Position numbers and translations under genes: made by a program
The notes under the pieces: generated by a model
Seen by the model: only the letters and a program-made list of their open reading frames with translations
The model's database searches: none
Told to the model about the DNA's origin: nothing
Shown: piece after piece, positions 1 to 64,000 of the stretch
Position numbering within the stretch: position 1 is the stretch's first letter
Layout: every line of letters begins with the position of its first letter
Source of the DNA: Anthoceros angustus
Lineage: Eukaryota; Plantae; Anthocerotophyta
Assembly: GCA_010909165.1 (NCBI GenBank)
Contig: MU008197.1
Span: 62,001 to 126,000, forward strand
Direction of reading: 5' to 3'
Length of the DNA stretch: 64,000 bases

Positions 1-611
1 CCTGAACTTGGCAATGGGTCCCTCGCTATTTCAGGCAGCCAAGCGCGTAGTGTGATGAGATGTGATAATATGCCCTGGCAATGGAGACGGTGGCGCATTA
101 TCAGGCAATCACGTGTTCCGTACATGTGCGATTTACAGCCTGCTTTGTCCTAAACCCTGAAATCTCGACGTCCGACGTGCGCACGACCCATCTCTCCCGC
201 AGCTCTGTAGAGTCGGCATGCAGGTCCGTGGTTGAGCTCTCTGTGTGCCGATTGCCCGTGCAGGATTGTAGACTAGTCGCCTGCTGGTCCTCGGGAACGG
301 GCTGGGTGCGTGCTCGACCCGGACGTTTGGGACTTGGCGTTTCTCAAAGTACCCACATCGGGACGGATGCTGCCTGCCTGCGTGCATGTTGACTGCACAT
401 GTTGACTACTGGCTGGCCCCCAGCCTGGAGGCTCGGTGCGCAATGCGGGAGCGGCATGGCTACAGCGGTCGTCTCGTCTCTGGATCACAACAGGCCTGCA
501 GCTCTTGCTGCAGCAGTATATATGGGGATTGCCTGCACGGAATGACATCATCCGGCGTCTGTCTGCGTTCAGTGTTTCATTCACTGCTCTGCAGCCCTGA
601 GTGTAGGAAAC

Positions 612-3453
612 ATGGGGCTCCGGCTGCTGGGCCTGCTTCTCGTGCTCTTGGTTGCTGGCAGCGTTGTTCGGGAGGCCAGTGCAGGCTATGACAATGCCTA
701 TTCCTATGGCTTCGACCAGCCGAAGCAGGAGGTGAAGAAGCCCGAGGAGAAGCCGTACAGGAAGCCCGCGGAGCAGCCGTACAAGAAGCCCGAGGAGCAG
801 CCCTACAAGAAGCCAGAGGAGAAGCCCTACAAGAAGCCAGAGGAGAAGCCCTACAAGAAGCCATACAAGAAGCCAGAGGAGAAGCCGTACAAGAAGCCAG
901 AGGAGAAGCCGTACAAGAAGCCAGAGGAGAAGCCGTACAAGAAGCCTGAGGAGAAGCCGTACAAGAAGCCTGAGGAGAAGCCGTACAAGAAGCCTGAGGA
1001 GAAGCTGTACAAGAAGCCTCACCACGAGAAGCCGTACAAGAAGCCAGGAGGAGAAGCCATACAAGAAGCCAGAGGAGAAGCTATACAAGAAGCCAGAGGA
1101 GAAGCCGTACAAGAAGCCTGAGGAGAAGCCACAAGAAGCCTGAGGAGAAGCCCTACAAGAAGCCGGAGGAGAAGCCGTACAAGAAGCCTGAGGAGAAGCC
1201 GTACAAGAAGCCACAGGAGAAGCTGTACAAGAAGCCACAGGAGAAGCCGTACAAGAAGCCAGAGGAGAAGCCATACAAGCCCGAGGCGAAGCCTTACACG
1301 AAGCCTCACCACGAGAAGCCATACAAGAAGCCAGAGGAGAAGCCATACAAGAAGCCAGAGGAGAAGCCATACAAGAAGCCAGAGGAGAAGCCATACAAGA
1401 AGCCAGAGGAGAAGCCATACAAGCCAGAGGAGAAGCCATAAGAAGCCAGAGGAGAAGCCATACAAGAAGCCTGAGGAGAAGCCCTACAAGAAGCCCGAGG
1501 CCCTACAAGAAGCCGAGGACAAGCCGTACAAGCCAGAGGAGAAGCCTTACAAGAAGCCTCACCACGAGAAGCCATACAAGAAGCCAGGAGAAGCCACAAG
1601 AAGCCTGAGGAGAAGCCCTACAAGAAGCCTGAGGAGAAGCCCTACAAGAAGCCGAGGAGAAGCTGCCAAGAAGCCAGAGGAGAAGCCAGAAGCCAGAGGA
1701 GAAGCTGCAAGAAGCCTCACCACGAGAAGCCTGTACAAGCCAGAGGAGAAGCCATACAAGAAGCCAGAGGAGAAGCCATACAAGAAGCCAGGAGGAGAAG
1801 CCACAAGAAGCCAGAGAAGCCATACAAGAAGCCGAGAAGCCCTACAAGCCTGAGAAGCCCTACAAGAAGCCCGAGGACAAGCCACAAGAAGCCTGAGGAG
1901 AAGCCTTACAAGAAGCCTCACCGAGAAGCCATACAAGAAGAGGAGAAGCCTACAAGAAGCCTGAGGAGAAGCCCTACAAGAAGCCTGAGGAGAAGCCCTA
2001 CAAGAAGCCTGAGGAGAAGCCGTACAAGAAGCCAGAGGAGAAGCCGTACAAGAAGCCAGAGGAGAAGCCGTGCAAGAAGCCAGAGGAGAAGTTACAAGAA
2101 GCCCGAGGCGAAGCCTTGCACACGAAGCCTCACCACGAGAAGCCACAAGAAGCCAGAGGAGAAGCCATACAAGAAGCCAGAGGAGAAGCCATACAAGAAG
2201 CCAGAGGAGAAGCCATACAAGAAGCCAGAGGAGAAGCCATACAAGAAGCCAGAGGAGAAGCCATACAAGAAGCCAGAGGAGAAGCCAGAAGCCAGAGAAG
2301 CTGTACAAGAAGCCTGAGGAGAAGCTGTACAAGAAGCCTCACCACGAGAAGCTGTACAAGAAGCCAGAGGAGAAGCCATACAAGAAGCCAGAGGAGAAGC
2401 CATACAAGAAGCCAGAGGAGAAGCTGTACAAGAAGCCTGAGGAGAAGCCCTACAAGAAGCCTGGAGGAGAAGCCCTACAAGAAGCCGGAGGAGAAGCTGT
2501 ACAAGAAGCCTGAGGAGAAGCTGTACAAGAAGCCACAGGAGAAGCCAAGAAGCCACAGGAGAAGCCGTACAAGAAGCCAGAGGAGAAGTTACAAGAAGCC
2601 TGAGGCGAAGCCTTACAAGAAGCCTCACCACGAGAAGCTATACAAGAAGCCAGAGGAGAAGCCAGAAGCCAGAGGAGAAGCCACAAGAAGCCAGAGGAGA
2701 AGCCATACAAGAAGCCAGAGGAGAAGCCAGAGGAGGAGAAGACAAGAAGCCAGAGGAGAAGCCATACAAGAAGCCTGAGGAGAAGCCCTACAAGAAGCCT
2801 GAGGAGAAGCCTACAAGAAGCCTGAGGACAAGCCGTACAAGAAGCCCGAGGAGAAGCCTTACAAGAAGCCTCACCACGAGAAGCCATACAAGAAGCCAGA
2901 GGAGAAGCCCTACAAGAAGCCCGAGGAGAAGCCCTACAAGAAGCCTGAGGAGAAGCCCTACAAGAAGCCCGAGGAGAAGCCGTACAAGAAGCCAGAGGAG
3001 AAGCCGTACAAGAAGCCAGAGGAGAAGCCGTACAAGAAGCCAGAGGAGAAGCCATACAAGAAGCCCGAGGAGAAGCCTTACAAGAAGCCTCACCACGAGA
3101 AGCCATACAAGAAGCCAGAGGAGAAGCCATACAAGAAGCCCGAGGAGAAGCCGTACAAGAAGCCCGAGGAGAAGCCATACAAGAAGCCCGAGGAGAAGCC
3201 CTACAAGAAGCCCGAGGAGAAGCCCTACAAGAAGCCTCACCACGAGAAGCCTTACAAGAAGCCAGAATACAAGCCCAAGCCGGACTACAAGGCTCCTTCA
3301 CCCCCCAAGTACCAGGCTCCTCCACCTCCCTACTACCAAGCTCCTCCTCCTCCCTACTACGAGGCCCCATCCGCCTCGTACGAGAAGCCTGAGGAGATTC
3401 CGTCTCCTCCCGCCCCCTACAGCCAAACCCCTCCCACTTATCCCAAGTATTGA
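612..3453 (+). CDS. Secreted repetitive Lys/Pro/Glu/Tyr-rich cell-wall protein (extensin/PRP-like); frame broken by indels in the repeat
   Basis: ATG 612 with signal peptide MGLRLLGLLLVLLVAGSVVREASA. About 2.5 kb of KKPEEKPY repeats, then ...QAPPPPYYQAPPPPYYEAPSASYEKPEEIPSPPAPYSQTPPTYPKY and TGA at 3451-3453. The repeat peptide reappears in shifting frames. Confidence 0.85.
735..3270 (+). repeat. 24-bp coding tandem repeat (aagaagccagaggagaagccatac) with interspersed 27-bp KKPHHEKPY variant
   Basis: Directly visible; the cctcaccacgagaag variant occurs about 11 times (one degenerate). Confidence 0.95.
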
Positions 3454-4584
3454 GCAGGTAGCTCATCCGGGACAGAACCATGGCTCTGCACTCTACAAGG
3501 TACTTTGACATTTGTCCACTGTCTGGCATTGTCTGTTCCTGCAGCCCAGGATGCTCTCAACTTACCATATATTCATCCGTGATTGGCAGACTGAGCGGAC
3601 AACGCCAGCGGTGTCCCGGCGCTGACGAACTTCCCCCATTGCTCTCACCTGGATCAACCGGCTATCCTCCGCGAAGAAGGAGCTCCGGAATCCTGAGCGA
3701 CGCGATGGGCGCTCCTTCAAGTCCACAGACTTTAGGATCTTACTAACTATTGTATCAGAGATCGTGGCTAGATCTCCGAAAATTCTTTGCAGCCCCTATT
3801 AGTGGCTGTTTGCTAATTGTAAAGGGCACGTCCTTCGGATTTGCGCAAGTTTGATTGCACAGATCCTAAGTAGAGCCATTCGAGATTATTTACATGTGCA
3901 CCTGGTTGAGATCAATCCAATCCCACACTCCCAAGGTTCTGACCTCGCTTTGCTTACAGCGCCAATTTCTTTGTCAGCTCATAATGTTCGCCCTCTCGGC
4001 CATGGACCGGACTGCTAGATGCAAAAAGCAGCCACAAACAATAACAGCCACCCATGCTGGAAGGGACAAGTTATGCACCACTTCAACCCAAACGAGGAAA
4101 GCAGAAAAGTTATTTGCTTCAAGCCAGTATGCCAAGCACTTGGCAAAACGTTGGACTTCCAAGGATTCCTTTGAGGTGCTGCTTCCAACGATTCCTTGGA
4201 GGCTGATTTCCGGGGCCCCAAGTGGCCTTCTATCCTGCAGAGACAAGGAGCTATGTTCAGCAGGGAAGGCTAGAAATTAGCGATCGTAGCCCAAGCAGAG
4301 AAGAGCTCCCGAAAGGAGGTGGGTAATTTCATTTTTGCTCCCACGGACCACACAGGGTCGACTTAATTGGACTGAAAGGTTCGGCCGAAACGTACAGCTA
4401 AAATGTCCACGCTTGACACTGTGAGCCCTAATGAACTTTGCGCCCAATCCAGCTGCGTGCAGAGAAGTGTTGAAGGCGGCTCTGCAAACAATCGGCACAG
4501 TTTCTGCATGGTCCTTGAGGCGATGAGTCCCTTCAGCGGGACTGGGATCCCATGGCGTGACAAGGAGCTGCCGGTGCCACCAAG

Positions 4585-7569
4585 ATGCGCTGTGGTTTTC
4601 TGCACAGATGCATCAAGCAGGCAGATGTTGTGGCTGGCAGGCCAGTTCTTTCTTGGAGACTTTCCAGTGAACAGTGTAGGGATTTTGCTGGGGTTGTGGC
4701 CCGGGAAGGTCTTGTTCCCTCCCGTTTTCTGGAAGCAGATAATGGGCTTGGTGCATGGTCTCCCTGGAACCTGTTGGCCTGGGCGCAGGAAGCCATTGCA
4801 GCTCACGGCAGGCAGGGACAGACTGAGCAGGCCCTGAATATTTTCCGGCTCTTGCTAGAGCGGAATGTGAAACCCGACGTCGGAGTGTACGTCGCCGCTT
4901 TGAAGGCCTGTTCTGGAGGGAAAGCCCTCGTGGAGGGCAAGCTGATTCATCGTCACATTGTCGCAAGCGGCAATGAATCGGATCTGTTTGTGGGCAGCAC
5001 CTTGGTTGACATGTATGCCAAATGCGGGAGCCTGGTGGATGCGCGGTCCGTGTTCGACAGATTGGCAGTCAAGAACTTGGTGACCTGGACTGCAATGATT
5101 GCAGGCTATGCACGGCTCGAGTGTGGCCTCGAGGCACTGGCTCTCTTCCGTCTAATGCGAGAGCAGGGTCTTGAACCAAACGGGTACACACTTGTAGGCC
5201 TTGTGAAAGCTTGCGCCAGTTTGGGATCGCTGGCTGAAGGCAAGGTGCTTCATGCCTACATCTTGGGAAGAGGGGTTGAATCCGATCTATTTGTCGGAAG
5301 TGCCCTTGTTGCAATGTATATCCAGTGTGACAGCCTGGAGGATGCACGGATTGTTTTTGAGAGAATGCCGACAAAAAGCCTAGTAACATGGACAACCATT
5401 ACCTCAGGATATGTTCAAAGGGGCGATGGTAATGAGGCCCTTCGACTGTTCCGGCAAATGCTAAAGGAGGGCTTGCAACCTGATAAGCTTGTTCTGGTGA
5501 GCATCTTGAAAGCATGTTCTAGTATTGCGGCCTTGGATGACGGCAAGGCAATTCATGCTCAGCTTTTAGAAGCTGGTTTTGCATTAGATCTGCTCGTGGG
5601 AAACAGTCTCATTGACATGTATGCTAAATGTGGGAGTCTGGTAGATGCTTGTGATGTATTCCACACGTTAACAAGAAAAGATTTGGTGAGCTGGACAACA
5701 ATGATTGAGGCTTATGCCCAACACGGGTTTGGTTGCGAAGCTGTAAATCTGTACCACGATTTGCAACAGGAGGGCCTGGAGCCAAATCATGTGACCCTGC
5801 TTGGTGTATTGAAAGCCTGTTCAAACATAGCCGCCTTTGAGCAGGGCAAGCTGGTCCATTTGTCTGTTGCAAAAAGTGGTTGTGAGCCAGACTTGTACCT
5901 TGTGACCAGCCTGATAGATATGTATGCCAAATGTGGGAGTGTGGATGATGCAAGGAATTTGTTTGAGGCTTGGGGTAAAACCAGTTTGGCTGCGTGGAAT
6001 GCAATACTGGCGGGATATGCCCAGCATGGGTTGTGCCATGAGGCTATTGAACTATTCCATGAAATTGGAAAACACGGCATGATCCCAGACAAAGTCACCC
6101 TCTTGAGTGTCATCAAGGCATGCTCCACCGTAGAATGTCTGGAGCAAGGAAAGCTCATTTGTGGAGAGATCATCGAAAGGGGTTTTGAATCAAAAGATGA
6201 GATTGGCAATGCTTTAATACACATGTTTTCCAGTTGCGGCAGCCTGGAGGATGCACGTGTAGTGTTTGACAGAGTTCATACCAGAGATTTGGGTTCATGG
6301 AACTCAATGATCGGTGGGTACGTCAAGCATGGGTATGAACTGATTGCTATTGAACTCTTTGAAGAAATGCCAGTCCAGGGCGTGCAGCCCGATCAAGCAA
6401 CGTTCATGAGTATTTTGAAAGCTTGTGCCAATATGGGATCTCTTCAGTACGGGAAGCTTATGTACGCCCAGATTAAAGAGTTTGGACTTGATCAGAATGA
6501 CTCTGTAGCCAGTACAGTCATTGACATGTTTGCTAAGTTAGGGAGCCCGGAGGATGCATACAGTGTCTTTAGTAGTGTGCCAAGGCTTAGCGTAGTGACT
6601 TGGAACGCCATGTTAGCAGGCTTTGCTAATCACGGGCTGGGTGCTGAAGTCCTTCAAATGTACCAGCTCCTGCACAGGGAGGACTTGCAGCCAGACAAGT
6701 ATACATTTCTCAGCATTCTGAACGCATGTTCTAGTGGTTCAGCACTAAATCAGGGCAAGCGTATTCACGCTGAGATCAAGAGGTGTGGGTTAGAGACAGA
6801 TGCGTTCATCTCAAGCGCCCTTATTGACATGTATTCGAAATGTGGGAGTTGGGAGGAAGCACGGATTGTCTTTGATATCTTGCCAACGAAGAATGTGGTG
6901 TCCTGGAATGCAATGATTGCAGGCTACGCTCAGCATGGTCGTGCAATGGATGCACTTCAACTGTTTCAGGATATGCAAGCTGATGGCATGCTTCCAGACG
7001 CTGTCACCTTTGTCAGCTTGCTTTCGGCCTGCAGCCACTGTGGTTTGTTGGACGAGGCCTACACATTGTTCCACTCCATGTCAGAGGTATATTGCATCAG
7101 ACCAGAGATGGAGCATTATGTTTGCATGGTTGACCTTCTTGGCCGTGCTGGGCTACTATCTGAAGCGTTGGCCTTTGTCAACAATATGCCATTGTCTCCT
7201 GAAATTGATGTGCGGATGTCTTTGCTTGGAGCTTGCCGGACCCATGGGAATGTTGACTTTGGGAGACCTGCTTTTGAGGGTGTGCTGGAGTTAGATGCAA
7301 CAAAAGCTGCTGCTTATGTCATGATAGCTGACATTTATGCTCTGAATGGCAAGCTGGAAGAAAGTGCACATATTAGAAGGATGATGCAAGGAACAGGCAT
7401 GAAGAAAGAACCTGGTCGCACGTGGATGGAATTAGAAAATGAGGTGCACTCATTTACTGTTGAAGACAAAAGGCACTCAGATAGAAGTCAGTTGTATGCT
7501 GAGCTGGAGAAATTGCTGGAGGCGGTCAGAGGGGAGTACACCAAGGGACTACTAGCAAACTGTACTTGA
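4585..7569 (+). CDS. PLS-class PPR protein, E/E+ subclass, no DYW domain (organellar RNA-editing factor family)
   Basis: 994-aa single-exon ORF with repeated P-L-S motifs (LIDMYAKCGS, VSWNAMIAGYAQHG) and E/E+ motifs (KKEPGRTWMELENEVHSFTVEDKRH). Stops before any HxE/CxxC/DYW. True start uncertain. Confidence 0.93.
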   Translation: MRCGFLHRCIKQADVVAGRPVLSWRLSSEQCRDFAGVVAREGLVPSRFLEADNGLGAWSPWNLLAWAQEAIAAHGRQGQTEQALNIFRLLLERNVKPDVGVYVAALKACSGGKALVEGKLIHRHIVASGNESDLFVGSTLVDMYAKCGSLVDARSVFDRLAVKNLVTWTAMIAGYARLECGLEALALFRLMREQGLEPNGYTLVGLVKACASLGSLAEGKVLHAYILGRGVESDLFVGSALVAMYIQCDSLEDARIVFERMPTKSLVTWTTITSGYVQRGDGNEALRLFRQMLKEGLQPDKLVLVSILKACSSIAALDDGKAIHAQLLEAGFALDLLVGNSLIDMYAKCGSLVDACDVFHTLTRKDLVSWTTMIEAYAQHGFGCEAVNLYHDLQQEGLEPNHVTLLGVLKACSNIAAFEQGKLVHLSVAKSGCEPDLYLVTSLIDMYAKCGSVDDARNLFEAWGKTSLAAWNAILAGYAQHGLCHEAIELFHEIGKHGMIPDKVTLLSVIKACSTVECLEQGKLICGEIIERGFESKDEIGNALIHMFSSCGSLEDARVVFDRVHTRDLGSWNSMIGGYVKHGYELIAIELFEEMPVQGVQPDQATFMSILKACANMGSLQYGKLMYAQIKEFGLDQNDSVASTVIDMFAKLGSPEDAYSVFSSVPRLSVVTWNAMLAGFANHGLGAEVLQMYQLLHREDLQPDKYTFLSILNACSSGSALNQGKRIHAEIKRCGLETDAFISSALIDMYSKCGSWEEARIVFDILPTKNVVSWNAMIAGYAQHGRAMDALQLFQDMQADGMLPDAVTFVSLLSACSHCGLLDEAYTLFHSMSEVYCIRPEMEHYVCMVDLLGRAGLLSEALAFVNNMPLSPEIDVRMSLLGACRTHGNVDFGRPAFEGVLELDATKAAAYVMIADIYALNGKLEESAHIRRMMQGTGMKKEPGRTWMELENEVHSFTVEDKRHSDRSQLYAELEKLLEAVRGEYTKGLLANCT

Positions 7570-8081
7570 TGGTTTACGAAAACGTGATTGGTGCACCTGC
7601 AGCTTATACCTCCGTGTGTCCTGAAACAGTAGCATACGAGACGAGCTATTTTCAAAACTTGTGGCCTTCTATCTGGAGTATTAATTCTATCTCCCAATGT
7701 AATCTCTTCGTTTGCATGTGAAGACTTTTTTTGCCAGGCTTTAAAGGGCAAGAAATTTTGGCTAATGCTTGTACTTGCTTGTTCTTTACCCCTGAAGTTG
7801 TAGCCTGACTGAACAGATGAAAGTGGATTTACAGGTCGGAGGTCTATGGGTCTGTATTTCAAGCTTTTTTGTTTTGTTAGTGAGGGGTCACTTTCTGTAT
7901 ATCACTTAGATTGCTTCATCTTTCCGTGTTGTGAAGTATGTATCAGTTTAGCAATGGTGATGGTAGTGACAAGGATAAATATAGGTGCTGACGATTTACA
8001 TGGATTTTTTTGGCATGGGAAAGTAGCTTCCTTTTTTAAGTTTTGAGTCTTGAAGAGCAGAGTTTCTATGCACCTCTCGAC

Positions 8082-8216
8082 GCATAACATTGCAAGCCTG
8101 TTAATCCTCGTAAATGGATTGACCGGTTCTATCATTATGCAATAACAGCCTAGGCTCTCCCGTTAGCTCCAATGCTAAATATGTCTGTTAGCATTGGTGA
8201 CACGGGAGGGACATCC
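8082..8216 (+). ncRNA. Candidate box H/ACA snoRNA, copy 1
   Basis: Hairpin GCATAA/TTATGC with upper stem GTTAATCC/GGATTGAC; H box ATAACA (8142-8147); second hairpin CTCTCCCG/CGGGAGGG with CCAATGCTAA/TTAGCATTGG; ACA at 8211-8213. Confidence 0.8.
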
Positions 8217-8440
8217 AAACTTGTTTCTTCTACAGTGTTTGCAGAATAGCTCTTAGTGCACTTTGATGGGGGGGTACTAGGCTTCCACCTAGTGTCCTCT
8301 GATGCCGTAGGTGTCCACCCGGTGCTCTCTTTCAGTCCACCTCCAAGTGCATTCTGATGGTAGTGGGCTCCCGCAGTGCTTACTCTGTGTGATCAGTCCT
8401 TCAGTCCTCAATGTGCGTTTTTTTTACTTTGACCAAGAAT

Positions 8441-8572
8441 GCATAACATTGCAAGCCTGTGAGTCCTTATCATGGATTCATCGGTTCTATCATTATGCTA
8501 CAGCAGGTCGTTCACCAGTTAGCTCCACCCATGCCCTTGTATGGCATGGTTGGTGACACTGGAGGTACATCT
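8441..8572 (+). ncRNA. Candidate box H/ACA snoRNA, copy 2 (paralog of 8082-8216)
   Basis: Same pocket sequences (CATTGCAA/TTCTATCA and TTAGCT/TGACA), diverged but still pairing stems, H box ACAGCA (8500-8505), ACA at 8567-8569. Confidence 0.8.
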
Positions 8573-8985
8573 GTACTTGGTAGTTGCGATCCCATTTTTG
8601 CGTTGAGTGAGTAGTCACAGCATGTTAGGAGACGGTGCTACCACTGATTCATCTGGCTGTCGTGGTTCACTGATTTTCTGGCCTTCTGGAGGATGTTACC
8701 ACCACCTACTTCGGAACAAAAACCTATTTCCCGACTTCCTGATTGTGCTTCAGCACTTTCCTGCGCTTGCTGCACTGCCCAGCCCAAGCAAAAGTGGGCC
8801 GTGGTTGTACAGGTGAAGTGGACTCATGTGAAGGGTCGAACAGAAACCAAATATCACAGTTAAATCGATGAAAACGACGGAATTTCTGGAGTCTGTCCTG
8901 GGACAGGTGACAGAAGCTTGGTGGTGAAGGGAAAGGATTGTGTGAACGATCCGAGTGCCCTGGACATTTTCGTGACGTCTCTGTG

Positions 8986-10854
8986 ATGGCGTTAGGTGCT
9001 ACGTACATCCGAGGATACTTCATTTCCAGCTCCGCAGCGCTGTTTCCCACGTCCTCCAGGCTTCGTTTGTGTCTCGCTTCATCCAGATCGTCCTCGTCGG
9101 GCTGGGAAGTGTCAGAAGGGAGTGCACTTCGTGAATTGACATCGAGCTTGTACAGTCCCGGCAAAGAATGGCAAACCATGCTACAATCCGCCGCGGAAGT
9201 TTTGAAGGTGGAGGCGAGACGTCTCGACGTGCCGTTGCTGGCTCCCTTCGAAATTGCGTCCACCAAGCTGACCTCGGTGAACAACGTCGCAATTCGGCTG
9301 GAGCTCACAGACGGCAGCGTGGGATGGGGGGAGGTTCCCACCTTGCCTCCTGTCACTGCAGAGGACCAGCCTACCGCGTTGGCCAAAGCCGAGGAAGTCT
9401 GCAGCCTACTGCCGGGAAGTCCAGACAGTTGCCTTCATATTTTGGAGCGAATTACAGGCCTTCTTCCCGGCCACAATTTCGCATCTGTAAGACTGCTGGC
9501 GGATTCGCGTGGGTTTTTTCGTTTGTGGGGGCAGGATAGAGCTTCGTAACCTTTGCAAGTGGGACTGACCGCTCGATTGTGCAACAGATCAGAGCCGGGA
9601 TGGAGATGGCTTTTGTTGATGCCGTTGCTCGAAGAGCTGGTCTACCTCTCTGGCAGCTTTTCGGAGGTCATGGCAATTCTGTAACAACGGACATCACGGT
9701 GAGAACCGGCAGTGCTGTAGAAGTTCAGAACGCTTGGACCCTTCCAAAGCATTGGACTGACACATCACGTAGGAGAGCATGCCTCATGTTGTGCATCTTG
9801 TTGTTACTATAGATAGCATGCTGTCTCCCGGTATTAAGGAATGATTAACACTGATGCGTCCAGATACCCATATGCACACCAGAAGAAGCAGCAGTCTTGG
9901 CAGCAGACTATGCAAAGAAAGACTTTAACACTATCAAAGTGAAGATAGGAGGAAGAAGTCCCTCGCAGGATATTGCGCTGTTGAGAGCTGTAAGAGGTAG
10001 CCATCCAGCCTGTTCCCTTATACTGGATGCAAATGAAGGCTACACCGTGGATGAAGCTCTGCAAGTGTTAAGGACTCTGCATGGTGAGTACTTGAGGCAT
10101 TACCATTGCTCACGGACTAAGAAGTCAAGGATAAGCTTGTCGGTTTCGGTTCAAGGAGAGCTCTTCTACATTGTGATAGTTACTTCTCAGTGCTTCCCTG
10201 CAGAGGCTGACCTGACACCAGTTCTCTTCGAGCAGCCTGTCGGTCGAGAAAACTGGGCTGGACTAGGCCACGTTTCCAAGGTTGCCAACGGCGTGTACGG
10301 AGTCTCTGTTGCTGCGGATGAGAGCTGCCGATGCCCTTTGGATGCGGAACGTATCGTGAATGAGGGCCTTGCTGACGTTATTAACATCAAACTGGCAAAA
10401 GTTGGGCTTCTTGCGGCATTGCAGATAGTGGGCATTGCAGGTAATGCAGGTGTTGACTTGATGATAGGGGGCATGGTGGAAACGCGCCTTGCAGTGGGAT
10501 TTGCTGGCAACCTGGCTGCCGGTCTTGGTTGCTTCAGGTTGTCTCTCCACTTTATGCTACAATCGTCATTCATACTCTTACCATGAGGTGGACCATGACC
10601 GAATAGTGGGCCAACCTGGCTTTGCAGATTCGTAGATCTCGATACCCCACTTCTCCTGGCCAAGGATCCTGTACAGGGAGGCTACCATGGTAAGTAAACC
10701 TCCTGCCAAGGCACTCCTTACCAGTAGTGGGCTTCTCTACCGTGCAAAAAAATGCTGTTTCTAATCATACCGATTCTGCTGGTGCGCAGTGAGTGGATCG
10801 GTCTGTAGTTTTAGTGCTCCCTCTGGCCATGGAGGATCACTCCTGTGGACGTAA
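8986..10854 (+). CDS. L-Ala-D/L-Glu (dipeptide) epimerase, enolase superfamily, with Ser-rich transit-like N-terminus
   Basis: Exons about 8986-9486, 9588-9698, 9864-10083, 10204-10537, 10628-10689, 10789-10854 with GT-AG ends. Motifs GWGEVP, TIKVKIGG, LDANEGY, EQPV, ADES, NIKLAK, GGMVET, DLDTP. Confidence 0.9.
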
Positions 10855-10992
10855 CATCTGCGGATGCTGCAGGGGTGAGGGGAGCATACCCTCTGCTAAA
10901 CCCTAAGCTACAGGAACCTCTAATATCCCATGAATAACAAATTGGAAATATCCATGTGGCCGGTGGCCTGTGGCTCGGAGCTTTGCCAATGG

Positions 10993-11088
10993 AACAGTTG
11001 GACTCTGGTTGGAGTCCTCGCATTATGCTGTGTCACTTGAAACAGTTGGACTCCGGTTGGAGTCTTCGCATTGTGCTCTGTCACTTCA
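10993..11088. repeat. 48-bp direct tandem duplication
   Basis: aacagttggactctggttggagtcctcgcattatgctgtgtcacttga followed by a near-identical copy at 11041. Confidence 0.85.
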
Positions 11089-11164
11089 TTCAATAGATGC
11101 ATCTCCACAGTTCTGCGCAAATAACAGAGACCCTCCTTCTGCAACACAACGTTGTAGCGGACGT

Positions 11165-12122
11165 TTCCAGACAGACAGATATGCTGAGGAGTGCTGTAGC
11201 AGCGGAATGAACATGGCCATCTGTCCGCTCGCTGCATCTGTCGACCATGGGTTTTGTATGTCGAAGATTAAGAAAGTCGAAGATTAAGAAAGGAGGAATG
11301 TAGAGACTTTATGTAAGAAAAAGAGATGGAAAACTCCAAAAGAAAAAAAGGAACAACCAACCAAGGAGACCGTGCCACGGAGGACTAATCCCGCAATCCC
11401 TCACCTCAAAATTATCCACTGCACAGATAATTTCGAAGAATTTCGGGGATAAGAAAAGACTTACATACCACCGGGACGGAAGAAGTCGCCTCCCTTGCGC
11501 TTGTCGCTGTCCAAAGACTGACATACCACCGGGGCGGAAGAAATCGCCTCCCCGCCTTGTCGTCCAAGACTTACATACCACCGGCATACCATCGGGCGAA
11601 GAAGTTGCCTTCCCCGCGCTTGTCGCCGCCCCATACGCTTCCAGACAGACAGATATGCTGAGGAGTGCTGTAGCAGCGGAATGAACATGGCCATCTGTCC
11701 GCTCGCTGCATCTGTCGACCATGGGTTTTGTATGTCGAAGATTAAGAAAGTCGAAGATTAAGAAAGGAGGAATGTAGAGACTTTATGTAAGAAAAAGAGA
11801 TGGAAAACTCCAAAAGAAAAAAAGGAACAACCAACCAAGGAGACCGTGCCACGGAGGACTAATCCGCATCCTCACCTCAAAATTATCCACTGCACAGATA
11901 ATTTCGAAGAATTTCGGGGATAAGAAAAGACTTACATACCACCGGGACGGAAGAAGTCGCCTCCCTTGCGCTTGTCGCTGTCCAAAGACTGACATACCAC
12001 CGGGGCGGAAGAAATCGCCTCCCCTGCCCTTGTCGCTGTCCGAAGACTTACATACCACCGGGGCATACCATCGGGGCGGAAGAAGTTGCCTTCCCTGCGC
12101 TTGTCGCTGTCCTATACGTTTT
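11165..12122. repeat. About 474-bp tandem duplication containing short GC-rich subrepeats
   Basis: ttccagacagacagatatgctgagg... starts at 11165 and 11639; inner motif acataccaccggg..ggaagaa.tcgcctccc..gcttgtcg repeats in each copy. Confidence 0.85.
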
Positions 12123-12383
12123 CCAATGTGCTTGTCCCCTGCCTGTGCGTTTCTCCAATGCGCTTGTCGCCGTCCTATACACTACGTTCGCCAATGTGCT
12201 TGACGCCATCTTTGTATACCGTCCTTTGCAGGGCAATACACACCCGTTGCCCGAAGAAAGCCGCTGTACTAGAAAGGGAAGACTGACTAACCCCATTCCT
12301 GCAATTGTGGTGCGCCGTGGTATAAGCTTTGACAATCCTCGAGAAATTCTTGCCCATGGCCATGGATCTCCATGACAAGGTGG

Positions 12384-12469
12384 TAAAGGTGTGTCCGTCT
12401 TGCATAGGAGACTAAAGGTGTGACCGTCTTGCATAGGAGACTAAAGGTGTGACCGTCTTGCATAGGAGA
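12384..12469. repeat. 29-bp tandem repeat x3
   Basis: taaaggtgtgaccgtcttgcataggagac at 12384, 12413 and 12442, with no spacers. Confidence 0.9.
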
Positions 12470-12997
12470 GTAGTTGTGGACTTTGGCCGTCGCATAGCCC
12501 TATTTCATCCAACATGGAGGGTAAAGATCACAAGCTCGTTTAAAGAATCCCGGATGGGTTTGTTATAACCACACGGGTTTGTTATAACGACATCGGCAAC
12601 ATCAGCAAAAGAAACCTGAACTCCCCAGGACAGAAAAAAACTAAGAAACGTCATGTACTTTTCACTCCACCCACCTCCATACCAGCTGGCAGTTGCCGAT
12701 CACAAAGCAATATATATTAGCCAGGAAAGGCTTCCATTGCACGTTGCAGGGAAGGCAGTCTCGGCCGTGACCTGATTGTCTTCATACTGGGCAACTACTG
12801 GATATTTAATTTGATGTCTTCGAACCAGCCTGCACCGTGGCTATGAAGGGTTAGTACAAGCTGTCTCCATGGCGTTGTTAGTGGAACTCGCCAGGCCACC
12901 TGTTACCATGCACCCCACCTCCCAACCCCGGCATGATCCATGGACGCTCCAGCAATACGCAACCACATTATTGAGCCGTCCGTTGAAGCGCAGAATC

Positions 12998-15900
12998 TGT
13001 TAGAGATTCAATCCTCTGCTACTTACTCTAGTATATTAGGATATATTAGGATATTGCACTATCGAGTCTAGGGCTTACCTCCTCGATAGTTGCCTAGCCT
13101 AAGGGCTATATATGTAGCACCTGCACCTATTGATGCGCATCGTGGAGCCTATCTAAGCCGGAGCTTTGTGTGTGCCATCCATTACCGCCAGGTCCGCTAT
13201 GTGTTGATCCTGTCACGTGACCGCCGTGGCTTGCCAGGCCTTGTGCAATTCTAACATGGTATCAGAGCGGGAACACTGATTGCGAGACTCGACAAGAGAG
13301 GACGGAGTCGCGATGGCAATGAGCTTAGTGAGCTTAGCTATGCGATGCCCCAGGGATTGCAGAAGCTATTCTTATATCGCTCTATGCCTGAAGCTTGGTC
13401 AGGGTTCATCGACTTCCTCATAGCCCAAGACAACCTCACATGGGAGGAGGCGACGTCCATGCCGGGGCGGGAGACTCGCCATTGGATGCAAAGGCGGGTC
13501 CTCAACGGTCCGAGCATGCGATGTCGCCAAGGGAAGAGACGGAACAACACGAACAAAGACACGCAGGGAAGTCCTCGCAGGACATCGTGACCAACGAATA
13601 AGAAGGGACAATGCCTAAATGCTTCAAGTATGGTCATTACGAAGGAGTGCAAGGACAAGAAGACCGCGAATCTCACGGAGAGCGAGAGTCAAGACGAGGT
13701 CGCAGAGGCAAGACTTGTAGAAACGGCATTTCAAGAATTTCGCAAAGACACGAGCGAAACGATACACCGAGCTTGATTCTGCATGTACATCCTTCATGGT
13801 GAAGGATAAGGAACTTCTTCACAAGTTCGGGCGAAGTCGGCGCCTGGGAATGACAATGAGATAGGAGTTCGTGGTTCGAGAGTATAGGCTTAGACCGCTT
13901 GACGGGAGGTCAAGGCGGAAGGAGCGCTCTTTGTCCCTAACCTACGCAGAAATCTCATGTCCGTTGCACCGTTGACAGACGCAGGTCTGCAGGTCCTTTT
14001 TACGAAGAAGGAAGTTTTACTTCTGAAGAATGGACAGATGCACGGCGATGTGGTGGCAAAAGGCCACCGTACAGGGAACTTGTACCAGATGGAGGTTCCT
14101 GACGACCAAGAGGTTCTGACTGTGTCGGAGAAAGGTGGAAATGCCTTGCTGTGGCATAGACGGTTCGGGCATACCAACCTGAAGTTTCTCCTGGATATGG
14201 AGCGCAAGAAGCTAGTGACAGGCATGGAGCTCCAAAAGGCGTAACTCGATGCGGCGACGCTTGCATGAAAGGCAAGCACCCCGACGGTCATATGTTTCAC
14301 CACCAAGAGAGCAAAGTTTTGGAACTTGTTCACTCGATCTTATGTCCAATGCAAGTGGACGCAAGAATGCTACAAAGTAGGTACTACATTTCGCTCATTG
14401 ACGATTACAAGAAAGTAATGGTGTACTTCCTGGAAGAAGAGTGATGCTCTCAAAGCATTTCGATGTTTAGGCGATCATGAGAAACAAACCGGCAAGAAGT
14501 TGAAGAAACTTGACGGATGGGGAGGAGAGTATTTGAGTACACTCTTCAAGGATGAATGCGCAGGAATTGAGAGACAGCTTGACGACAGGTACACGCCTCA
14601 ACAGTGGATTGCCGAGCGGAAGAATCGCACCATCCGCAACGCCGTCAAGCATGCTAGCAGAGTCACCGCCTAAGTATTTCGCGACGCGTTGCAACAAAGA
14701 CCACGATGTAATATGTCGATAACCATGGCGCTAGGTGGATCTATGACACCCCATGAAGCTTGGTTTGGTGAGAAACCAAATGTCTCACACTTGAGAGTGT
14801 TTGGTCACAGAGCATATGCGCATGTTCCTAAGCAACCGCGAAGAAGTTGGACGATGAAGCATCAAGTGCGCTTCATTGGTTATGCGAATGAGCGAAAGGC
14901 TTACTGATTGTGGGATCCCGCCGCCAGCGATGCATGAAAGTTCGATGTCGTGTTCGATGAGAACAATATTGGAAGTCATGCGAGAGCACGGCCGCTTACA
15001 TGCACTCGACTCGAGTTTATCCAGACACCTTCCTTGTCCCGCATCCACCAATGACAAGAAGAGGATCACCACACCAAGGGTGATGGTGAGGACATCCCAG
15101 TGAGGTCATACCACCTATTGTTCCCGCAGGAATTCTGAGGAGGAAACTGGAAGTAGCACAACAAAGAAGCAGATGTTGAGGAGTTAGTTCCAAAGATTGG
15201 AGGATGCAGAGGACTAACCAATAGCAGTTTATTCCGAGACGGTCGACAAGGGTTCGACATTCATGAAGGTCCTCGAGAATGCCCACTCAACATGGTGAGC
15301 GGACCGTAATGGTGTTTTCTTCTCAAGATGATATCCCGCCACAATTGAGGAAGCACGAAACGGACTCAAGGTGAGTTCGAATGAAGCTATTCAGATCGAG
15401 TATAATTCGATGCTCGAAAACAACGCTTGACGTTGGTTGATTTGCCACCCGGGAGGAAAGTCACGCAAGTGGACTTTCAAGAAGAAGTACAATGCCGACG
15501 GATCTCCGGAAAGGCATAAGGCGAGACTAGTGGCTCATGGTTTCACTCAGTGAAAGGGCCGGACTACGAGGAGACCTTCTCCCGTAGTTCGCATGCATAG
15601 ATCTCAAAGGTGTGATTCAGATCTCATACCTCCGCACCGAGGAGATGGTGGCGGATATCTTCACCAAGGCGCCGCGCAAAGTTTGCACATTTCGTTCGGA
15701 TCTTGGCGTCGGTAAGTAGCTTTAGCTTGAAGGGGAGTGTTAGAGATTCAATCCTCTGCTACTTACTCTAGTATATTAGGATATATTAGGATATTGCACT
15801 ATCGAGTCTAGGGCTTACCTCCTCGATAGTTGCCTAGCCTAAGGGCTATATATGTAGCACCCTGTGCGCCTATTGATGCGTACTGTGGAGCCTATCTAAG

Positions 15901-16014
15901 CCAGTGGAGCTTTGTGTGTGCCATCCATTACCTCTGCTTGTGTCCGCTTATGTGTTGATCCTGTCCGCTGCACTGCCCAGGCCGTGGCTTGCCAGGCCTT
16001 GTGCAATTCTAACA
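12998..16014 (+). mobile_element. Ty1/copia LTR retrotransposon, internally deleted (non-autonomous)
   Basis: LTRs 12998-13256 and 15738-16014 (TGT...ACA); 5-bp TSD GAATC at 12993-12997 and 16015-16019; PBS TGGTATCAGAGC 13257-13268; PPT ttgaaggggag. Remnants LLWHRRFGHTN, IAERKNRTI, KKKYNADGSPERHKARLVAHGF, EMVADIFTKA. Confidence 0.95.
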
Positions 16015-16100
16015 GAATCGAATCATGAACGAGCGGGAGAGCCCGTTCTCGGCCGCATCTTCCAATACGGTGCCGAACTTGGACGCAACTTCTTGTCATG

Positions 16101-17634
16101 TCATGGAACGAGGGGTTGCCGTCCTAGGGTTTCCAGCTCAAACTCTCGAACCGAAGGAATGGAGCGCGCTAAGCCGTCATCGAACTCGAAGGCCCCGCCT
16201 CTCAAGCTCCGGAAAAGAGAGGAGTTGCTGGGATCCGGAGAAGGGAATTCCAGGCACACCTGCCCCCTGTTGCTGATGCCGCCATGGAAATGGTAATACT
16301 GCAATCTATCCGGCTCAGCAATAGTGCTCAATCCCGAGAACTGTTCTGTGCGATGCACTCCGGTGGCGAACACATTCCTGGGCTGCACCGCGTACTTGGC
16401 GGCCAGCACCTTCCCCGCCGGAACCACCTCCCTGTACTCCAGCTTCTCCACCGTCCAGTGCTCCGCATCGCTGCCACACAAACAGCACCAACAACCATTA
16501 TCGAACTCACCATTATCCCATATAGCTCGCAGACACACCGCGGCCTCAGCCAGAGCCCTTTACCTGGAAACAGATTCCCTCCAGGCGTCGCCGCAGAGCC
16601 GGGCCGACATAAGCTTCTGCGTGATGAGCACCTGGGTGTAGTTACCGAACCCATCCATGACTTCCCGCAACGTCGAGCCGGGGGCCGCCGCCAGGAATTC
16701 GTCCACGTCGAAGAAGAAGACCCAGCGCGCCAGGAACCTAGCCCGATGCAGGCAGTCGTTGAGCACCAGGAACTGGTTGAAGTAGTAGCCGTCGTACCGG
16801 GCCTGGTTCCGCACGTTCTCCACCAGCACGCGGCCCAGCCGCTCCCAGGGCTCGAGCGCGCGACGGACTCCGTCCTTCATTCCCCGGCGTCGTGCAAGAC
16901 GAAGAGGAGCGGGGCCGAGGAGGCGCGCGTGGTACGCCATCCACTCCCGTATCCGCTGCGGGCTCAGGTCTCCGAACAAGGGCGAGCCGCAGTAGAGGAA
17001 GTCGTATGGCGGGGGTCCTCGCCGGAGTAGAGGCGGGGATTGTACTCCCCGCGGCCTCGTGCAGCGCCGTGAACGTCTCCGGCGGGGAGAACTGGTCGGA
17101 ATCCCCGTACCCGGCGGTGAGTATGAGGGAGCCGCCCCGACTTGGCACCAACGTCCCGACCGGGCTTGGGAAGGTGCAATTGAGCACCAGGACGGTGTAG
17201 ATCCGGCCCAGCTGCCAGTCGGGCTTCATCACCTCGACCGCGCCGCGCACCTCCAGCTCCCCGGGCTCCTCCCACGCGCACTGGAACCAGGGGTTGCCCA
17301 CGTCGTGCAGCCGGCGGGAGGAGAGACCCACCACCGCGAATGTGTTGTCCCCGCCCCGGTACGCGCCCATCTGCACGAAGAGGGCGGACACCCGCCCGTG
17401 CTCCGCGAACTGCCGCAGCCGGCCGTGGCCTCCCAGGCTGCCCTGCTCGCGGGAATCGGGGGCCTGCGGGGGCCCGAGCCTAGCTCCGGGTCCAGATCCG
17501 GATCCAAATCCGGGGACCAGCGAGGGCCAGAGCAGGGCGAGCAGAGCCAGCAGGCTCCCCCCCGCCAGCAGCCCCGCCATGGCCAGCTGGATGCAGCCTT
17601 CCGCCGGCCGCCGCCCCATCGCATTCGGCTTCAT
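16101..17634 (-). CDS. GALS: GT92 galactan beta-1,4-galactosyltransferase-like
   Basis: N-terminal TM anchor; LFVQMGAYRGG, YDFLYCGSPLFGDL, IREWMAYH, YYFNQFLVLNDCLHRARFLARWVFFFDVDEF, YYHFHG. Intron 16563-16471; apparent homopolymer indels near 17015-17050. Confidence 0.88.
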
Positions 17635-19843
17635 CGCGCACTGCGTGCAACGGAACAACACATGGACCTGTATCGTGAAGCTATTGCAGCCGCAGAGCAT
17701 GTATGTACATTATCAGAGGAGAAAGCCAAGGACGTTATAGCTAGACGCCAGGCTCCCCGAGGACTGGAGCCCAGATGGGCTCACCGCATCGGCATCGCTG
17801 GACCTTGAATTGAATGCTCTGATGGGAATGAAATGCGCGAGCCCCTGGCGTCGCGTTTGGAGGTCCGCTTTTACAGCCGGTCCCACCGTCACCGTCTAAG
17901 CCTCTCGACACGCCATCTTCAGAAGCCACACGCGCGGCTTCCATCAAGAGGAGGAGGAAACCTGCATGTAAGCATGAGAAATCCATGGATGTACCTATCA
18001 GAATTCCCGGACAAGAGGAGAAAGAGAAGGAGAAGGAAATGTCCTCGGAATCGTCGTTGTTACTATTAAACCCGGTGCAATTGGTGAAGGTATACACATG
18101 CCCAATCCGCCATCAGCAAGTGGAGCGGGAATGGTCGAGCACATTCTGTGCTCCCGAGTCCCCGACTCTCGATCTTCAGGAGGTGCACGACCTGGGACCT
18201 GGGATAGGTGGTTTCTCGTCCATGCTTTGTCAGCTGTCAGTTTTACGAACGAAGCAACCGTCCAGGTTACAGGTGTCAAAGTATCGAACCACGTGTGCAT
18301 TCGGACGAACCAAGTCAGTTTGTGAAAGGCAAGTGCGGGCCCCGAACAGCACACCTCGCCGAACGCCGAACTTTATGGATGGCGAAAAGCTTGACTGCGT
18401 ACATACATAGCGTGTTGTTGTAAGGCTCCCTATCTCACCAAAAGCAATTGCATGGTGAAAAGATTAACTTTTATATCTTATTATACAGCCGAATGTCTCA
18501 CTTGACATTGACATTGTTATAGTCGAATATATTCACAAATTCTATATTCATAATAGTAATATACACTGCATACATATGACTCATACCAGGATAGGATGTC
18601 ATTGGGTTAAATCATGACGTCAAGGCAATTTACTGGTGCAAACTTTGGCCAAGAATCCCTACTTCTCTATATGTACTATGCTATGAGATTCTTTAAGACC
18701 CACATGGATGAATAAATTATATAATATTTTTACAAACCAAAACTAACCTAAAATCTGGAATTCATGAATTCATAAGAAGTTATATTTTTGCTAGACCCCT
18801 GATTTAGAATCAGAGTCTCAATTTAAGTCCTCAGTCATTTTAGAATTAAATTAAAAAATAAATCAATACAATTTTGAGTTAATTAAGGTCCTATGTTGAC
18901 TACTGTCAGCAATTATCAAACACATTTGTTGGCCACAAAGAGCATTACTCATATATTATTGAATATAAAAATTAATATTATTAAAAAATTCTAAATTAGT
19001 AATAATATTCTTACATCTCTAATTTTTATCAAGCTATCATTCATACAAAATAGAATCTTTGAATGGCTAAAGATACTCTAAAGTAGAGGTCTGCTCTTGG
19101 GGTCAGCTGGTCATGGGGCTTCACCCAAAGCTTCACAAACTAACATAAGAGACCTGCCTACGCTGTTCCTTACGACATGATACCATGGACGGATACCACA
19201 TTCTTGAAATACTTCCCTCTATATGGGCTCTAGAAACAAACAAGCTTGATGCATACTCAAAACAAAATTGATGCCACAAGATCGCCAATCCAGGCTTGCT
19301 GCAGACGGGACGGGCAAATCTCCATACAGCAAGTGCAATGATAAATTAAAGCATACATCGTATTCCAGACAGATGAAGCAGAGCAGGTCCAAGGTGACGG
19401 CCTGGTCTCACAAAAGCAGTATGTAGATCAAGCAAAGGGCACACAGAAGCGTCCTCAACTTGCTGATGGCTTGATGGCATCGCATTTATACACATCCATG
19501 CCTTCCTGTTCTGATCCCTTGGCCAAGCACGGACATAGGCTAGTCTAGCCATCTGTTTCAAACTTAGCAAGCGGGACCGCCCTTCACAACACCCAGTTAA
19601 CGACCCAGATCCATGTTAAAAGAAACGCTACTGATGGGACTACGGTCCTCTGGGCCCGGACGTCTGTAAAAGTGCGACTGCACAAAAAAACAGAAACAGT
19701 TCTCAAGGTACCAGCTGCAACAATCCACATGAATCGATGTGGAACCTTTCAGCCATATAAGTAGGTTGCGAGGACAATAGGGGATAGATGGGCGTTATGA
19801 CGTTCATGAGAGGTCGCACCTTTCATGAATCTTCCTCCTAAGA

Positions 19844-22099
19844 CTACCGCCGAACAGTCCACCTTCGGCCCCCAGTCTTGAAGCCACCCCCTTGATCGCT
19901 ACTTTCTCCACTGCTATCAGCGCTCCCATATGATGGGTTTGGCTTTCTACCTCTGGCTAGTCCACTATCACTCACACTCCCTGTCAACAAAGGATCATCA
20001 ATCCCCCTGACTGATTTGTGAGAAGAATCTGATAGCCAAGCGTCATCTTTAACATGCTTATCCTTCTCCTTCTCCTTCCGCCTGCTAACCCAGTGCAACT
20101 GATGGAGAGTCTCATTTATTCGATTGATACCTTTCTCCATGGGCTCCACAGCTTGCGACATTGTGATTTTCACATCATTCACGACCTGCAGCAGTGGCAG
20201 TGAAACCCCTTTCATAACTTGTCACAAGTACGAATCAGGCTAAAAGCATTCGATTTACTTCCTCACCACCAACTTCACAAATAGAGCGCAACTTACGTGT
20301 TCACCACCTCCAAAGACAACGTCATGAAAGCTCTCCTTCAAACTAGTGGCTGTCTTCTCAAGATCATTGGCAAGTACACGAACAATACTCGGTCTTTCGC
20401 TTTCCTTGATTTCCTCAGGGTCAAGTGGTGAGTCCATTGAGGCATAGTCAGAAAGCACAGCAACACTCCCTCGTCGATGGAGACCATCCATCATCTGGTA
20501 AGGTGTGGCTGGGAAGATGTAGATGTGGGCTACCGCAGCAACAGACATCTGCCAAGTCATGTGGAGTAAGCAGGTGGGAAAGCAAGTGACAGATCTGAAT
20601 GATTCACGACAAAATTGAAGAAACCCACCTCTAGACAAATGATAAAGTCCTGCAAATTCCTCTGGAAATTGTCGCCCAGCAGGGCGATGATCCCCTCAGG
20701 AAGCCACTTAGGAGCAAACCCTTCAGAAAAGATAAAAGCAAATATGACTTCCTGCCACCAGGTGGCAAACACGATAGATTTGAAACAGACAAATTTTGCA
20801 AGTGGCCTAATCGGGGCCAACTCGTCTCTGGTCACGGCATAGAACTGTATTAAACAGTACAGAGCCCATGTTTGACTGAAATTCAGCACAATTGTTATGT
20901 AAGGATACCTGCCCCACAGATTTCCAGCCAGCTCAGTAACAGCAGGGAATATATCAAACAATGGACTGCACTATGGTGAACAGTCGACTTGGCACACACT
21001 GTGGAGTAGGACACTGACCCAGTTTCCCAATTAAACTCAGCATCTCCATAGAGGTTGAATTGCTCCAGTATTAAAGCCAAAAATGCACAAAATGTCTTCA
21101 GTATCATCTGCAAGGAAACTCGTATCACATGAAAAGCTGAGAAAAGATAGCTGCAGCACGTTAAGGGTATACGAGTCTGCTCCCTGATACTTGGAATACC
21201 AGCTAGACACAAAAGATCAGATTGCATAACAGGGTGTCAAGAGGCTCTTACATATTGTACAATGCCAAATTTTGCAGCCTGATAGAAGTCTTCTCCAAGC
21301 ACCCAGGGTTGCAGGCACAGATTAAGGGGAGGTACATGTTTGATAAACGCACTTTGACCACTTGCAGAATGCTCCAACAGAGGCGTTCGGGGTCCTACCC
21401 CCGTCGCTTGCCTCTCAAGCTTTTCTATAACCTTATCTTCGCCACCTACAAGGACAGCCTGTCTCATCAAGCAGCTGGCGATAGATTGATCGGCGAGAAG
21501 CTATTGAGCATGAACTCCATGGCAAGAAATGCTGAGAGAGCAGGTACCACACCTAAACATGCTATCAAGTAACATCCAAATGAGTATAGAGCATATGCTT
21601 CATAACAGTTGCGCAGAATGTTGCACTCCAGCGACACATCAGGCTTCCATAAGGATATGAACTGACACACAGAGAAAACCCAGCCACAGGAGGGGGTGCA
21701 GTGAGTAGGTGAAACACAGCTGCCTCCAATCGGCGGGGAGAGACAAAAAAACCACCAAAAATATTCCACCTACCGATTCCACGGAGTATATGGGAACCAT
21801 AAAGATGACACCAACTAGCCATTTCTGCTCCTGGTAAACCGGCAGCTGCTGTTAGAGAACCAAGCTGACAGCATCACCCAGATCAACGCAACAGCCGAAG
21901 TCCAAGAATCCCCAGCTGACAACTGAACCCCTACCTCAGGATTGTTGTACGCCGTCAGGTGTTCCACGAGCAGAAACGTGGACAAGGCGAGGGCCGCAAG
22001 CACGAAAATACCAGCAACGATGATTGCCCAGACGTGCTGGTTCGACAGACTCGACTCCGCTGTGGTGACGAGACCTTCATATAGAATCCTCATATTCAT
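19844..22099 (-). CDS. TMEM184/DUF300 organic solute transporter family (LAZ1-like), multi-exon
   Basis: Exon peptides EHLTAYNNPE, EQKWLVGVIFMVPIYSVES, CNILRNCYEAYALYSFGCYLIACLG, KFVCFKSIVFATWWQ, LQDFIICLE, AVAHIYIFPA. Confidence 0.9.
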
Positions 22100-23351
22100 G
22101 GGCGCCTTCCGTAAGTCATCATCAACTACACTCACTACGACGAGCATCCACACCAATCAAATCGCCCGGCGCCTCACTCGCCCACACCAGAAAAGAAGCT
22201 CCACAACCTCCCTAGCCTCCGGTGCCCTGCCTGCCATCCACTATCCACTACCAGCTCTGCCCCCTCCGCCACGGCAATCCAGCAAGCCCGAGAGCTGCCG
22301 GGAGCGATCATTGCCGGAAGCAGCCCGCTGCTGCGCACGTCATCCCAGGCCCTGGCCTCCCCATGCTACTTGACCTGGCCCCAGTCTCATGCCACACGAT
22401 CTGCTACAGCTAGCTGAGTCTCCCTTCTCTTTGCAATTGGAAGCAGTCGTGAAGCTACAAAATTGGAGGTTCCCGGAAAGACTGGCAAGACGCAATGCGA
22501 AGGAAGCCACCGTAGCAGGACGCAGCAACAAATCTGCTTACTCCTCCGAGTGTTACGATCTGGTTAGTCGTGCTCCTCACCTCGCTCGCCACGTTACACC
22601 TTGTCTTTTCACTGCTTTCTTTTCCCTCTCCTCTGACCAATTAGGGCTCACGCTTCAACATAAACAAAAAAAGCTTCTTCGCTTCTTCTAAATCGAAAAA
22701 GAAGAATAGTCTATTGTTAGTCCACTTGGACGGAATTTTTGCTGTCATGGACTTGGTACATACTTATTAACACCTCGTACCATGGTGTGTGTCTCGGTAC
22801 TTCAAAACCTCGCTTCCGTCATGTTTGTCCACAGCACTGCGCCTGATCACGATAGGTGTGAATAATACACGGGCGTGGAATCCGGTGTCCCGGTTACAGT
22901 CAGGTACTCGGTTCGAGGACGTGGTTGCATGGGTCTTGCACTTCTGCCCCGCTTCAGGGGTCGGCAGTGTGGAGTGACGGTAAGTTCTTGTCTTGTTTAT
23001 GGCAAAAAAAAACGACTAATGGATGGCGTGGTGGAAAAAGTAACAGGGCCGTATAGGGCACGTTTACCTCAGCCCCAAGGTGCGACAGTTCTTTGGCAGC
23101 CAGCAATCGGATCTCAAGCGCTTTGTGCGATGCTGGTGGTTTCCGCCCGATCCACAGCCTCGCCATCCGCGTGGATGTCCCGCAGCTAGCGACCTCCTGC
23201 TTGTGTCGGGCCATCCATGGTGTTGCCGGCGCTGGGGCTTGGTATGTGCGCAGAACAAGCGGGTGGGCTTGTTCCGCAATTGGCCTCTGCATACCGACGC
23301 CCTTGTGCTCTGTAATTCTTGTTCTCGGCCTGCTCCATCCCCGGCGTCGCC

Positions 23352-24685
<1,334 letters not shown>

Positions 24686-25162
24686 GGTATGTACGTACAC
24701 TCCATGGGAATGTTTCCGGTGCATCAGGTAGGTCTTGCCAATTGCCAGACCTAGAACTGCTTTGTTGGCGCCTGTCAGGCCAGCAAGGAAAAGGTGCATG
24801 TATGTTCTGTCAACCAGAGCTCTGTATAAAAACCCGAATAATGTTTGCCAAGCAATTGCTGCTGGCTAGTAGGGTAGCAGGTAGGTCCAGCTGAGCTCTC
24901 TCTCTGAGAGCCACATTTGTAGCCCATAAGACATTGCATTGGAATACAGCCAAATTGGCTGTTGAAGTCCCATGGTTGTTAGATGCGAATCGGCTGGTGA
25001 AGGCCGGTGATGTGGAGCTGATATTGGTAGGGTGGGATGCTAGAGCACAAGATGCTTTGTGATCTTGCCACTGCAACGTTCAGCAATTGAATTGGCCCCT
25101 TTGTGAATCAAATTAGTGGAGAACTAATCTTCCTACAAATTTGTTTTTGTGACACGCCTCTT

Positions 25163-26647
25163 CTACGAGAACTTGCAGTACAGGCAGAGGAGGACGACTA
25201 CTGGTAGCAGAGTTTGCCAGTGCAGTTCATCGGCCGCTATAATCTCAACAAAATTACCTGGAGGGGATAGTCCCAGACTTGGTGGCCTGTGATCGTCAAG
25301 AGGTGTGAAGGGTTGTTCTGCGAGCATTTCCAGCTTCTGGACAGGGAGTGCACCTTGCTCACCAGCCTGCGGTGGATCGGACCTGGGTTCGTGATGGACA
25401 TACACAACCTTCCCTGGATCTCGCCTTCCATGTAAGAACTTGGCGGCCTTGTCAGCGGAGAGACCCGACAGCGGACCCAGATGCCAAGTCAGGGGCTCCC
25501 TAGGTATTGCCTGCTCCCCCATAGCCTGCACGGCAGCTTCCGCAATCAACGGCCGCACATCTCGAACTTTGTGCCCAGATCCAGATGCTGCAGTTGGATG
25601 CACAGCATTGGTAAGCAGCGCTACAAACAAGTTTTGATCAGGATCCATCCACAGTGACGTGCCAGTGAAGCCAGTATGTCCAAAAGTTCGGGGCCCGAGG
25701 AACCGTCCTGCAGAAGTATAGCCATCAAAAGACCTGCGCACTGCCACATCCCAGCCGAGAGCAAAGGGGCGGGGATTGCGTGCTGTCTGGGGAGCTGGAG
25801 TGGTGAACAACCTCACAGTCTGCTCCTGGAAAAAGCGCCTGTTAGTGGGCAGGTCGATGCCTCCAGCCAGCATGAGCTGAGCAAACCGGCACACATCCAC
25901 GATGGAAGAAAAGAGGCCCGCATGCCCGGCCACACCTCCCAGCAGAAAAGCTGTAGGATCGTGAACTTCCCCCCAGAGAAGACGATTCCTGTGCAACAGA
26001 TCCACCTCCGTGGGAACCACAGAGGGATCGAAGTCGGAACAGTCTGTTGGCCGAAAATAAGTGTGCTTCAGGCCCAAGGGCTCGAAGAATTCCCTCGCAG
26101 CAAATTCGTCCAAGGAAAGCCCAGAAATCCGCTCCACAACCAAGCCGAGCACTATCATGGAGAGGTCACTGTACCGTGCAGTGCCCACCGCGTACCACAG
26201 CTTGTCGTTCATGATGTAGTCCAAAACCTGCTGTCTTGTGGTGAGGCCCATGCCGAAGAAGTCGTAAAATTCGCGCAATCCTGCAGTATGGGCAAGCAGT
26301 TGCCTCACGGTGACGCCTTCCTTGCCGTTGTTGCCGAACTCTGGAACGTACTGGCAAGCCCGAGCATCCAGCTTGAGCAAGCCCCTGTCATACAAGAGCA
26401 TGATGGAGGGAGTTGTGACCATCACCTTGGTGACAGAAGCCATGTCCCACACAGATTGCGGGGTCACTGCAATCGTGGACTCGTATGTCAAGGTCCCGTA
26501 TGCTCGATAGTAGACCGGCAGATTGCAGGACCCAAAACCCACAGCTCCTCCTGGAAATACACGATCCACGCTGGCCTTGTGCATGATGTCTGACACAGCA
26601 GGGTGCTGATCCGCGGGTGCCATCAAGCTCGCACATAAGGCTGCCAT
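25163..26647 (-). CDS. Beta-lactamase-family (class C/PBP-like) serine hydrolase, intronless CDS, hydrophobic C-terminal tail
   Basis: 494-aa ORF with catalytic SVTK, YSD, GEVHDP..GGVAGHAGLFS and GHTGFTGTSLW. In-frame TGA 9 nt upstream of the ATG. Ends LLPVVVLLCLYCKFS. Confidence 0.88.
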   Translation of the reverse strand: MAALCASLMAPADQHPAVSDIMHKASVDRVFPGGAVGFGSCNLPVYYRAYGTLTYESTIAVTPQSVWDMASVTKVMVTTPSIMLLYDRGLLKLDARACQYVPEFGNNGKEGVTVRQLLAHTAGLREFYDFFGMGLTTRQQVLDYIMNDKLWYAVGTARYSDLSMIVLGLVVERISGLSLDEFAAREFFEPLGLKHTYFRPTDCSDFDPSVVPTEVDLLHRNRLLWGEVHDPTAFLLGGVAGHAGLFSSIVDVCRFAQLMLAGGIDLPTNRRFFQEQTVRLFTTPAPQTARNPRPFALGWDVAVRRSFDGYTSAGRFLGPRTFGHTGFTGTSLWMDPDQNLFVALLTNAVHPTAASGSGHKVRDVRPLIAEAAVQAMGEQAIPREPLTWHLGPLSGLSADKAAKFLHGRRDPGKVVYVHHEPRSDPPQAGEQGALPVQKLEMLAEQPFTPLDDHRPPSLGLSPPGNFVEIIAADELHWQTLLPVVVLLCLYCKFS

Positions 26648-27677
26648 GTCATGTCAAGGCCATCGCCCACTTCTTGAGCTTGGCATCGTACGATTTCTCC
26701 GTCCTTCCATGATGCAGGATGTGCTCACATCACAGCTCCCTGGAAAAGCACAAGACAGTACAACACGTGAGACCCCACCTGGGGGTGGGGGAATTTCAAC
26801 ACACGAAACCAACGGCCAGTGCACACAATTTTGGTCCGCCTCGGCACCTTTTCAGAGCAAGCAGTCGACGCAAAGACTAAAGAAAGCGTGAACTACCAGG
26901 AGAACACGGATACCACAGGCATGTACCAGCACAAGAAAAAAATCACGTCAGTTCGAAAAGATCCTGCTTGCAATTCGGCCTTGCTAGAGAAAGGCGTCCA
27001 GCACTGGCGGCATCATCAGGACCCGGGGGGGCCTGGATCAGCCGTCCCAGGATGGGACCCATCAACGCAGGGGGAACCTTGGGTGACATGGACTTCGACT
27101 GACTCGGGGGGCTATGGGGCTGTGCCTCTCAGACTATCCGCCCAGCCCAGCCCAGGCATGGAAGACGGTCTTCCAACCGGCAAGATCATGCAGATCCCTT
27201 CTCCAGGTGGGTGCTGTGTGTCTGCTGTTACGAAGGAGTTGGGGGACAGGACAGCTAAACCAACACTCCAACCTCCAGACCGCGCAACAGCAGTGATAAG
27301 CCAAAAAGACTCGGTGTGTTAGGCACGGTGGCAAAGACACATGGCCTGCGATGTCCGCTAGTCTTGCTTTTCCACTAAAGTACAGCGCCCTGGCCACCTG
27401 CTAGTAGGAAGCGGCAAAGGAAGCAGCTCACGGAGAGAGAGAGGAAGCCACCAGACACGAGCCCGAAACGCAGCAATCCGCAGGCTCGGAACCCACCTCT
27501 GACTCCCGTGTGGCAGGCAGCTTTGACATTAATCACTCAGCAGATGTCATGCCACAAATCCGGCAAGGCAGAAGCGGCCAGGAAGATTAACCTGGGTGGG
27601 CACCCGCCTGACCCATGGGTTGGAGGACGGGTAACCTCCAGCCCCGCAGTCTGCAAGCAGCTCTCTGGGCATTGGCA

Positions 27678-30600
27678 ATGGCTTCCCTTCTAGCCTGTTT
27701 CACCACCCGCCTGTCGCTGCCCCTGCACTTGTCCGAGGCTCTCTCCTCGACCCATTCGCATCTTCCCTCTTCTTCCTCCGCCTCCTCGGCGTCGGCCCTC
27801 TCCTCACTGCACCTCCCGCTCTGCGTCTGCCCTGCTGCGCGCGGCCGGGGCCGGGGCCGGGCCCGGGTAAGACGAGGTCTTGCCATTTCCGGCATTAATT
27901 CCCACGGTAGAAATTTCCCGGCAGCGGCCTGTTCCGTCTGCGCGACACCCTTCGGCTGGCTCAGGGCTGCGTCTGGAGTCTGTGACGGCGGCAACACCCG
28001 GCTGCGCATTCCACCCTCCCGGGGGCGAAGGCGAGGCACGCAAGGTGGGCTCTTGGTGCCGTTTCTGGCTTGTTGGGCGATTTAGAGCTCTGGATTTCTC
28101 ACCATTGGAAATTGCAGGCGAATCGGAGGCTTCCCGGAGCTGGAGTGACAGAGGTCTCGCGAGTTTGCATCCGGGCCCGGGAGCCGCTAGGTGCATGGCT
28201 ACTGTGACTGAGGAGAGAGTGGAGAATCCACTTCTGGTGGCTGCACAATTCCCTCTTTTTGATAAAGTGGATGCCTCCCATGTGCTTCCTGGCATCCGAA
28301 CAATTTTGAAAGAGCTCGTAAGCATGCATTGTTTATTCGTCCTGGGGCATGGTCAATGGCAGTCTTTCAAGAGCGGGCTGCTCGGCAGTTATGTTGCATG
28401 AAGGTTCGAGGCAAAAGTGGGGTACCTGAAGCTGTGTGTCTCTGCAGGAGCAAGAGCTCTTGGACCTGGAGAAGAATGTCAAGCCCACATGGCCTGGACT
28501 GGTGGAGCCACTGGAGAAGATTGTGGACAGGCTTTCCGTGGCTTGGGGCACGGTCAGCCATCTGAAGGCAGTGAAAGATTCTCCAGAACTTCGGGCAGCT
28601 GTGGAGGAAGTGCAGGTGTGCTGTTTGGACTGGATATTTAGTACATCTTTTACTCAGTTATGTGTGTGACGCAAGTTGGGACTTATGTTCGACCATGTTT
28701 CTTGACACTCGTGTTTTGGGATGTTTCAGCCTGAAAGGGTTGCCTTGACTCTGAGGCTTGGTCAAAGCCGTCCAATCTATGAGGCTTTTACGGCCATTCA
28801 TGAAGGAGTGCATTGGGAATCGCTAACAGAAGCTCAACAACGCATTGTTGAAGGTAATGAAGCCTAGATGCTAGGTGAGTCTGTGTTTTTGGTTTTTGTG
28901 GATACAATTGTGTACGGCAGACATGTAGTAACAATGTTGGTTTTTCACTTGATGAGTAGCTGAGTTGAAGGAGGCTAGCCTTAATGGTGTGGGTCTGGAA
29001 GGAGAGGGGAAGACACGTTTCAATGAGATCCAGCAGGTGGCTCCTTCATTCTCGAACTCTTATGAACTAATGGAGAGCACTGATGACCATAGAGAACTAA
29101 TTATCTTACTAAGCCATGCCGTTCTTGTGCAGGAGCTTGAACAATTGTCAACTAAGTTTAGTGAGCATGTTTTGGATGCCACCAAAAAGTACGAGAAGCT
29201 CATTTCGGATCCTGCTGAAATTGATGGGTTGCCACCATCTGCCCTTGGCTTGGCTGCACAAACAGCGGCTTCTAAGGTGGACTATCGCTTTTAGATGCTG
29301 CCTGTGTGGGATTCCCTGTCAATGTCCAGTGTTGGAGATTGTATTGATGGTGAAATTCGTCCGTGGCTGAAATGCTCTCACAACAGGGTCATGAAGGTGC
29401 TACGGCTGAGAAGGGGCCATGGATGATTACTTTGGATGCACCCAGCTACATGCCAGTCATGCAGCATGCACGCAATAGAGCCCTGAGAGAGGAAGTGTAT
29501 CGAGCTTACTTGACTCGAGCCTCAAGTGGAGAACTGGACAACACTCCCATCATAAATAGAATTTTGGAACTTCGGCTGGAAAAGGCGAATCTCTTAGGCT
29601 ATGAAAATCATGCTGAGGTGAGCAATCAGTGACTGGGGCATGAATGCGCAAGGATTCTGTCTATTTAGTAATAGTGCAAACGATAACCAATCTAGATGTC
29701 CCCATTGATTGCATGTTCAGGTAAGCATGGCCTTGAAGATGGCAACATTGCGTAGAGCTCAAGAGCTTCTGGAGCAGCTGCGTGGCACATCTTGGGATGC
29801 CGCAGTTAAAGGTAGTGTACGACATGCTGTCGTTGGTCCCCGCAGTCTAAGCCACTTTCATGTGTTCATGAATGTGTTTAGCACCTTGAGAATTTAGTGC
29901 AAAGTGCATGTTGCAGATTTGGAGGATCTGAAAGCTTTTGCCAAAGAGCAAGGCGCGCCTGAGGGAGATGATATGAGGCACTGGGATGTCACCTTTTGGA
30001 GTGAAAGACTTCGGGAAGCCAAGTTTAGCATCAATGAGGTGGGCAAAGCGATTGCAGCTATTTTGCAAGCCAGCTAGGTGATGGAAGTTTCACAATGTTG
30101 ATACGAAGATTTTTGTTTGGGTTTCCAATTGCAGGAGGAGTTAAGACCTTTCTTTTCACTACCAAGGGTAATGGATGGTCTTTTTAGCCTTGCTAAGATG
30201 CTGTTCGGAGTAGAGATTGAAGCCGCTGATGGACTGGCACCTGTAAGCTTGCACACAATCGACTTTCTCATTTTTGATCTGCTCGTGTATTTTGAATTCA
30301 CTGGGTGGTCACGCTTTACCAGATCTTTGCTAGTTTCTCACTGTTTTAGCATTTTTCCAGATTTGGCACAAAGATGTCCAGTTCTTTAAGGTGAAGGACC
30401 TAGCCGGGGAGCCTTTGGCATACTTTTACTTTGATCCATACTCCAGGCCGTCTGAGAAAAGGGGAGGTGCTTGGATGGATGAAGTGCTTGGGCGCAGTCG
30501 TCTGTTGGCACCCAATGGCAGTCGTGTTCGTCTACCTGTTGCACACATGGTGTGCAATCAGACTCCACCTGTTGGTGATCAGCCAAGCCTAATGACCTTC

Positions 30601-32000
30601 CGTGAGGTAAGCATCAACATAGTATGGTAATGACTGAGTGGAGGACAATGACGTTGTTCCTGTGCACCCATACTGATTTGTAAACTTGGGTTCAGGTCGA
30701 GACTGTGTTCCACGAGTTTGGTCATGCCTTGCAGCATATGTTAACGAGGCAAGATGAGGGATTGGTTGCTGGCATCCGTGGTGTCGAATGGGATGCTGTT
30801 GAGCTTCCGTCACAGTTTATGGAAAACTGGTGCTACCATCGGTATGTTTCTCACCACCAGAATGCCAAAGATGATTTTAGAAGTAATGACCTCATTGTGG
30901 CCAAGCGGTTAAAATTCAGGTACTGAAAACCTCTATTGCTTATGCTAGGGGCACACTGTTGGGCATAGCCAAGCACTTCAAGACTGGAGAAACTTTGTCA
31001 GAGGATATTTATTCTAAGTTATTGGCAGCAAGAACTTTTCGAGCTGCATCCATGATGTTGCGTCAGGTATGACCATTATCCTGTATGGAACCAAAAAAGG
31101 TATTTGGTCCCCACCATTTAGAAAACTTTGCCCATGGGAAACAAGTTTCTGATTATGTCCATCGGTTTAACAGATTCATTTTGCCCTTGTGGACTTGGAG
31201 CTGCACTCAAATTTCATACCCAATGGCCCAGAGACAATTTTCGATGTAGATAGGAGGATAGCTCAAAAGACACAGGTGTTGCAACCACTACCAGAAGACA
31301 GGTTCCTCTGTGGGTTCAGCCACATCTTTGCAGGTAACATGTCCTGTCCTAGCATGTATTTGTTGATACTCTTGTTCGGAGTTGTGAGTTAACTTGCCGT
31401 CTTATTGCAGGAGGATACTCAGCTGGCTACTACAGCTATAAGGTTGGAAAATTGCTGCTTTCTGAGTCTCATTGCATAGTCATGTGTACGTCCTCTTATG
31501 TTTCTTACAACGGAGTGGACTGATGATGGTGTTCATATGTAGTGGGCGGAAGTACTGTCAGCAGATGCATTTTCAGCCTTTGAGGAAGCTGGCCTTGACA
31601 ATGAGGAGGTGCTTTCCCACAGCCTAGTATCCATTTCAAAATTATCTGAAAGTTGTCTGTCGGGTCAAGAAAGGTCCCTTCAGACAAGCGTGTAATGCCT
31701 GGGTTGTGTTTCTTGCTGTACAGGCTGTGAAAGAAACTGGCAAACGATTCAGAGAAACCGTCCTTGGACTAGGAGGAGGCCGTCCCCCCCTGGAGGTAGG
31801 ATTGTTGCACTCTACTGTTACTTTGCGTAAGCGTTGTTCTTGTAGCTTTCAGTTGATGCATCTGAGCCAGCTTTGCAATTGTTGGGTGGATCTGATAGCT
31901 TGTGTTCATCTTCGCGCAGGTCTTCATTGATTTCCGAGGGAGAGAGCCATCAACTGACGCCCTGCTCCGCCACAGTGGCCTGCTCACAGCAGCTGCGTAG
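27678..32000 (+). CDS. OOP: Oligopeptidase A (M3 family; organellar oligopeptidase-like), multi-exon
   Basis: [88 protein letters not shown] at 31998-32000. The start at 27678 (Ser-rich transit-like) is tentative. Confidence 0.9.
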
Positions 32001-32359
32001 GCAGCCAGTACCGTAGAACTTACAGGCCTAGGCGTGAGGGATGTCTCAGTGTTCAACCTTTGGCTCCTTCGGAGAAATCAGCGGTTTTGATCTCCGAAAG
32101 GGAAGAGATTCCAGTTTTCGTCTGTAAAAAGTTAGCCACAGAGCCTGTAGGAGTATCTTTCACTTTGATGAGCTCCCTTTAGAAGGGTCCTTTCGGGAGT
32201 CCCCAAGGGAAGAGCCAACAAGGAGAACACACTCTTACGTCAACGCGGTTTATTTTCCTATCCTATTATATCCCCAATTGTAGGTCTGGCTACGCCTGAG
32301 ATATGACAATCCACAACGCTTTTCTTGATAAACATTTCCGAGTGTGCACCATGCATGCC

Positions 32360-34420
32360 TGGGGGAGCCATGTGCCACAGCAAAGAGAGCTTCCCCCAAT
32401 AGATCCCCTGCCTGGTTCCCGTTGCGGAGTCAAGTACGGTGACCCTCTCCAGTTGTGGAGTCGAGCACGTCAAGCACGATGACCCCCTCCAGTTGCGGAG
32501 TCGAGCACGGTGACCCCTCCAGTTGCGGAGTCAAGCACGGTGACCCCCTCCACCGAGGGGCCGTGCTGATAATATAGGTTAGCCGTTGCAGAGTCAAGCA
32601 CGGTGACCCCCTCCACCGAGAGGCCGTGCTAATAATATAGCCGTGCTGATAATATAGGTTAGACGGGAACAATAGAAAGAGCAAACAAAAGGAGTAAGAC
32701 TTGCCAGTTGCCCGCCCGCGTCTTTAAGCTTTTGGAAGATGGCCACCCTGGATACAATGTTGAAAGCGTTCTCAACATCGACCTGAAGGGCAACCCAATC
32801 CGGATGTAACTGGAGAACCATATCGACTCCAAAACTCACCGTCTCGCAACCCCCTAGGGTAGCGATGCCAAATTGATGGGGGCCAAGATGAGCTGAGAAT
32901 TGCTCCCTGAGCTGGAGGGCAACGTTTGCTGCGGCTAATAAAACGTAGGAACGCCCCTCCCACGGCGATGGGGCGCACCCCTAGTCTAGGCTTCTCCATA
33001 GCTAAAAGCGTGCTGGCCCCAACACCCGTGAAATCCGATGGGGGGTCTCACCCCGCACCACAGTCGCCGTCAGGTGAACGAGCTCCGAAAAACTACTAGA
33101 AGGATCCTCATGATAGAAGTAGTCACGGAGGTGATCATAGATGCCCAAAGTCCCCAATGGAGAGCCGAGGGGGTTGTTAGAGCGTGACCAAAACAACCTG
33201 CTGCATAAAAGGGCTCTCACCACAAACCCAAGATATCCGTAGGATGGGGACATCTGGAGCGGTGAAGGGCCCAAAAGCACCAACAATCCGAGGCATCGGC
33301 TCGGCGGCAGACGACCAAGCTAGAAGCACTTTTTGAGATGCGCCTTCACGGAGTCTTAACAAACCTTATCAAGCTTAGCCAACTCCAATCTCGATCGAGC
33401 AAAGACAAATGGCCGTCCTCTTCAAGAGCTTGCAGGTCCGGCCCGAAAATGGCGGAGCCGGGAGGCAACCTCCATGTTACCCGACCCTACCTCTAGAGCG
33501 ACGAGACACCACCGAGGAAGAAAAGGAGCAAAGTCCAAGCTACTTCATCTCGGGAGTTTTATGTGAGGCGCCTAAGGGAAGCCTCAGAGGTTGCTGACAT
33601 CGCCTTGCGATGGGGGTCTCACCCCGCACTACGCCGTCGGTGAACGAGCTCAAAACTACTAGAAGGATCCTCATGATAGAAGTAGTCACGAGGTGATCAT
33701 AGATGGGTTCGTCCCCAATGGAGAGCCGAGGGGGTTGTTAGGCGTGACCAAAAACAACCCTGTCCAGACAAAAGGGCTCCTCAGCCACAAACTCCAAGAT
33801 ATCCGGTAGGATGGGGACATCTGGAGCAGGGTGAAGGGCCCGAAAAGCACCAACAATCCGAGGCATCGGCTCTGGCCGAAGCAGGACGACCAAGCTAGAA
33901 GCACTTTTTGAGATGCGCCTTCACGGAGTCTTAACAAACCTTATCAAGCTTAGCCAACTCCAATCTCGATCGAGCAGCACAGCCGTCCTCTTCCTGAAGA
34001 GCTTGCCAGTCCCCGGCCCGAAAATGGCGGAGCTGGGAGGCAACCTCCATGTTACCTGAATTCCTACCTCTAGAGCGACGTAGACACCACCGAGGAAGAA
34101 AAAGGAGCAAAGTCCAAGCTACTTCATCTCGGGAGTTTTATGTGAGGCGCTCTAAGGGAAGCCTGTAGGCCAAGCGGACATCGTCTTGCAGTCGATGGGG
34201 GAGACGCCGAAAAAGGTGGGGTCCCGAGAGACGCGTGTCACAAAGAGCCAAAAGATGATTAGACTGCGCCCGCAACCACTGCCAAGACTCTGGCGGAGAC
34301 TCCAGGGGAGCAACCGGACATGAGGAGGAAGGGGCAACAACGCCGGAAGATGTAGCCCTCACCTGAGCCTCCCATGCATTTCGGTCAAAGTCCTTGTGCA
34401 TCAAGCCCATGTGTCTCTTT
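32360..34420 (-). mobile_element. Degenerate CRE-like non-LTR retrotransposon RT remnant with internal duplications
   Basis: Frameshifted peptides KPRLGVRPIAVGG, HQFGIATLGGCETVSFG, HPDWVALQVDVENAFNIVSR, DSATGTRQG(D)LLGEALFAVAH; no YADD visible. About 572-bp duplication (33036-33607 / 33608-34190) and 30-bp stutter repeats at 32430-32660. Confidence 0.7.
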
Positions 34421-34607
34421 GCACCAATAATACCCTCAAATAAAATTCCGCAAACGGGGCAAGGAGTGTCCCAGAAGCGGAAGAAGAAGGCCCCATGGAA
34501 AAAAATAATATGAAAGAACCTTGACCAAAACTAGGGTGCTCCATTCTCTGATTTGTTCATCAAATATAGCTGGTATTTGTCCCTGAACCTGGAAGATCAG
34601 TTGCCAT

Positions 34608-34810
34608 AAAACCCTAAACCTGTGGAACCTTACATTTGTGAAACCCTAAACCTAGAAGATTAGCTGCTGCAAAACCCTAAACCTATAAAACCCTAAACTT
34701 GTGAAACCCTAAACCTATGGAATCCTAAATTTGTGAAGCCCTAAACCTAGAAGATCAGCTGCCGCAAAACCCTAAACCTGTAAAACCCGAAACTTATGAA
34801 ACCCTAAATC
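34608..34810 (+). repeat. Cluster of telomere-like/telo-box motifs (AAACCCTAAA)
   Basis: About 10 exact or near copies of aaaccctaaa(cc) separated by short variable spacers. Confidence 0.8.
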
Positions 34811-35210
34811 TGGAACCCGGCACACCGCCGGCCCCGCCACCATGACCTACCAGACCCTGCTATTGAACATGACATGGAAGACTTGATAATCAAGATGAGA
34901 AAAAATAGACCATAGGAAGTGGAGAGAGTATGGCCACATTGTATCCCAAGCATTACCAAGTATTACCAAACTTCTAAACTTTTACTTCAATCTTTTTATG
35001 CATATGCACCCATATCCTAGGATTTATGACCCGACAATATTACGTGGATGTGCCATCGCTCCCTGAACATACATAGGTAATCCACGCATGGATACCGCTG
35101 GTTTTCTCGCAGCCTCCACGCATGGATACCGCTGGTTTTCGCTCAAGGCTACGAGAGAACCACAGGTTGGTTAATATAAAGCCGATAATGTGGCGGAGGT
35201 GAAGACCAGG

Positions 35211-37163
35211 ATGGAGGCGGCGGCGGAGGGACTGTGGGTCCTGGCAGAGAGCCATGAGCAGAGAGGCAACATCGGGCAGGCTATCAAATGTCTGGAAGCA
35301 GTGTGTCAATGCCACCCTGCCTTCCTGCCGCTGACAGAGGTGAAGAGCAGGGTTCGGGTGGCGGGCCTCCTGCTGCAGCACACCACCAATGTGGCGCAAG
35401 CCAGGTATCACTTGGAGCGTGCTCAATTGCTCCTCAAGCAGATCCCCGCCTGCTTTGAGCTGAAATGCCGGGCCCTGAGCTTGCTCACCCGCTGTTACCG
35501 CCTTGCTGGAGCCTACGGGCCGCAGAAGCAAACCCTGAAGAAGGGGCTGGAGTTGGCTCTGAGCGAGGAGGGCCAGCTGCCGTTACGCTGGGCATGCAAC
35601 TTCAGCCTGCAGATGGCGTCAGCTTTGGCGGAGGCAGGAGAATTTGCTAGCGCCTTGCAGTCCTTGGAGTCCGGCCTGCAGTGTGCTGGCAGGGCACAGC
35701 AGCCGGAATTGGGGTTGGTGTTTGCAGCCTCCATCGTGCATGTGCGGCTCATGGACGGGCAAGAGAGGCCCGCTGTGGAGGAGGCCCTCACTGCATGCGA
35801 CGATTTGTGGACCCAGATACCTGACATGGAGAAGAAAGCACACTCGTGGCTTTGGATGTACAAGGAGCTGCTTTACGCTTTCCACTTGTTGCGGATTTGC
35901 GAGTACAAAGATGCAACGGCACGGGTGGCAGGTTTGGAGACTGCTGTCAAGGAGATGGCTCCTGAAGAGCAGGAGGATGCGGATATGAAGTGGCGGTTGA
36001 AGCAGGAATTGCAAGCTGTGCAGGAGGAGTTGGCGCAGTCCTATTACCCGCATGCCAGGAAGGTGGAGCTGCTTGAACGTCACCAGCGTTTGCAGGTGCA
36101 GCTGGGTGTCGTTACTCAGAGGCATGCCAACCAGTCGCCCGAGTGGCTGCCTAGAGGAATGGTGCGAGCTTTGGTGGACCTCATGTCATTGGTCTGCCTT
36201 CGGCCGAAGGGTGCATTCAAGGAGTGTTTGGGCCTTTTCGAGTCTGGCTTGACTCTGGTGGAGAAGGAGTTGGTGAAACTTGGGATTGTGAACGACGAAG
36301 TGACAGAGGGTGATCTGCAGCCTTGTTCTGTCTACGTGGCGGGGGTTGGCCTCATGGTGTGGATGCAGCTTGTCGAGAACAAGATTATCATTGATTTAAC
36401 TCGTGCAGATTTCGTTGCAGCTCAAGAGGCTTTAGTCAGGCTGGTGCAGTGCTGGAGTCGTTTTCCTGTGGTCCTTCAGACGTACGAGTGCACGATACAC
36501 ATGCTTTTAGGTCAGTATGCGCATGCTGTTGGCTGTCCGCGAGATGCTGCTGCTCATTTCACCAGAGCCTCAAGGTTGGCCGCGGACAGGAATGGTCAGC
36601 AGGCTATGTGTCAACTGTATGCAACTCTTTCCCACCTGTGTGTGGGGGACCCGGACCACACATCGCAGGCTTTTGATCTTCTGGGGCCATTGAGTCAAGA
36701 TGTGGAGTCCAACTTAGGAGTACGAGAGAGAACATTGCTGCTCTTTCTGACAGGCGTGCTGCAGATGAGCCAACAGAATGGACAAGAAGCTCGAGTGCGG
36801 TTAGCTGTCGGGCTTAAACTAACTTATAGACATCTAGGAAACCAACAGCTTGTTTCACAGTATCTCACCGTGCTTGGTTCTATTGCTCTGTCCATGCACG
36901 ACATGGACGGGGCAGAAAAAATACTGATGTCCTCTCTAACCCTAGCCAAGGCTCTCTTTGATCTGCCAGCCCAAATTGCCATCATGGATCAGTTCAACCT
37001 CTTGTTTCAGGAACTTGGGGACAGTGTCAGGCAGCATGAGAACATGGAGGCTCAAGAGCAGAAAAGGCAGCAGTTTCTAGATAGGATAGGTATGGCGAAG
37101 GCTTCTGAACATCACGTTCATCTTCTGAGGCATGGTCTTGAGATACATGAGGAACTTCCGTAA
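35211..37163 (+). CDS. SCC4: Cohesin loader subunit SCC4/MAU2, single exon
   Basis: MEAAAEGLWVLAE...AIKCLEA...LPLTEVKSRVRVA..LL...NV..AR.HLERAQLLLKQIP.CFELKCRA.SLL; GNQQLVSQYLTVLGS. First ATG at 35211 (the ORF track starts at a GTG). Confidence 0.92.
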   Translation: MEAAAEGLWVLAESHEQRGNIGQAIKCLEAVCQCHPAFLPLTEVKSRVRVAGLLLQHTTNVAQARYHLERAQLLLKQIPACFELKCRALSLLTRCYRLAGAYGPQKQTLKKGLELALSEEGQLPLRWACNFSLQMASALAEAGEFASALQSLESGLQCAGRAQQPELGLVFAASIVHVRLMDGQERPAVEEALTACDDLWTQIPDMEKKAHSWLWMYKELLYAFHLLRICEYKDATARVAGLETAVKEMAPEEQEDADMKWRLKQELQAVQEELAQSYYPHARKVELLERHQRLQVQLGVVTQRHANQSPEWLPRGMVRALVDLMSLVCLRPKGAFKECLGLFESGLTLVEKELVKLGIVNDEVTEGDLQPCSVYVAGVGLMVWMQLVENKIIIDLTRADFVAAQEALVRLVQCWSRFPVVLQTYECTIHMLLGQYAHAVGCPRDAAAHFTRASRLAADRNGQQAMCQLYATLSHLCVGDPDHTSQAFDLLGPLSQDVESNLGVRERTLLLFLTGVLQMSQQNGQEARVRLAVGLKLTYRHLGNQQLVSQYLTVLGSIALSMHDMDGAEKILMSSLTLAKALFDLPAQIAIMDQFNLLFQELGDSVRQHENMEAQEQKRQQFLDRIGMAKASEHHVHLLRHGLEIHEELP

Positions 37164-39270
37164 CAAACCTCTTATTCCGGAGGAGGGCTCTTGACTGATC
37201 AGTGTCTGAAAGGCTGCCATTCTCAGCAAATGAGATGGCTGATACGCTGGTGCAAAAATGTACAGGTGAGCTTCATCCAGCTAGTCTCGTACTTAATCAG
37301 TCGTATGGGACATACTACCTCTTGTCATTAAAGACTTGGAGAGGTGACTCAGCAGGATGGACATCAGGTGTGGGTGAGCCTGACTTATGGGTACACGGCA
37401 ACACCGGGCCTGTTGTACTATAGATGGTTACCAAGATTTTGCCTTCGCAGTGATGTATACCATCATTGGCAGAATTGTTTATACAAGCTATTTAAGTTTC
37501 CACATATCTTGCGGTCTGCCAGAAACCTGAGCATGTACAATGGGAATGTTTTTTTTTCTCTGCAGCTTACAGGACTTTTTCCACTCAGGCTGTCTACCTT
37601 TGGTGCCTTTCCATGAGACGGGCCTGACTTCAAGGATCTTCGGGCGGGGAAATAATTGCAAACAGTGTCACAGACCCTCTGCAATTCTTAATACAATTGT
37701 TTACAATCGTTCTTGGGTCTGGCAAGAGTGTACCGCAAAGGTCCATGTCCTCTCATCCTTTCGCTCCCTCCTCGGGGAAGGGGAAAGGATCCTTTCACAT
37801 GTGTGTCATGTGGAATCAGCCCGGGCACGCGGCTGACGAGATCTAAGCCCGAAGGTTTGCCAAGGTTTTGATCACTGTGCTAAAAAGGGACTTGCGCTGT
37901 GGACTTCTGTGTGGAGCATCCGTTAATAATCTGCAATGAAAGCATGGGTCTCGATTCCATAGACATGCTCGTGAACTCATCTCTAACCTCCATCTGCTCT
38001 GTAGACTTTAACATAGGTGGAGCATCCGTTGCTAACCTTGTAACAGCAGTCTCGATTCGAGCGAGATGCTTAATCAAATCGTCCCTAACCTCTCCTCCAT
38101 TGCCTACAAATCCAGCTATAAGCTAATGCTTGCTTTGCCGTTGATTGACCAGCACACGATTGTGCTCCTCCTAATTCTGGAGGGAGGAGCAGGGGTCGGA
38201 CTGTTTCGCGCTCGAGAATTAAGAACTCCAGAGAATCCCGGCCACCTACGTCACCGCCATCTCTGTTGTGTCACACTCATGAAGCGGTGCCAGAGGAAGA
38301 AGTGCATGAAATCAGGTACAAGAGGGGATGATTGTTGAGTCCCCGATGGCTTGATGAGGGCAGCCAGGTGAAGTAGTCAAAGGTTACCCTGGCCCTGGCC
38401 CTGGCCTGTGCCATAGGCTATGGAGTAAAAAGGTGATGAATCCGATTTCGGTTGAGGCAAAGGCACCCGATTCAGGCTGCACTCCAATGAGCGCGGGAGG
38501 CAGCGGGCACGGAGCTGCATCAAGTCCGTGATTGCCTGTGATTGGAAGCTGATTGGTAGGTGAAGACCCCGGGGCCCTCGCCACGCTCTCCACACGTGGC
38601 GATGCCGCTACTGCGGCTGCTCCGGGCCTGCCAGATGCTTACGCCAGAGCTCAATTCAGTGCACTGGGACACACTTCCGCTTCAGGCTCCAGGCTCCAGC
38701 AGCCCGCTGCGTGTGAGAGAGAGAGGAAAGGACCCGGCTCCGGGGTCCGATCATGGATGTACTGTACTGTGCCGTATTCACTGTGCAATACACATTTATT
38801 GTGCATATGCCTTCCTTCCCGTAACCTACTCATTGACTGTCAGGCGGCCACCAGCTGGATGCGCAACAGCGCACAGCACACAGTGACGCTCGCCCGCTCG
38901 CTCGCTCAGCGAGGTGCGACGTACATTTCTTCATCCATACAGCTGCAGCCGGATCAACAACATAAACAGCGGGAAGGGATTCATCAATCAGGGCCTTTCC
39001 CCCAAGTGTTGTGTCAGGGCTGGAGGACTGCACCTGGCACGGGATCGTGCCGATTGCCAACTTGCCGAGCCTGGCTGCCTTGCCTGATGGCCAGATAAGA
39101 CAAGGACGCTGCACCGGGTCATGGAATGCTCCTCACCTAGCCGCGCTCGTACCACTTCACTTGGCCCGCTCGCCATAAGCTCACCTCATCGGGGCGGGCC
39201 ACGGTCCAACAAGTCGTTTCCACGGTCGTGACTCGTGAGTCGTCTACCCTACTGCATTGGACTCGTATAG

Positions 39271-39375
39271 TCTCGTCTCGTCTCGTCTCGTCTCGTCTCT
39301 TCTCGTCTCGTCTCGTCTCTTCTCGTCTCGTCTCGTCTCTTCTCTTCTCGTCTCGTCTCGTCTCGTCTCATCTCA
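39271..39375. repeat. (TCTCG)n microsatellite
   Basis: Direct inspection. Confidence 0.9.
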
Positions 39376-41875
39376 CCTCTTGTCTCGTTCCCGGTCCGCA
39401 ATTCCGCGTCTCATCCTCTTTCTCGTTGGTGCTGGTGCTGGTGCTGGCAGTGGCAAGCCATGACAATCCGTGCATGCATTTGCGCAGGCTCGTGTGGCAC
39501 GCGCCTGGCGCGACCCGTTGCCCCAGGGCGTGCCTGCTCCTGCTCCTGCTCCTGCTCCAGCTCCGGCTCCCGCTCCATCTCCCGCTCCTGTGCCTGTTCC
39601 GAGTATCTGGTCGGCTTGTAAGCTGATGCCGCGGACCGCGGTTAGGTGCACCCCGCCGGGCCCATCCCAGCCCATCCCACCCCAAGAATGTTTTATGCCG
39701 GCTCTGTGGGAACCCTAAACTGTTACTTTGAATGCCATGTCCAAAGGGATCCAGCGGCCGGCGCGCGCCGCTGCCAACGCGTGGCCCCATCCCCGCCGCT
39801 ATCTGTTACACCCTACCTTTCAACGTTTTCACACGCCTGTGCAACTGAACTGAACGATATCTCTACGTAATCACAGCTGGGCGAGGATAAAGCCAGATAT
39901 TGCACGGCGAGCAGCTTTCACGTCCTGTAGTCCAGGTTCAAGCCCTCTTCGCCAACACCCACTTTCCCACGCTCCCCCCACCACATACCCCACCCACCCA
40001 TCACCTAGTTCAGTGCACTGGGTGCACTGCTCGTGGGAGCCTTAGTATTTTGCATGTTTCTCCCTAGAGCTTCCTGTCGTGTGTTTGAATGAAAGCTATC
40101 TTAACATACTCGCAGGATAAGGAAAAGGAAAAGGAAGAGGAAGAGGAGGAGGAGAAGCTGATTTTTGATCCTTGTCACTCCAACCTTGTGTGGTCTTGGT
40201 TCATCCTAGTCACATCTAGTAGGTGTGTGAAACCTGAGTGCCCGAAAGGGCCGAGGGCCGAGACCCTTCTTCCACTAGCTGTGCACCAAATGATATACAA
40301 TATAGTATAATATCCAGGCCTTCAGGGGTGGAAAAGGTGGGCAGCACGGGCTCAGCGATGATGAGACTGGTGCATACTGCATTTCACGTGATTTGGCAAA
40401 GCCGGCAGTGCAGCATAGAGTAACATATCCAAGCGGCCCGAAGTGGGCGCGGAAAGGAAAATGGTCCCCAGGCCCATGTTCGGTGGCAGGCACCTCAGGA
40501 TAATCATTGCGCATGATCCATGCGTCCCGTCTCCCACCTCCATTTTCCATATACTTTGAAATCTAAAAGTCCATTTCCCGAATCCCAATTCCACACCCCC
40601 AGTTGTGGCCCATGCCGTGGCCCGCAACTCCAGACGTGGCCGCACGGGTGGGCGCTCCGGTTGTCTACGTACATACGTCTGCATGTATGTATATATGTAT
40701 ATATATGTATAGGCGGTTTTTGTATATACCTGGTGAAGGAAATATGTTTGGCTCATTGAGAGCTATGCTGTGCCCTGGAGACGATTTAATGACAGGAGCA
40801 GGCAAGCCGGACGAATTTGTGTGTGAGGTGAGAAACAAGAAGAAGCAGAGGAAGGAAACGACAGGACATGCTATTCAGTGAGGGATGCCAAGGATCCCTG
40901 TCCTAGGCCATTCGGTGAGTGTGCAGCGTAAAACAATTTGAAATGTAAGACGCATCGAAATTGGGGGAGGTGCACTTCACTTTGCCTAAATTTGGTAGGA
41001 GGGGAGCTAAATCGGAATCGGAGGCGCCTGGTGCGTGACGATTTTCAAGATGCGCAACCGTTCACATGTGCTTGTGCTTCGAGGGGAACGGAAGACGAAG
41101 GGGAAAAGGACAAGGGACAGATGGAGGAGAGTAACGCCCGGTGTGAGTGCGATGCTGGTGGGTTAAAACGGGCCATGGGCCATGGGCCCGGCCAGTCGCA
41201 CAGCTTGGCAGCACCCGCAGCAGCGAAACCAGCACCCCAAAAACGGAGGCGCTCGGCTCGCAGCCTGGACGCTGCACGCTGCACGCCACGCCGTCCTTCT
41301 CTCTTCTCGCGCCCTGCTGCTGCGTCTGCTGCTTCTGCTGCTTCTGCTGCTTCACCTCTAGCCAACAACAGCCTTCTCTTCTGAGAAACGCGTCCTGTCC
41401 TTCCCGATCCCTTTCACACAGCACCCCGCTCTTCAGTGTTGCGTGCTGCCCGCCTTGGCTGCCCGCTGTGCTGGTGCAGGATTCGGACTCGAGCGGGATC
41501 GGTGCTCCTGCGGTGGGCGGTAGAGTGGGTAGGGCGCCGGCCGCCTCCCTTCCTGCACCCTGCTGCCGCCTTCCTGCTTCCCTTGCACTGGGTGCTGGGT
41601 TGCTGTGGGATGGATGCCCGGGCTATGGCTTTGTTGGGCGGTTGAGGGGTCTCAATTTCTTGCTTTTGTGGGCGGTGGAGTGCTTTCGTGGGCGGTTGGC
41701 TGGATGATCGCCGGACCCAAGTCTGCGTTATCCCGATCTGCGACATAGGAGGGGTTGCGGGAGGCATGGGCTGCTGCTTGCGTGCGAGAGAGCGGAAATT
41801 TCCGGGCTCGGGGCCTCGTTGGGCGGTGCGGGAGTGTCGTTGTGGCTCTTGTTGCTGCTGTGGGGGGCAGGGAGG

Positions 41876-44022
41876 ATGCAGGATTACAGGGCCACGCGGC
41901 CCAAGCTCTTCTTAGATGAGTGGTGTGCCGGGAAGGAGGGCATGCGGCGGATGGAGGATTCGCCTCAGAGAGCGGAGTGGACTGGGGATGACGACTACTT
42001 CCTGATGGAGGAGCGGTGCCGGGTGGGGGAGAAGCGGAAGGGGGCGCGGATCGGGGACTGCGGCTCCGTGGACAGCAGGGTGGAGCACAGGATGATGAAG
42101 CACGACCTCATCGGGGAGCTCCCGGACGAATGCCTGCTGCAGATTTTCGCCTACCTGCCCCGGGCGAGGGACCGATGCGCGTGCGCGGCGGTGTGCATGC
42201 GCTGGCTCATGCTGCAGAGTCACATGGCGGCCTGCGAGTTCAAGAAGGCGGAGGGGGAGGCCGGGGAGGCCTGCGCCGGGGGCGCCGGCTGGAGGGCGGT
42301 GGCCGGAGATGGGCAGAAGGTGCTGGATGTCATCTACGAGGGCCTGGAGGAGGGCTCGGACGAGGCCGCCGGGGCCGGGGAAGGGCACGGGGAAGGGTGG
42401 GAGTCGGCCGACCTGTTCCGTGGCTCGGCTGTGGGAGAGGAGCCCCGGGTGGAACGGCAGCCGCAGTGGGCCATGGGCGACCTCTCCCGGAGCCTGAGGG
42501 GAGGAAGGCCAGTGACGTGCGACTGGCGGCGATTGCGGTTGGGACCGCGGCCCGAGGCGGGCTGGGGAAGCTGTCCATCCGAGGCGCTTGCGGTGACAGA
42601 GTGGTACGGAGCGTGACCGACCTGGGAGTGTGTGCCATCGGTATTTGCTGCGCTGCGTTACGCTGTCTTAGTTTGTGGCATTGTTCGAGCGTCGGGGATG
42701 ATGGGTTGATAGCCATAGGGAAGGGGTGTAGGTTGTTGCAGAAGCTGGACATGTTGAAGTGCCCCGGTGTTGGGGATGCTGGGCTCCGTGCAGTTGCTCT
42801 GGGTTGTCCCTTGTTAGGGAGCTTAAGCATAGATTCGTGTGACAATGTGAGTGATCGGGGTCTCATTAGCGTGGGCCGGAGTTGCTCCTACCTTGCTGCA
42901 CTTTGTGTGAGAAACTGTGCCTTGATTGGGGATGAGGGGATTGCTGCCGTTGTCACAGGGGCCAAGATGTTGCGGAGGCTGAAGCTGGAGAAGGTAGGAG
43001 TTGGGGATGAGGTGTTGGGCGCTGTGGCTATGCAAGGGGATGCCCTTGTGCACTTGATTCTGTCCGGTCTGGAGTACCTGTCTGAGGAGGGGTTTTCGTC
43101 GCTGGGAAGGTTGTCACGCTTGGGGAAGTTGAAGAACTTGCTTATCAACTCCTGTAGGGGTCTCACGGATGTTGCCTTGGTCGAAATAGGGCTCGGCTGC
43201 CCGGATTTGAAGCGGTTGGTGCTGCGTGATTGTGCTGGAGTTGGGGATGAGGGCTTGCAGGGGTTCACACGGCTTTGCTCTTCCCTGGAAAGTTTACACG
43301 TGATGAGATGCCAGGGTATCACATGTGTTGGGCTGATAGCCCTCTTGTCGTTCGGGGGGACGCATCTGAAAAGCCTTCAGCTCTCCAAGTGCTACGGGAT
43401 CACTGATGCAGGATTCTGTGCCGAGTCCTTTGCTGTTCCCTGCGAGTTTCTGACGTCTCTTAGCCTGAGTGGGTGCAAGGGGATCGGAGATCGATGTCTG
43501 GAGTTGATTGCCCACTCTTTTTCAGCACTGGAGCATCTTGATCTGAGTGGCCTATGTGCTGTGAGTGACAGCGGAGTGATGGCAGCTGTGAGCAGCTGTC
43601 AACAGACTTTGGTGGGTCTCAACCTCAGTGGCTGCTGCAAGGTTTCAGATCGTGCAGTGTGTGACATCACCAAGAGTTGCGGGCGTCACTTGCGAAGCCT
43701 CACTCTCAACGGTTGCCAAAAGGTTACAGATGTGAGCCTCAAAGTCATTGCTGAAGAGTGTCTCGAACTGAAGGATCTTGATGTATCAAGGTGTAGCATA
43801 ACGGATGAGGGTGTGTATGCTGTTGTGGCCACCCGGGGACAGGGATTGCAGAGCTTGTCATTGGAGAGCTGCATGGATATAACAGATGAGTGTCTACCTT
43901 TTATCGAAAAAGACTGTGAGTTTCTATGGGGCTTGAATCTGAAGCATTGCGAGGGGCTGTCCAGGGGTGCCCTGGATTCTTTTGAAGCCCGTCTTTTCAG
44001 ATGTGATCTAATATGTTCCTAG
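41876..44022 (+). CDS. EBF: EIN3-binding F-box/LRR protein (EBF-like); one apparent frameshift near 42495
   Basis: F-box LPDECLLQIFAYLP..RDRCACAAVCMRWLMLQS; GDLSRSL(E)GRKASDVRLAAIAVGTAARGGLGKLSIRG; Cys-containing LRRs; ends ...RCDLICS. The frame break lies in a G-rich run. Confidence 0.88.
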
Positions 44023-45317
44023 TTCGGGGATAAGCATCGCCATGAACTGCGAATTCGCCGTGCACAAGAACAACCTTTTCTTTCCAATCCAATGAAGCAC
44101 ACTGAGTTGTCAGATGTGAAAGTGCGTATCCTCTAGTGCCTGGAAGCACATCTACTGAAGTGGATTGCGATATGACAAGTCAGCTGGAAACAAGAGCGGT
44201 CTTCTCAAGCCAGTCGTTTCATCATCGCACTGGCCTGAAGCAGGTCTTGCACGCAGGTGAAAGAGGAACAGGCGGCCCAATGTGGGTAGATTGTTAGGTG
44301 GGCAATGGGTTCGGAGAATGTATCCAGATAAGCAAGCATTGATCAATGGGCACAGCTTTTGCCTCAAGCCTCTTCCGAGGCCCTTCTTCCAGATTCATTT
44401 CTTGGTCAAGATGCTGTGCCGATTTTCCGGCCATTTTGCCTGTTTTGTTGTCGTCATGCAAGATAGCCTTTGCGTATCCCAATGACTGAATCGGCGCATC
44501 TCTAGTGGTCCGTTTCCGCAACAACTCTGGCAGGGCACAGCTTATTACACTAGTTGGATGGAGCTGATATTTTGCGTATCCCAAAGTAGCTACTTCAGGC
44601 AAAACGTAAAAGCGGTCGATGTGGACTGACCGGCAGACCGGCAGACCGGCAGACCGGCTATTTGCGTCGTTGTGGCTGGACATGCCATATGCGTTAAAGA
44701 CGCTTTGCTGTTTTTCAGGTTTGCAATTTGTCTCCCAGCCTCGAGGGAGATGAAACCAATGCATCCATCTACAGCGTGTCTCGCCCGTCGTCCCTGACTT
44801 GTCTGTTCAACATCGTGCAAAAATCACAAGGGTCGTGTCCGATTGGGAAACCTTGCCAAACTCGATGGACACGCGCTCTAAGTCACAAGAAACAGTTGTG
44901 TGGGGGGCAAGAAGTAAAAAAATACTCAGACAACGCTGTACGAGACCTCGTAAATCTGAATAGGTACTGAATTCATGAAGAAGGGTGTGTCATGTTCTTA
45001 ATCAACTAAAATAACACACAGGAGTTCAGCCTCAAAATTCCACCCTGCTGACCATTTGAGGGTGGAAAAGACGACATAATTGTTAACTGTGCGCCTACTT
45101 GACAACCAAACAGGACCTCACCTTCCAATCCTATACGACCCTGTTGTTGTTGTCAAGAGGAGCAAGAGAGACTATCTAATACTCGGTTCTGGACAAACAT
45201 TGACGTATTTACAGAATAGCACCTTGCCAGCCTAGGCCTTAAAACTCCCCAGGGTTAGAAATGCATCGCAGCATCACTAATACCATGCTATTCATGCATG
45301 CCCTTGCACAAATAGTT

Positions 45318-46370
45318 TCACAGGATGGCGCAAAAAACAGCTTCCTTAGCCCTCTCCGTCTCCTTTCGCAGCTCTTCCGACTGTTTAAGGGCCTTCTCCA
45401 GTTTCAACTTCAGGTCTTTGATGCTCTGTTCGGAGTGAGCTGCTTGACGTTCAGATAACTCTTTGTACTCCAGAGCTTGACGCTCGGAAATCTCCCTAGC
45501 GCGCGTCTCCTCTGCAAGCCTCTGTTCCAGCTTCTCAGCAGTCAAACGCAACTTTTCGTCCACCATCACTGCCATGGCCTTCACCTTCTCATCGTAGGCT
45601 TGCTCCAATTCAAGCTTCAGCAACTGCATCTCCTGGCGCCGGTCAGCCACAGCATCAAGCTGCCGCTTGTCCTGTGCCGACTGCTTGGCTAAGATCTGCG
45701 CTTCACCGAGAAGTTCGTTGGTGTAGGGTTTCCCTCCGTTTCTCAGAACCATCTCGTCCACGGCACGCAGCAACGCTGTGGCTTGCTCCTGTTTCTGCTT
45801 GTTGTCCTTACTCCTGTTGTTGAACAGAATCTTCCTCCCTCCGCAATCGTTCAGAAGACTTTTGAGATGCTCAGGAACATCAGCACAATACTCCTGTAAG
45901 GTAATCCCATCCTCCTCCAACTCATCTCCGCCGGTGAAGACCACAATCATATACTGCAGGACCTTGTCCCCAAACAAGCACCGCAAATTCTCCACCACGT
46001 TCATCTCCTCAAGCGTGAAGCGATTCCGTACAGATAACACAAGCAGAAGAGCATGCACCCCATCCTTGGCCAACTCTAGGCACTTGACGATCTCATTCCT
46101 CACACTCTCTGCAGGCATGGAGACCTCGAAAAAGCCAGGGGTATCAACAACACGAATCTTGCGACCATCCCTTCTGACGGTAGACTGAAGCTCACAAGTT
46201 GTAGTCACAGACGAGGCTCTGCTCCTGGACTGGAAGGCAGGAAACCCGAGGATGGAATTCCCTGTGGCACTCTTGCCATTGCCTGTCCGTCCCATCAACA
46301 CCACCGTGGTCGCGGCTGCGGCCACCTCCTCCACCCAATCGAAGTCCTCCACCACAGTCATCCCGCCCAT
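45318..46370 (-). CDS. AIG1-type (IAN/GIMAP) GTPase with coiled coil and C-terminal CaaL motif
   Basis: GRTGNGKSATGNSILG, VTTTCE, VVDTPG, RFTLEE, VFTGGDEL, FNNR; C-terminus CAIL*; single exon. Confidence 0.93.
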   Translation of the reverse strand: MGGMTVVEDFDWVEEVAAAATTVVLMGRTGNGKSATGNSILGFPAFQSRSRASSVTTTCELQSTVRRDGRKIRVVDTPGFFEVSMPAESVRNEIVKCLELAKDGVHALLLVLSVRNRFTLEEMNVVENLRCLFGDKVLQYMIVVFTGGDELEEDGITLQEYCADVPEHLKSLLNDCGGRKILFNNRSKDNKQKQEQATALLRAVDEMVLRNGGKPYTNELLGEAQILAKQSAQDKRQLDAVADRRQEMQLLKLELEQAYDEKVKAMAVMVDEKLRLTAEKLEQRLAEETRAREISERQALEYKELSERQAAHSEQSIKDLKLKLEKALKQSEELRKETERAKEAVFCAIL

Positions 46371-49300
46371 CGTACGTCCTCCTCCCTCGGAGCCCTAGCC
46401 CACAACAACAACAATCAGTCACAAATGTAGCACGCTACAACGAATTCAAAGGATATGCCTCTAGCAACTTCACACATGCGGAATTGACAGTCTACATGCA
46501 AACCAATCCATGCCCACACCTAATGTGACCTACCTCACTTCAAGCGCTTCCACTTCTGAGCCTACAACTCAAAGTAGAAGGACTTCGCCATATCTTCCTT
46601 ATCAGCACTTCTAAGCCAAATTTAAGACTTGTTCAGTGCACATACTGACCGCACATATACCTATAACTTCTAAAATGAGAACTCGAGAAAGCGTAAGCAT
46701 CCTTTTTCAGGTTTACGTGACCACCGAGGCGAGGCTAACATGACGGAGGTTATTATGGTTAGTTGTTAGCGAATTTTAAGACTTTATAAATATTTTAAAG
46801 TACGTATCGGAGTTCCGCATTGACGTTTTTCATTATAGCGAGTTGAGATTCTTTTTAATAAATTTAAAGATTTTAAAAATATTTTGAAGATACATTAAAG
46901 TTCCACATTGAAATTTTTGCTATGGAGTAACCGCGTAGGACACGAACAATTGGTGGCCCGGTACATTATAGAGACCACAGCATGAAGAACGGATGGGTGC
47001 TTATGGGTGGCATCCCATCCAAGCACTAATCCATTTATTATGGAGTTCTGATGAACTCATGTTTCGATATCACTCTTTGGAGGGAGGATTAGTGCAATTT
47101 TCCAAATCGAGGTAAGAAAGAAAATACAAGAAATAGATTATATTTTATTTTTATTTTTATTTTTTATGTAAAATATATTTATCAAAAATTTAAAAACTTG
47201 TACTAGGCCATAGGCCTAGATGTTAGGGAGATGGATAATATCCACATGAATACCCAATAGATTTAGGAACTAAAATTAAACAATAAATCACGGTATCTTA
47301 GAAACCCTAATTGTCTGCAAATACCTTTTCAATGTAGTTTATAGATTAGTCCTCTATAAAACATGAGATGGGTTTTCCAATCTCTTTTTCATAATAAAGT
47401 CTTTAATTCCGATAAAACATGAGTGGTCTAGACAAAATGAGTCTAATGAGAACAAACTTATAATTAAGAAAATTCTCATATCTTTGAAAACCCATAGTAT
47501 TATCAGAGTACCTACTTCCTTTTCAATGTAGTTTACAAATAGGTTCTCTAAAAAACATATGTAAGTGGTCCAAACAAAAGGAGTATATTATTATTATTCT
47601 CTGCAATGGTTTTTTTCTTTACTGTGGAAAGAAAAATTAAATTTGAAGCATTTTTAGTTAACCAAATTGTAAACTATTTCTGCACCTCTACCCATAACTT
47701 AATTGTGGTCTCTATCATGGCTTCAATTATAGGCCACTAGTTATGAAACTCTTGCATTTCCTTAAAATTACCTGAACGATATTGAAATAAAAAATAATTT
47801 GCAAGGCCACAAATTAAAAAGGTGATGCTTTCTCGTGTTGCTCCCCTTATACATGTTTTCTTTAATTTCTCTCTTTATAACTTTGTAGATACAATTTAAG
47901 CTGGTTGGAAAACAATGCATTTCTTCACAAAATAAGCAAAGTTTGTAACTAAATATAGCTACATATGGTTCATAAAATACTGCTCATATAACTTATTATC
48001 ATCCACACCTACAACTATAAACTTCATACATAAACAGAATAAAACCATGGGTCTAAGATACATACCCATGCTCTATGGACTCCATGTGTCAATTTTAACA
48101 TTGAAGCTTGCTACATGGAAACCTCACTAGAATTCATCTATGTTTTATTACACTCATGTTCAAGGAACAACGAAAGAAAATATTTAACCTGAGAATGGCC
48201 TCAAATCTCAAATTGAGACTTTTTACGAAAATTTAAGAGGAATAGTATTTGCGAGATAGTTTTATAAATTGAAAGTGTACATTTGTTCCCAACAGAATTT
48301 GTATACAATTTTAATTTTTTTCTAGAATATTGAAAAATAACAAAATATTATTAAGCTGCAATAGTGGTGATTATTTGTCAAGGAGTTTCTAGTCATAATT
48401 GGTGAACTTTCAAAAGTTTTTGGATTAAGTATTAAGAGACTTTAAATTGAAGTAAAGACTACCATGCCCTGAAGGGTGATTCGACGTTAATTAATTAAAA
48501 TTAATAAAATTTTAAAATCCAGAAATTACTATACTTAAAACGCCCAATGTGTAAAAAATTGCAAGTTTAAGATGCCGAAAACAAGGAAACTAGGGTTTGT
48601 GTGGAAAGTTAGGGCCTGTTTAGGGGAGGTCTATACATATCTACTTATTCTATATAAATACCTATGTACTCTAATGAATGTTGAAATTTGATTAAAAAAA
48701 TATTTTTCATAAATATTGAAATTTTTAAAATATAAATATTTATATTATACCTTAATTTTTTTCAAAACAAATAATTATTTCGGCATTACCGTGTTGAACC
48801 ACCGCTCGGGGTATGGTAGTAATCCCCATAAAATTAATGTGCTTTTTTCCCAAAGCCATTGGGCACACATATGTGGTCTCGTTGTGGCATGGCTATCATG
48901 GGTGTAGCTTTGCGACATAAGTACATAGTATCATTCCTGATTAGTGTTGCTCATTCCTTATGCAAACACCTCAAAGCGGTATCTAATTGTGTGCACTCTA
49001 AAGTGTATCTTGTTTGCTTGTTTTTTTGTAATTAATCGATCTTCAATGACATCTTGTTTGTTATTACTATTTGGGTTATAAAGGTCTTGTTATAATCTTT
49101 AACTTTGCATTTCATAAAGTTTAATTCCAACATGGTATAAGAGCTTTCAAGGGTTAACAAATAGCTCAGTACTAAGAGAACACAAATGGTAAGTTGCTCA
49201 CAATCAGCATACCACGCCATATCCTTGTCATTGATAGACAAAGTAATCTTACCAATCATAATATTCAGTATCAAAATAACACCCTTCATCCTTACTATTA

Positions 49301-51045
49301 TTAATAAGACACATCGGAAGCCTAGTTATCAACTTGCTTCTCAATAACATTAGTGTCAGGCCGCTTAGGTTGCTGATTAGCTAGTCTAAGCCTAAAAAAC
49401 GAACTCTATGCCCAATCTTAATATAGAAGTAGGTTTTCTTTGATATGGTTTACCTATATTACTCTCACCATCTTGAGCGTCTGACAAAGACCCTTTCTGG
49501 ATGCCTTATTGTTCGGCACAATCAAAGCACTCCTTGCTAGCAGAACCTCATTGCATACAAATCTCCTCTATCAACAATTCTTGACGTAAATATGCCTACT
49601 CCACATGAAGAACATAGCAAATAACTTGCCCATAAGACGATGACAGACGCATCGAATTAGTTGCCACAAGATGTTGCTCAAGAACCCTAATCTCAGTAGC
49701 ACGAAGCTCACTACGAAGACCAGCAAATGCATGAAGACGCTTCTTAATCTAAACTGTACCTCAATAATCCTAAGAGAATAAAACTTCCTAGCCTTACTAG
49801 AAAGGGCAGCCTATGTTATAGTCATTGTTGCAATTGTATGTTACACTTCCAGATTGCAACATGCTTTGGAGGCTTGATATTAAGTTAGTCACTTTCTTCC
49901 CCATGTAGTGCCACCTTCTTAACACGCACCCGCTCTCTCTCCTACCAGCTCACCCTCATAATTGCACCCAATTGTTTATGATTTCCCATATACAATTGCA
50001 ACATGACTTCACAAGGAGCCCCTCTCTCATCCTGCCCTCTTTATTATAGCCCCTTTGGAGAACTATTTGTTTATGTTTCATCTTGCCCTCTTCATTACAC
50101 CCCCTCTTGACAACTATTTGTTTATGTCGCCCACACCAAAACATCACTGTCACATGGACCAACAACTCTCATATTTTCCTCCTACCTCATAACTTCACCA
50201 TTGCTTTATCAATGTTTTTACTTTGACCATAGCTATTCAAAGGTTGAAGACTGATTTTTTTGTTTCAACCAGTCCTGCAATTATAATAAATGTGCACTCT
50301 TCCATTGTGCACTTATATCCATGATAAAGTCCTTACAATATGTATATACTTATATGTAGATAAATATAGGGGATATATATATATAAATATATATTATATT
50401 AATATATTAGATATAGCTATATATTATATTAATCATTTTATTTTATATTAAGCTATAAATTATTTATTCATTCTAGCCACCAGCATAACTTCTAGCCCTT
50501 GTCTTACCCAGGCACTCCAATGTAACTTCTATCCCTTGCCCCTAACCAAGTACTATTCCATAATATTATGTTATAAATTATAATATTTTCTTATTACTTA
50601 TATATTATATTAAGGTATAAATTACTCATCAATCGGGCCATCGATGCCGAACATTAAAATTTAGCTTAGCACTCATTAATACTCACTGCTAGTGTAGACC
50701 GAGATTAAACCCTAAACTTTCCAGTTCTAAGAAATATGCCTTGACCAATCAACTATATACTATTTAGTTGGAGCATTAAGATCTCGGGATTTATTTGTAA
50801 GAAAAAACTTAGATATATTATTATTTGCCTATGTATTTAAATAAAATTCTTCTTCTTCTTCTTCTATGTCTAGGTTCGTGAGTGCGGGGCTCACTTTGCA
50901 TTCTAAGAATAGATTTTCCCCCCTTCCAAAAGCTTCCTCACCCTTTTTCCTATTCATGGCCACAGATTTAGAGGGACAATCGCAATGCATAGAGACGAGG
51001 GAGAGGAGGGGAGGCAAGGAGGAAAAGGGGGAGAGGGATCTGAGG

Positions 51046-51420
51046 TAGAGGAGGAGGAGGAGGAGGAAGGAAGAGGAAGAGGAAGAGGAAGAGGAAGAGG
51101 AAGAGGAAGAGGAAGAGGAAGAGGAAGAGGAAGAGGAGGAGGTCGAGGGTGAGAGGAAAAGGAAAAGGAGGTGGATGATGAGAGGGAAAGGAAGAGAGGA
51201 AAAGGGAAAGGAAGAGGGATGGACGATCTCGGGTCCCAGAGATGAGGAGGGCGAGAGGGAAGGAGGAGGAGGGAAAAAGCGGAAGGAAAGGAGGGGGAGA
51301 TTATAAGGAGGAGGAGGGGGAGATGGAAAAGAAGAGGAGTAAGAGGAGGGGGAGAGAGGAAGGAAGAAGAGGGGGAGATGGGAAGAGGAAGATGGGAAGA
51401 GGGAAAGGAAGAGGAGGCCC
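51046..51420. repeat. Polypurine tract with (GAGGAA)n core
   Basis: Almost exclusively G/A on the + strand. Confidence 0.9.
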
Positions 51421-51454
51421 GTTCCATGTTGTGATTTCAGGCAATTCAGACTCG

Positions 51455-51980
51455 TTTCATGCTGTGATTTCCTATCTCAAATTTTTCGCTAATGTGTAAC
51501 TAGTGTGACATGACATTGATGAAGGGATGGTAGCACGGTGGGGTCACGTGTACAGTTGCAAGCAGATGTTATATTTGCAGAGCATTGCAAGGTCAGGCCA
51601 AGACCCATTCCAATGCTGTGATTTCCTCTCAATTTTTCAACTGATGCATAATTAGTGTGATGTGATGTTAGAGAAGGCAATGGTAGCATGGCAGGGTATC
51701 TCATGCGCATGTACAGCTGCAAGTAGTTGCAAGGTGAGGCCAAGACCCATTCCATGCTGTGATTTTCATCTCAAATTTTCAGCTGATGCGTAACCAGGCT
51801 GTGATGTGAAGTTAGAGAAGGCGATGGTAGAATGGTGGGGTCCCATGTACATGTACAATTGCAAGCAGCTGCAAGGTGAGGCCAAGATCCATTCCATGCT
51901 GTGATTTCCCATCTCAAAATTTTAGTTGATGCGTAACCAGACTGTGATGTGACGTTAAAGAAGGCGATACTAGCAGGGCG
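51455..51980. repeat. Diverged tandem array of about 140-bp units (about 3.5 copies)
   Basis: Recurring catgctgtgattt..tctcaa.ttt...gtgatgtga...gaagg..atggtag...tgcaaggt.aggccaaga.ccattcc. Confidence 0.8.
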
Positions 51981-52935
51981 GGGTCTTGGGTGAATAAGGA
52001 GTGACGAGCCGATGCATGACAAGAGGGATGTCTTTGGAGGGCCAGAATTGGATGTTGTAGCACACAGAGGGGCGAGTGTATCGTCACCAGCAAGTAACAA
52101 ACATGTGTCGAGTGTGGACATGGAAAACAACGCAAGAAGAATCGTAGGGTGGGTGGCGGAGGGAGGACAGGAGTGGAGCAGCCAGTAGAAGCTATGGTTG
52201 GGGTAGGGGCAAAAAGGAATGCAAAATGGAATGATCTCGTAGGGACAATGTTGCGTGACAGAAAGGTAATATGTGATCAGATGGTTCGTATGCGCCATGG
52301 CAGCAGGCTGAGGGCCATGGTGCATGAGGGAGGCACACACCGCCTGCATTGGAAGGTGCATGTGGCGGCATCAGATAAAGAAAAATAGGCCGGTGCGCTA
52401 GAAATTTGGGGTATAAAGATGTGTAGAGATTTGCACAAATGGTAAATATAAAGTACCGTATAATGGATATGAACATGCTACTGTACGTACGTAACCCGTG
52501 TGCCATAGATACTTATTATATATAAAATCTAGTACGGACGTATATAACTGAAATTTGCAACAAAAGCTCTGGTCTAGTTTCCAAGCAGAAGTGTGATAAG
52601 GGCCCAAAGAGTGTTAGTATTGCATAGCCCCAAATTGCAACATGAGTGTTACCTCCGGGGGTCCAAATCTTAACATAAAGAGTAACATGAGCAGGCATTT
52701 TTTGTTTTTTTATACAATATTACTGATTAGTAGTATAAATGATTGGTTAAGTACTTCTCCTTGCTCCCACGATTTGCCAAGGAAGCAATTTAGTGATGTA
52801 CAAAACCACTGAATTTCAATGGACAACTCTTTCCCTATCTATCTTAGGACTTAAGGCTTAGGCCTACTATAGCACATAGAGGATGTTGACCCAGTTCGTT
52901 GAGCGTGTCGGACTCCCTCGAGCGAGTTCTTATAG

Positions 52936-53001
52936 GCGGGATCACGTATTCTATAATACCGGTAATGAGCGGAATCACGTATTCTATAATACCGGTAATG
53001 A
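52936..53001. repeat. 33-bp direct duplication
   Basis: gcgg(g/a)atcacgtattctataataccggtaatga x2. Confidence 0.85.
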
Positions 53002-53510
53002 TATTGCTTAGGCAATCTAAACCCAAACATCTTTTCCTTACCAGTATACCTTGGGCCCGTTTTATGTATCACATTCTAGTACATGATTAGATTAAAGTGT
53101 AAGCCTCATAGATTGTTTCCTTGACCAAACAAAGCATAATTGTTCCTTGTAAGTCGCAAAAACTCAGCATCTTCTTTCTTCTCTACGAGTCACAAGGACT
53201 AATATGATTAAAAGGATAACATGTAATAAGAATCAATCGTGAGGAGTCCATAGAGGGAGAAGACACACCAAGCATCTTTGTGCCTGAGGATGAACTTGAG
53301 TATTTAAGCTATACAATTAGGAAAAATTAGGGCAAACTTGCTTTGCAAGGTGTATGTGCATTGGGACCCCCCAACGGCATAAGTGTGGTGTGAAACCTTG
53401 TCCCAAAAAACTGCCCTAAGTGTGTCGCAAAGGCTTGTGTATCCTAACACAAACATGAGGATGGCATGTTCATGCGGGATGAGGATGGGGATGATGCTAT
53501 TCATGGGGAT

Positions 53511-53601
53511 CCAGTAGGGGGTCGATCCCCATTGTTAGGGACTCCCGTTTCCCATGTGCAAGTAAGGATGGTCCCTAACAGTGGGGATCGACCCTTCCTG
53601 G
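53511..53601 (+). ncRNA. Isolated miRNA-precursor-like hairpin
   Basis: 24-bp stem, 53519-53542 with 53571-53594 (23 Watson-Crick pairs plus one G:U), 28-nt loop, extendable basal stem. I do not recognise a known miRNA in it. Confidence 0.45.
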
Positions 53602-55012
53602 CATACTTGCTAACGCCTACAACAAACAGCAAACGTTATACACACATAGCGGCTCACGAAAAGCCCAGACGAACGAATGGGAACGGGAAGCTTTATGCTC
53701 TTGATTCACCCAAGGCCGCGTGAAGTGAGATGTGGTTACACAAACAGGAATTAGCACAAGAGGGTAATCGTTGGGAGTTGTTAGTGAGGGAGAAGGCATA
53801 TACAGGAGGAGACAAGATTCGTTGCGTTGACAGGGGTGAAACGGAGCAGGTAAAGTGGAGGAGGTGACAGCAGGTTGCACACCGTCGTAACGGATCTCTG
53901 CGACGCAAACTCATCCCAGTCCCAGTCCCAGTCCGAGTCCCAGTTCCAGTCCCAGTCCCAGTCCGAGTTCGAGTCCCAGACAGCCGTGCTGACAGGCAGC
54001 AGTGCAGCAGAAGCCGAGGCAGAAGCAGGACAAGACAAAAGTCCCGGGAGAGAGTTGGTTAACCTGACTCGACTGGCCTAACTGCTAACCGGAGCAGCGG
54101 ACCGCGGGTTGGTTGGTCCGGAAAAATTTGAATTGGCGGAGGCGCTGGCGCTGGCGCTGCCGCCAGTGGCAGCGGCAGCGCTGGCTGGGCCAAGGCCTTG
54201 CAAGGCCCAGGCCCAGGCGGAGGCGGAAGCCCTGGTAGCAGCAGCGCAAAGACCAGAGCAAACCAGGAGAGGGGCGACCGGTCCCCGCTCCCGCTCCCCG
54301 CTCCCCGCTCCCCGCTCCCCGCTCCCGCTCCCGCTCCCGTGCTCGCTTGATTCCTTCTATCCTGTTCCTGTTGCGGCACCAGCATTCTGCTTCTCCTCTC
54401 TTGACTCTCGCTTCCCTTCCCTGCCCTGCCCTCCCATTCCTCACCTCACCCGCCTTTCCCTTGCGCGCGCCCCCCCGCTAAAGATCCCTGCTCGCGCCCC
54501 TCCCCCCGACTGTAGCCCCACTTTTGCCCCCAAATCTGGCCACCTCCTGGAGCGGGACTAGGAACTAGCTCGCTGCAGCTTTTCACGCTCCGGGAAAAAG
54601 TCTTGCCAGCGCCCACCCAGCTTCTTGTTTCTCGTCTTGTCTCCTCCTCTGCTCTTCTTCTGCTCCCTGCTCCCTGCTCCCCCGCCTCTCGTGAATTGCT
54701 CGCCCCTCGCTTCTTGCTCGCCGGGGATCGTGTCGTGCCGTGTCGTGTCGCGACGTGTGTGTGTGAGTGTGTGTGTGTTTGTGCCGCTGCTGCGTGGCCG
54801 CAGCGGGGAGCAGGGATCCGGGGCACCAAATTCTGGTACGGCTTTCCCTTCTTGGTGCGCCTGGTGCCTGCGGCTTCTTGATGCGCGGGCGGTGGCATTT
54901 GAGGGAGCCGGGCTTCTTTGTTTGGGGGGCCGGGGTGGGTGACTGACAGTGGCCAAATTTCGTGTGGTGGGTGCAGCGGGGCGGGAGCGTGCTTCTTGGC
55001 AAGCTTGCGAGC

Positions 55013-56290
55013 ATGGGGTACTGGCTGCTCAAGACGGAGCCGGACGAGTGGTCGTGGGATAAGCAGACGGCCAACGCGGGCCTGTCGGTGTGGGATGGCG
55101 TGAAGAATGCCCAGGCGCAGAAGCTGATGAAGACCATGAAAGTGGGCGACCTGTGCTTCTTCTACCACACCGGCAACGTGAAGGAGGTGAAGGGAATTGT
55201 GCGGGTGGTGAGGCCCAACTACCCTGACCCCAGCGACAGCTCGGGAAAATACGTGGCCGTGGATGTGCAGGAGGTGGTGCCGCTCAAGCGCTCCGTCACT
55301 CTTGCTCAGGTCAAGGATGATGAGCAGATGAAGGATTTCCAGCTGCTCAAGCAGCCCCGCCTGGCGGTGGTGCCCGTGAGCGAGTCGCAGTGGGAGAGGG
55401 TGTGTGAATTGGGGGAGGTGGATGCCCCCAAGCTGCCTCCGCAGGCCGAGGACAAGGTAATTCCTGCCGCCGCCGCTGCTGCGACCGAGGAGGTGGAGAC
55501 GAGCAAGGTGACGGAGGAGGTGGAGACGAGCAAGGTGACGGAGGTGGGCCACGAGGTGGCCGAGGCCGAGGAGCCGGAGAAGGTCTCCTCCGACTCCGAG
55601 GAGAAGCTAGCCGCGGCGGAGGAGAGCCAGCCCCCCAAGGCGGCTGCCAAGAAGGGCAAGACCAAGGCTGCCGCCGAGAAGCAGCAGCACACGGCACCTT
55701 CCGTGGGCACCAGGTCGTCCAGGAGCGCGGAGGAGGGCAAGAAGGGGGCTGCTGCTGCCGTCACCACCAGAGGGAGGCCGGCGAAGAAAATTGCGGACGC
55801 AAAGAAGGTGCCTGCGGAGGAGAAGAGGTCCTCTTCCAGGACCAGGAAGGCCAAGACCAACGGGGCTGCGGCCGCGGCTGCCGCAGCGGATGTGAAGGAG
55901 GTGCCTGCTGCCAAGCCCGTGGAGCGGAAGAAGACCTCCACGGCCAAGGCCAAAAAGGTGACCAAGGCCAATGGGGCGGACAGCGCCAAGGAGACTCCTG
56001 CCAAAAAGGCTCTGGCCGTCAAGAAGACCCCCATCAAGGCCAAAAAGGCTACCAAGTCCAATGGGGCTCTGGCTCCTCAGGATGCCTCCGCCAAGGGGGC
56101 TGCTGCTGCGGATTCCGGGAAGAAGCAGGCGGCCAAGAGCAGGAAGAAGCCCAAGAAAGAGGCAGCAGCCGACACCAAGGCCTCCCTGGCTGACAAGGAG
56201 GCGAAGAAACCCGGTCGGCCAAGAAAGCGCGCTGCCGAGGCCCCCGCCGAGGTTCAAAAAGGTCAGAAGAGGAAGAAGGCAGCTTCATGA
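55013..56290 (+). CDS. EVE-domain (THYN1-like) protein with long Lys/Ala-rich tail and two AT-hook-like motifs
   Basis: MGYWLLKTEPDEWSW..WDGVKNAQAQK.MK.MKVGDLCFFYH...QPRLAVVPV; tail contains TRGRPAKK and KPGRPRKR; single exon, ATG 55013. Confidence 0.9.
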   Translation: MGYWLLKTEPDEWSWDKQTANAGLSVWDGVKNAQAQKLMKTMKVGDLCFFYHTGNVKEVKGIVRVVRPNYPDPSDSSGKYVAVDVQEVVPLKRSVTLAQVKDDEQMKDFQLLKQPRLAVVPVSESQWERVCELGEVDAPKLPPQAEDKVIPAAAAAATEEVETSKVTEEVETSKVTEVGHEVAEAEEPEKVSSDSEEKLAAAEESQPPKAAAKKGKTKAAAEKQQHTAPSVGTRSSRSAEEGKKGAAAAVTTRGRPAKKIADAKKVPAEEKRSSSRTRKAKTNGAAAAAAAADVKEVPAAKPVERKKTSTAKAKKVTKANGADSAKETPAKKALAVKKTPIKAKKATKSNGALAPQDASAKGAAAADSGKKQAAKSRKKPKKEAAADTKASLADKEAKKPGRPRKRAAEAPAEVQKGQKRKKAAS

Positions 56291-56334
56291 GAGACTGCAG
56301 GCAGAGAGAGAGAGCTATGGCACACAACGCAGGT

Positions 56335-56440
56335 TGCCTGCCTGCCTTCCTTCCTTCCTTCCTCCCTCCCTCCCTTCCTCCCTCCCTCCGTCCCTCGGTC
56401 CCTCCCTCCCTCCCTTCCTTCCTCCTCCTCCTCCTCCTTG
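56335..56440. repeat. Pyrimidine (CCTT/CCTC)n microsatellite just downstream of the EVE gene
   Basis: Direct inspection. Confidence 0.85.
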
Positions 56441-58003
56441 TACCTCTGTCTCTCTCTCACCTCAGATCCATCATGTAACATCAAGGTGCACGATCACACC
56501 ACCTCAGTCACAACCGTCTGCAACGCATAGGCGTGTCAGCATGGTGGCTATGGTTTCCGGCCTCTCTGAATTTCTCGCGAAAAAATTCAGCCCTTGTGAC
56601 CGACCGACCTCGAGAAGCTGGAGCCTGCACCACCTAGAAATGCACTTGTTGCTGTAGAATGCTAGGCTATTAGACCAAAAATTCTCTTGGCAGTTTCATT
56701 TTTTTTCTTCTTGTGTGATCCTCAGTGAACATCTAGATCTCTTGCCTCCTGTTCGCACTGTGCCCAAAACCAGCGTTCCTTCATGACTCCTTTCTAGTAC
56801 TCTAGGAAGGATTGAAGGAATGCTGCTTTCTTCCCTTGATGCATGCCATTCATGTTACGCTGCTGCGAAGTAGGTGTGTTCATGCAGGAAGGTGTGAGGC
56901 TGGTTAGATGGTAGGTAGTGGTTCTCTGATCAGCCAGTTTTCTGTCGTGAAAATCTGCTGACTCTGTGAATAATCTTGCGGGATGTTCACTACCTTCTCT
57001 AGCTAGTTAGTAAGGTACATCTGTACTCTTTTCTCAGAATGTCTGAAAGCTTTTGCCACTTCTTGCCGTTGGCTGTATTTATGAAATTCGCACACGCAAT
57101 CTCAATTTCTTCTCCACCCACGCACACATTCTTGGGACTCACGTCTGCAACCTGGAGGAGACTCTCACACCGAAGCCCCAACCAAGGAGACACTTGAGGA
57201 AGAGAGGGATGCGTTGCGCGATGTCGTATGTATGTACAGTACTGTACATACATACACAGCTTGGATGCTGTACTGCATCCATACGTCCCCGCAAGCTTAG
57301 CTAGAGAATAATGTAATCTTGAGTCAGACTTAAACACACGCACGCAAAGATTACTCTCGGGCTTAGTCGCACAAACACACGGATGCAACGCGCAAGGACA
57401 GGCTAGATAAGTCAAAAATCCGTCGCTTGGCGTTCCCGGTGGGAAAGCCCGCTGCCGGGAACTGCGAAACTGGCCTGCAGGGACTTCACCGGGAAGTGGG
57501 AAGTGGGAAGTCGGGAGCGAGGCCGCATTTGCTCCGACGAGGATGCAGTAAAGAAGCAAGAAGAGGACACAGGAGATGAGGCAGATCCGTCATGGACCAT
57601 GGTGGGGCAGTTGGTTCGCTCGCGTGTGGACATCGGAAGCCTTTTTTTAATGCCATGGCTGCGTGTAGATATGGCAAGTGAGGCTGGAACTTCTACTGTA
57701 ACGGAAGAGCATATGTACTGTGGCGATCCGGGCCCACGCAGTGGGATGCCTGCAGCGGCAGCCTGGACCCAGCCAGATCGATACTGTATCCACGCAGCAG
57801 GCCCTGCGGCAGGCGCTGTCGGCGGCCTCCTCGAACAGGCGGCCAGGCCGACGCCATCGCCGCCGTTGTGTGCTAGCTTGCATCACCCTCACGTGCGGAC
57901 TATGCTCCAGACCTAGCTTCTTGTCAGGGCGCGGGGTTGTGGGCGGTACAATTGCAAGGGAAGCTCGCTTCTTGTAGGTCGGCAGGAGCTGAGGGCTGGT
58001 GGA

Positions 58004-59910
58004 ATGGACGATGGTGTGGACGAGGGGACGCGGGAGGTCGTGAAAACTATCGAGTGCAGAGCGCCTGGGAAGGTGATACTGGCGGGAGAGCATGCTGTGG
58101 TGCATGGCGGGGCAGCAGTTGCGGCCTCGCTTGGCCTCTACACCAAGGCCTGCATTCACCTTCACTCACGGGATCGTGGTAGGCAACCACTCCTCACTCG
58201 TGCTTCGCCTCCCGTTGGAGATGTATCTGCCGTAGGGGTTTGAAGCAGAGGGTGGTTTTGGTAGGGAAGGAGGAGGAGGAGTTCTTGGACCTGCACCTGC
58301 CACAGCTGGAGGTGCATATGACGTGGTCCCTCGCGAGAATCAGAGCTGCATTCGATTGGCCCGTTCTAGTCGATGTTGATGAGGGAACTGTTCGTCCTTT
58401 CTCCGACGATTTGTGCAAGCAGCTGGAACTCTTTGTGGGTACACAGTTCAAGCCGGAGTTACCTGCTGTAGCTGTTGCTGGTGTCATGGCATTCCTGTAC
58501 CTGTATGCTTCTATTGTGGGGTAACAACCTGTCCCTCCACCGGTCTTCATGCAGCTTTGCTTCATCCAGGTCTTTTGGATGTGCTTTTTGTGGCGTGCAA
58601 TGAGCTCGTAATTCATCGGGTTCGTGTTTGTCTGATCCTTTGGGTTTTGCATGGCTAACAAATCTCACACTTCAGGTTGCTGCCGTCCACAGTCACTGTC
58701 GAATCTGAACTTCCCGTAGGCGCTGGACTTGGTTCTTCAGCTGCATTCTGTGTCTCCCTAGCAGCGGGTCTGCTAGCTTTGGCTGGCAAGTTGAAGTGTC
58801 CTCCGAGTGGAAAGTGGTTGGACGTGGATGAGAACTCCTTGGAACTGGTGAACGCGTGGGCGTTTCAAGGGGAGAGGATTGTACATGGAAGGCCCTCCGG
58901 TATTGACAATACTGTTAGCACATTTGGTAAGTCTAACTTGGCCTCCTGCGGACTTTGTTTGTGTCAATGTGTCATTTCTGAATTTAGTGCATCAGGGTGG
59001 TTGCGCATTCTGTCTGACATGTTATCCTTACCAGCTCGTTGTCGATACGACTAGCTTATGCCAAGCAAACTGATTCCGGAAATCGTGCTTGCTTCAGGCT
59101 CAATTGTCAAATTCAAGCAGTCAAACATTACCCGCCTGCACCAGGCAATTCCTCTGAGAATGCTCCTCACGAATACAAGAGTTGCTCGAAATACAAAAAC
59201 ACTTGTAGCTGCTGTCGGTGAAAGGGCAAAGACGTACCCTCAGGCAATGACATGTATCTTCAATGCCATTGATGCCATTGCAGAGACAGCTGTTTCCATC
59301 CTGCGATCAGGTGAGGTCAAGGTCAAGGAATCTGAGCAGGGACGCGGCCAGCAGTTGGCAGACTCCCAAGGCTACAAGACTGATGCCGAAGTTCAGTTGG
59401 AAGAGCTAGTGGAGATGAACCAGGGCCTGTTGCATAGCATCGGTGTTAGTCATTCAACGATCGAGAAAATTTGCCAAATCACATCCACATTTGGCCTGTA
59501 CTCCAAGCTGACTGGCGCAGGAGGAGGTGGTTGTGTCCTGACATTGGTGCCTCGTGGTATCCTCCATTGTCTTGTCGCTTTTCGCCTAAATCCATTTTAT
59601 TGGTTGGATTTCATTCGTCATGACCACTTCTTTTACTATTTGCTTGTTACTTTGGGGCATCATGTTGGCTTGACATAAGGTCCCAGACACGCCAGCCACT
59701 CTTGTTGCGAAAGTGAAGTCACAGCTCGAAGAAGCTGGGTTTGATTGCTTTGAAGCTGCAATAGGAGGCGTGGGTGTGCAGGTTATGACCATGGAGGAAC
59801 CCTTTTGGGCTGGATGGCAGGACCTGAACCTGGAAGGCCAAGACCGAACTGCCTGCGTAGCTGGGATTTCACATGAGACCTGGAATACCGTCCATCCTTC
59901 CCCTTTTTGA
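58004..59910 (+). CDS. MVK: Mevalonate kinase (GHMP family), multi-exon
   Basis: [68 protein letters not shown]. The exact 3' end is uncertain (possible donor at gtgcag|gttatg). Confidence 0.93.
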
Positions 59911-60509
59911 CCGGGAATTCACTGTCACTGGACCGGGATGAGCCTCTTTGGAGCGATACTCGGAAGCCGGGGTTCGCTAGGTAGACCCTCCATTCCCGGT
60001 AGTATCGGCCCATTCTTTTCGCACTTCAAGAAATGCCTACTTTAGTAAATATCTGGAACTCTCGAGATATTTCCTATGGAATACCAAAGCGGACAGAGGG
60101 GACGAGGCATATTTTTTCGCACCAAATTCGCACAATACGTTAGGATATGTAGGCATATGTAAGACTATACTACCGGATCTAGTACGGACGGTTACCTCAT
60201 CACACACACACATCTCATTTATGGTGCCCTCACCAAGAGAGGCCATGCACCAAAGAGGTGAGACAGAACATGTCCTTGCCTCAAAATTGTTTTCAAAAGT
60301 TTCAACCTGAAAACAAAGAGGCAGAACATGTCCTTGCCTCAAAATTGTTTCCAAAAGAGAACATGTCCTTGCCTCAAAATTGTTTTCAAAAGTTTCAACC
60401 TGAAAACAAAGAGACTTTGACACTATGTTTTCAGAGTCTCCCACCCTATACGATTCTATTTTGTTGAATGCAATTACATGGCGGCCAACTCCAACTCGGC
60501 TGCTGTCAG

Positions 60510-60765
60510 GGCTTGCGCCATCGGGTTGCCAAACCCTACCTCGACCGTGGCTGTCCCCTCGGTTTGCAAAACCCTACGTCGGCCACGGCCATGGTCTACG
60601 AACCCTACCTCGGCTGCGGCCGCCCCCTCGGTTTGCAAAACCCTATGTTGGCTACGGCCATGGTTTGCGAACCCTACCTTGGCCGTGGCCGCCCCCTTGG
60701 TTTGCAAAACCCTACGTCAGCCGCGGCCATGGTTTGTGAAACCTACCTCGGGTCAAGGCCCACCA
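60510..60765. repeat. GC-rich array of about 34-bp units (68-bp dimer) with AAACCCTAC core; repeated at about 62075-62330
   Basis: ggtttgcaaaaccctacgtcggccacggccat alternating with ggtttgcgaaccctaccttggccgtggccgcccc. Confidence 0.8.
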
Positions 60766-60872
60766 CGCATCCACGGGTTCGAGCAAGTGACATTCGATTG
60801 GTCTTGTACTTGGGGAACTCGAGCTTTATAGAAAAGGAAGAAACAAGATCGTGCTCGTAATAAGGAAACACC

Positions 60873-62424
60873 TCAGGTGAGGTCAAGGTCAAGGAATCTG
60901 AGCAGGGACGCGGCCAGCAGTTGGCAGACTCCCAAGGCTACAAGACTGATGCCGAAGTTCAGTTGGAAGAGCTAGTGGAGATGAACCAGGGCCTGTTGCA
61001 TAGCATCGGTGTTAGTCATTCAACGATCGAGAAAATTTGCCAAATCACATCCACATTTGGCCTGTACTCCAAGCTGACTGGCGCAGGAGGAGGTGGTTGT
61101 GTCCTGACATTGGTGCCTCGTGGTATCCTCCATTGTCTTGTCGCTTTTCGCCTAAATCCATTTTATTGGTTGGATTTCATTCGTCATGACCACTTCTTTT
61201 ACTATTTGCTTGTTACTTTGGGGCATCATGTTGGCTTGACATAAGGTCCCAGACACGCCAGCCACTCTTGTTGCGAAAGTGAAGTCACAGCTCGAAGAAG
61301 CTGGGTTTGATTGCTTTGAAGCTGCAATAGGAGGCGTGGGTGTGCAGGTTATGACCATGGAGGAACCCTTTTGGGCTGGATGGCAAGGACCCGAACCTGG
61401 AAGGCCAAGACCGAACCGCCCTCTGCGTAGCTGGGATTTCACATGAGACCTGGAATACCGTCCATCCTTCCCCTTTTTGACCGGGAATTCACTGTCACTG
61501 GACCGGGATGAGCCTCTTTGGAGCGATACTCGGAAGCCGGGGTTCGCTAGGTAGACCCTCCATTCCCGGTAGTATCGGCCCATTCTTTTCGCACTTCAAG
61601 AAATGCCTACTAGTAAATATCTGGAACTCGAGATATTTCCTATGGAATACCAAAGCGGACAGAGGGGACGAGGCATATTTTTTCGCACCAAATTCGCACA
61701 ATACGTTAGGATATGTAGGCATATGTAAGACTATACTACCGGATCTAGTACGGACGGTTACCTCATCACACACACACATCTCATTTATGGTGCCCTCACC
61801 AAGAGAGGCCATGCACCAAAGAGGTGAGACAGAACATGTCCTTGCCTCAAAATTGTTTTCAAAAGTTTCAACCTGAAAACAAAGAGGCAGAACATGTCCT
61901 TGCCTCAAAATTGTTTCCAAAAGAGAACATGTCCTTGCCTCAAAATTGTTTTCAAAAGTTTCAACCTGAAAACAAAGAGACTTTGACACTATGTTTTCAG
62001 AGTCTCCCACCCTAATTCTATTTTGTTGAATGCAATTACATGGCGGCCAACTCCAACTCGGTCAGCTGTGGCTTGCGCCATCGGGTTGCCAAACCCTACC
62101 TCGACCGTGGCTGTCCCCTCGGTTTGCAAAACCCTACGTCGGCCACCATGGTTTGCGAACCCTACCTTGGCCGTGGCCGCCTTGGTTTGCAAAACCCTAT
62201 GTTGGCTACGCCATGGTTTGCGAACCCTACCTTGGCCGTGGCCGCCTTGGTTTGCAAAACCCCACGCCGCCACCAAGGGCCATGGTTTGTGAAACCTACC
62301 TCGGGCCGCAGCCACGGCCGCATCCACGGGTTCTGAGCAAGTGACATTCGATTGGTCTTGTACTTGGGGAACTCGAGCTTTATAGAAAAGGAAGAAACAA
62401 GATCGTGCTCGTAATAAGGAAACA
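60873..62424 (+). repeat. Tandem copy of 59307-60870 (3' half of MVK plus downstream DNA)
   Basis: tcaggtgaggtcaagg... restarts at 60873 and both copies end ...gtaataaggaaaca; they differ mainly by short indels. Confidence 0.93.
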
Positions 62425-64000
62425 TCGGTAAGGAGCGCAGAAAAGGCTTCGACCATGGAGGGTAGGCAGGCCAGACCTGCAAGCCGCCGAGGACCCTGCA
62501 GCCACAGCTTGAAAAGGATTTAGGTTTTCTCTCCACTTCTGCAACTCATCCTTGCTGAGGCAACCTCCAATAGAGGGACCTACATTGGTGAACCGCTTAA
62601 CATTCTCCTCTATCAAGTCTCCACTTGGCTTCTCTGGTGTCTCTTTTGCCCGAGCATAGCAAGCAGATCGAAACTCTAAGGTTGGTAGCCACTGTACAGG
62701 AATTGAAGCAACACTCAAAACATAAAAAGCAGATGGCACCTACCCAGGTGACATACCAAAGGATTCATCATCTTGATAACATCCTCAGATTAGTACATGG
62801 ACAACAATTCCAAAGCCAACTTCTCTACAGACGTCCCCAAATTCAGGCAGTCAATAGAAAGCAAAATATACTCTTGGTCCTCTCGACTTGGAAGTCACCC
62901 AAGACAACCTACCAAAGGCTAGCACAAGCCAGACTTCAAACACATGCAATCCATCACCATCTTCTCTTTCTCCTTTTACGATCTAGTCATTAGAAAACCC
63001 AATTAATGGGCCTTCAGAGCTTCTGAGATAGCTCCGAGTACACTTGGTTGCCCTCAAAATCTTCGAAACACCTTAAATCTGCACATCATGCCCAAGTTTC
63101 TGAACAACACCATGCTTCCAACCCTTCCCTGCTACCAAGTCTGCTACAAATTGAAACCTTGTATTCTCACCAAATTACTATAGCTGGCCATCAGCTGATC
63201 CCAAACTGTCTCCTGCACATGATGGTCGCAAACGTCCTATGTATTAGCTAATCCTTGAAGCTTGACAAGTCTGCAGGCTAGTATAGTAGAACTTAATAGT
63301 GCGGGCTTAATGTCTTCTCTCCTTCACACAGCCGCAATCAACACATGCGAAAACGACGGACCTCTAGCAATCCGCTACAGCTTGAACTTCCAACATCAGC
63401 AGCCATCAACCATAACAACACCTAAACTTCTAGCATCAGCAGCAATCAACCACAGTAGCAATTGAACTTCCAAAGATCTCGCGCCCATCACAACAGACTC
63501 GAACTTCCATCATCTACAACACCGCCATAGCAAGACCGGCCAACGCAACCGTGAACGTATCCATAGGCCTACAACGAGCACAAGTTGACAACAAAGTGGA
63601 GCCATGCCATTCATAAAAAAAAGGTTGTCTACTGTACAAAGTGCAAAATTGCACAGCTTACATCATACTCCATTTCCTACTGCGACCTTACTGCGGCGCA
63701 TCCTTTGCCTCCCCTAACACATAGCATACAAGAGCTGTTGCTGCAGCTCCAAGCCCTAGGGAGGAGGACCAAGCCTACACCACCTCCAACGAGTCCTCTA
63801 TGGTCTTCATGCTCAGGGGGAGGCCATTTAGCGTGGCCTCCATTTCCCCAACGGCGTTTCGCATCTCGTGCAATGTGCCCTCAAATCGCATTCGCCCACA
63901 GTGCCGCCTCCAGAAGCCCGCGTACGAGCATTGGGTGTTGCTGGCACCCACCTTGGCCTCCGCACTTCCTCCTCTGACACCATGTCCGACTCGGTGTAGT

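Follow-up and report, generated by a model that had tools for sequence, protein, structure and literature searches.

Box H/ACA guide RNAs direct the conversion of chosen rRNA uridines to pseudouridine. Within the 64-kb stretch of DNA from the hornwort Anthoceros angustus analysed here (the window), two units with a common layout lie on the + strand at 8082-8216 and 8441-8572, between an upstream PPR gene and a downstream enolase-superfamily MR/MLE gene. This raises the question of whether the two units are genuine genes of this class and, if so, which uridines they would address. Judged from sequence and structure, the two loci look like genuine paralogous box H/ACA snoRNA genes, and we put the probability of this reading at about 80%.

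As read from the sequence between positions 7800 and 8900, each unit consists of a hairpin of about 59 nt with a large internal loop, a hinge containing an ANANNA motif, a second hairpin with an internal loop, and ACA followed by three bases. Copy A (8082..8216, 135 nt) begins with hairpin 1 (8082-8140), whose pocket is formed by the 5' strand CAUUGCAAG at 8088..8096 and the 3' strand UUCUAUCA at 8127..8134. The H box AUAACA follows at 8142..8147. Hairpin 2 (8155-8210) carries the pocket strands UUAGCU (8163..8168) and UGACA (8198..8202), and the ACA box at 8211..8213 stands 3 nt ahead of the inferred 3' end at 8216. Copy B (8441..8572, 132 nt) repeats this layout on the same strand, with hairpin 1 at 8441-8498, its pocket strands CAUUGCAAG and UUCUAUCA at 8447..8455 and 8485..8492, the H box ACAGCA at 8500..8505, hairpin 2 at about 8511-8566 with UUAGCU at 8519..8524 and UGACA at 8554..8558, and ACA at 8567..8569, ahead of an inferred 3' end at 8572.

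Both H boxes match ANANNA and are placed in the hinge that joins the two hairpins, as expected for the class, and in both copies ACA comes straight after the lower stem of hairpin 2, with the inferred 3' end 3 nt further on. In hairpin 1 the first pocket base lies 14-15 nt upstream of the H box, and in hairpin 2 of both copies 13 nt separate the upper stem from ACA; the pocket-to-box distances of both hairpins agree with the spacing of about 14-16 nt that characterizes H/ACA RNAs. In copy A the terminal loops are UCGUAAAU and AUAUGUCUG, and those of copy B are UUAUCAU and CUUGUAU. No loop in either copy contains a CAB box (UGAG), the criterion for a scaRNA, and a Cajal-body snRNA guide is thus not indicated.

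Alignment of the two copies showed that the pocket (guide) bases are identical at 28 of 28 positions over all four strands, compared with 70 of 108 (65%) elsewhere. The strands common to both copies are CATTGCAA(G)/TTCTATCA in hairpin 1 and, in DNA letters, TTAGCT/TGACA in hairpin 2. The lower stem of hairpin 1 is identical throughout (12/12 positions) and its upper stem retains 18 of 22, while identity amounts to 9/20 in the upper stem of hairpin 2, 6/14 in the hinge and about half of the positions in the loops. The alignment holds 37 pairs of the structure described above, with 95.9% of cells paired. Seven of the 37 pairs are altered on both sides yet still paired, five of them in the hairpin-2 upper stem and one each in the hairpin-1 upper stem and the hairpin-2 lower stem; this covariation count rests on two sequences only and is not a phylogenetic test. 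In two more pairs a one-sided change has produced a wobble, and three cells lack a partner. In copy B the hairpin-2 lower stem contains two non-pairing oppositions, A x A and U x U, and an upper stem contains a C x U mismatch. As a control, the 3' partners were slid by 1-3 columns; pairing then stood at 32-43%, with 0-1 double changes. Helices that covary around unchanged loops are the signature that a guide RNA under selection would leave in both copies.

Unconstrained folding of copy A recovered the full two-hairpin shape with a free hinge (MFE -49 kcal/mol; whole-RNA z -4.7; covariance model 164.9 bits). For copy B (MFE -46.9 kcal/mol; z -2.9; 150.1 bits), hairpin 1 was recovered, and in the 3' half of the MFE structure part of the hinge is additionally paired with the ACA region, a pairing that is unlikely to form in vivo. 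Folded alone, hairpin 2 of copy B gave a z of -1.55, which is not significant. A sequence-only reading had proposed a paralogous H/ACA pair with compensatory stem changes, and every part of its description that was checked was borne out: the two copies of 132-135 nt with the order hairpin, H box, hairpin, ACA, the 13 nt between pocket top and ACA, the identical pocket strands, and stems that diverge while keeping their pairing. The upper-stem sequences that it quoted are likewise correct and paired, apart from the C x U mismatch in copy B.

The starts of the two copies are 356-359 nt apart, and the alignment is restricted to the RNA-sized part. The upstream flanks, the 224-nt spacer (8217..8440, outside both RNAs) and the flank downstream of copy B cannot be aligned past a few bases after ACA, and the spacer folds no better than chance (z -0.02). 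Since the spacer is unstructured and the flanks are unalignable, conservation appears confined to the RNA itself. A third RNA within the spacer was ruled out by the same fold value together with the lack of box C/D motifs and of any notable Rfam match. The only remaining likeness of the 3' flanks is an ACUUG located 4-5 nt after the inferred 3' ends (8214-8223 and 8570-8579); in addition, a T8 run (8419-8426) lies 14 nt upstream of copy B. The shared ACUUG and the T8 run could act as signals for processing, or could be remnants of the duplication.

Neither further copies nor known relatives were detected. The conserved 17-20-mers occur nowhere else in the 64-kb window beyond these two places (shuffled sequence gave about 0 matches), and a covariance model built from the pair found no third copy there. 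A scan of the whole window against Rfam 15 at gathering thresholds, the check proposed for novelty, matched no family, and scans at permissive E-values, run on the 1.3-kb region and on each copy alone, returned nothing relevant. The best permissive match, SNORA54, reached 16.5 bits where its gathering score is 60, and reflects only the generic H/ACA shape; miRNA precursor models gave weak hits of a generic hairpin kind (E 0.25-7) that fell far short of their gathering scores. In a metagenome scan, the strict 28-base pocket pattern gave 0 matches and a relaxed 22-base pattern gave 76, which we regard as chance because the fourth pocket strand plus ACA is missing in every one. The pocket words are also absent from the first 200 of 621 files in the supplements of a plant snoRNA target archive (PMC5122169).

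We also searched for orthologues through the neighbouring genes. The downstream MR/MLE gene was searched exon by exon rather than as a joined spliced model, and homologues of its exon 1 (58-72% identity) led to six loci in other plants (L189-L194), in which neither BLAST, motif search nor the covariance model revealed the snoRNA. For the upstream PPR protein no record was found, and its homologues are paralogues of no more than 46% identity. The snoRNA pair is a family outside Rfam, with no orthologue in the collections searched.

The upstream gene (4585-7569, + strand) is intronless and encodes a 994-aa PLS-class PPR protein with an E motif and, according to Pfam, no DYW domain; its closest relatives in the database share only about 45% identity. 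Both the PPR family and the complementarity to plant rRNA agree with a land-plant origin. The downstream gene (about 8990-10590, + strand) contains introns, begins about 400 bp past copy B and encodes an L-Ala-D/L-Glu-epimerase-like protein with an MR_MLE_C domain. A search for a Telo-box, site II, USE or canonical TATA near the pair yielded nothing informative. The pair could be an independent unit, or it could lie in an intron of the PPR 3'-UTR or of the MR/MLE 5' leader. Elsewhere in the window, two + strand ORFs (612-1121 and 2070-2778), mirrored by - strand ORFs across 273-3529, form a long run of PEEKPYKK-type proline/lysine-rich repeats preceded by a signal-peptide-like start (MGLRLLGLLLVLLVAGS...). 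They matched no Pfam family, and look like a gene for a repetitive secreted or cell-wall protein. A fragment with a GAG-pre-integrase domain at 13957-14244 (+) is probably the remnant of a Ty1/copia retrotransposon.

To predict targets, the pockets were scored on angiosperm rDNA. The rDNA was taken from plant contaminant contigs in bacterial assemblies, located by a 5.8S motif, and all of it is seed-plant like. Complete seed-plant rDNA units occur on contaminant contigs in dozens of bacterial and MAG assemblies (L001-L112), for example those of Candidatus Burkholderia leaf-nodule symbionts and of Modestobacter, Vibrio and Collinsella MAGs. Rfam was used to annotate three complete units; in L012, whose numbering is used below, 18S spans 1253-3059, 5.8S 3322-3477 and 25S 3669-7055. 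Every U was scanned as a potential target in the arrangement 5'-[pairs with 3' pocket strand]-U-N-[pairs with 5' pocket strand]-3', and shuffled pocket strands provided the null distribution.

With hairpin 1 (CAUUGCAA(G) / (U)UCUAUCA as query) and two unpaired target bases, no convincing rRNA target was found, as 288/1000 and 66/1000 shuffles were as good. The best match by a wide margin is U1553 in helix 43 of 18S (L012 numbering), within GAUAGA-UCA-UUGCAAU, where UUCUAUCA pairs with GAUAGA and CAUUGCAAG with UUGCAAU. This match comprises 6+7 Watson-Crick pairs and no G-U (0/1000 shuffles as good). Three target bases (U-C-A) are left unpaired versus the canonical two, because the pocket strand AUUGCAA pairs with UUGCAAU. 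U1553 follows directly on the 3' side of the helix that the 3' pocket strand would form, the placement seen with canonical guides, and each of the 39 plant 18S loci retrieved contains the segment GAUAGAUCAUUGCAAU. A second, weaker candidate for hairpin 1 is U3286 of 25S, where the same strands pair with GGUAGAA and UUUGCAG in GGUAGAA-UCC-UUUGCAG, again around three unpaired bases, with 11 Watson-Crick and 3 G-U pairs (2/1000 shuffles); the canonical register at this site allows only 7+3 pairs. The arms of the predicted pairings have energies of -5 to -9 kcal/mol each. The most likely target of the 5' hairpin, as predicted from these pairings, is thus 18S U1553 in helix 43, with 25S U3286 as the alternative.

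For hairpin 2 (UUAGCU / UGACA), the best site is U3212 of 25S in L012, in canonical geometry within CGUGUCG-UU-GGCUAAGU, just 74 nt from U3286. UGACA would pair with UGUCG and UUAGCU with GGCUAA, giving 11 pairs with the core strands (7/1000 shuffles). If the closing pairs of the lower stem are opened in copy A, the match extends to 13 pairs (1/1000 shuffles), including two G-U pairs beside the pocket top. Accordingly, the predicted target of the 3' hairpin is the 25S uridine in UGUCG-UU-GGCUAA. It corresponds to U3216 in tomato numbering and falls in expansion segment ES39/helix 98, at a site that varies among seed plants: many dicot sequences have it, and monocot-like ones are altered. Arabidopsis Psi3177, which also lies in ES39 and has no known guide, was ruled out as the hairpin-2 site, since it is located about 25 nt upstream; the sarcin-ricin loop and tomato Psi3114, which is Arabidopsis Psi3100, served to calibrate this offset.

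Published modification maps allow the three candidate sites to be compared with other plants. The quantitative MS map of tomato rRNA shows nothing modified in 25S between Psi3114 and Um3305 and no modified AUCAUUG fragment in 18S (PMC9483110, supplement 2). As this map lists nothing there, 18S U1553, 25S U3212 and 25S U3286 are unmodified in tomato, and the predicted pseudouridines, if real, would be lineage-specific. Likewise, the Arabidopsis pseudouridine and 2'-O-methyl tables contain no pseudouridine or H/ACA guide at the three sites (PMC8351944 supplements). Arabidopsis 18S-Um1554 is an orphan RiboMethSeq 2'-O-methyl site without a C/D guide (PMC8583080). In the 1808-nt numbering it is equivalent to U1553 of L012, as shown by the offset at the equivalent of E. 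coli C1402 (C1645 there, C1644 in L012), and neither the tomato nor the tobacco map shows its signal. That Um1554 and the predicted U1553 are the same uridine is a coincidence and not support.

These results modify the target assignments of the sequence-only reading. The 18S segment that it had proposed for the 5' pocket exists and far exceeds the shuffles, but its pairing had been mis-stated, as three rather than two bases stay unpaired, and the uridine in question is neither a reported Arabidopsis pseudouridine nor modified in tomato. The 3' pocket, which it had suspected of being an orphan, need not be one, given the canonical candidate in ES39, itself unmodified in tomato.

Three alternative readings were weighed. 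That no snoRNA is involved, and that a duplicated hairpin-rich segment such as a transposon or miRNA precursor has acquired the H/ACA layout by chance, is in our judgement extremely improbable: the weak matches to generic miRNA precursor models are what it can draw on, against an exactly placed H box and ACA, correct pocket-to-box distances, two loops significantly complementary to rRNA, and no further copies in the window. Moreover, invariant internal loops between covarying helices are the reverse of what a miRNA hairpin displays. The units could also be decaying or silent duplicates that have lost expression or function, whether both were once snoRNA genes or a live gene stands beside a pseudogene. 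The missing Telo-box, USE and canonical TATA fit such a scenario, as do the A x A and U x U oppositions and the weaker fold of copy B, including its hairpin 2. We nevertheless give decay very little credence, as each copy retains its H box and ACA, all 28 guide bases and an intact hairpin-1 lower stem next to a spacer and flanks that have diverged past alignment, and as the stem substitutions are overwhelmingly pair-preserving, which needs purifying selection on both copies.

A further possibility accepts genuine H/ACA snoRNAs and questions their role, in that at least the 5' pocket would not direct rRNA pseudouridylation; it could act on an snRNA, an mRNA or a pre-rRNA spacer, or chaperone 18S helix 43 without modifying it. 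snR30/U17 provides a precedent, as it acts at ES6 of 18S as a folding or processing chaperone and introduces no modification. The 5' pocket fits rRNA only with three unpaired bases, and at the predicted sites tomato shows no modification and Arabidopsis no listed pseudouridine. The pocket of human SNORA57 for 18S-Psi1004 also leaves three target nucleotides unpaired, and this RNA, expressed in yeast, did not modify yeast 18S (PMC8522698). Another study cites both a tolerance of extra unpaired bases and an about 10-fold loss of in vitro activity from one added unpaired base (PMC9122591). Against this reading stand the 13-bp perfect match to 18S, far above chance, and the canonical placement of the target U next to the 3'-pocket-strand helix, and the terminal loops without CAB boxes run contrary to a Cajal-body snRNA guide. 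Taken together, we find this possibility quite unlikely.

The preferred reading is that two tandemly duplicated, independently maintained genes would specify a single box H/ACA snoRNA species, about 132-135 nt long, both genes probably being processed from one precursor. By analogy with established H/ACA RNPs, each RNA would assemble with Cbf5/dyskerin, Nop10, Nhp2 and Gar1, and each internal loop would bind rRNA on either side of a uridine, which Cbf5 would isomerise to pseudouridine. The 3' hairpin would guide 25S U3212, and the 5' hairpin would most likely guide 18S U1553 with three unpaired bases, for which human SNORA57 is a precedent, or alternatively 25S U3286.

The pair resembles the H/ACA snoRNAs of Arabidopsis and rice (snoR72-snoR162) in size, two-hairpin layout, dual pockets, multi-copy or tandem genes and predicted rRNA targets, but differs from them in matching no Rfam sequence or structure and in having predicted sites outside the listed Arabidopsis pseudouridines. 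With human SNORA57 the hornwort 5' pocket shares the three unpaired target bases, whether it acts on 18S or on 25S; the sequence is unrelated and the target site is another one, and the likeness is one of mechanism only. As in snR30/U17, an internal loop of an H/ACA RNA would pair with 18S in a non-canonical register, whereas the use of the 3' hairpin, the conserved m1/m2 motifs against ES6 and the much greater length of the yeast RNA are missing in the hornwort pair; snR30/U17 serves solely as a model for the chaperone possibility.

A more far-reaching view is that the non-canonical 5' pocket acts on 18S U1553, by modification or as a folding chaperone, and that this site and the one in ES39 carry pseudouridines present in hornworts and absent from seed plants. 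We regard this as unlikely; if true, it would reveal a lineage-specific modification mark in the head of the small subunit, or a modification-independent folding chaperone at 18S helix 43. Should the target predictions hold, they would add two pseudouridines that tomato lacks and the Arabidopsis lists omit, and a naturally occurring pocket that leaves three target bases unpaired. The understanding of how H/ACA RNPs work is unchanged by the pair, and its practical value lies in annotation and in the reading of future hornwort pseudouridine maps. Few snoRNAs of hornworts have been catalogued, and they escape Rfam models that were built from seed plants. Each well-supported gene adds to the view of how rRNA modification differs among land-plant lineages.

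What the first reader, a model, noticed from the sequence alone, without database searches (positions are those of the whole stretch)
25163..26647. Bacterial-type beta-lactamase/AmiE-like serine hydrolase with a putative tail anchor: HGT candidate
Seen: intronless CDS between intron-rich plant genes with SxxK, YSD and HTG motifs plus GEVHDP..GGVAGHAGLF; no obvious signal or transit peptide; a C-terminal extension of about 100 aa ending in a hydrophobic stretch (LLPVVVLLCLYCKFS); a likely 5'-UTR splice acceptor (ttttccAG) at about 26740. Known: this motif set is typical of bacterial PBP-like hydrolases, including AmiE-type amidases and domains fused to GH3 NagZ. Inference: a horizontally acquired enzyme domesticated with a eukaryotic UTR intron and membrane anchor.
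Basis: partly seen in the sequence, partly recalled or inferred. Interest (0 to 1): 0.75.

Follow-up and report, generated by a model that had tools for sequence, protein, structure and literature searches.

The report
Tail-anchored AmiE-like hydrolase, anciently bacterial
This is a real, expressed plant gene for a membrane-anchored enzyme whose closest bacterial relatives recycle cell-wall (peptidoglycan) fragments; green plants took it from bacteria very long ago and inherited it since, and this probable hornwort has secondarily lost all 12 of its old introns, so it is not a recent gene transfer.

Summary
An intact 494-aa ORF (25163-26647, minus strand) encodes a PF00144 serine hydrolase with SVTK71-74, YSD159-161 and HTG324-326. 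It has no room for a leader peptide, a disordered linker of about 90 aa, and a terminal hydrophobic helix. RNA contigs confirm the predicted 5'-UTR intron (26740-26926).

The "HGT candidate" reading is only partly right.
- Orthologs at 55-72% identity occur in mosses, liverworts, a lycophyte, a fern, Ginkgo, streptophyte algae and prasinophytes.
- They form one clade (100/99 support) that follows the species tree, nested among Rhodothermota/Bacteroidota sequences. The transfer therefore predates the green-plant radiation.
- Marchantia and Klebsormidium orthologs share 12 of 12 coding introns. This copy has none, so its intronless state is a secondary, cDNA-type loss and not a bacterial relic.
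- The tail anchor is conserved across the clade.

Of the 80 nearest bacterial relatives, 59 are fused to or lie beside NagZ or NamZ, the arrangement of the Bacillus amiE-nagZ-namZ peptidoglycan-recycling set. No angiosperm ortholog appeared, which echoes the distribution of plastid peptidoglycan genes.

My best reading is a tail-anchored MurNAc-peptide amidase or peptidase linked to plastid peptidoglycan turnover. The function is inferred, not shown. The scan flagged other beta-lactamase-fold genes elsewhere in this genome, but not this locus.

The parts
25163..26647 (-). Single-exon CDS of 494 aa plus stop: tail-anchored PF00144 serine hydrolase
   Evidence: ORF list; in-frame stop two codons upstream; unbroken coverage by transcript contigs of three species
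25589..26569 (-). PF00144 (beta-lactamase/transpeptidase-like) catalytic domain, residues 27-353
   Evidence: Pfam E 5.9e-63, 213.5 bits; AlphaFold2 pLDDT mostly above 90; Foldseek matches to PF00144-fold structures; dN/dS 0.06 against a related species
26426..26437 (-). SVTK motif (S71 nucleophile, K74)
   Evidence: Motif position; S71 and K74 invariant in 55 sequences
26165..26173 (-). YSD motif (Y159-S160-D161), counterpart of the class C/PBP YxN
   Evidence: Y159 and S160 invariant, D161 nearly invariant
25910..25972 (-). Subfamily signature GEVHDP...GGVAGHAGLF (residues 226-246)
   Evidence: largely invariant; shared with E. coli PBP4B
25670..25678 (-). HTG motif (H324-T325-G326), counterpart of KTG
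   Evidence: H324 and G326 invariant
25226..25492 (-). Variable, probably disordered linker (residues about 386-474)
   Evidence: pLDDT 36-45 over 413-474; 24% identity to a related species against 81% in the domain; not alignable among plants
25169..25219 (-). C-terminal hydrophobic helix (residues 477-493), the putative tail anchor, followed by one residue
   Evidence: Best 15-residue hydropathy window of the protein; helix with pLDDT about 90; conserved position and character in land plants, Spirogloea, Klebsormidium, Chloropicon, Picocystis and Cymbomonas
26648..26739 (-). 5'-UTR part of exon 2, carrying uATGs at 26663 and 26652
26740..26926 (-). 5'-UTR intron, 187 nt, GT..AG on the minus strand; a related species splices from a nearer donor, skipping only 87 nt in window coordinates
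   Evidence: Joints in RNA-derived contigs X2, X12 and X21, absent from DNA run X1; boundaries re-read
26927..27419 (-). 5'-UTR exon 1. The 5' end is only the end of a contig, so the true start site is unknown
   Evidence: X2 record 10 ends at 27419; 12 uATGs in the 585-nt spliced leader
24491..24685 (+). Last exon seen of the convergent AMMECR1-domain neighbour, whose transcript overlaps this gene's 3' UTR
   Evidence: GT..AG joint 24352->24491 on the plus strand within the same merged contigs; match to the PF01871 gene of L084
27721..28800 (+). Divergent spliced neighbour gene (introns 28043-28115, 28318-28447, 28613-28726) sharing a GC-rich intergenic region of about 300 bp
   Evidence: X2 record 11 and its joints; GC 0.60-0.64

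Best explanation
This is an intact, transcribed nuclear gene of a probable hornwort. It belongs to an old green-plant family of tail-anchored serine hydrolases. The catalytic domain descends from the PF00144 subfamily that bacteria of the Rhodothermota/Bacteroidota group (and Acidobacteriota, Gemmatimonadota and some Bacillota) fuse to, or place beside, the exo-glycosidases NagZ and NamZ. In Bacillus subtilis that position is held by AmiE, the exo-N-acetylmuramoyl-L-alanine amidase, and in E. coli by PBP4B in the murQ-murP-yfeW operon. One transfer into the ancestor of green plants was followed by vertical descent. During that descent the GH3 partner was lost or never transferred, 12 spliceosomal introns were gained, and a disordered linker plus a C-terminal membrane helix were added. 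In the lineage of this genome a cDNA-type event (retroposition, or conversion of the gene by its own reverse transcript) removed all 12 coding introns and left one intron in the 5' UTR. Proposed mechanism, which is inferred: the protein has no leader peptide and is inserted after translation by its C-terminal helix, so the catalytic domain faces the cytosol on an organelle or ER membrane. There Ser71 (with Lys74, Tyr159 and His324) attacks an amide bond of a peptidoglycan-derived substrate, most likely the MurNAc-L-Ala bond or a D-Ala peptide bond of muropeptides released during turnover of the plastid peptidoglycan layer. Shown: the gene, its expression, the motifs, the ancestry, the intron loss, the conserved tail, and the bacterial gene contexts. 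Inferred: the topology, the membrane, the substrate, and the link to plastid peptidoglycan.
For: - Gene and domain.
- Expression and splicing: one search shows joints in three RNA-derived assemblies and none in the DNA run.
- Purifying selection: dN/dS is 0.06 in the domain, and the linker is free to vary.
- Vertical clade: orthologs occur in Physcomitrium, Ceratodon, Sphagnum, Marchantia (two species), Riccia, Diphasiastrum, Psilotum, Ginkgo, Spirogloea, Mesotaenium, Closterium, Klebsormidium, Mesostigma, Chloropicon, Picocystis and Cymbomonas. The eukaryotes form one clade at 100/99 and land plants at 100/98, nested at 96/98 among Rhodothermota/Bacteroidota (quick tree).
- Intron loss: 12 of 12 intron positions and phases are shared by Marchantia paleacea and Klebsormidium, and none is present here.
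- Tail anchor: conserved across the clade.
- Bacterial context: of the 80 nearest bacterial loci, 33 are fused to GH3, 5 are fused to NamZ and 21 more have GH3 or NamZ within 6 kb. One Bacillota locus reads namZ, a sugar-kinase-like gene, PF00144, nagZ, anmK, with a D-aminopeptidase gene about 1 kb further on, on the other strand.
- Curated families: the best NCBIfam model is PBP4B (157.7 bits; the next family scores 62.8). Identity to E. coli YfeW is 32% (E 6e-47) with the signature motif shared, and yfeW sits after murQ-murP (PMC5061867).
- Literature on AmiE: it is a PF00144 protein (PMC10653849, Table 1) and acts between NagZ and NamZ (PMC8054146).
- LysM: a glycan-binding LysM domain lies in the linker of two green-algal orthologs.
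- Phyletic pattern: no angiosperm appears among the best 120 hits of two searches, as for the class A PBP of the plastid peptidoglycan pathway (PMC12681378). Hornworts and Chloropicon have the peptidoglycan toolkit (PMC8964177, PMC10784329).
Against: - No enzyme assay or localisation exists for any plant member, and I found no paper on it.
- A tail-anchored topology would put the catalytic domain in the cytosol, whereas plastid peptidoglycan lies between the envelope membranes.
- There is no transit peptide.
- The very short, uncharged sequence after the helix would by rule of thumb (my own knowledge of plant tail-anchor signals) favour the ER over the plastid envelope.
- The score is far below the NCBIfam PBP4B equivalog cut-off (157.7 against 385).
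- Bacillus AmiE itself could not be compared, because no sequence was available by reference.
- Co-occurrence with the peptidoglycan toolkit is imperfect. Selaginella, Micromonas pusilla and Ulva are reported to have the toolkit but did not appear in the hit lists. This is weak evidence, since only the best 120 hits are shown.
- Solved structures give only the generic fold, at 23% identity or less; esterases, DD-peptidases and AmpC score alike.
- No poly(A) remnant or target-site duplication remains, so the mode of intron loss is open.
Confidence: 0.6

Rival explanations
1. The gene and its evolutionary history are as described, but the plant enzyme no longer acts on peptidoglycan. It would be a membrane-bound esterase, lipid- or peptide-amide hydrolase, or LACTB-like protease working on the cytosolic face of the ER or another membrane. 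Its absence from angiosperms would then be unrelated to plastid peptidoglycan.
For: The nearest solved structures by sequence and by fold are family VIII esterases, acyltransferases and EstG. A cytosolic orientation and a short uncharged C-terminus fit an ER tail-anchored protein (plus my own knowledge). Co-occurrence with the peptidoglycan toolkit is imperfect. PF00144 enzymes are known to change substrate readily.
Against: All catalytic and subfamily-signature residues shared with the NagZ/NamZ-linked bacterial clade are invariant. A LysM domain lies in the linker of two algal orthologs. The gene was seen only in lineages reported to keep the peptidoglycan pathway (PMC12681378, PMC8964177, PMC10784329).
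Confidence: 0.28
2. The enzyme is a PBP4B- or AmpH-like DD-carboxypeptidase or endopeptidase that trims the plastid peptidoglycan itself. Its catalytic domain would reach the intermembrane space by an unusual route, with the C-terminal helix anchoring it in an envelope membrane.
For: The best curated family is PBP4B, described as a DD-carboxypeptidase (PMC5061867, its reference 19). An HTG third motif is seen here; that the R61 DD-peptidase has the same motif is my own recollection, and only the fold match to R61 was tested. LysM domains are normally extracytoplasmic (own knowledge).
Against: There is no signal or transit peptide, and no room for one. The tail-anchor architecture predicts a cytosolic N-terminal domain. 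The bacterial sister sequences are tied to exo-glycosidases of fragment degradation and not to wall-trimming PBPs.
Confidence: 0.08
3. The gene is a recent horizontal acquisition by this lineage, or a bacterial contaminant or misassembly, as its intronless state might suggest.
For: The CDS is intronless and lies between intron-rich genes, and it is a bacterial-type domain.
Against: Identity is 55-72% to plant and algal orthologs against 49% or less to any bacterium. The eukaryote clade has 100/99 support. The eukaryote-specific linker and tail are shared. There is a spliceosomal intron in the 5' UTR, and the transcripts of related species have the same structure and the same AMMECR1 neighbour. 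DNA contigs tile both flanks. GC content is like the surroundings.
Confidence: 0.02
4. The family came from the cyanobacterial ancestor of plastids (endosymbiotic gene transfer) and not from a Bacteroidota/Rhodothermota-like donor.
For: Many plastid-related genes have that origin. The family's distribution echoes the plastid peptidoglycan pathway. Deep single-gene trees can mislead.
Against: No cyanobacterium is among the best 80 of 597 confirmed bacterial loci, nor among the named hits of two protein searches. The sister group is Rhodothermota/Bacteroidota at 96/98. No red-algal or glaucophyte member was seen.
Confidence: 0.06

Closest known systems
Bacillus subtilis AmiE (YbbE), the exo-N-acetylmuramoyl-L-alanine amidase of the murQ-murR-murP-amiE-nagZ-namZ operon
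   Same: It is a PF00144 protein (PMC10653849) that works between NagZ and NamZ (PMC8054146). The bacterial sister sequences of the plant clade are fused to, or lie beside, exactly these two partners.
   Different: AmiE is a secreted bacterial enzyme with a signal peptide. The plant protein has no leader and carries a linker and a C-terminal membrane helix. Direct sequence comparison and activity were not tested here.
E. coli PBP4B (YfeW; NCBIfam NF002968)
   Same: It is the best-scoring curated family. Identity is 32% over 358 residues, with the same SxxK, YSD and HTG motifs and the LWGxVHD...GGVxGHAGLFS signature. Its gene is in the MurNAc catabolic operon (PMC5061867).
   Different: The score of 157.7 bits is well below the equivalog cut-off of 385. 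PBP4B is periplasmic and is described as a low-affinity PBP with DD-carboxypeptidase activity.
RmNag3 of Rhodothermus marinus and similar GH3 NagZ plus beta-lactamase-domain fusions
   Same: The nearest bacterial relatives (48-49% identity, Rhodothermales) have this three-domain architecture, which PMC6987092 describes.
   Different: The plant protein lacks the GH3 domains. The function of the beta-lactamase-like domain of RmNag3 has itself not been characterised (PMC6987092).
Class C beta-lactamases (AmpC), R61 DD-peptidase, family VIII esterases, LACTB
   Same: They share the fold and the catalytic motif triad.
   Different: Identity is only 18-23%. Scores are far below the class C cut-off (57.6 against 415). 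None has a tail anchor. LACTB is a mitochondrial protein of a different clade.
Plant tail-anchored outer-membrane proteins (for example PDV1/PDV2 and Toc33/34; from my own knowledge)
   Same: A single helix at the extreme C-terminus, no N-terminal targeting peptide, and a large N-terminal domain that is expected to face the cytosol.
   Different: They are unrelated in sequence. The membrane targeted by this family is unknown.

Membership tests
Pfam PF00144 (beta-lactamase/transpeptidase-like serine hydrolases) | HMM score above the gathering threshold | tested here: met
   213.5 bits against a cut-off of 27, residues 27-353
Pfam PF00144 (beta-lactamase/transpeptidase-like serine hydrolases) | Catalytic motifs SxxK, Yx[ND] and [KH][TS]G in order | tested here: met
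   SVTK 71-74, YSD 159-161, HTG 324-326; invariant among 55 relatives
Pfam PF00144 (beta-lactamase/transpeptidase-like serine hydrolases) | Fold | tested here: met
   AlphaFold2 model with pLDDT 81 and pTM 0.78; Foldseek probability 1.00 to many PF00144 structures, target-normalised TM-score up to 0.77
E. coli-type PBP4B (NCBIfam NF002968, equivalog) | Score at or above the curated equivalog cut-off | tested here: not met
   157.7 bits against 385. It is a relative, not an equivalog.
E. coli-type PBP4B (NCBIfam NF002968, equivalog) | Periplasmic or secreted protein with a signal peptide | tested here: not met
   The domain starts about 17 residues after the Met, with an in-frame stop upstream
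AmiE-type exo-MurNAc-L-Ala amidase (NagZ/NamZ-associated PF00144 clade) | Clade membership with PF00144 domains fused to or adjacent to NagZ or NamZ | tested here: met
   The eukaryote clade is nested at 96/98 among GH3-fused Rhodothermota/Bacteroidota sequences. 59 of the 80 nearest loci are fused to or lie beside GH3 or NamZ.
AmiE-type exo-MurNAc-L-Ala amidase (NagZ/NamZ-associated PF00144 clade) | Direct sequence relationship to Bacillus subtilis AmiE (YbbE) | not tested
   No AmiE sequence was available by reference. That AmiE is a PF00144 protein comes from PMC10653849.
AmiE-type exo-MurNAc-L-Ala amidase (NagZ/NamZ-associated PF00144 clade) | Amidase activity on MurNAc-peptides | not testable with these tools
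   This needs an enzyme assay.
Class C beta-lactamase | Score at or above the NCBIfam bla_class_C cut-off | tested here: not met
   57.6 bits against 415
Tail-anchored membrane proteins | A single hydrophobic helix within about 30 residues of the C-terminus and no other membrane segment | tested here: met
   The best hydropathy window is at 479-493 of 494; helix 477-493; conserved in orthologs
Tail-anchored membrane proteins | No N-terminal signal or transit peptide | tested here: met
   The N-terminus is short in all orthologs, an in-frame stop lies upstream, and the upstream exon is non-coding. No dedicated predictor was available.
Tail-anchored membrane proteins | Post-translational insertion with the N-terminal domain in the cytosol | not testable with these tools
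   This needs localisation and protease-protection experiments.
Processed retrogene or cDNA-mediated intron loss | Absence of all ancestral CDS introns | tested here: met
   12 of 12 introns shared by Marchantia paleacea and Klebsormidium are absent here
Processed retrogene or cDNA-mediated intron loss | Poly(A) remnant and flanking target-site duplication | tested here: not met
   No A-rich tract was found, and the longest shared flank word is 9 nt. This is expected for an old event, so it is not decisive.
Processed retrogene or cDNA-mediated intron loss | An intron-bearing parent copy elsewhere in the genome | not testable with these tools
   The whole genome cannot be searched. An unchecked scan note (s1-380360) reports another AmpC-like gene with introns on another piece.

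The most novel reading that the evidence does not exclude
This family is the first recognisable component of a peptidoglycan-fragment salvage or clearance route in plants. It would be an AmiE-type muropeptide amidase held by a tail anchor on the cytosolic face of the plastid outer envelope (or a nearby membrane), stripping peptides from MurNAc-containing fragments that leave the plastid wall during division. It would have been lost together with the cross-linked wall in angiosperms.
Probability: 0.3. Interest if true: 0.75.

Novelty: new variant of a known kind. Interest (0 to 1): 0.55.

Why it matters
Work on plastid peptidoglycan has concentrated on the biosynthetic Mur/PBP genes and a few lytic enzymes. 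None of the papers I could search mentions a recycling-type enzyme or this family, and the orthologs are annotated only as hypothetical or 'beta-lactamase-related' proteins. A conserved, strongly constrained, tail-anchored relative of the bacterial NagZ-AmiE-NamZ fragment-degrading set, seen only in lineages that keep the peptidoglycan toolkit, gives a concrete gene to knock out in Physcomitrium (LOC112274301) or Marchantia (Mp5g10020). That would ask whether plants turn over or clear plastid wall fragments. The locus is also a clean example of the complete loss of 12 ancient introns with retention of a UTR intron. It is a warning that an intronless bacterial-type gene in a plant genome need not be a recent transfer.

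Tried and rejected
- Synteny: tblastx of the Marchantia and Klebsormidium flanks against the window gave no match. This cannot tell retroposition to a new site from in-place intron loss.
- Retroposition hallmarks: the search for a poly(A) remnant or target-site duplication found nothing beyond a 9-nt chance word.
- Diphasiastrum gene structure: no encoding contig is on record.
- Splice mapping: my first mapper returned nothing and was rewritten. One zero-length 'exon' in the Klebsormidium map is an artefact of the mapper and counts as a single intron.
- L084, the contig of the closest relative, proved to be transcript-like (its AMMECR1 exons are already joined), so it cannot date the intron loss.
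- Foldseek and PDB sequence searches gave only generic PF00144 neighbours, and no AmiE or PBP4B structure exists to compare.
- Literature searches by gene identifier, for tail-anchored beta-lactamase-like plant proteins, and for AnmK/MurQ in plastid peptidoglycan papers found nothing specific. One HGT survey mentions 'beta-lactamase' only generically.
- I did not use the large representative search, because the word search and the family scans settled the family. I did not search for plant NagZ or NamZ, because bacterial hits would fill the 120 rows shown.
- Rejected readings: contaminant, recent HGT, and true beta-lactamase.
Full report
**Observation**

The window holds an uninterrupted 494-codon ORF at 25163-26647 on the minus strand. 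A TGA lies two codons upstream of the ATG in the same frame. Pfam places a PF00144 domain at residues 27-353 (E 5.9e-63).

In an alignment of 55 plant, algal and bacterial relatives, S71, K74, Y159, S160, H324 and G326 and most of the signature block are invariant.

An AlphaFold2 model (mean pLDDT 81) shows three parts: a confident globular domain up to about residue 400, a disordered stretch at 413-474, and a confident helix at 477-493. That helix is the most hydrophobic 15-residue window of the whole protein. GC content (0.52-0.57) is like that of the flanks.

**Transcription and gene structure**

I laid assemblies of four public runs on 24300-28800. Three of them carry splice joints that the DNA run lacks, so they are RNA-derived. 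These are one run of the same organism and one each from two close relatives.
- All three cover 24491-26738 without a break, so the CDS is intronless in at least three species.
- All three join exon 2, which begins at about 26739, to an upstream exon. The removed piece is 26740-26926, with GT..AG on the minus strand. One relative uses a nearer donor.
- The upstream exon is non-coding, because the in-frame stop lies inside exon 2.
- The spliced leader is about 585 nt long and carries 12 upstream ATGs. Its 5' end is only the end of a contig.
- The contigs merge with a convergent plus-strand gene whose last exon is 24491-24685. This is an AMMECR1-domain gene.
- A divergent spliced gene starts near 27721.
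- DNA contigs tile the whole stretch. This is not independent evidence if that run is the source of the assembly, but the relatives' transcripts are independent.

A contaminant or misjoin is excluded.

**Relatives**

The best hits of the word search are plants and green algae, not bacteria:

| Organism | Identity |
|---|---|
| Sphagnum | 72% |
| A moss cluster containing Physcomitrium LOC112274301 and Ceratodon | 71% |
| Riccia | 70% |
| Diphasiastrum | 68% |
| Marchantia paleacea (same cluster as M. polymorpha Mp5g10020) | 61% over 97% of the length |

Further hits are Ginkgo, Psilotum, Spirogloea, Mesotaenium, Closterium, Klebsormidium, Chloropicon and Picocystis. A second search with a seed-plant-type member added Mesostigma and Cymbomonas.

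Neither search showed an angiosperm among its best 120 hits, all of which score above about 270 bits. Bacterial hits begin at about 52% identity in the protein search; among the genome loci the best are Rhodothermales at 48-49%.

**Phylogeny**

A careful maximum-likelihood tree (65 rows, LG+C20, rooted on E. coli PBP4B) gives the following (the 102-row quick tree agrees):
- All eukaryotes form one clade, at 100/99 support and in 100% of bootstrap trees.
- Land plants form a clade at 100/98.
- The internal order is prasinophytes, then Klebsormidium, then Zygnematophyceae, then land plants.
- The window pairs with one Logan transcript (P0016) and stands apart from mosses, liverworts, the lycophyte, the fern and the gymnosperms.

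Together with an assembly of about 98 Mb, this fits a hornwort. Other notes of this scan reached the same view, but that is not independent evidence.

The eukaryote clade is nested at 96/98 among Rhodothermota/Bacteroidota sequences. No cyanobacterium is among the best 80 of 597 confirmed bacterial loci.

The simplest history is one bacterium-to-eukaryote transfer before the chlorophyte-streptophyte split, followed by vertical descent and losses.

**Introns**

Exact splice maps of the annotated orthologs show 13 coding exons in Marchantia paleacea and 13 in Klebsormidium. All 12 intron positions and phases are identical (0,1,2,0,1,0,0,1,0,2,1,0), and the internal exon lengths are nearly identical. 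The ancestral streptophyte gene was therefore intron-rich, and the intronless CDS here is derived.

Losing all 12 at once while keeping a 5'-UTR intron is the pattern left by a reverse-transcript intermediate, either through retroposition or through conversion of the gene by its own cDNA. I found no poly(A) remnant, no target-site duplication and no synteny with the liverwort or algal loci, so I cannot tell the two apart.

The event is old. Two relatives about 95% identical also have an intronless CDS. A relative about 75% identical at the DNA level keeps the same AMMECR1 neighbour, but it is known only from a transcript-like contig, so its introns cannot be read.

The copy is functional. dN/dS against that relative is 0.06 in the domain, while the linker is only 24% identical.

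**The tail**

A short N-terminus, a variable linker and a hydrophobic segment at the extreme C-terminus are common to land plants, Spirogloea, Klebsormidium, Chloropicon, Picocystis and Cymbomonas. The segment is usually preceded by a Trp and basic residues and contains a Pro. The anchor is therefore as old as the eukaryotic clade and was not added in this lineage. Bacterial relatives lack it.

**What the domain does in bacteria**

Among the 80 nearest bacterial loci (Pfam confirmation):

| Arrangement of the PF00144 domain | Loci |
|---|---|
| C-terminal part of a GH3 NagZ-type protein | 33 |
| N-terminal part of a protein ending in NamZ (PF07075 + PF20732) | 5 |
| Stand-alone, with a GH3 or NamZ gene within 6 kb | 21 |
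| Stand-alone, with neither within reach | 21 |

- A Bacillota locus reads namZ, a BadF-type sugar-kinase-like gene, PF00144, nagZ, anmK, with an M55 D-aminopeptidase gene about 1 kb further on, on the opposite strand.
- In Bacillus subtilis the operon murQ-murR-murP-amiE-nagZ-namZ encodes three exo-enzymes that act in the order NagZ, AmiE, NamZ (PMC8054146, PMC5061867). AmiE (YbbE) is a PF00144 protein (PMC10653849, Table 1).
- In E. coli the PF00144 protein PBP4B (YfeW) follows murQ-murP. It is the best curated family for the window protein (157.7 bits; the next family scores 62.8) and shares 32% identity and the signature motif.
- The GH3 plus beta-lactamase-domain fusion has been described for Rhodothermus RmNag3, where the extra domain was left uncharacterised (PMC6987092).

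These fusions and neighbourhoods place the bacterial sister group in peptidoglycan-fragment degradation, most likely as the MurNAc-L-Ala amidase. The window protein does not reach the PBP4B equivalog cut-off (385 bits). It is not a class C beta-lactamase either (57.6 against 415).

**Link to plastid peptidoglycan (inference)**

Evidence for the link:
- The family was seen only in lineages reported to keep the plastid peptidoglycan toolkit. These are bryophytes including all surveyed hornworts (PMC8964177), lycophytes, ferns, gymnosperms, streptophyte algae and Chloropicon (PMC10784329).
- It was not seen in angiosperms, none of which has the bifunctional class A PBP (PMC12681378).
- Two green-algal orthologs carry a LysM domain in the linker.

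Evidence against the link:
- The tail-anchor architecture predicts a cytosolic catalytic domain, whereas the wall lies between the envelope membranes.
- The short, uncharged C-terminus does not point to the plastid envelope in particular.
- Selaginella, Micromonas pusilla and Ulva, which are reported to have the toolkit, did not appear in the hit lists.

My proposal is a cytosol-facing amidase or peptidase that processes muropeptides leaving the plastid. I give it roughly 40-50% within the overall explanation. The identity, ancestry, intron loss and architecture are secure at about 90%.

**Comparison and novelty**

The protein is a member of PF00144 and of the NagZ/NamZ-linked AmiE/PBP4B-like subfamily by tree and context. 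It is not an equivalog of PBP4B and not a beta-lactamase. The eukaryotic tail-anchored form appears undescribed. Searches by gene identifier and by topic found no paper, and the phylogenetic-profiling study that proposed PPASP does not mention it. I rate it a new variant of a known kind, of moderate interest. The headline claim of a fresh HGT is not supported.

**Limits**

- Bacillus AmiE was not compared directly.
- Absence from angiosperms and from some algae rests on two top-120 hit lists.
- The whole genome could not be searched for a second copy.
- Organism names of the sequencing runs are coded.
- No targeting predictor was available.

Noticed in passing
window 23363-24685 (+) against 24491-25162 (-): A convergent AMMECR1-domain gene ends inside the region that also serves as the 3' UTR of the hydrolase gene. 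RNA assemblies of three species, and of a more distant relative (L084), merge the two transcripts, so the overlapping tail-to-tail arrangement is conserved.
   Followed up: partly
window 26648-27419 (-): The spliced 5' leader is about 585 nt long and holds 12 upstream ATGs. Two of them are tiny uORFs at 26663 and 26652, and the second overlaps the main start codon. This suggests translational control, or a start site further downstream than the contig end.
   Followed up: partly
window 27420-27720 and 27834-27873: A GC-rich (0.60-0.64) gap of about 300 bp lies between this gene and a divergent spliced plus-strand gene starting near 27721, which looks like a shared bidirectional promoter. The reads tool skipped a short CCGGCC-type repeat at 27834-27873.
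   Followed up: no
P0022 (EukProt 'Pavlova lutheri') against P0038 and P0023 (Picocystis): The haptophyte entry is nearly identical to the Picocystis proteins (zero branch length in the tree). It is probably contamination of that transcriptome set and not a haptophyte ortholog.
   Followed up: partly
P0172 (Cymbomonas) residues 456-497; P0195 residues 371-413: Two green-algal orthologs have a LysM domain inserted in the linker between the hydrolase domain and the C-terminal helix.
   Followed up: partly
L042, L056, L066, L070, L072 (Acidobacteriota): These are single proteins that join the PF00144 domain to a complete NamZ exo-muramidase (PF07075 + PF20732). I did not find this fusion described in the papers I read; they describe only the GH3 fusion.
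   Followed up: partly
L084 about 1393-1456: The closest relative's transcript contig changes reading frame between residues about 99 and 123 relative to the window protein. This explains why its called product (P0016) has only 360 aa. It could be an assembly error or a real frameshift.
   Followed up: no
window 26384-26409: The DNA-run contigs break here and are bridged by two alternative contigs of 55-56 nt, the pattern of a heterozygous or variant site inside the CDS.
   Followed up: no
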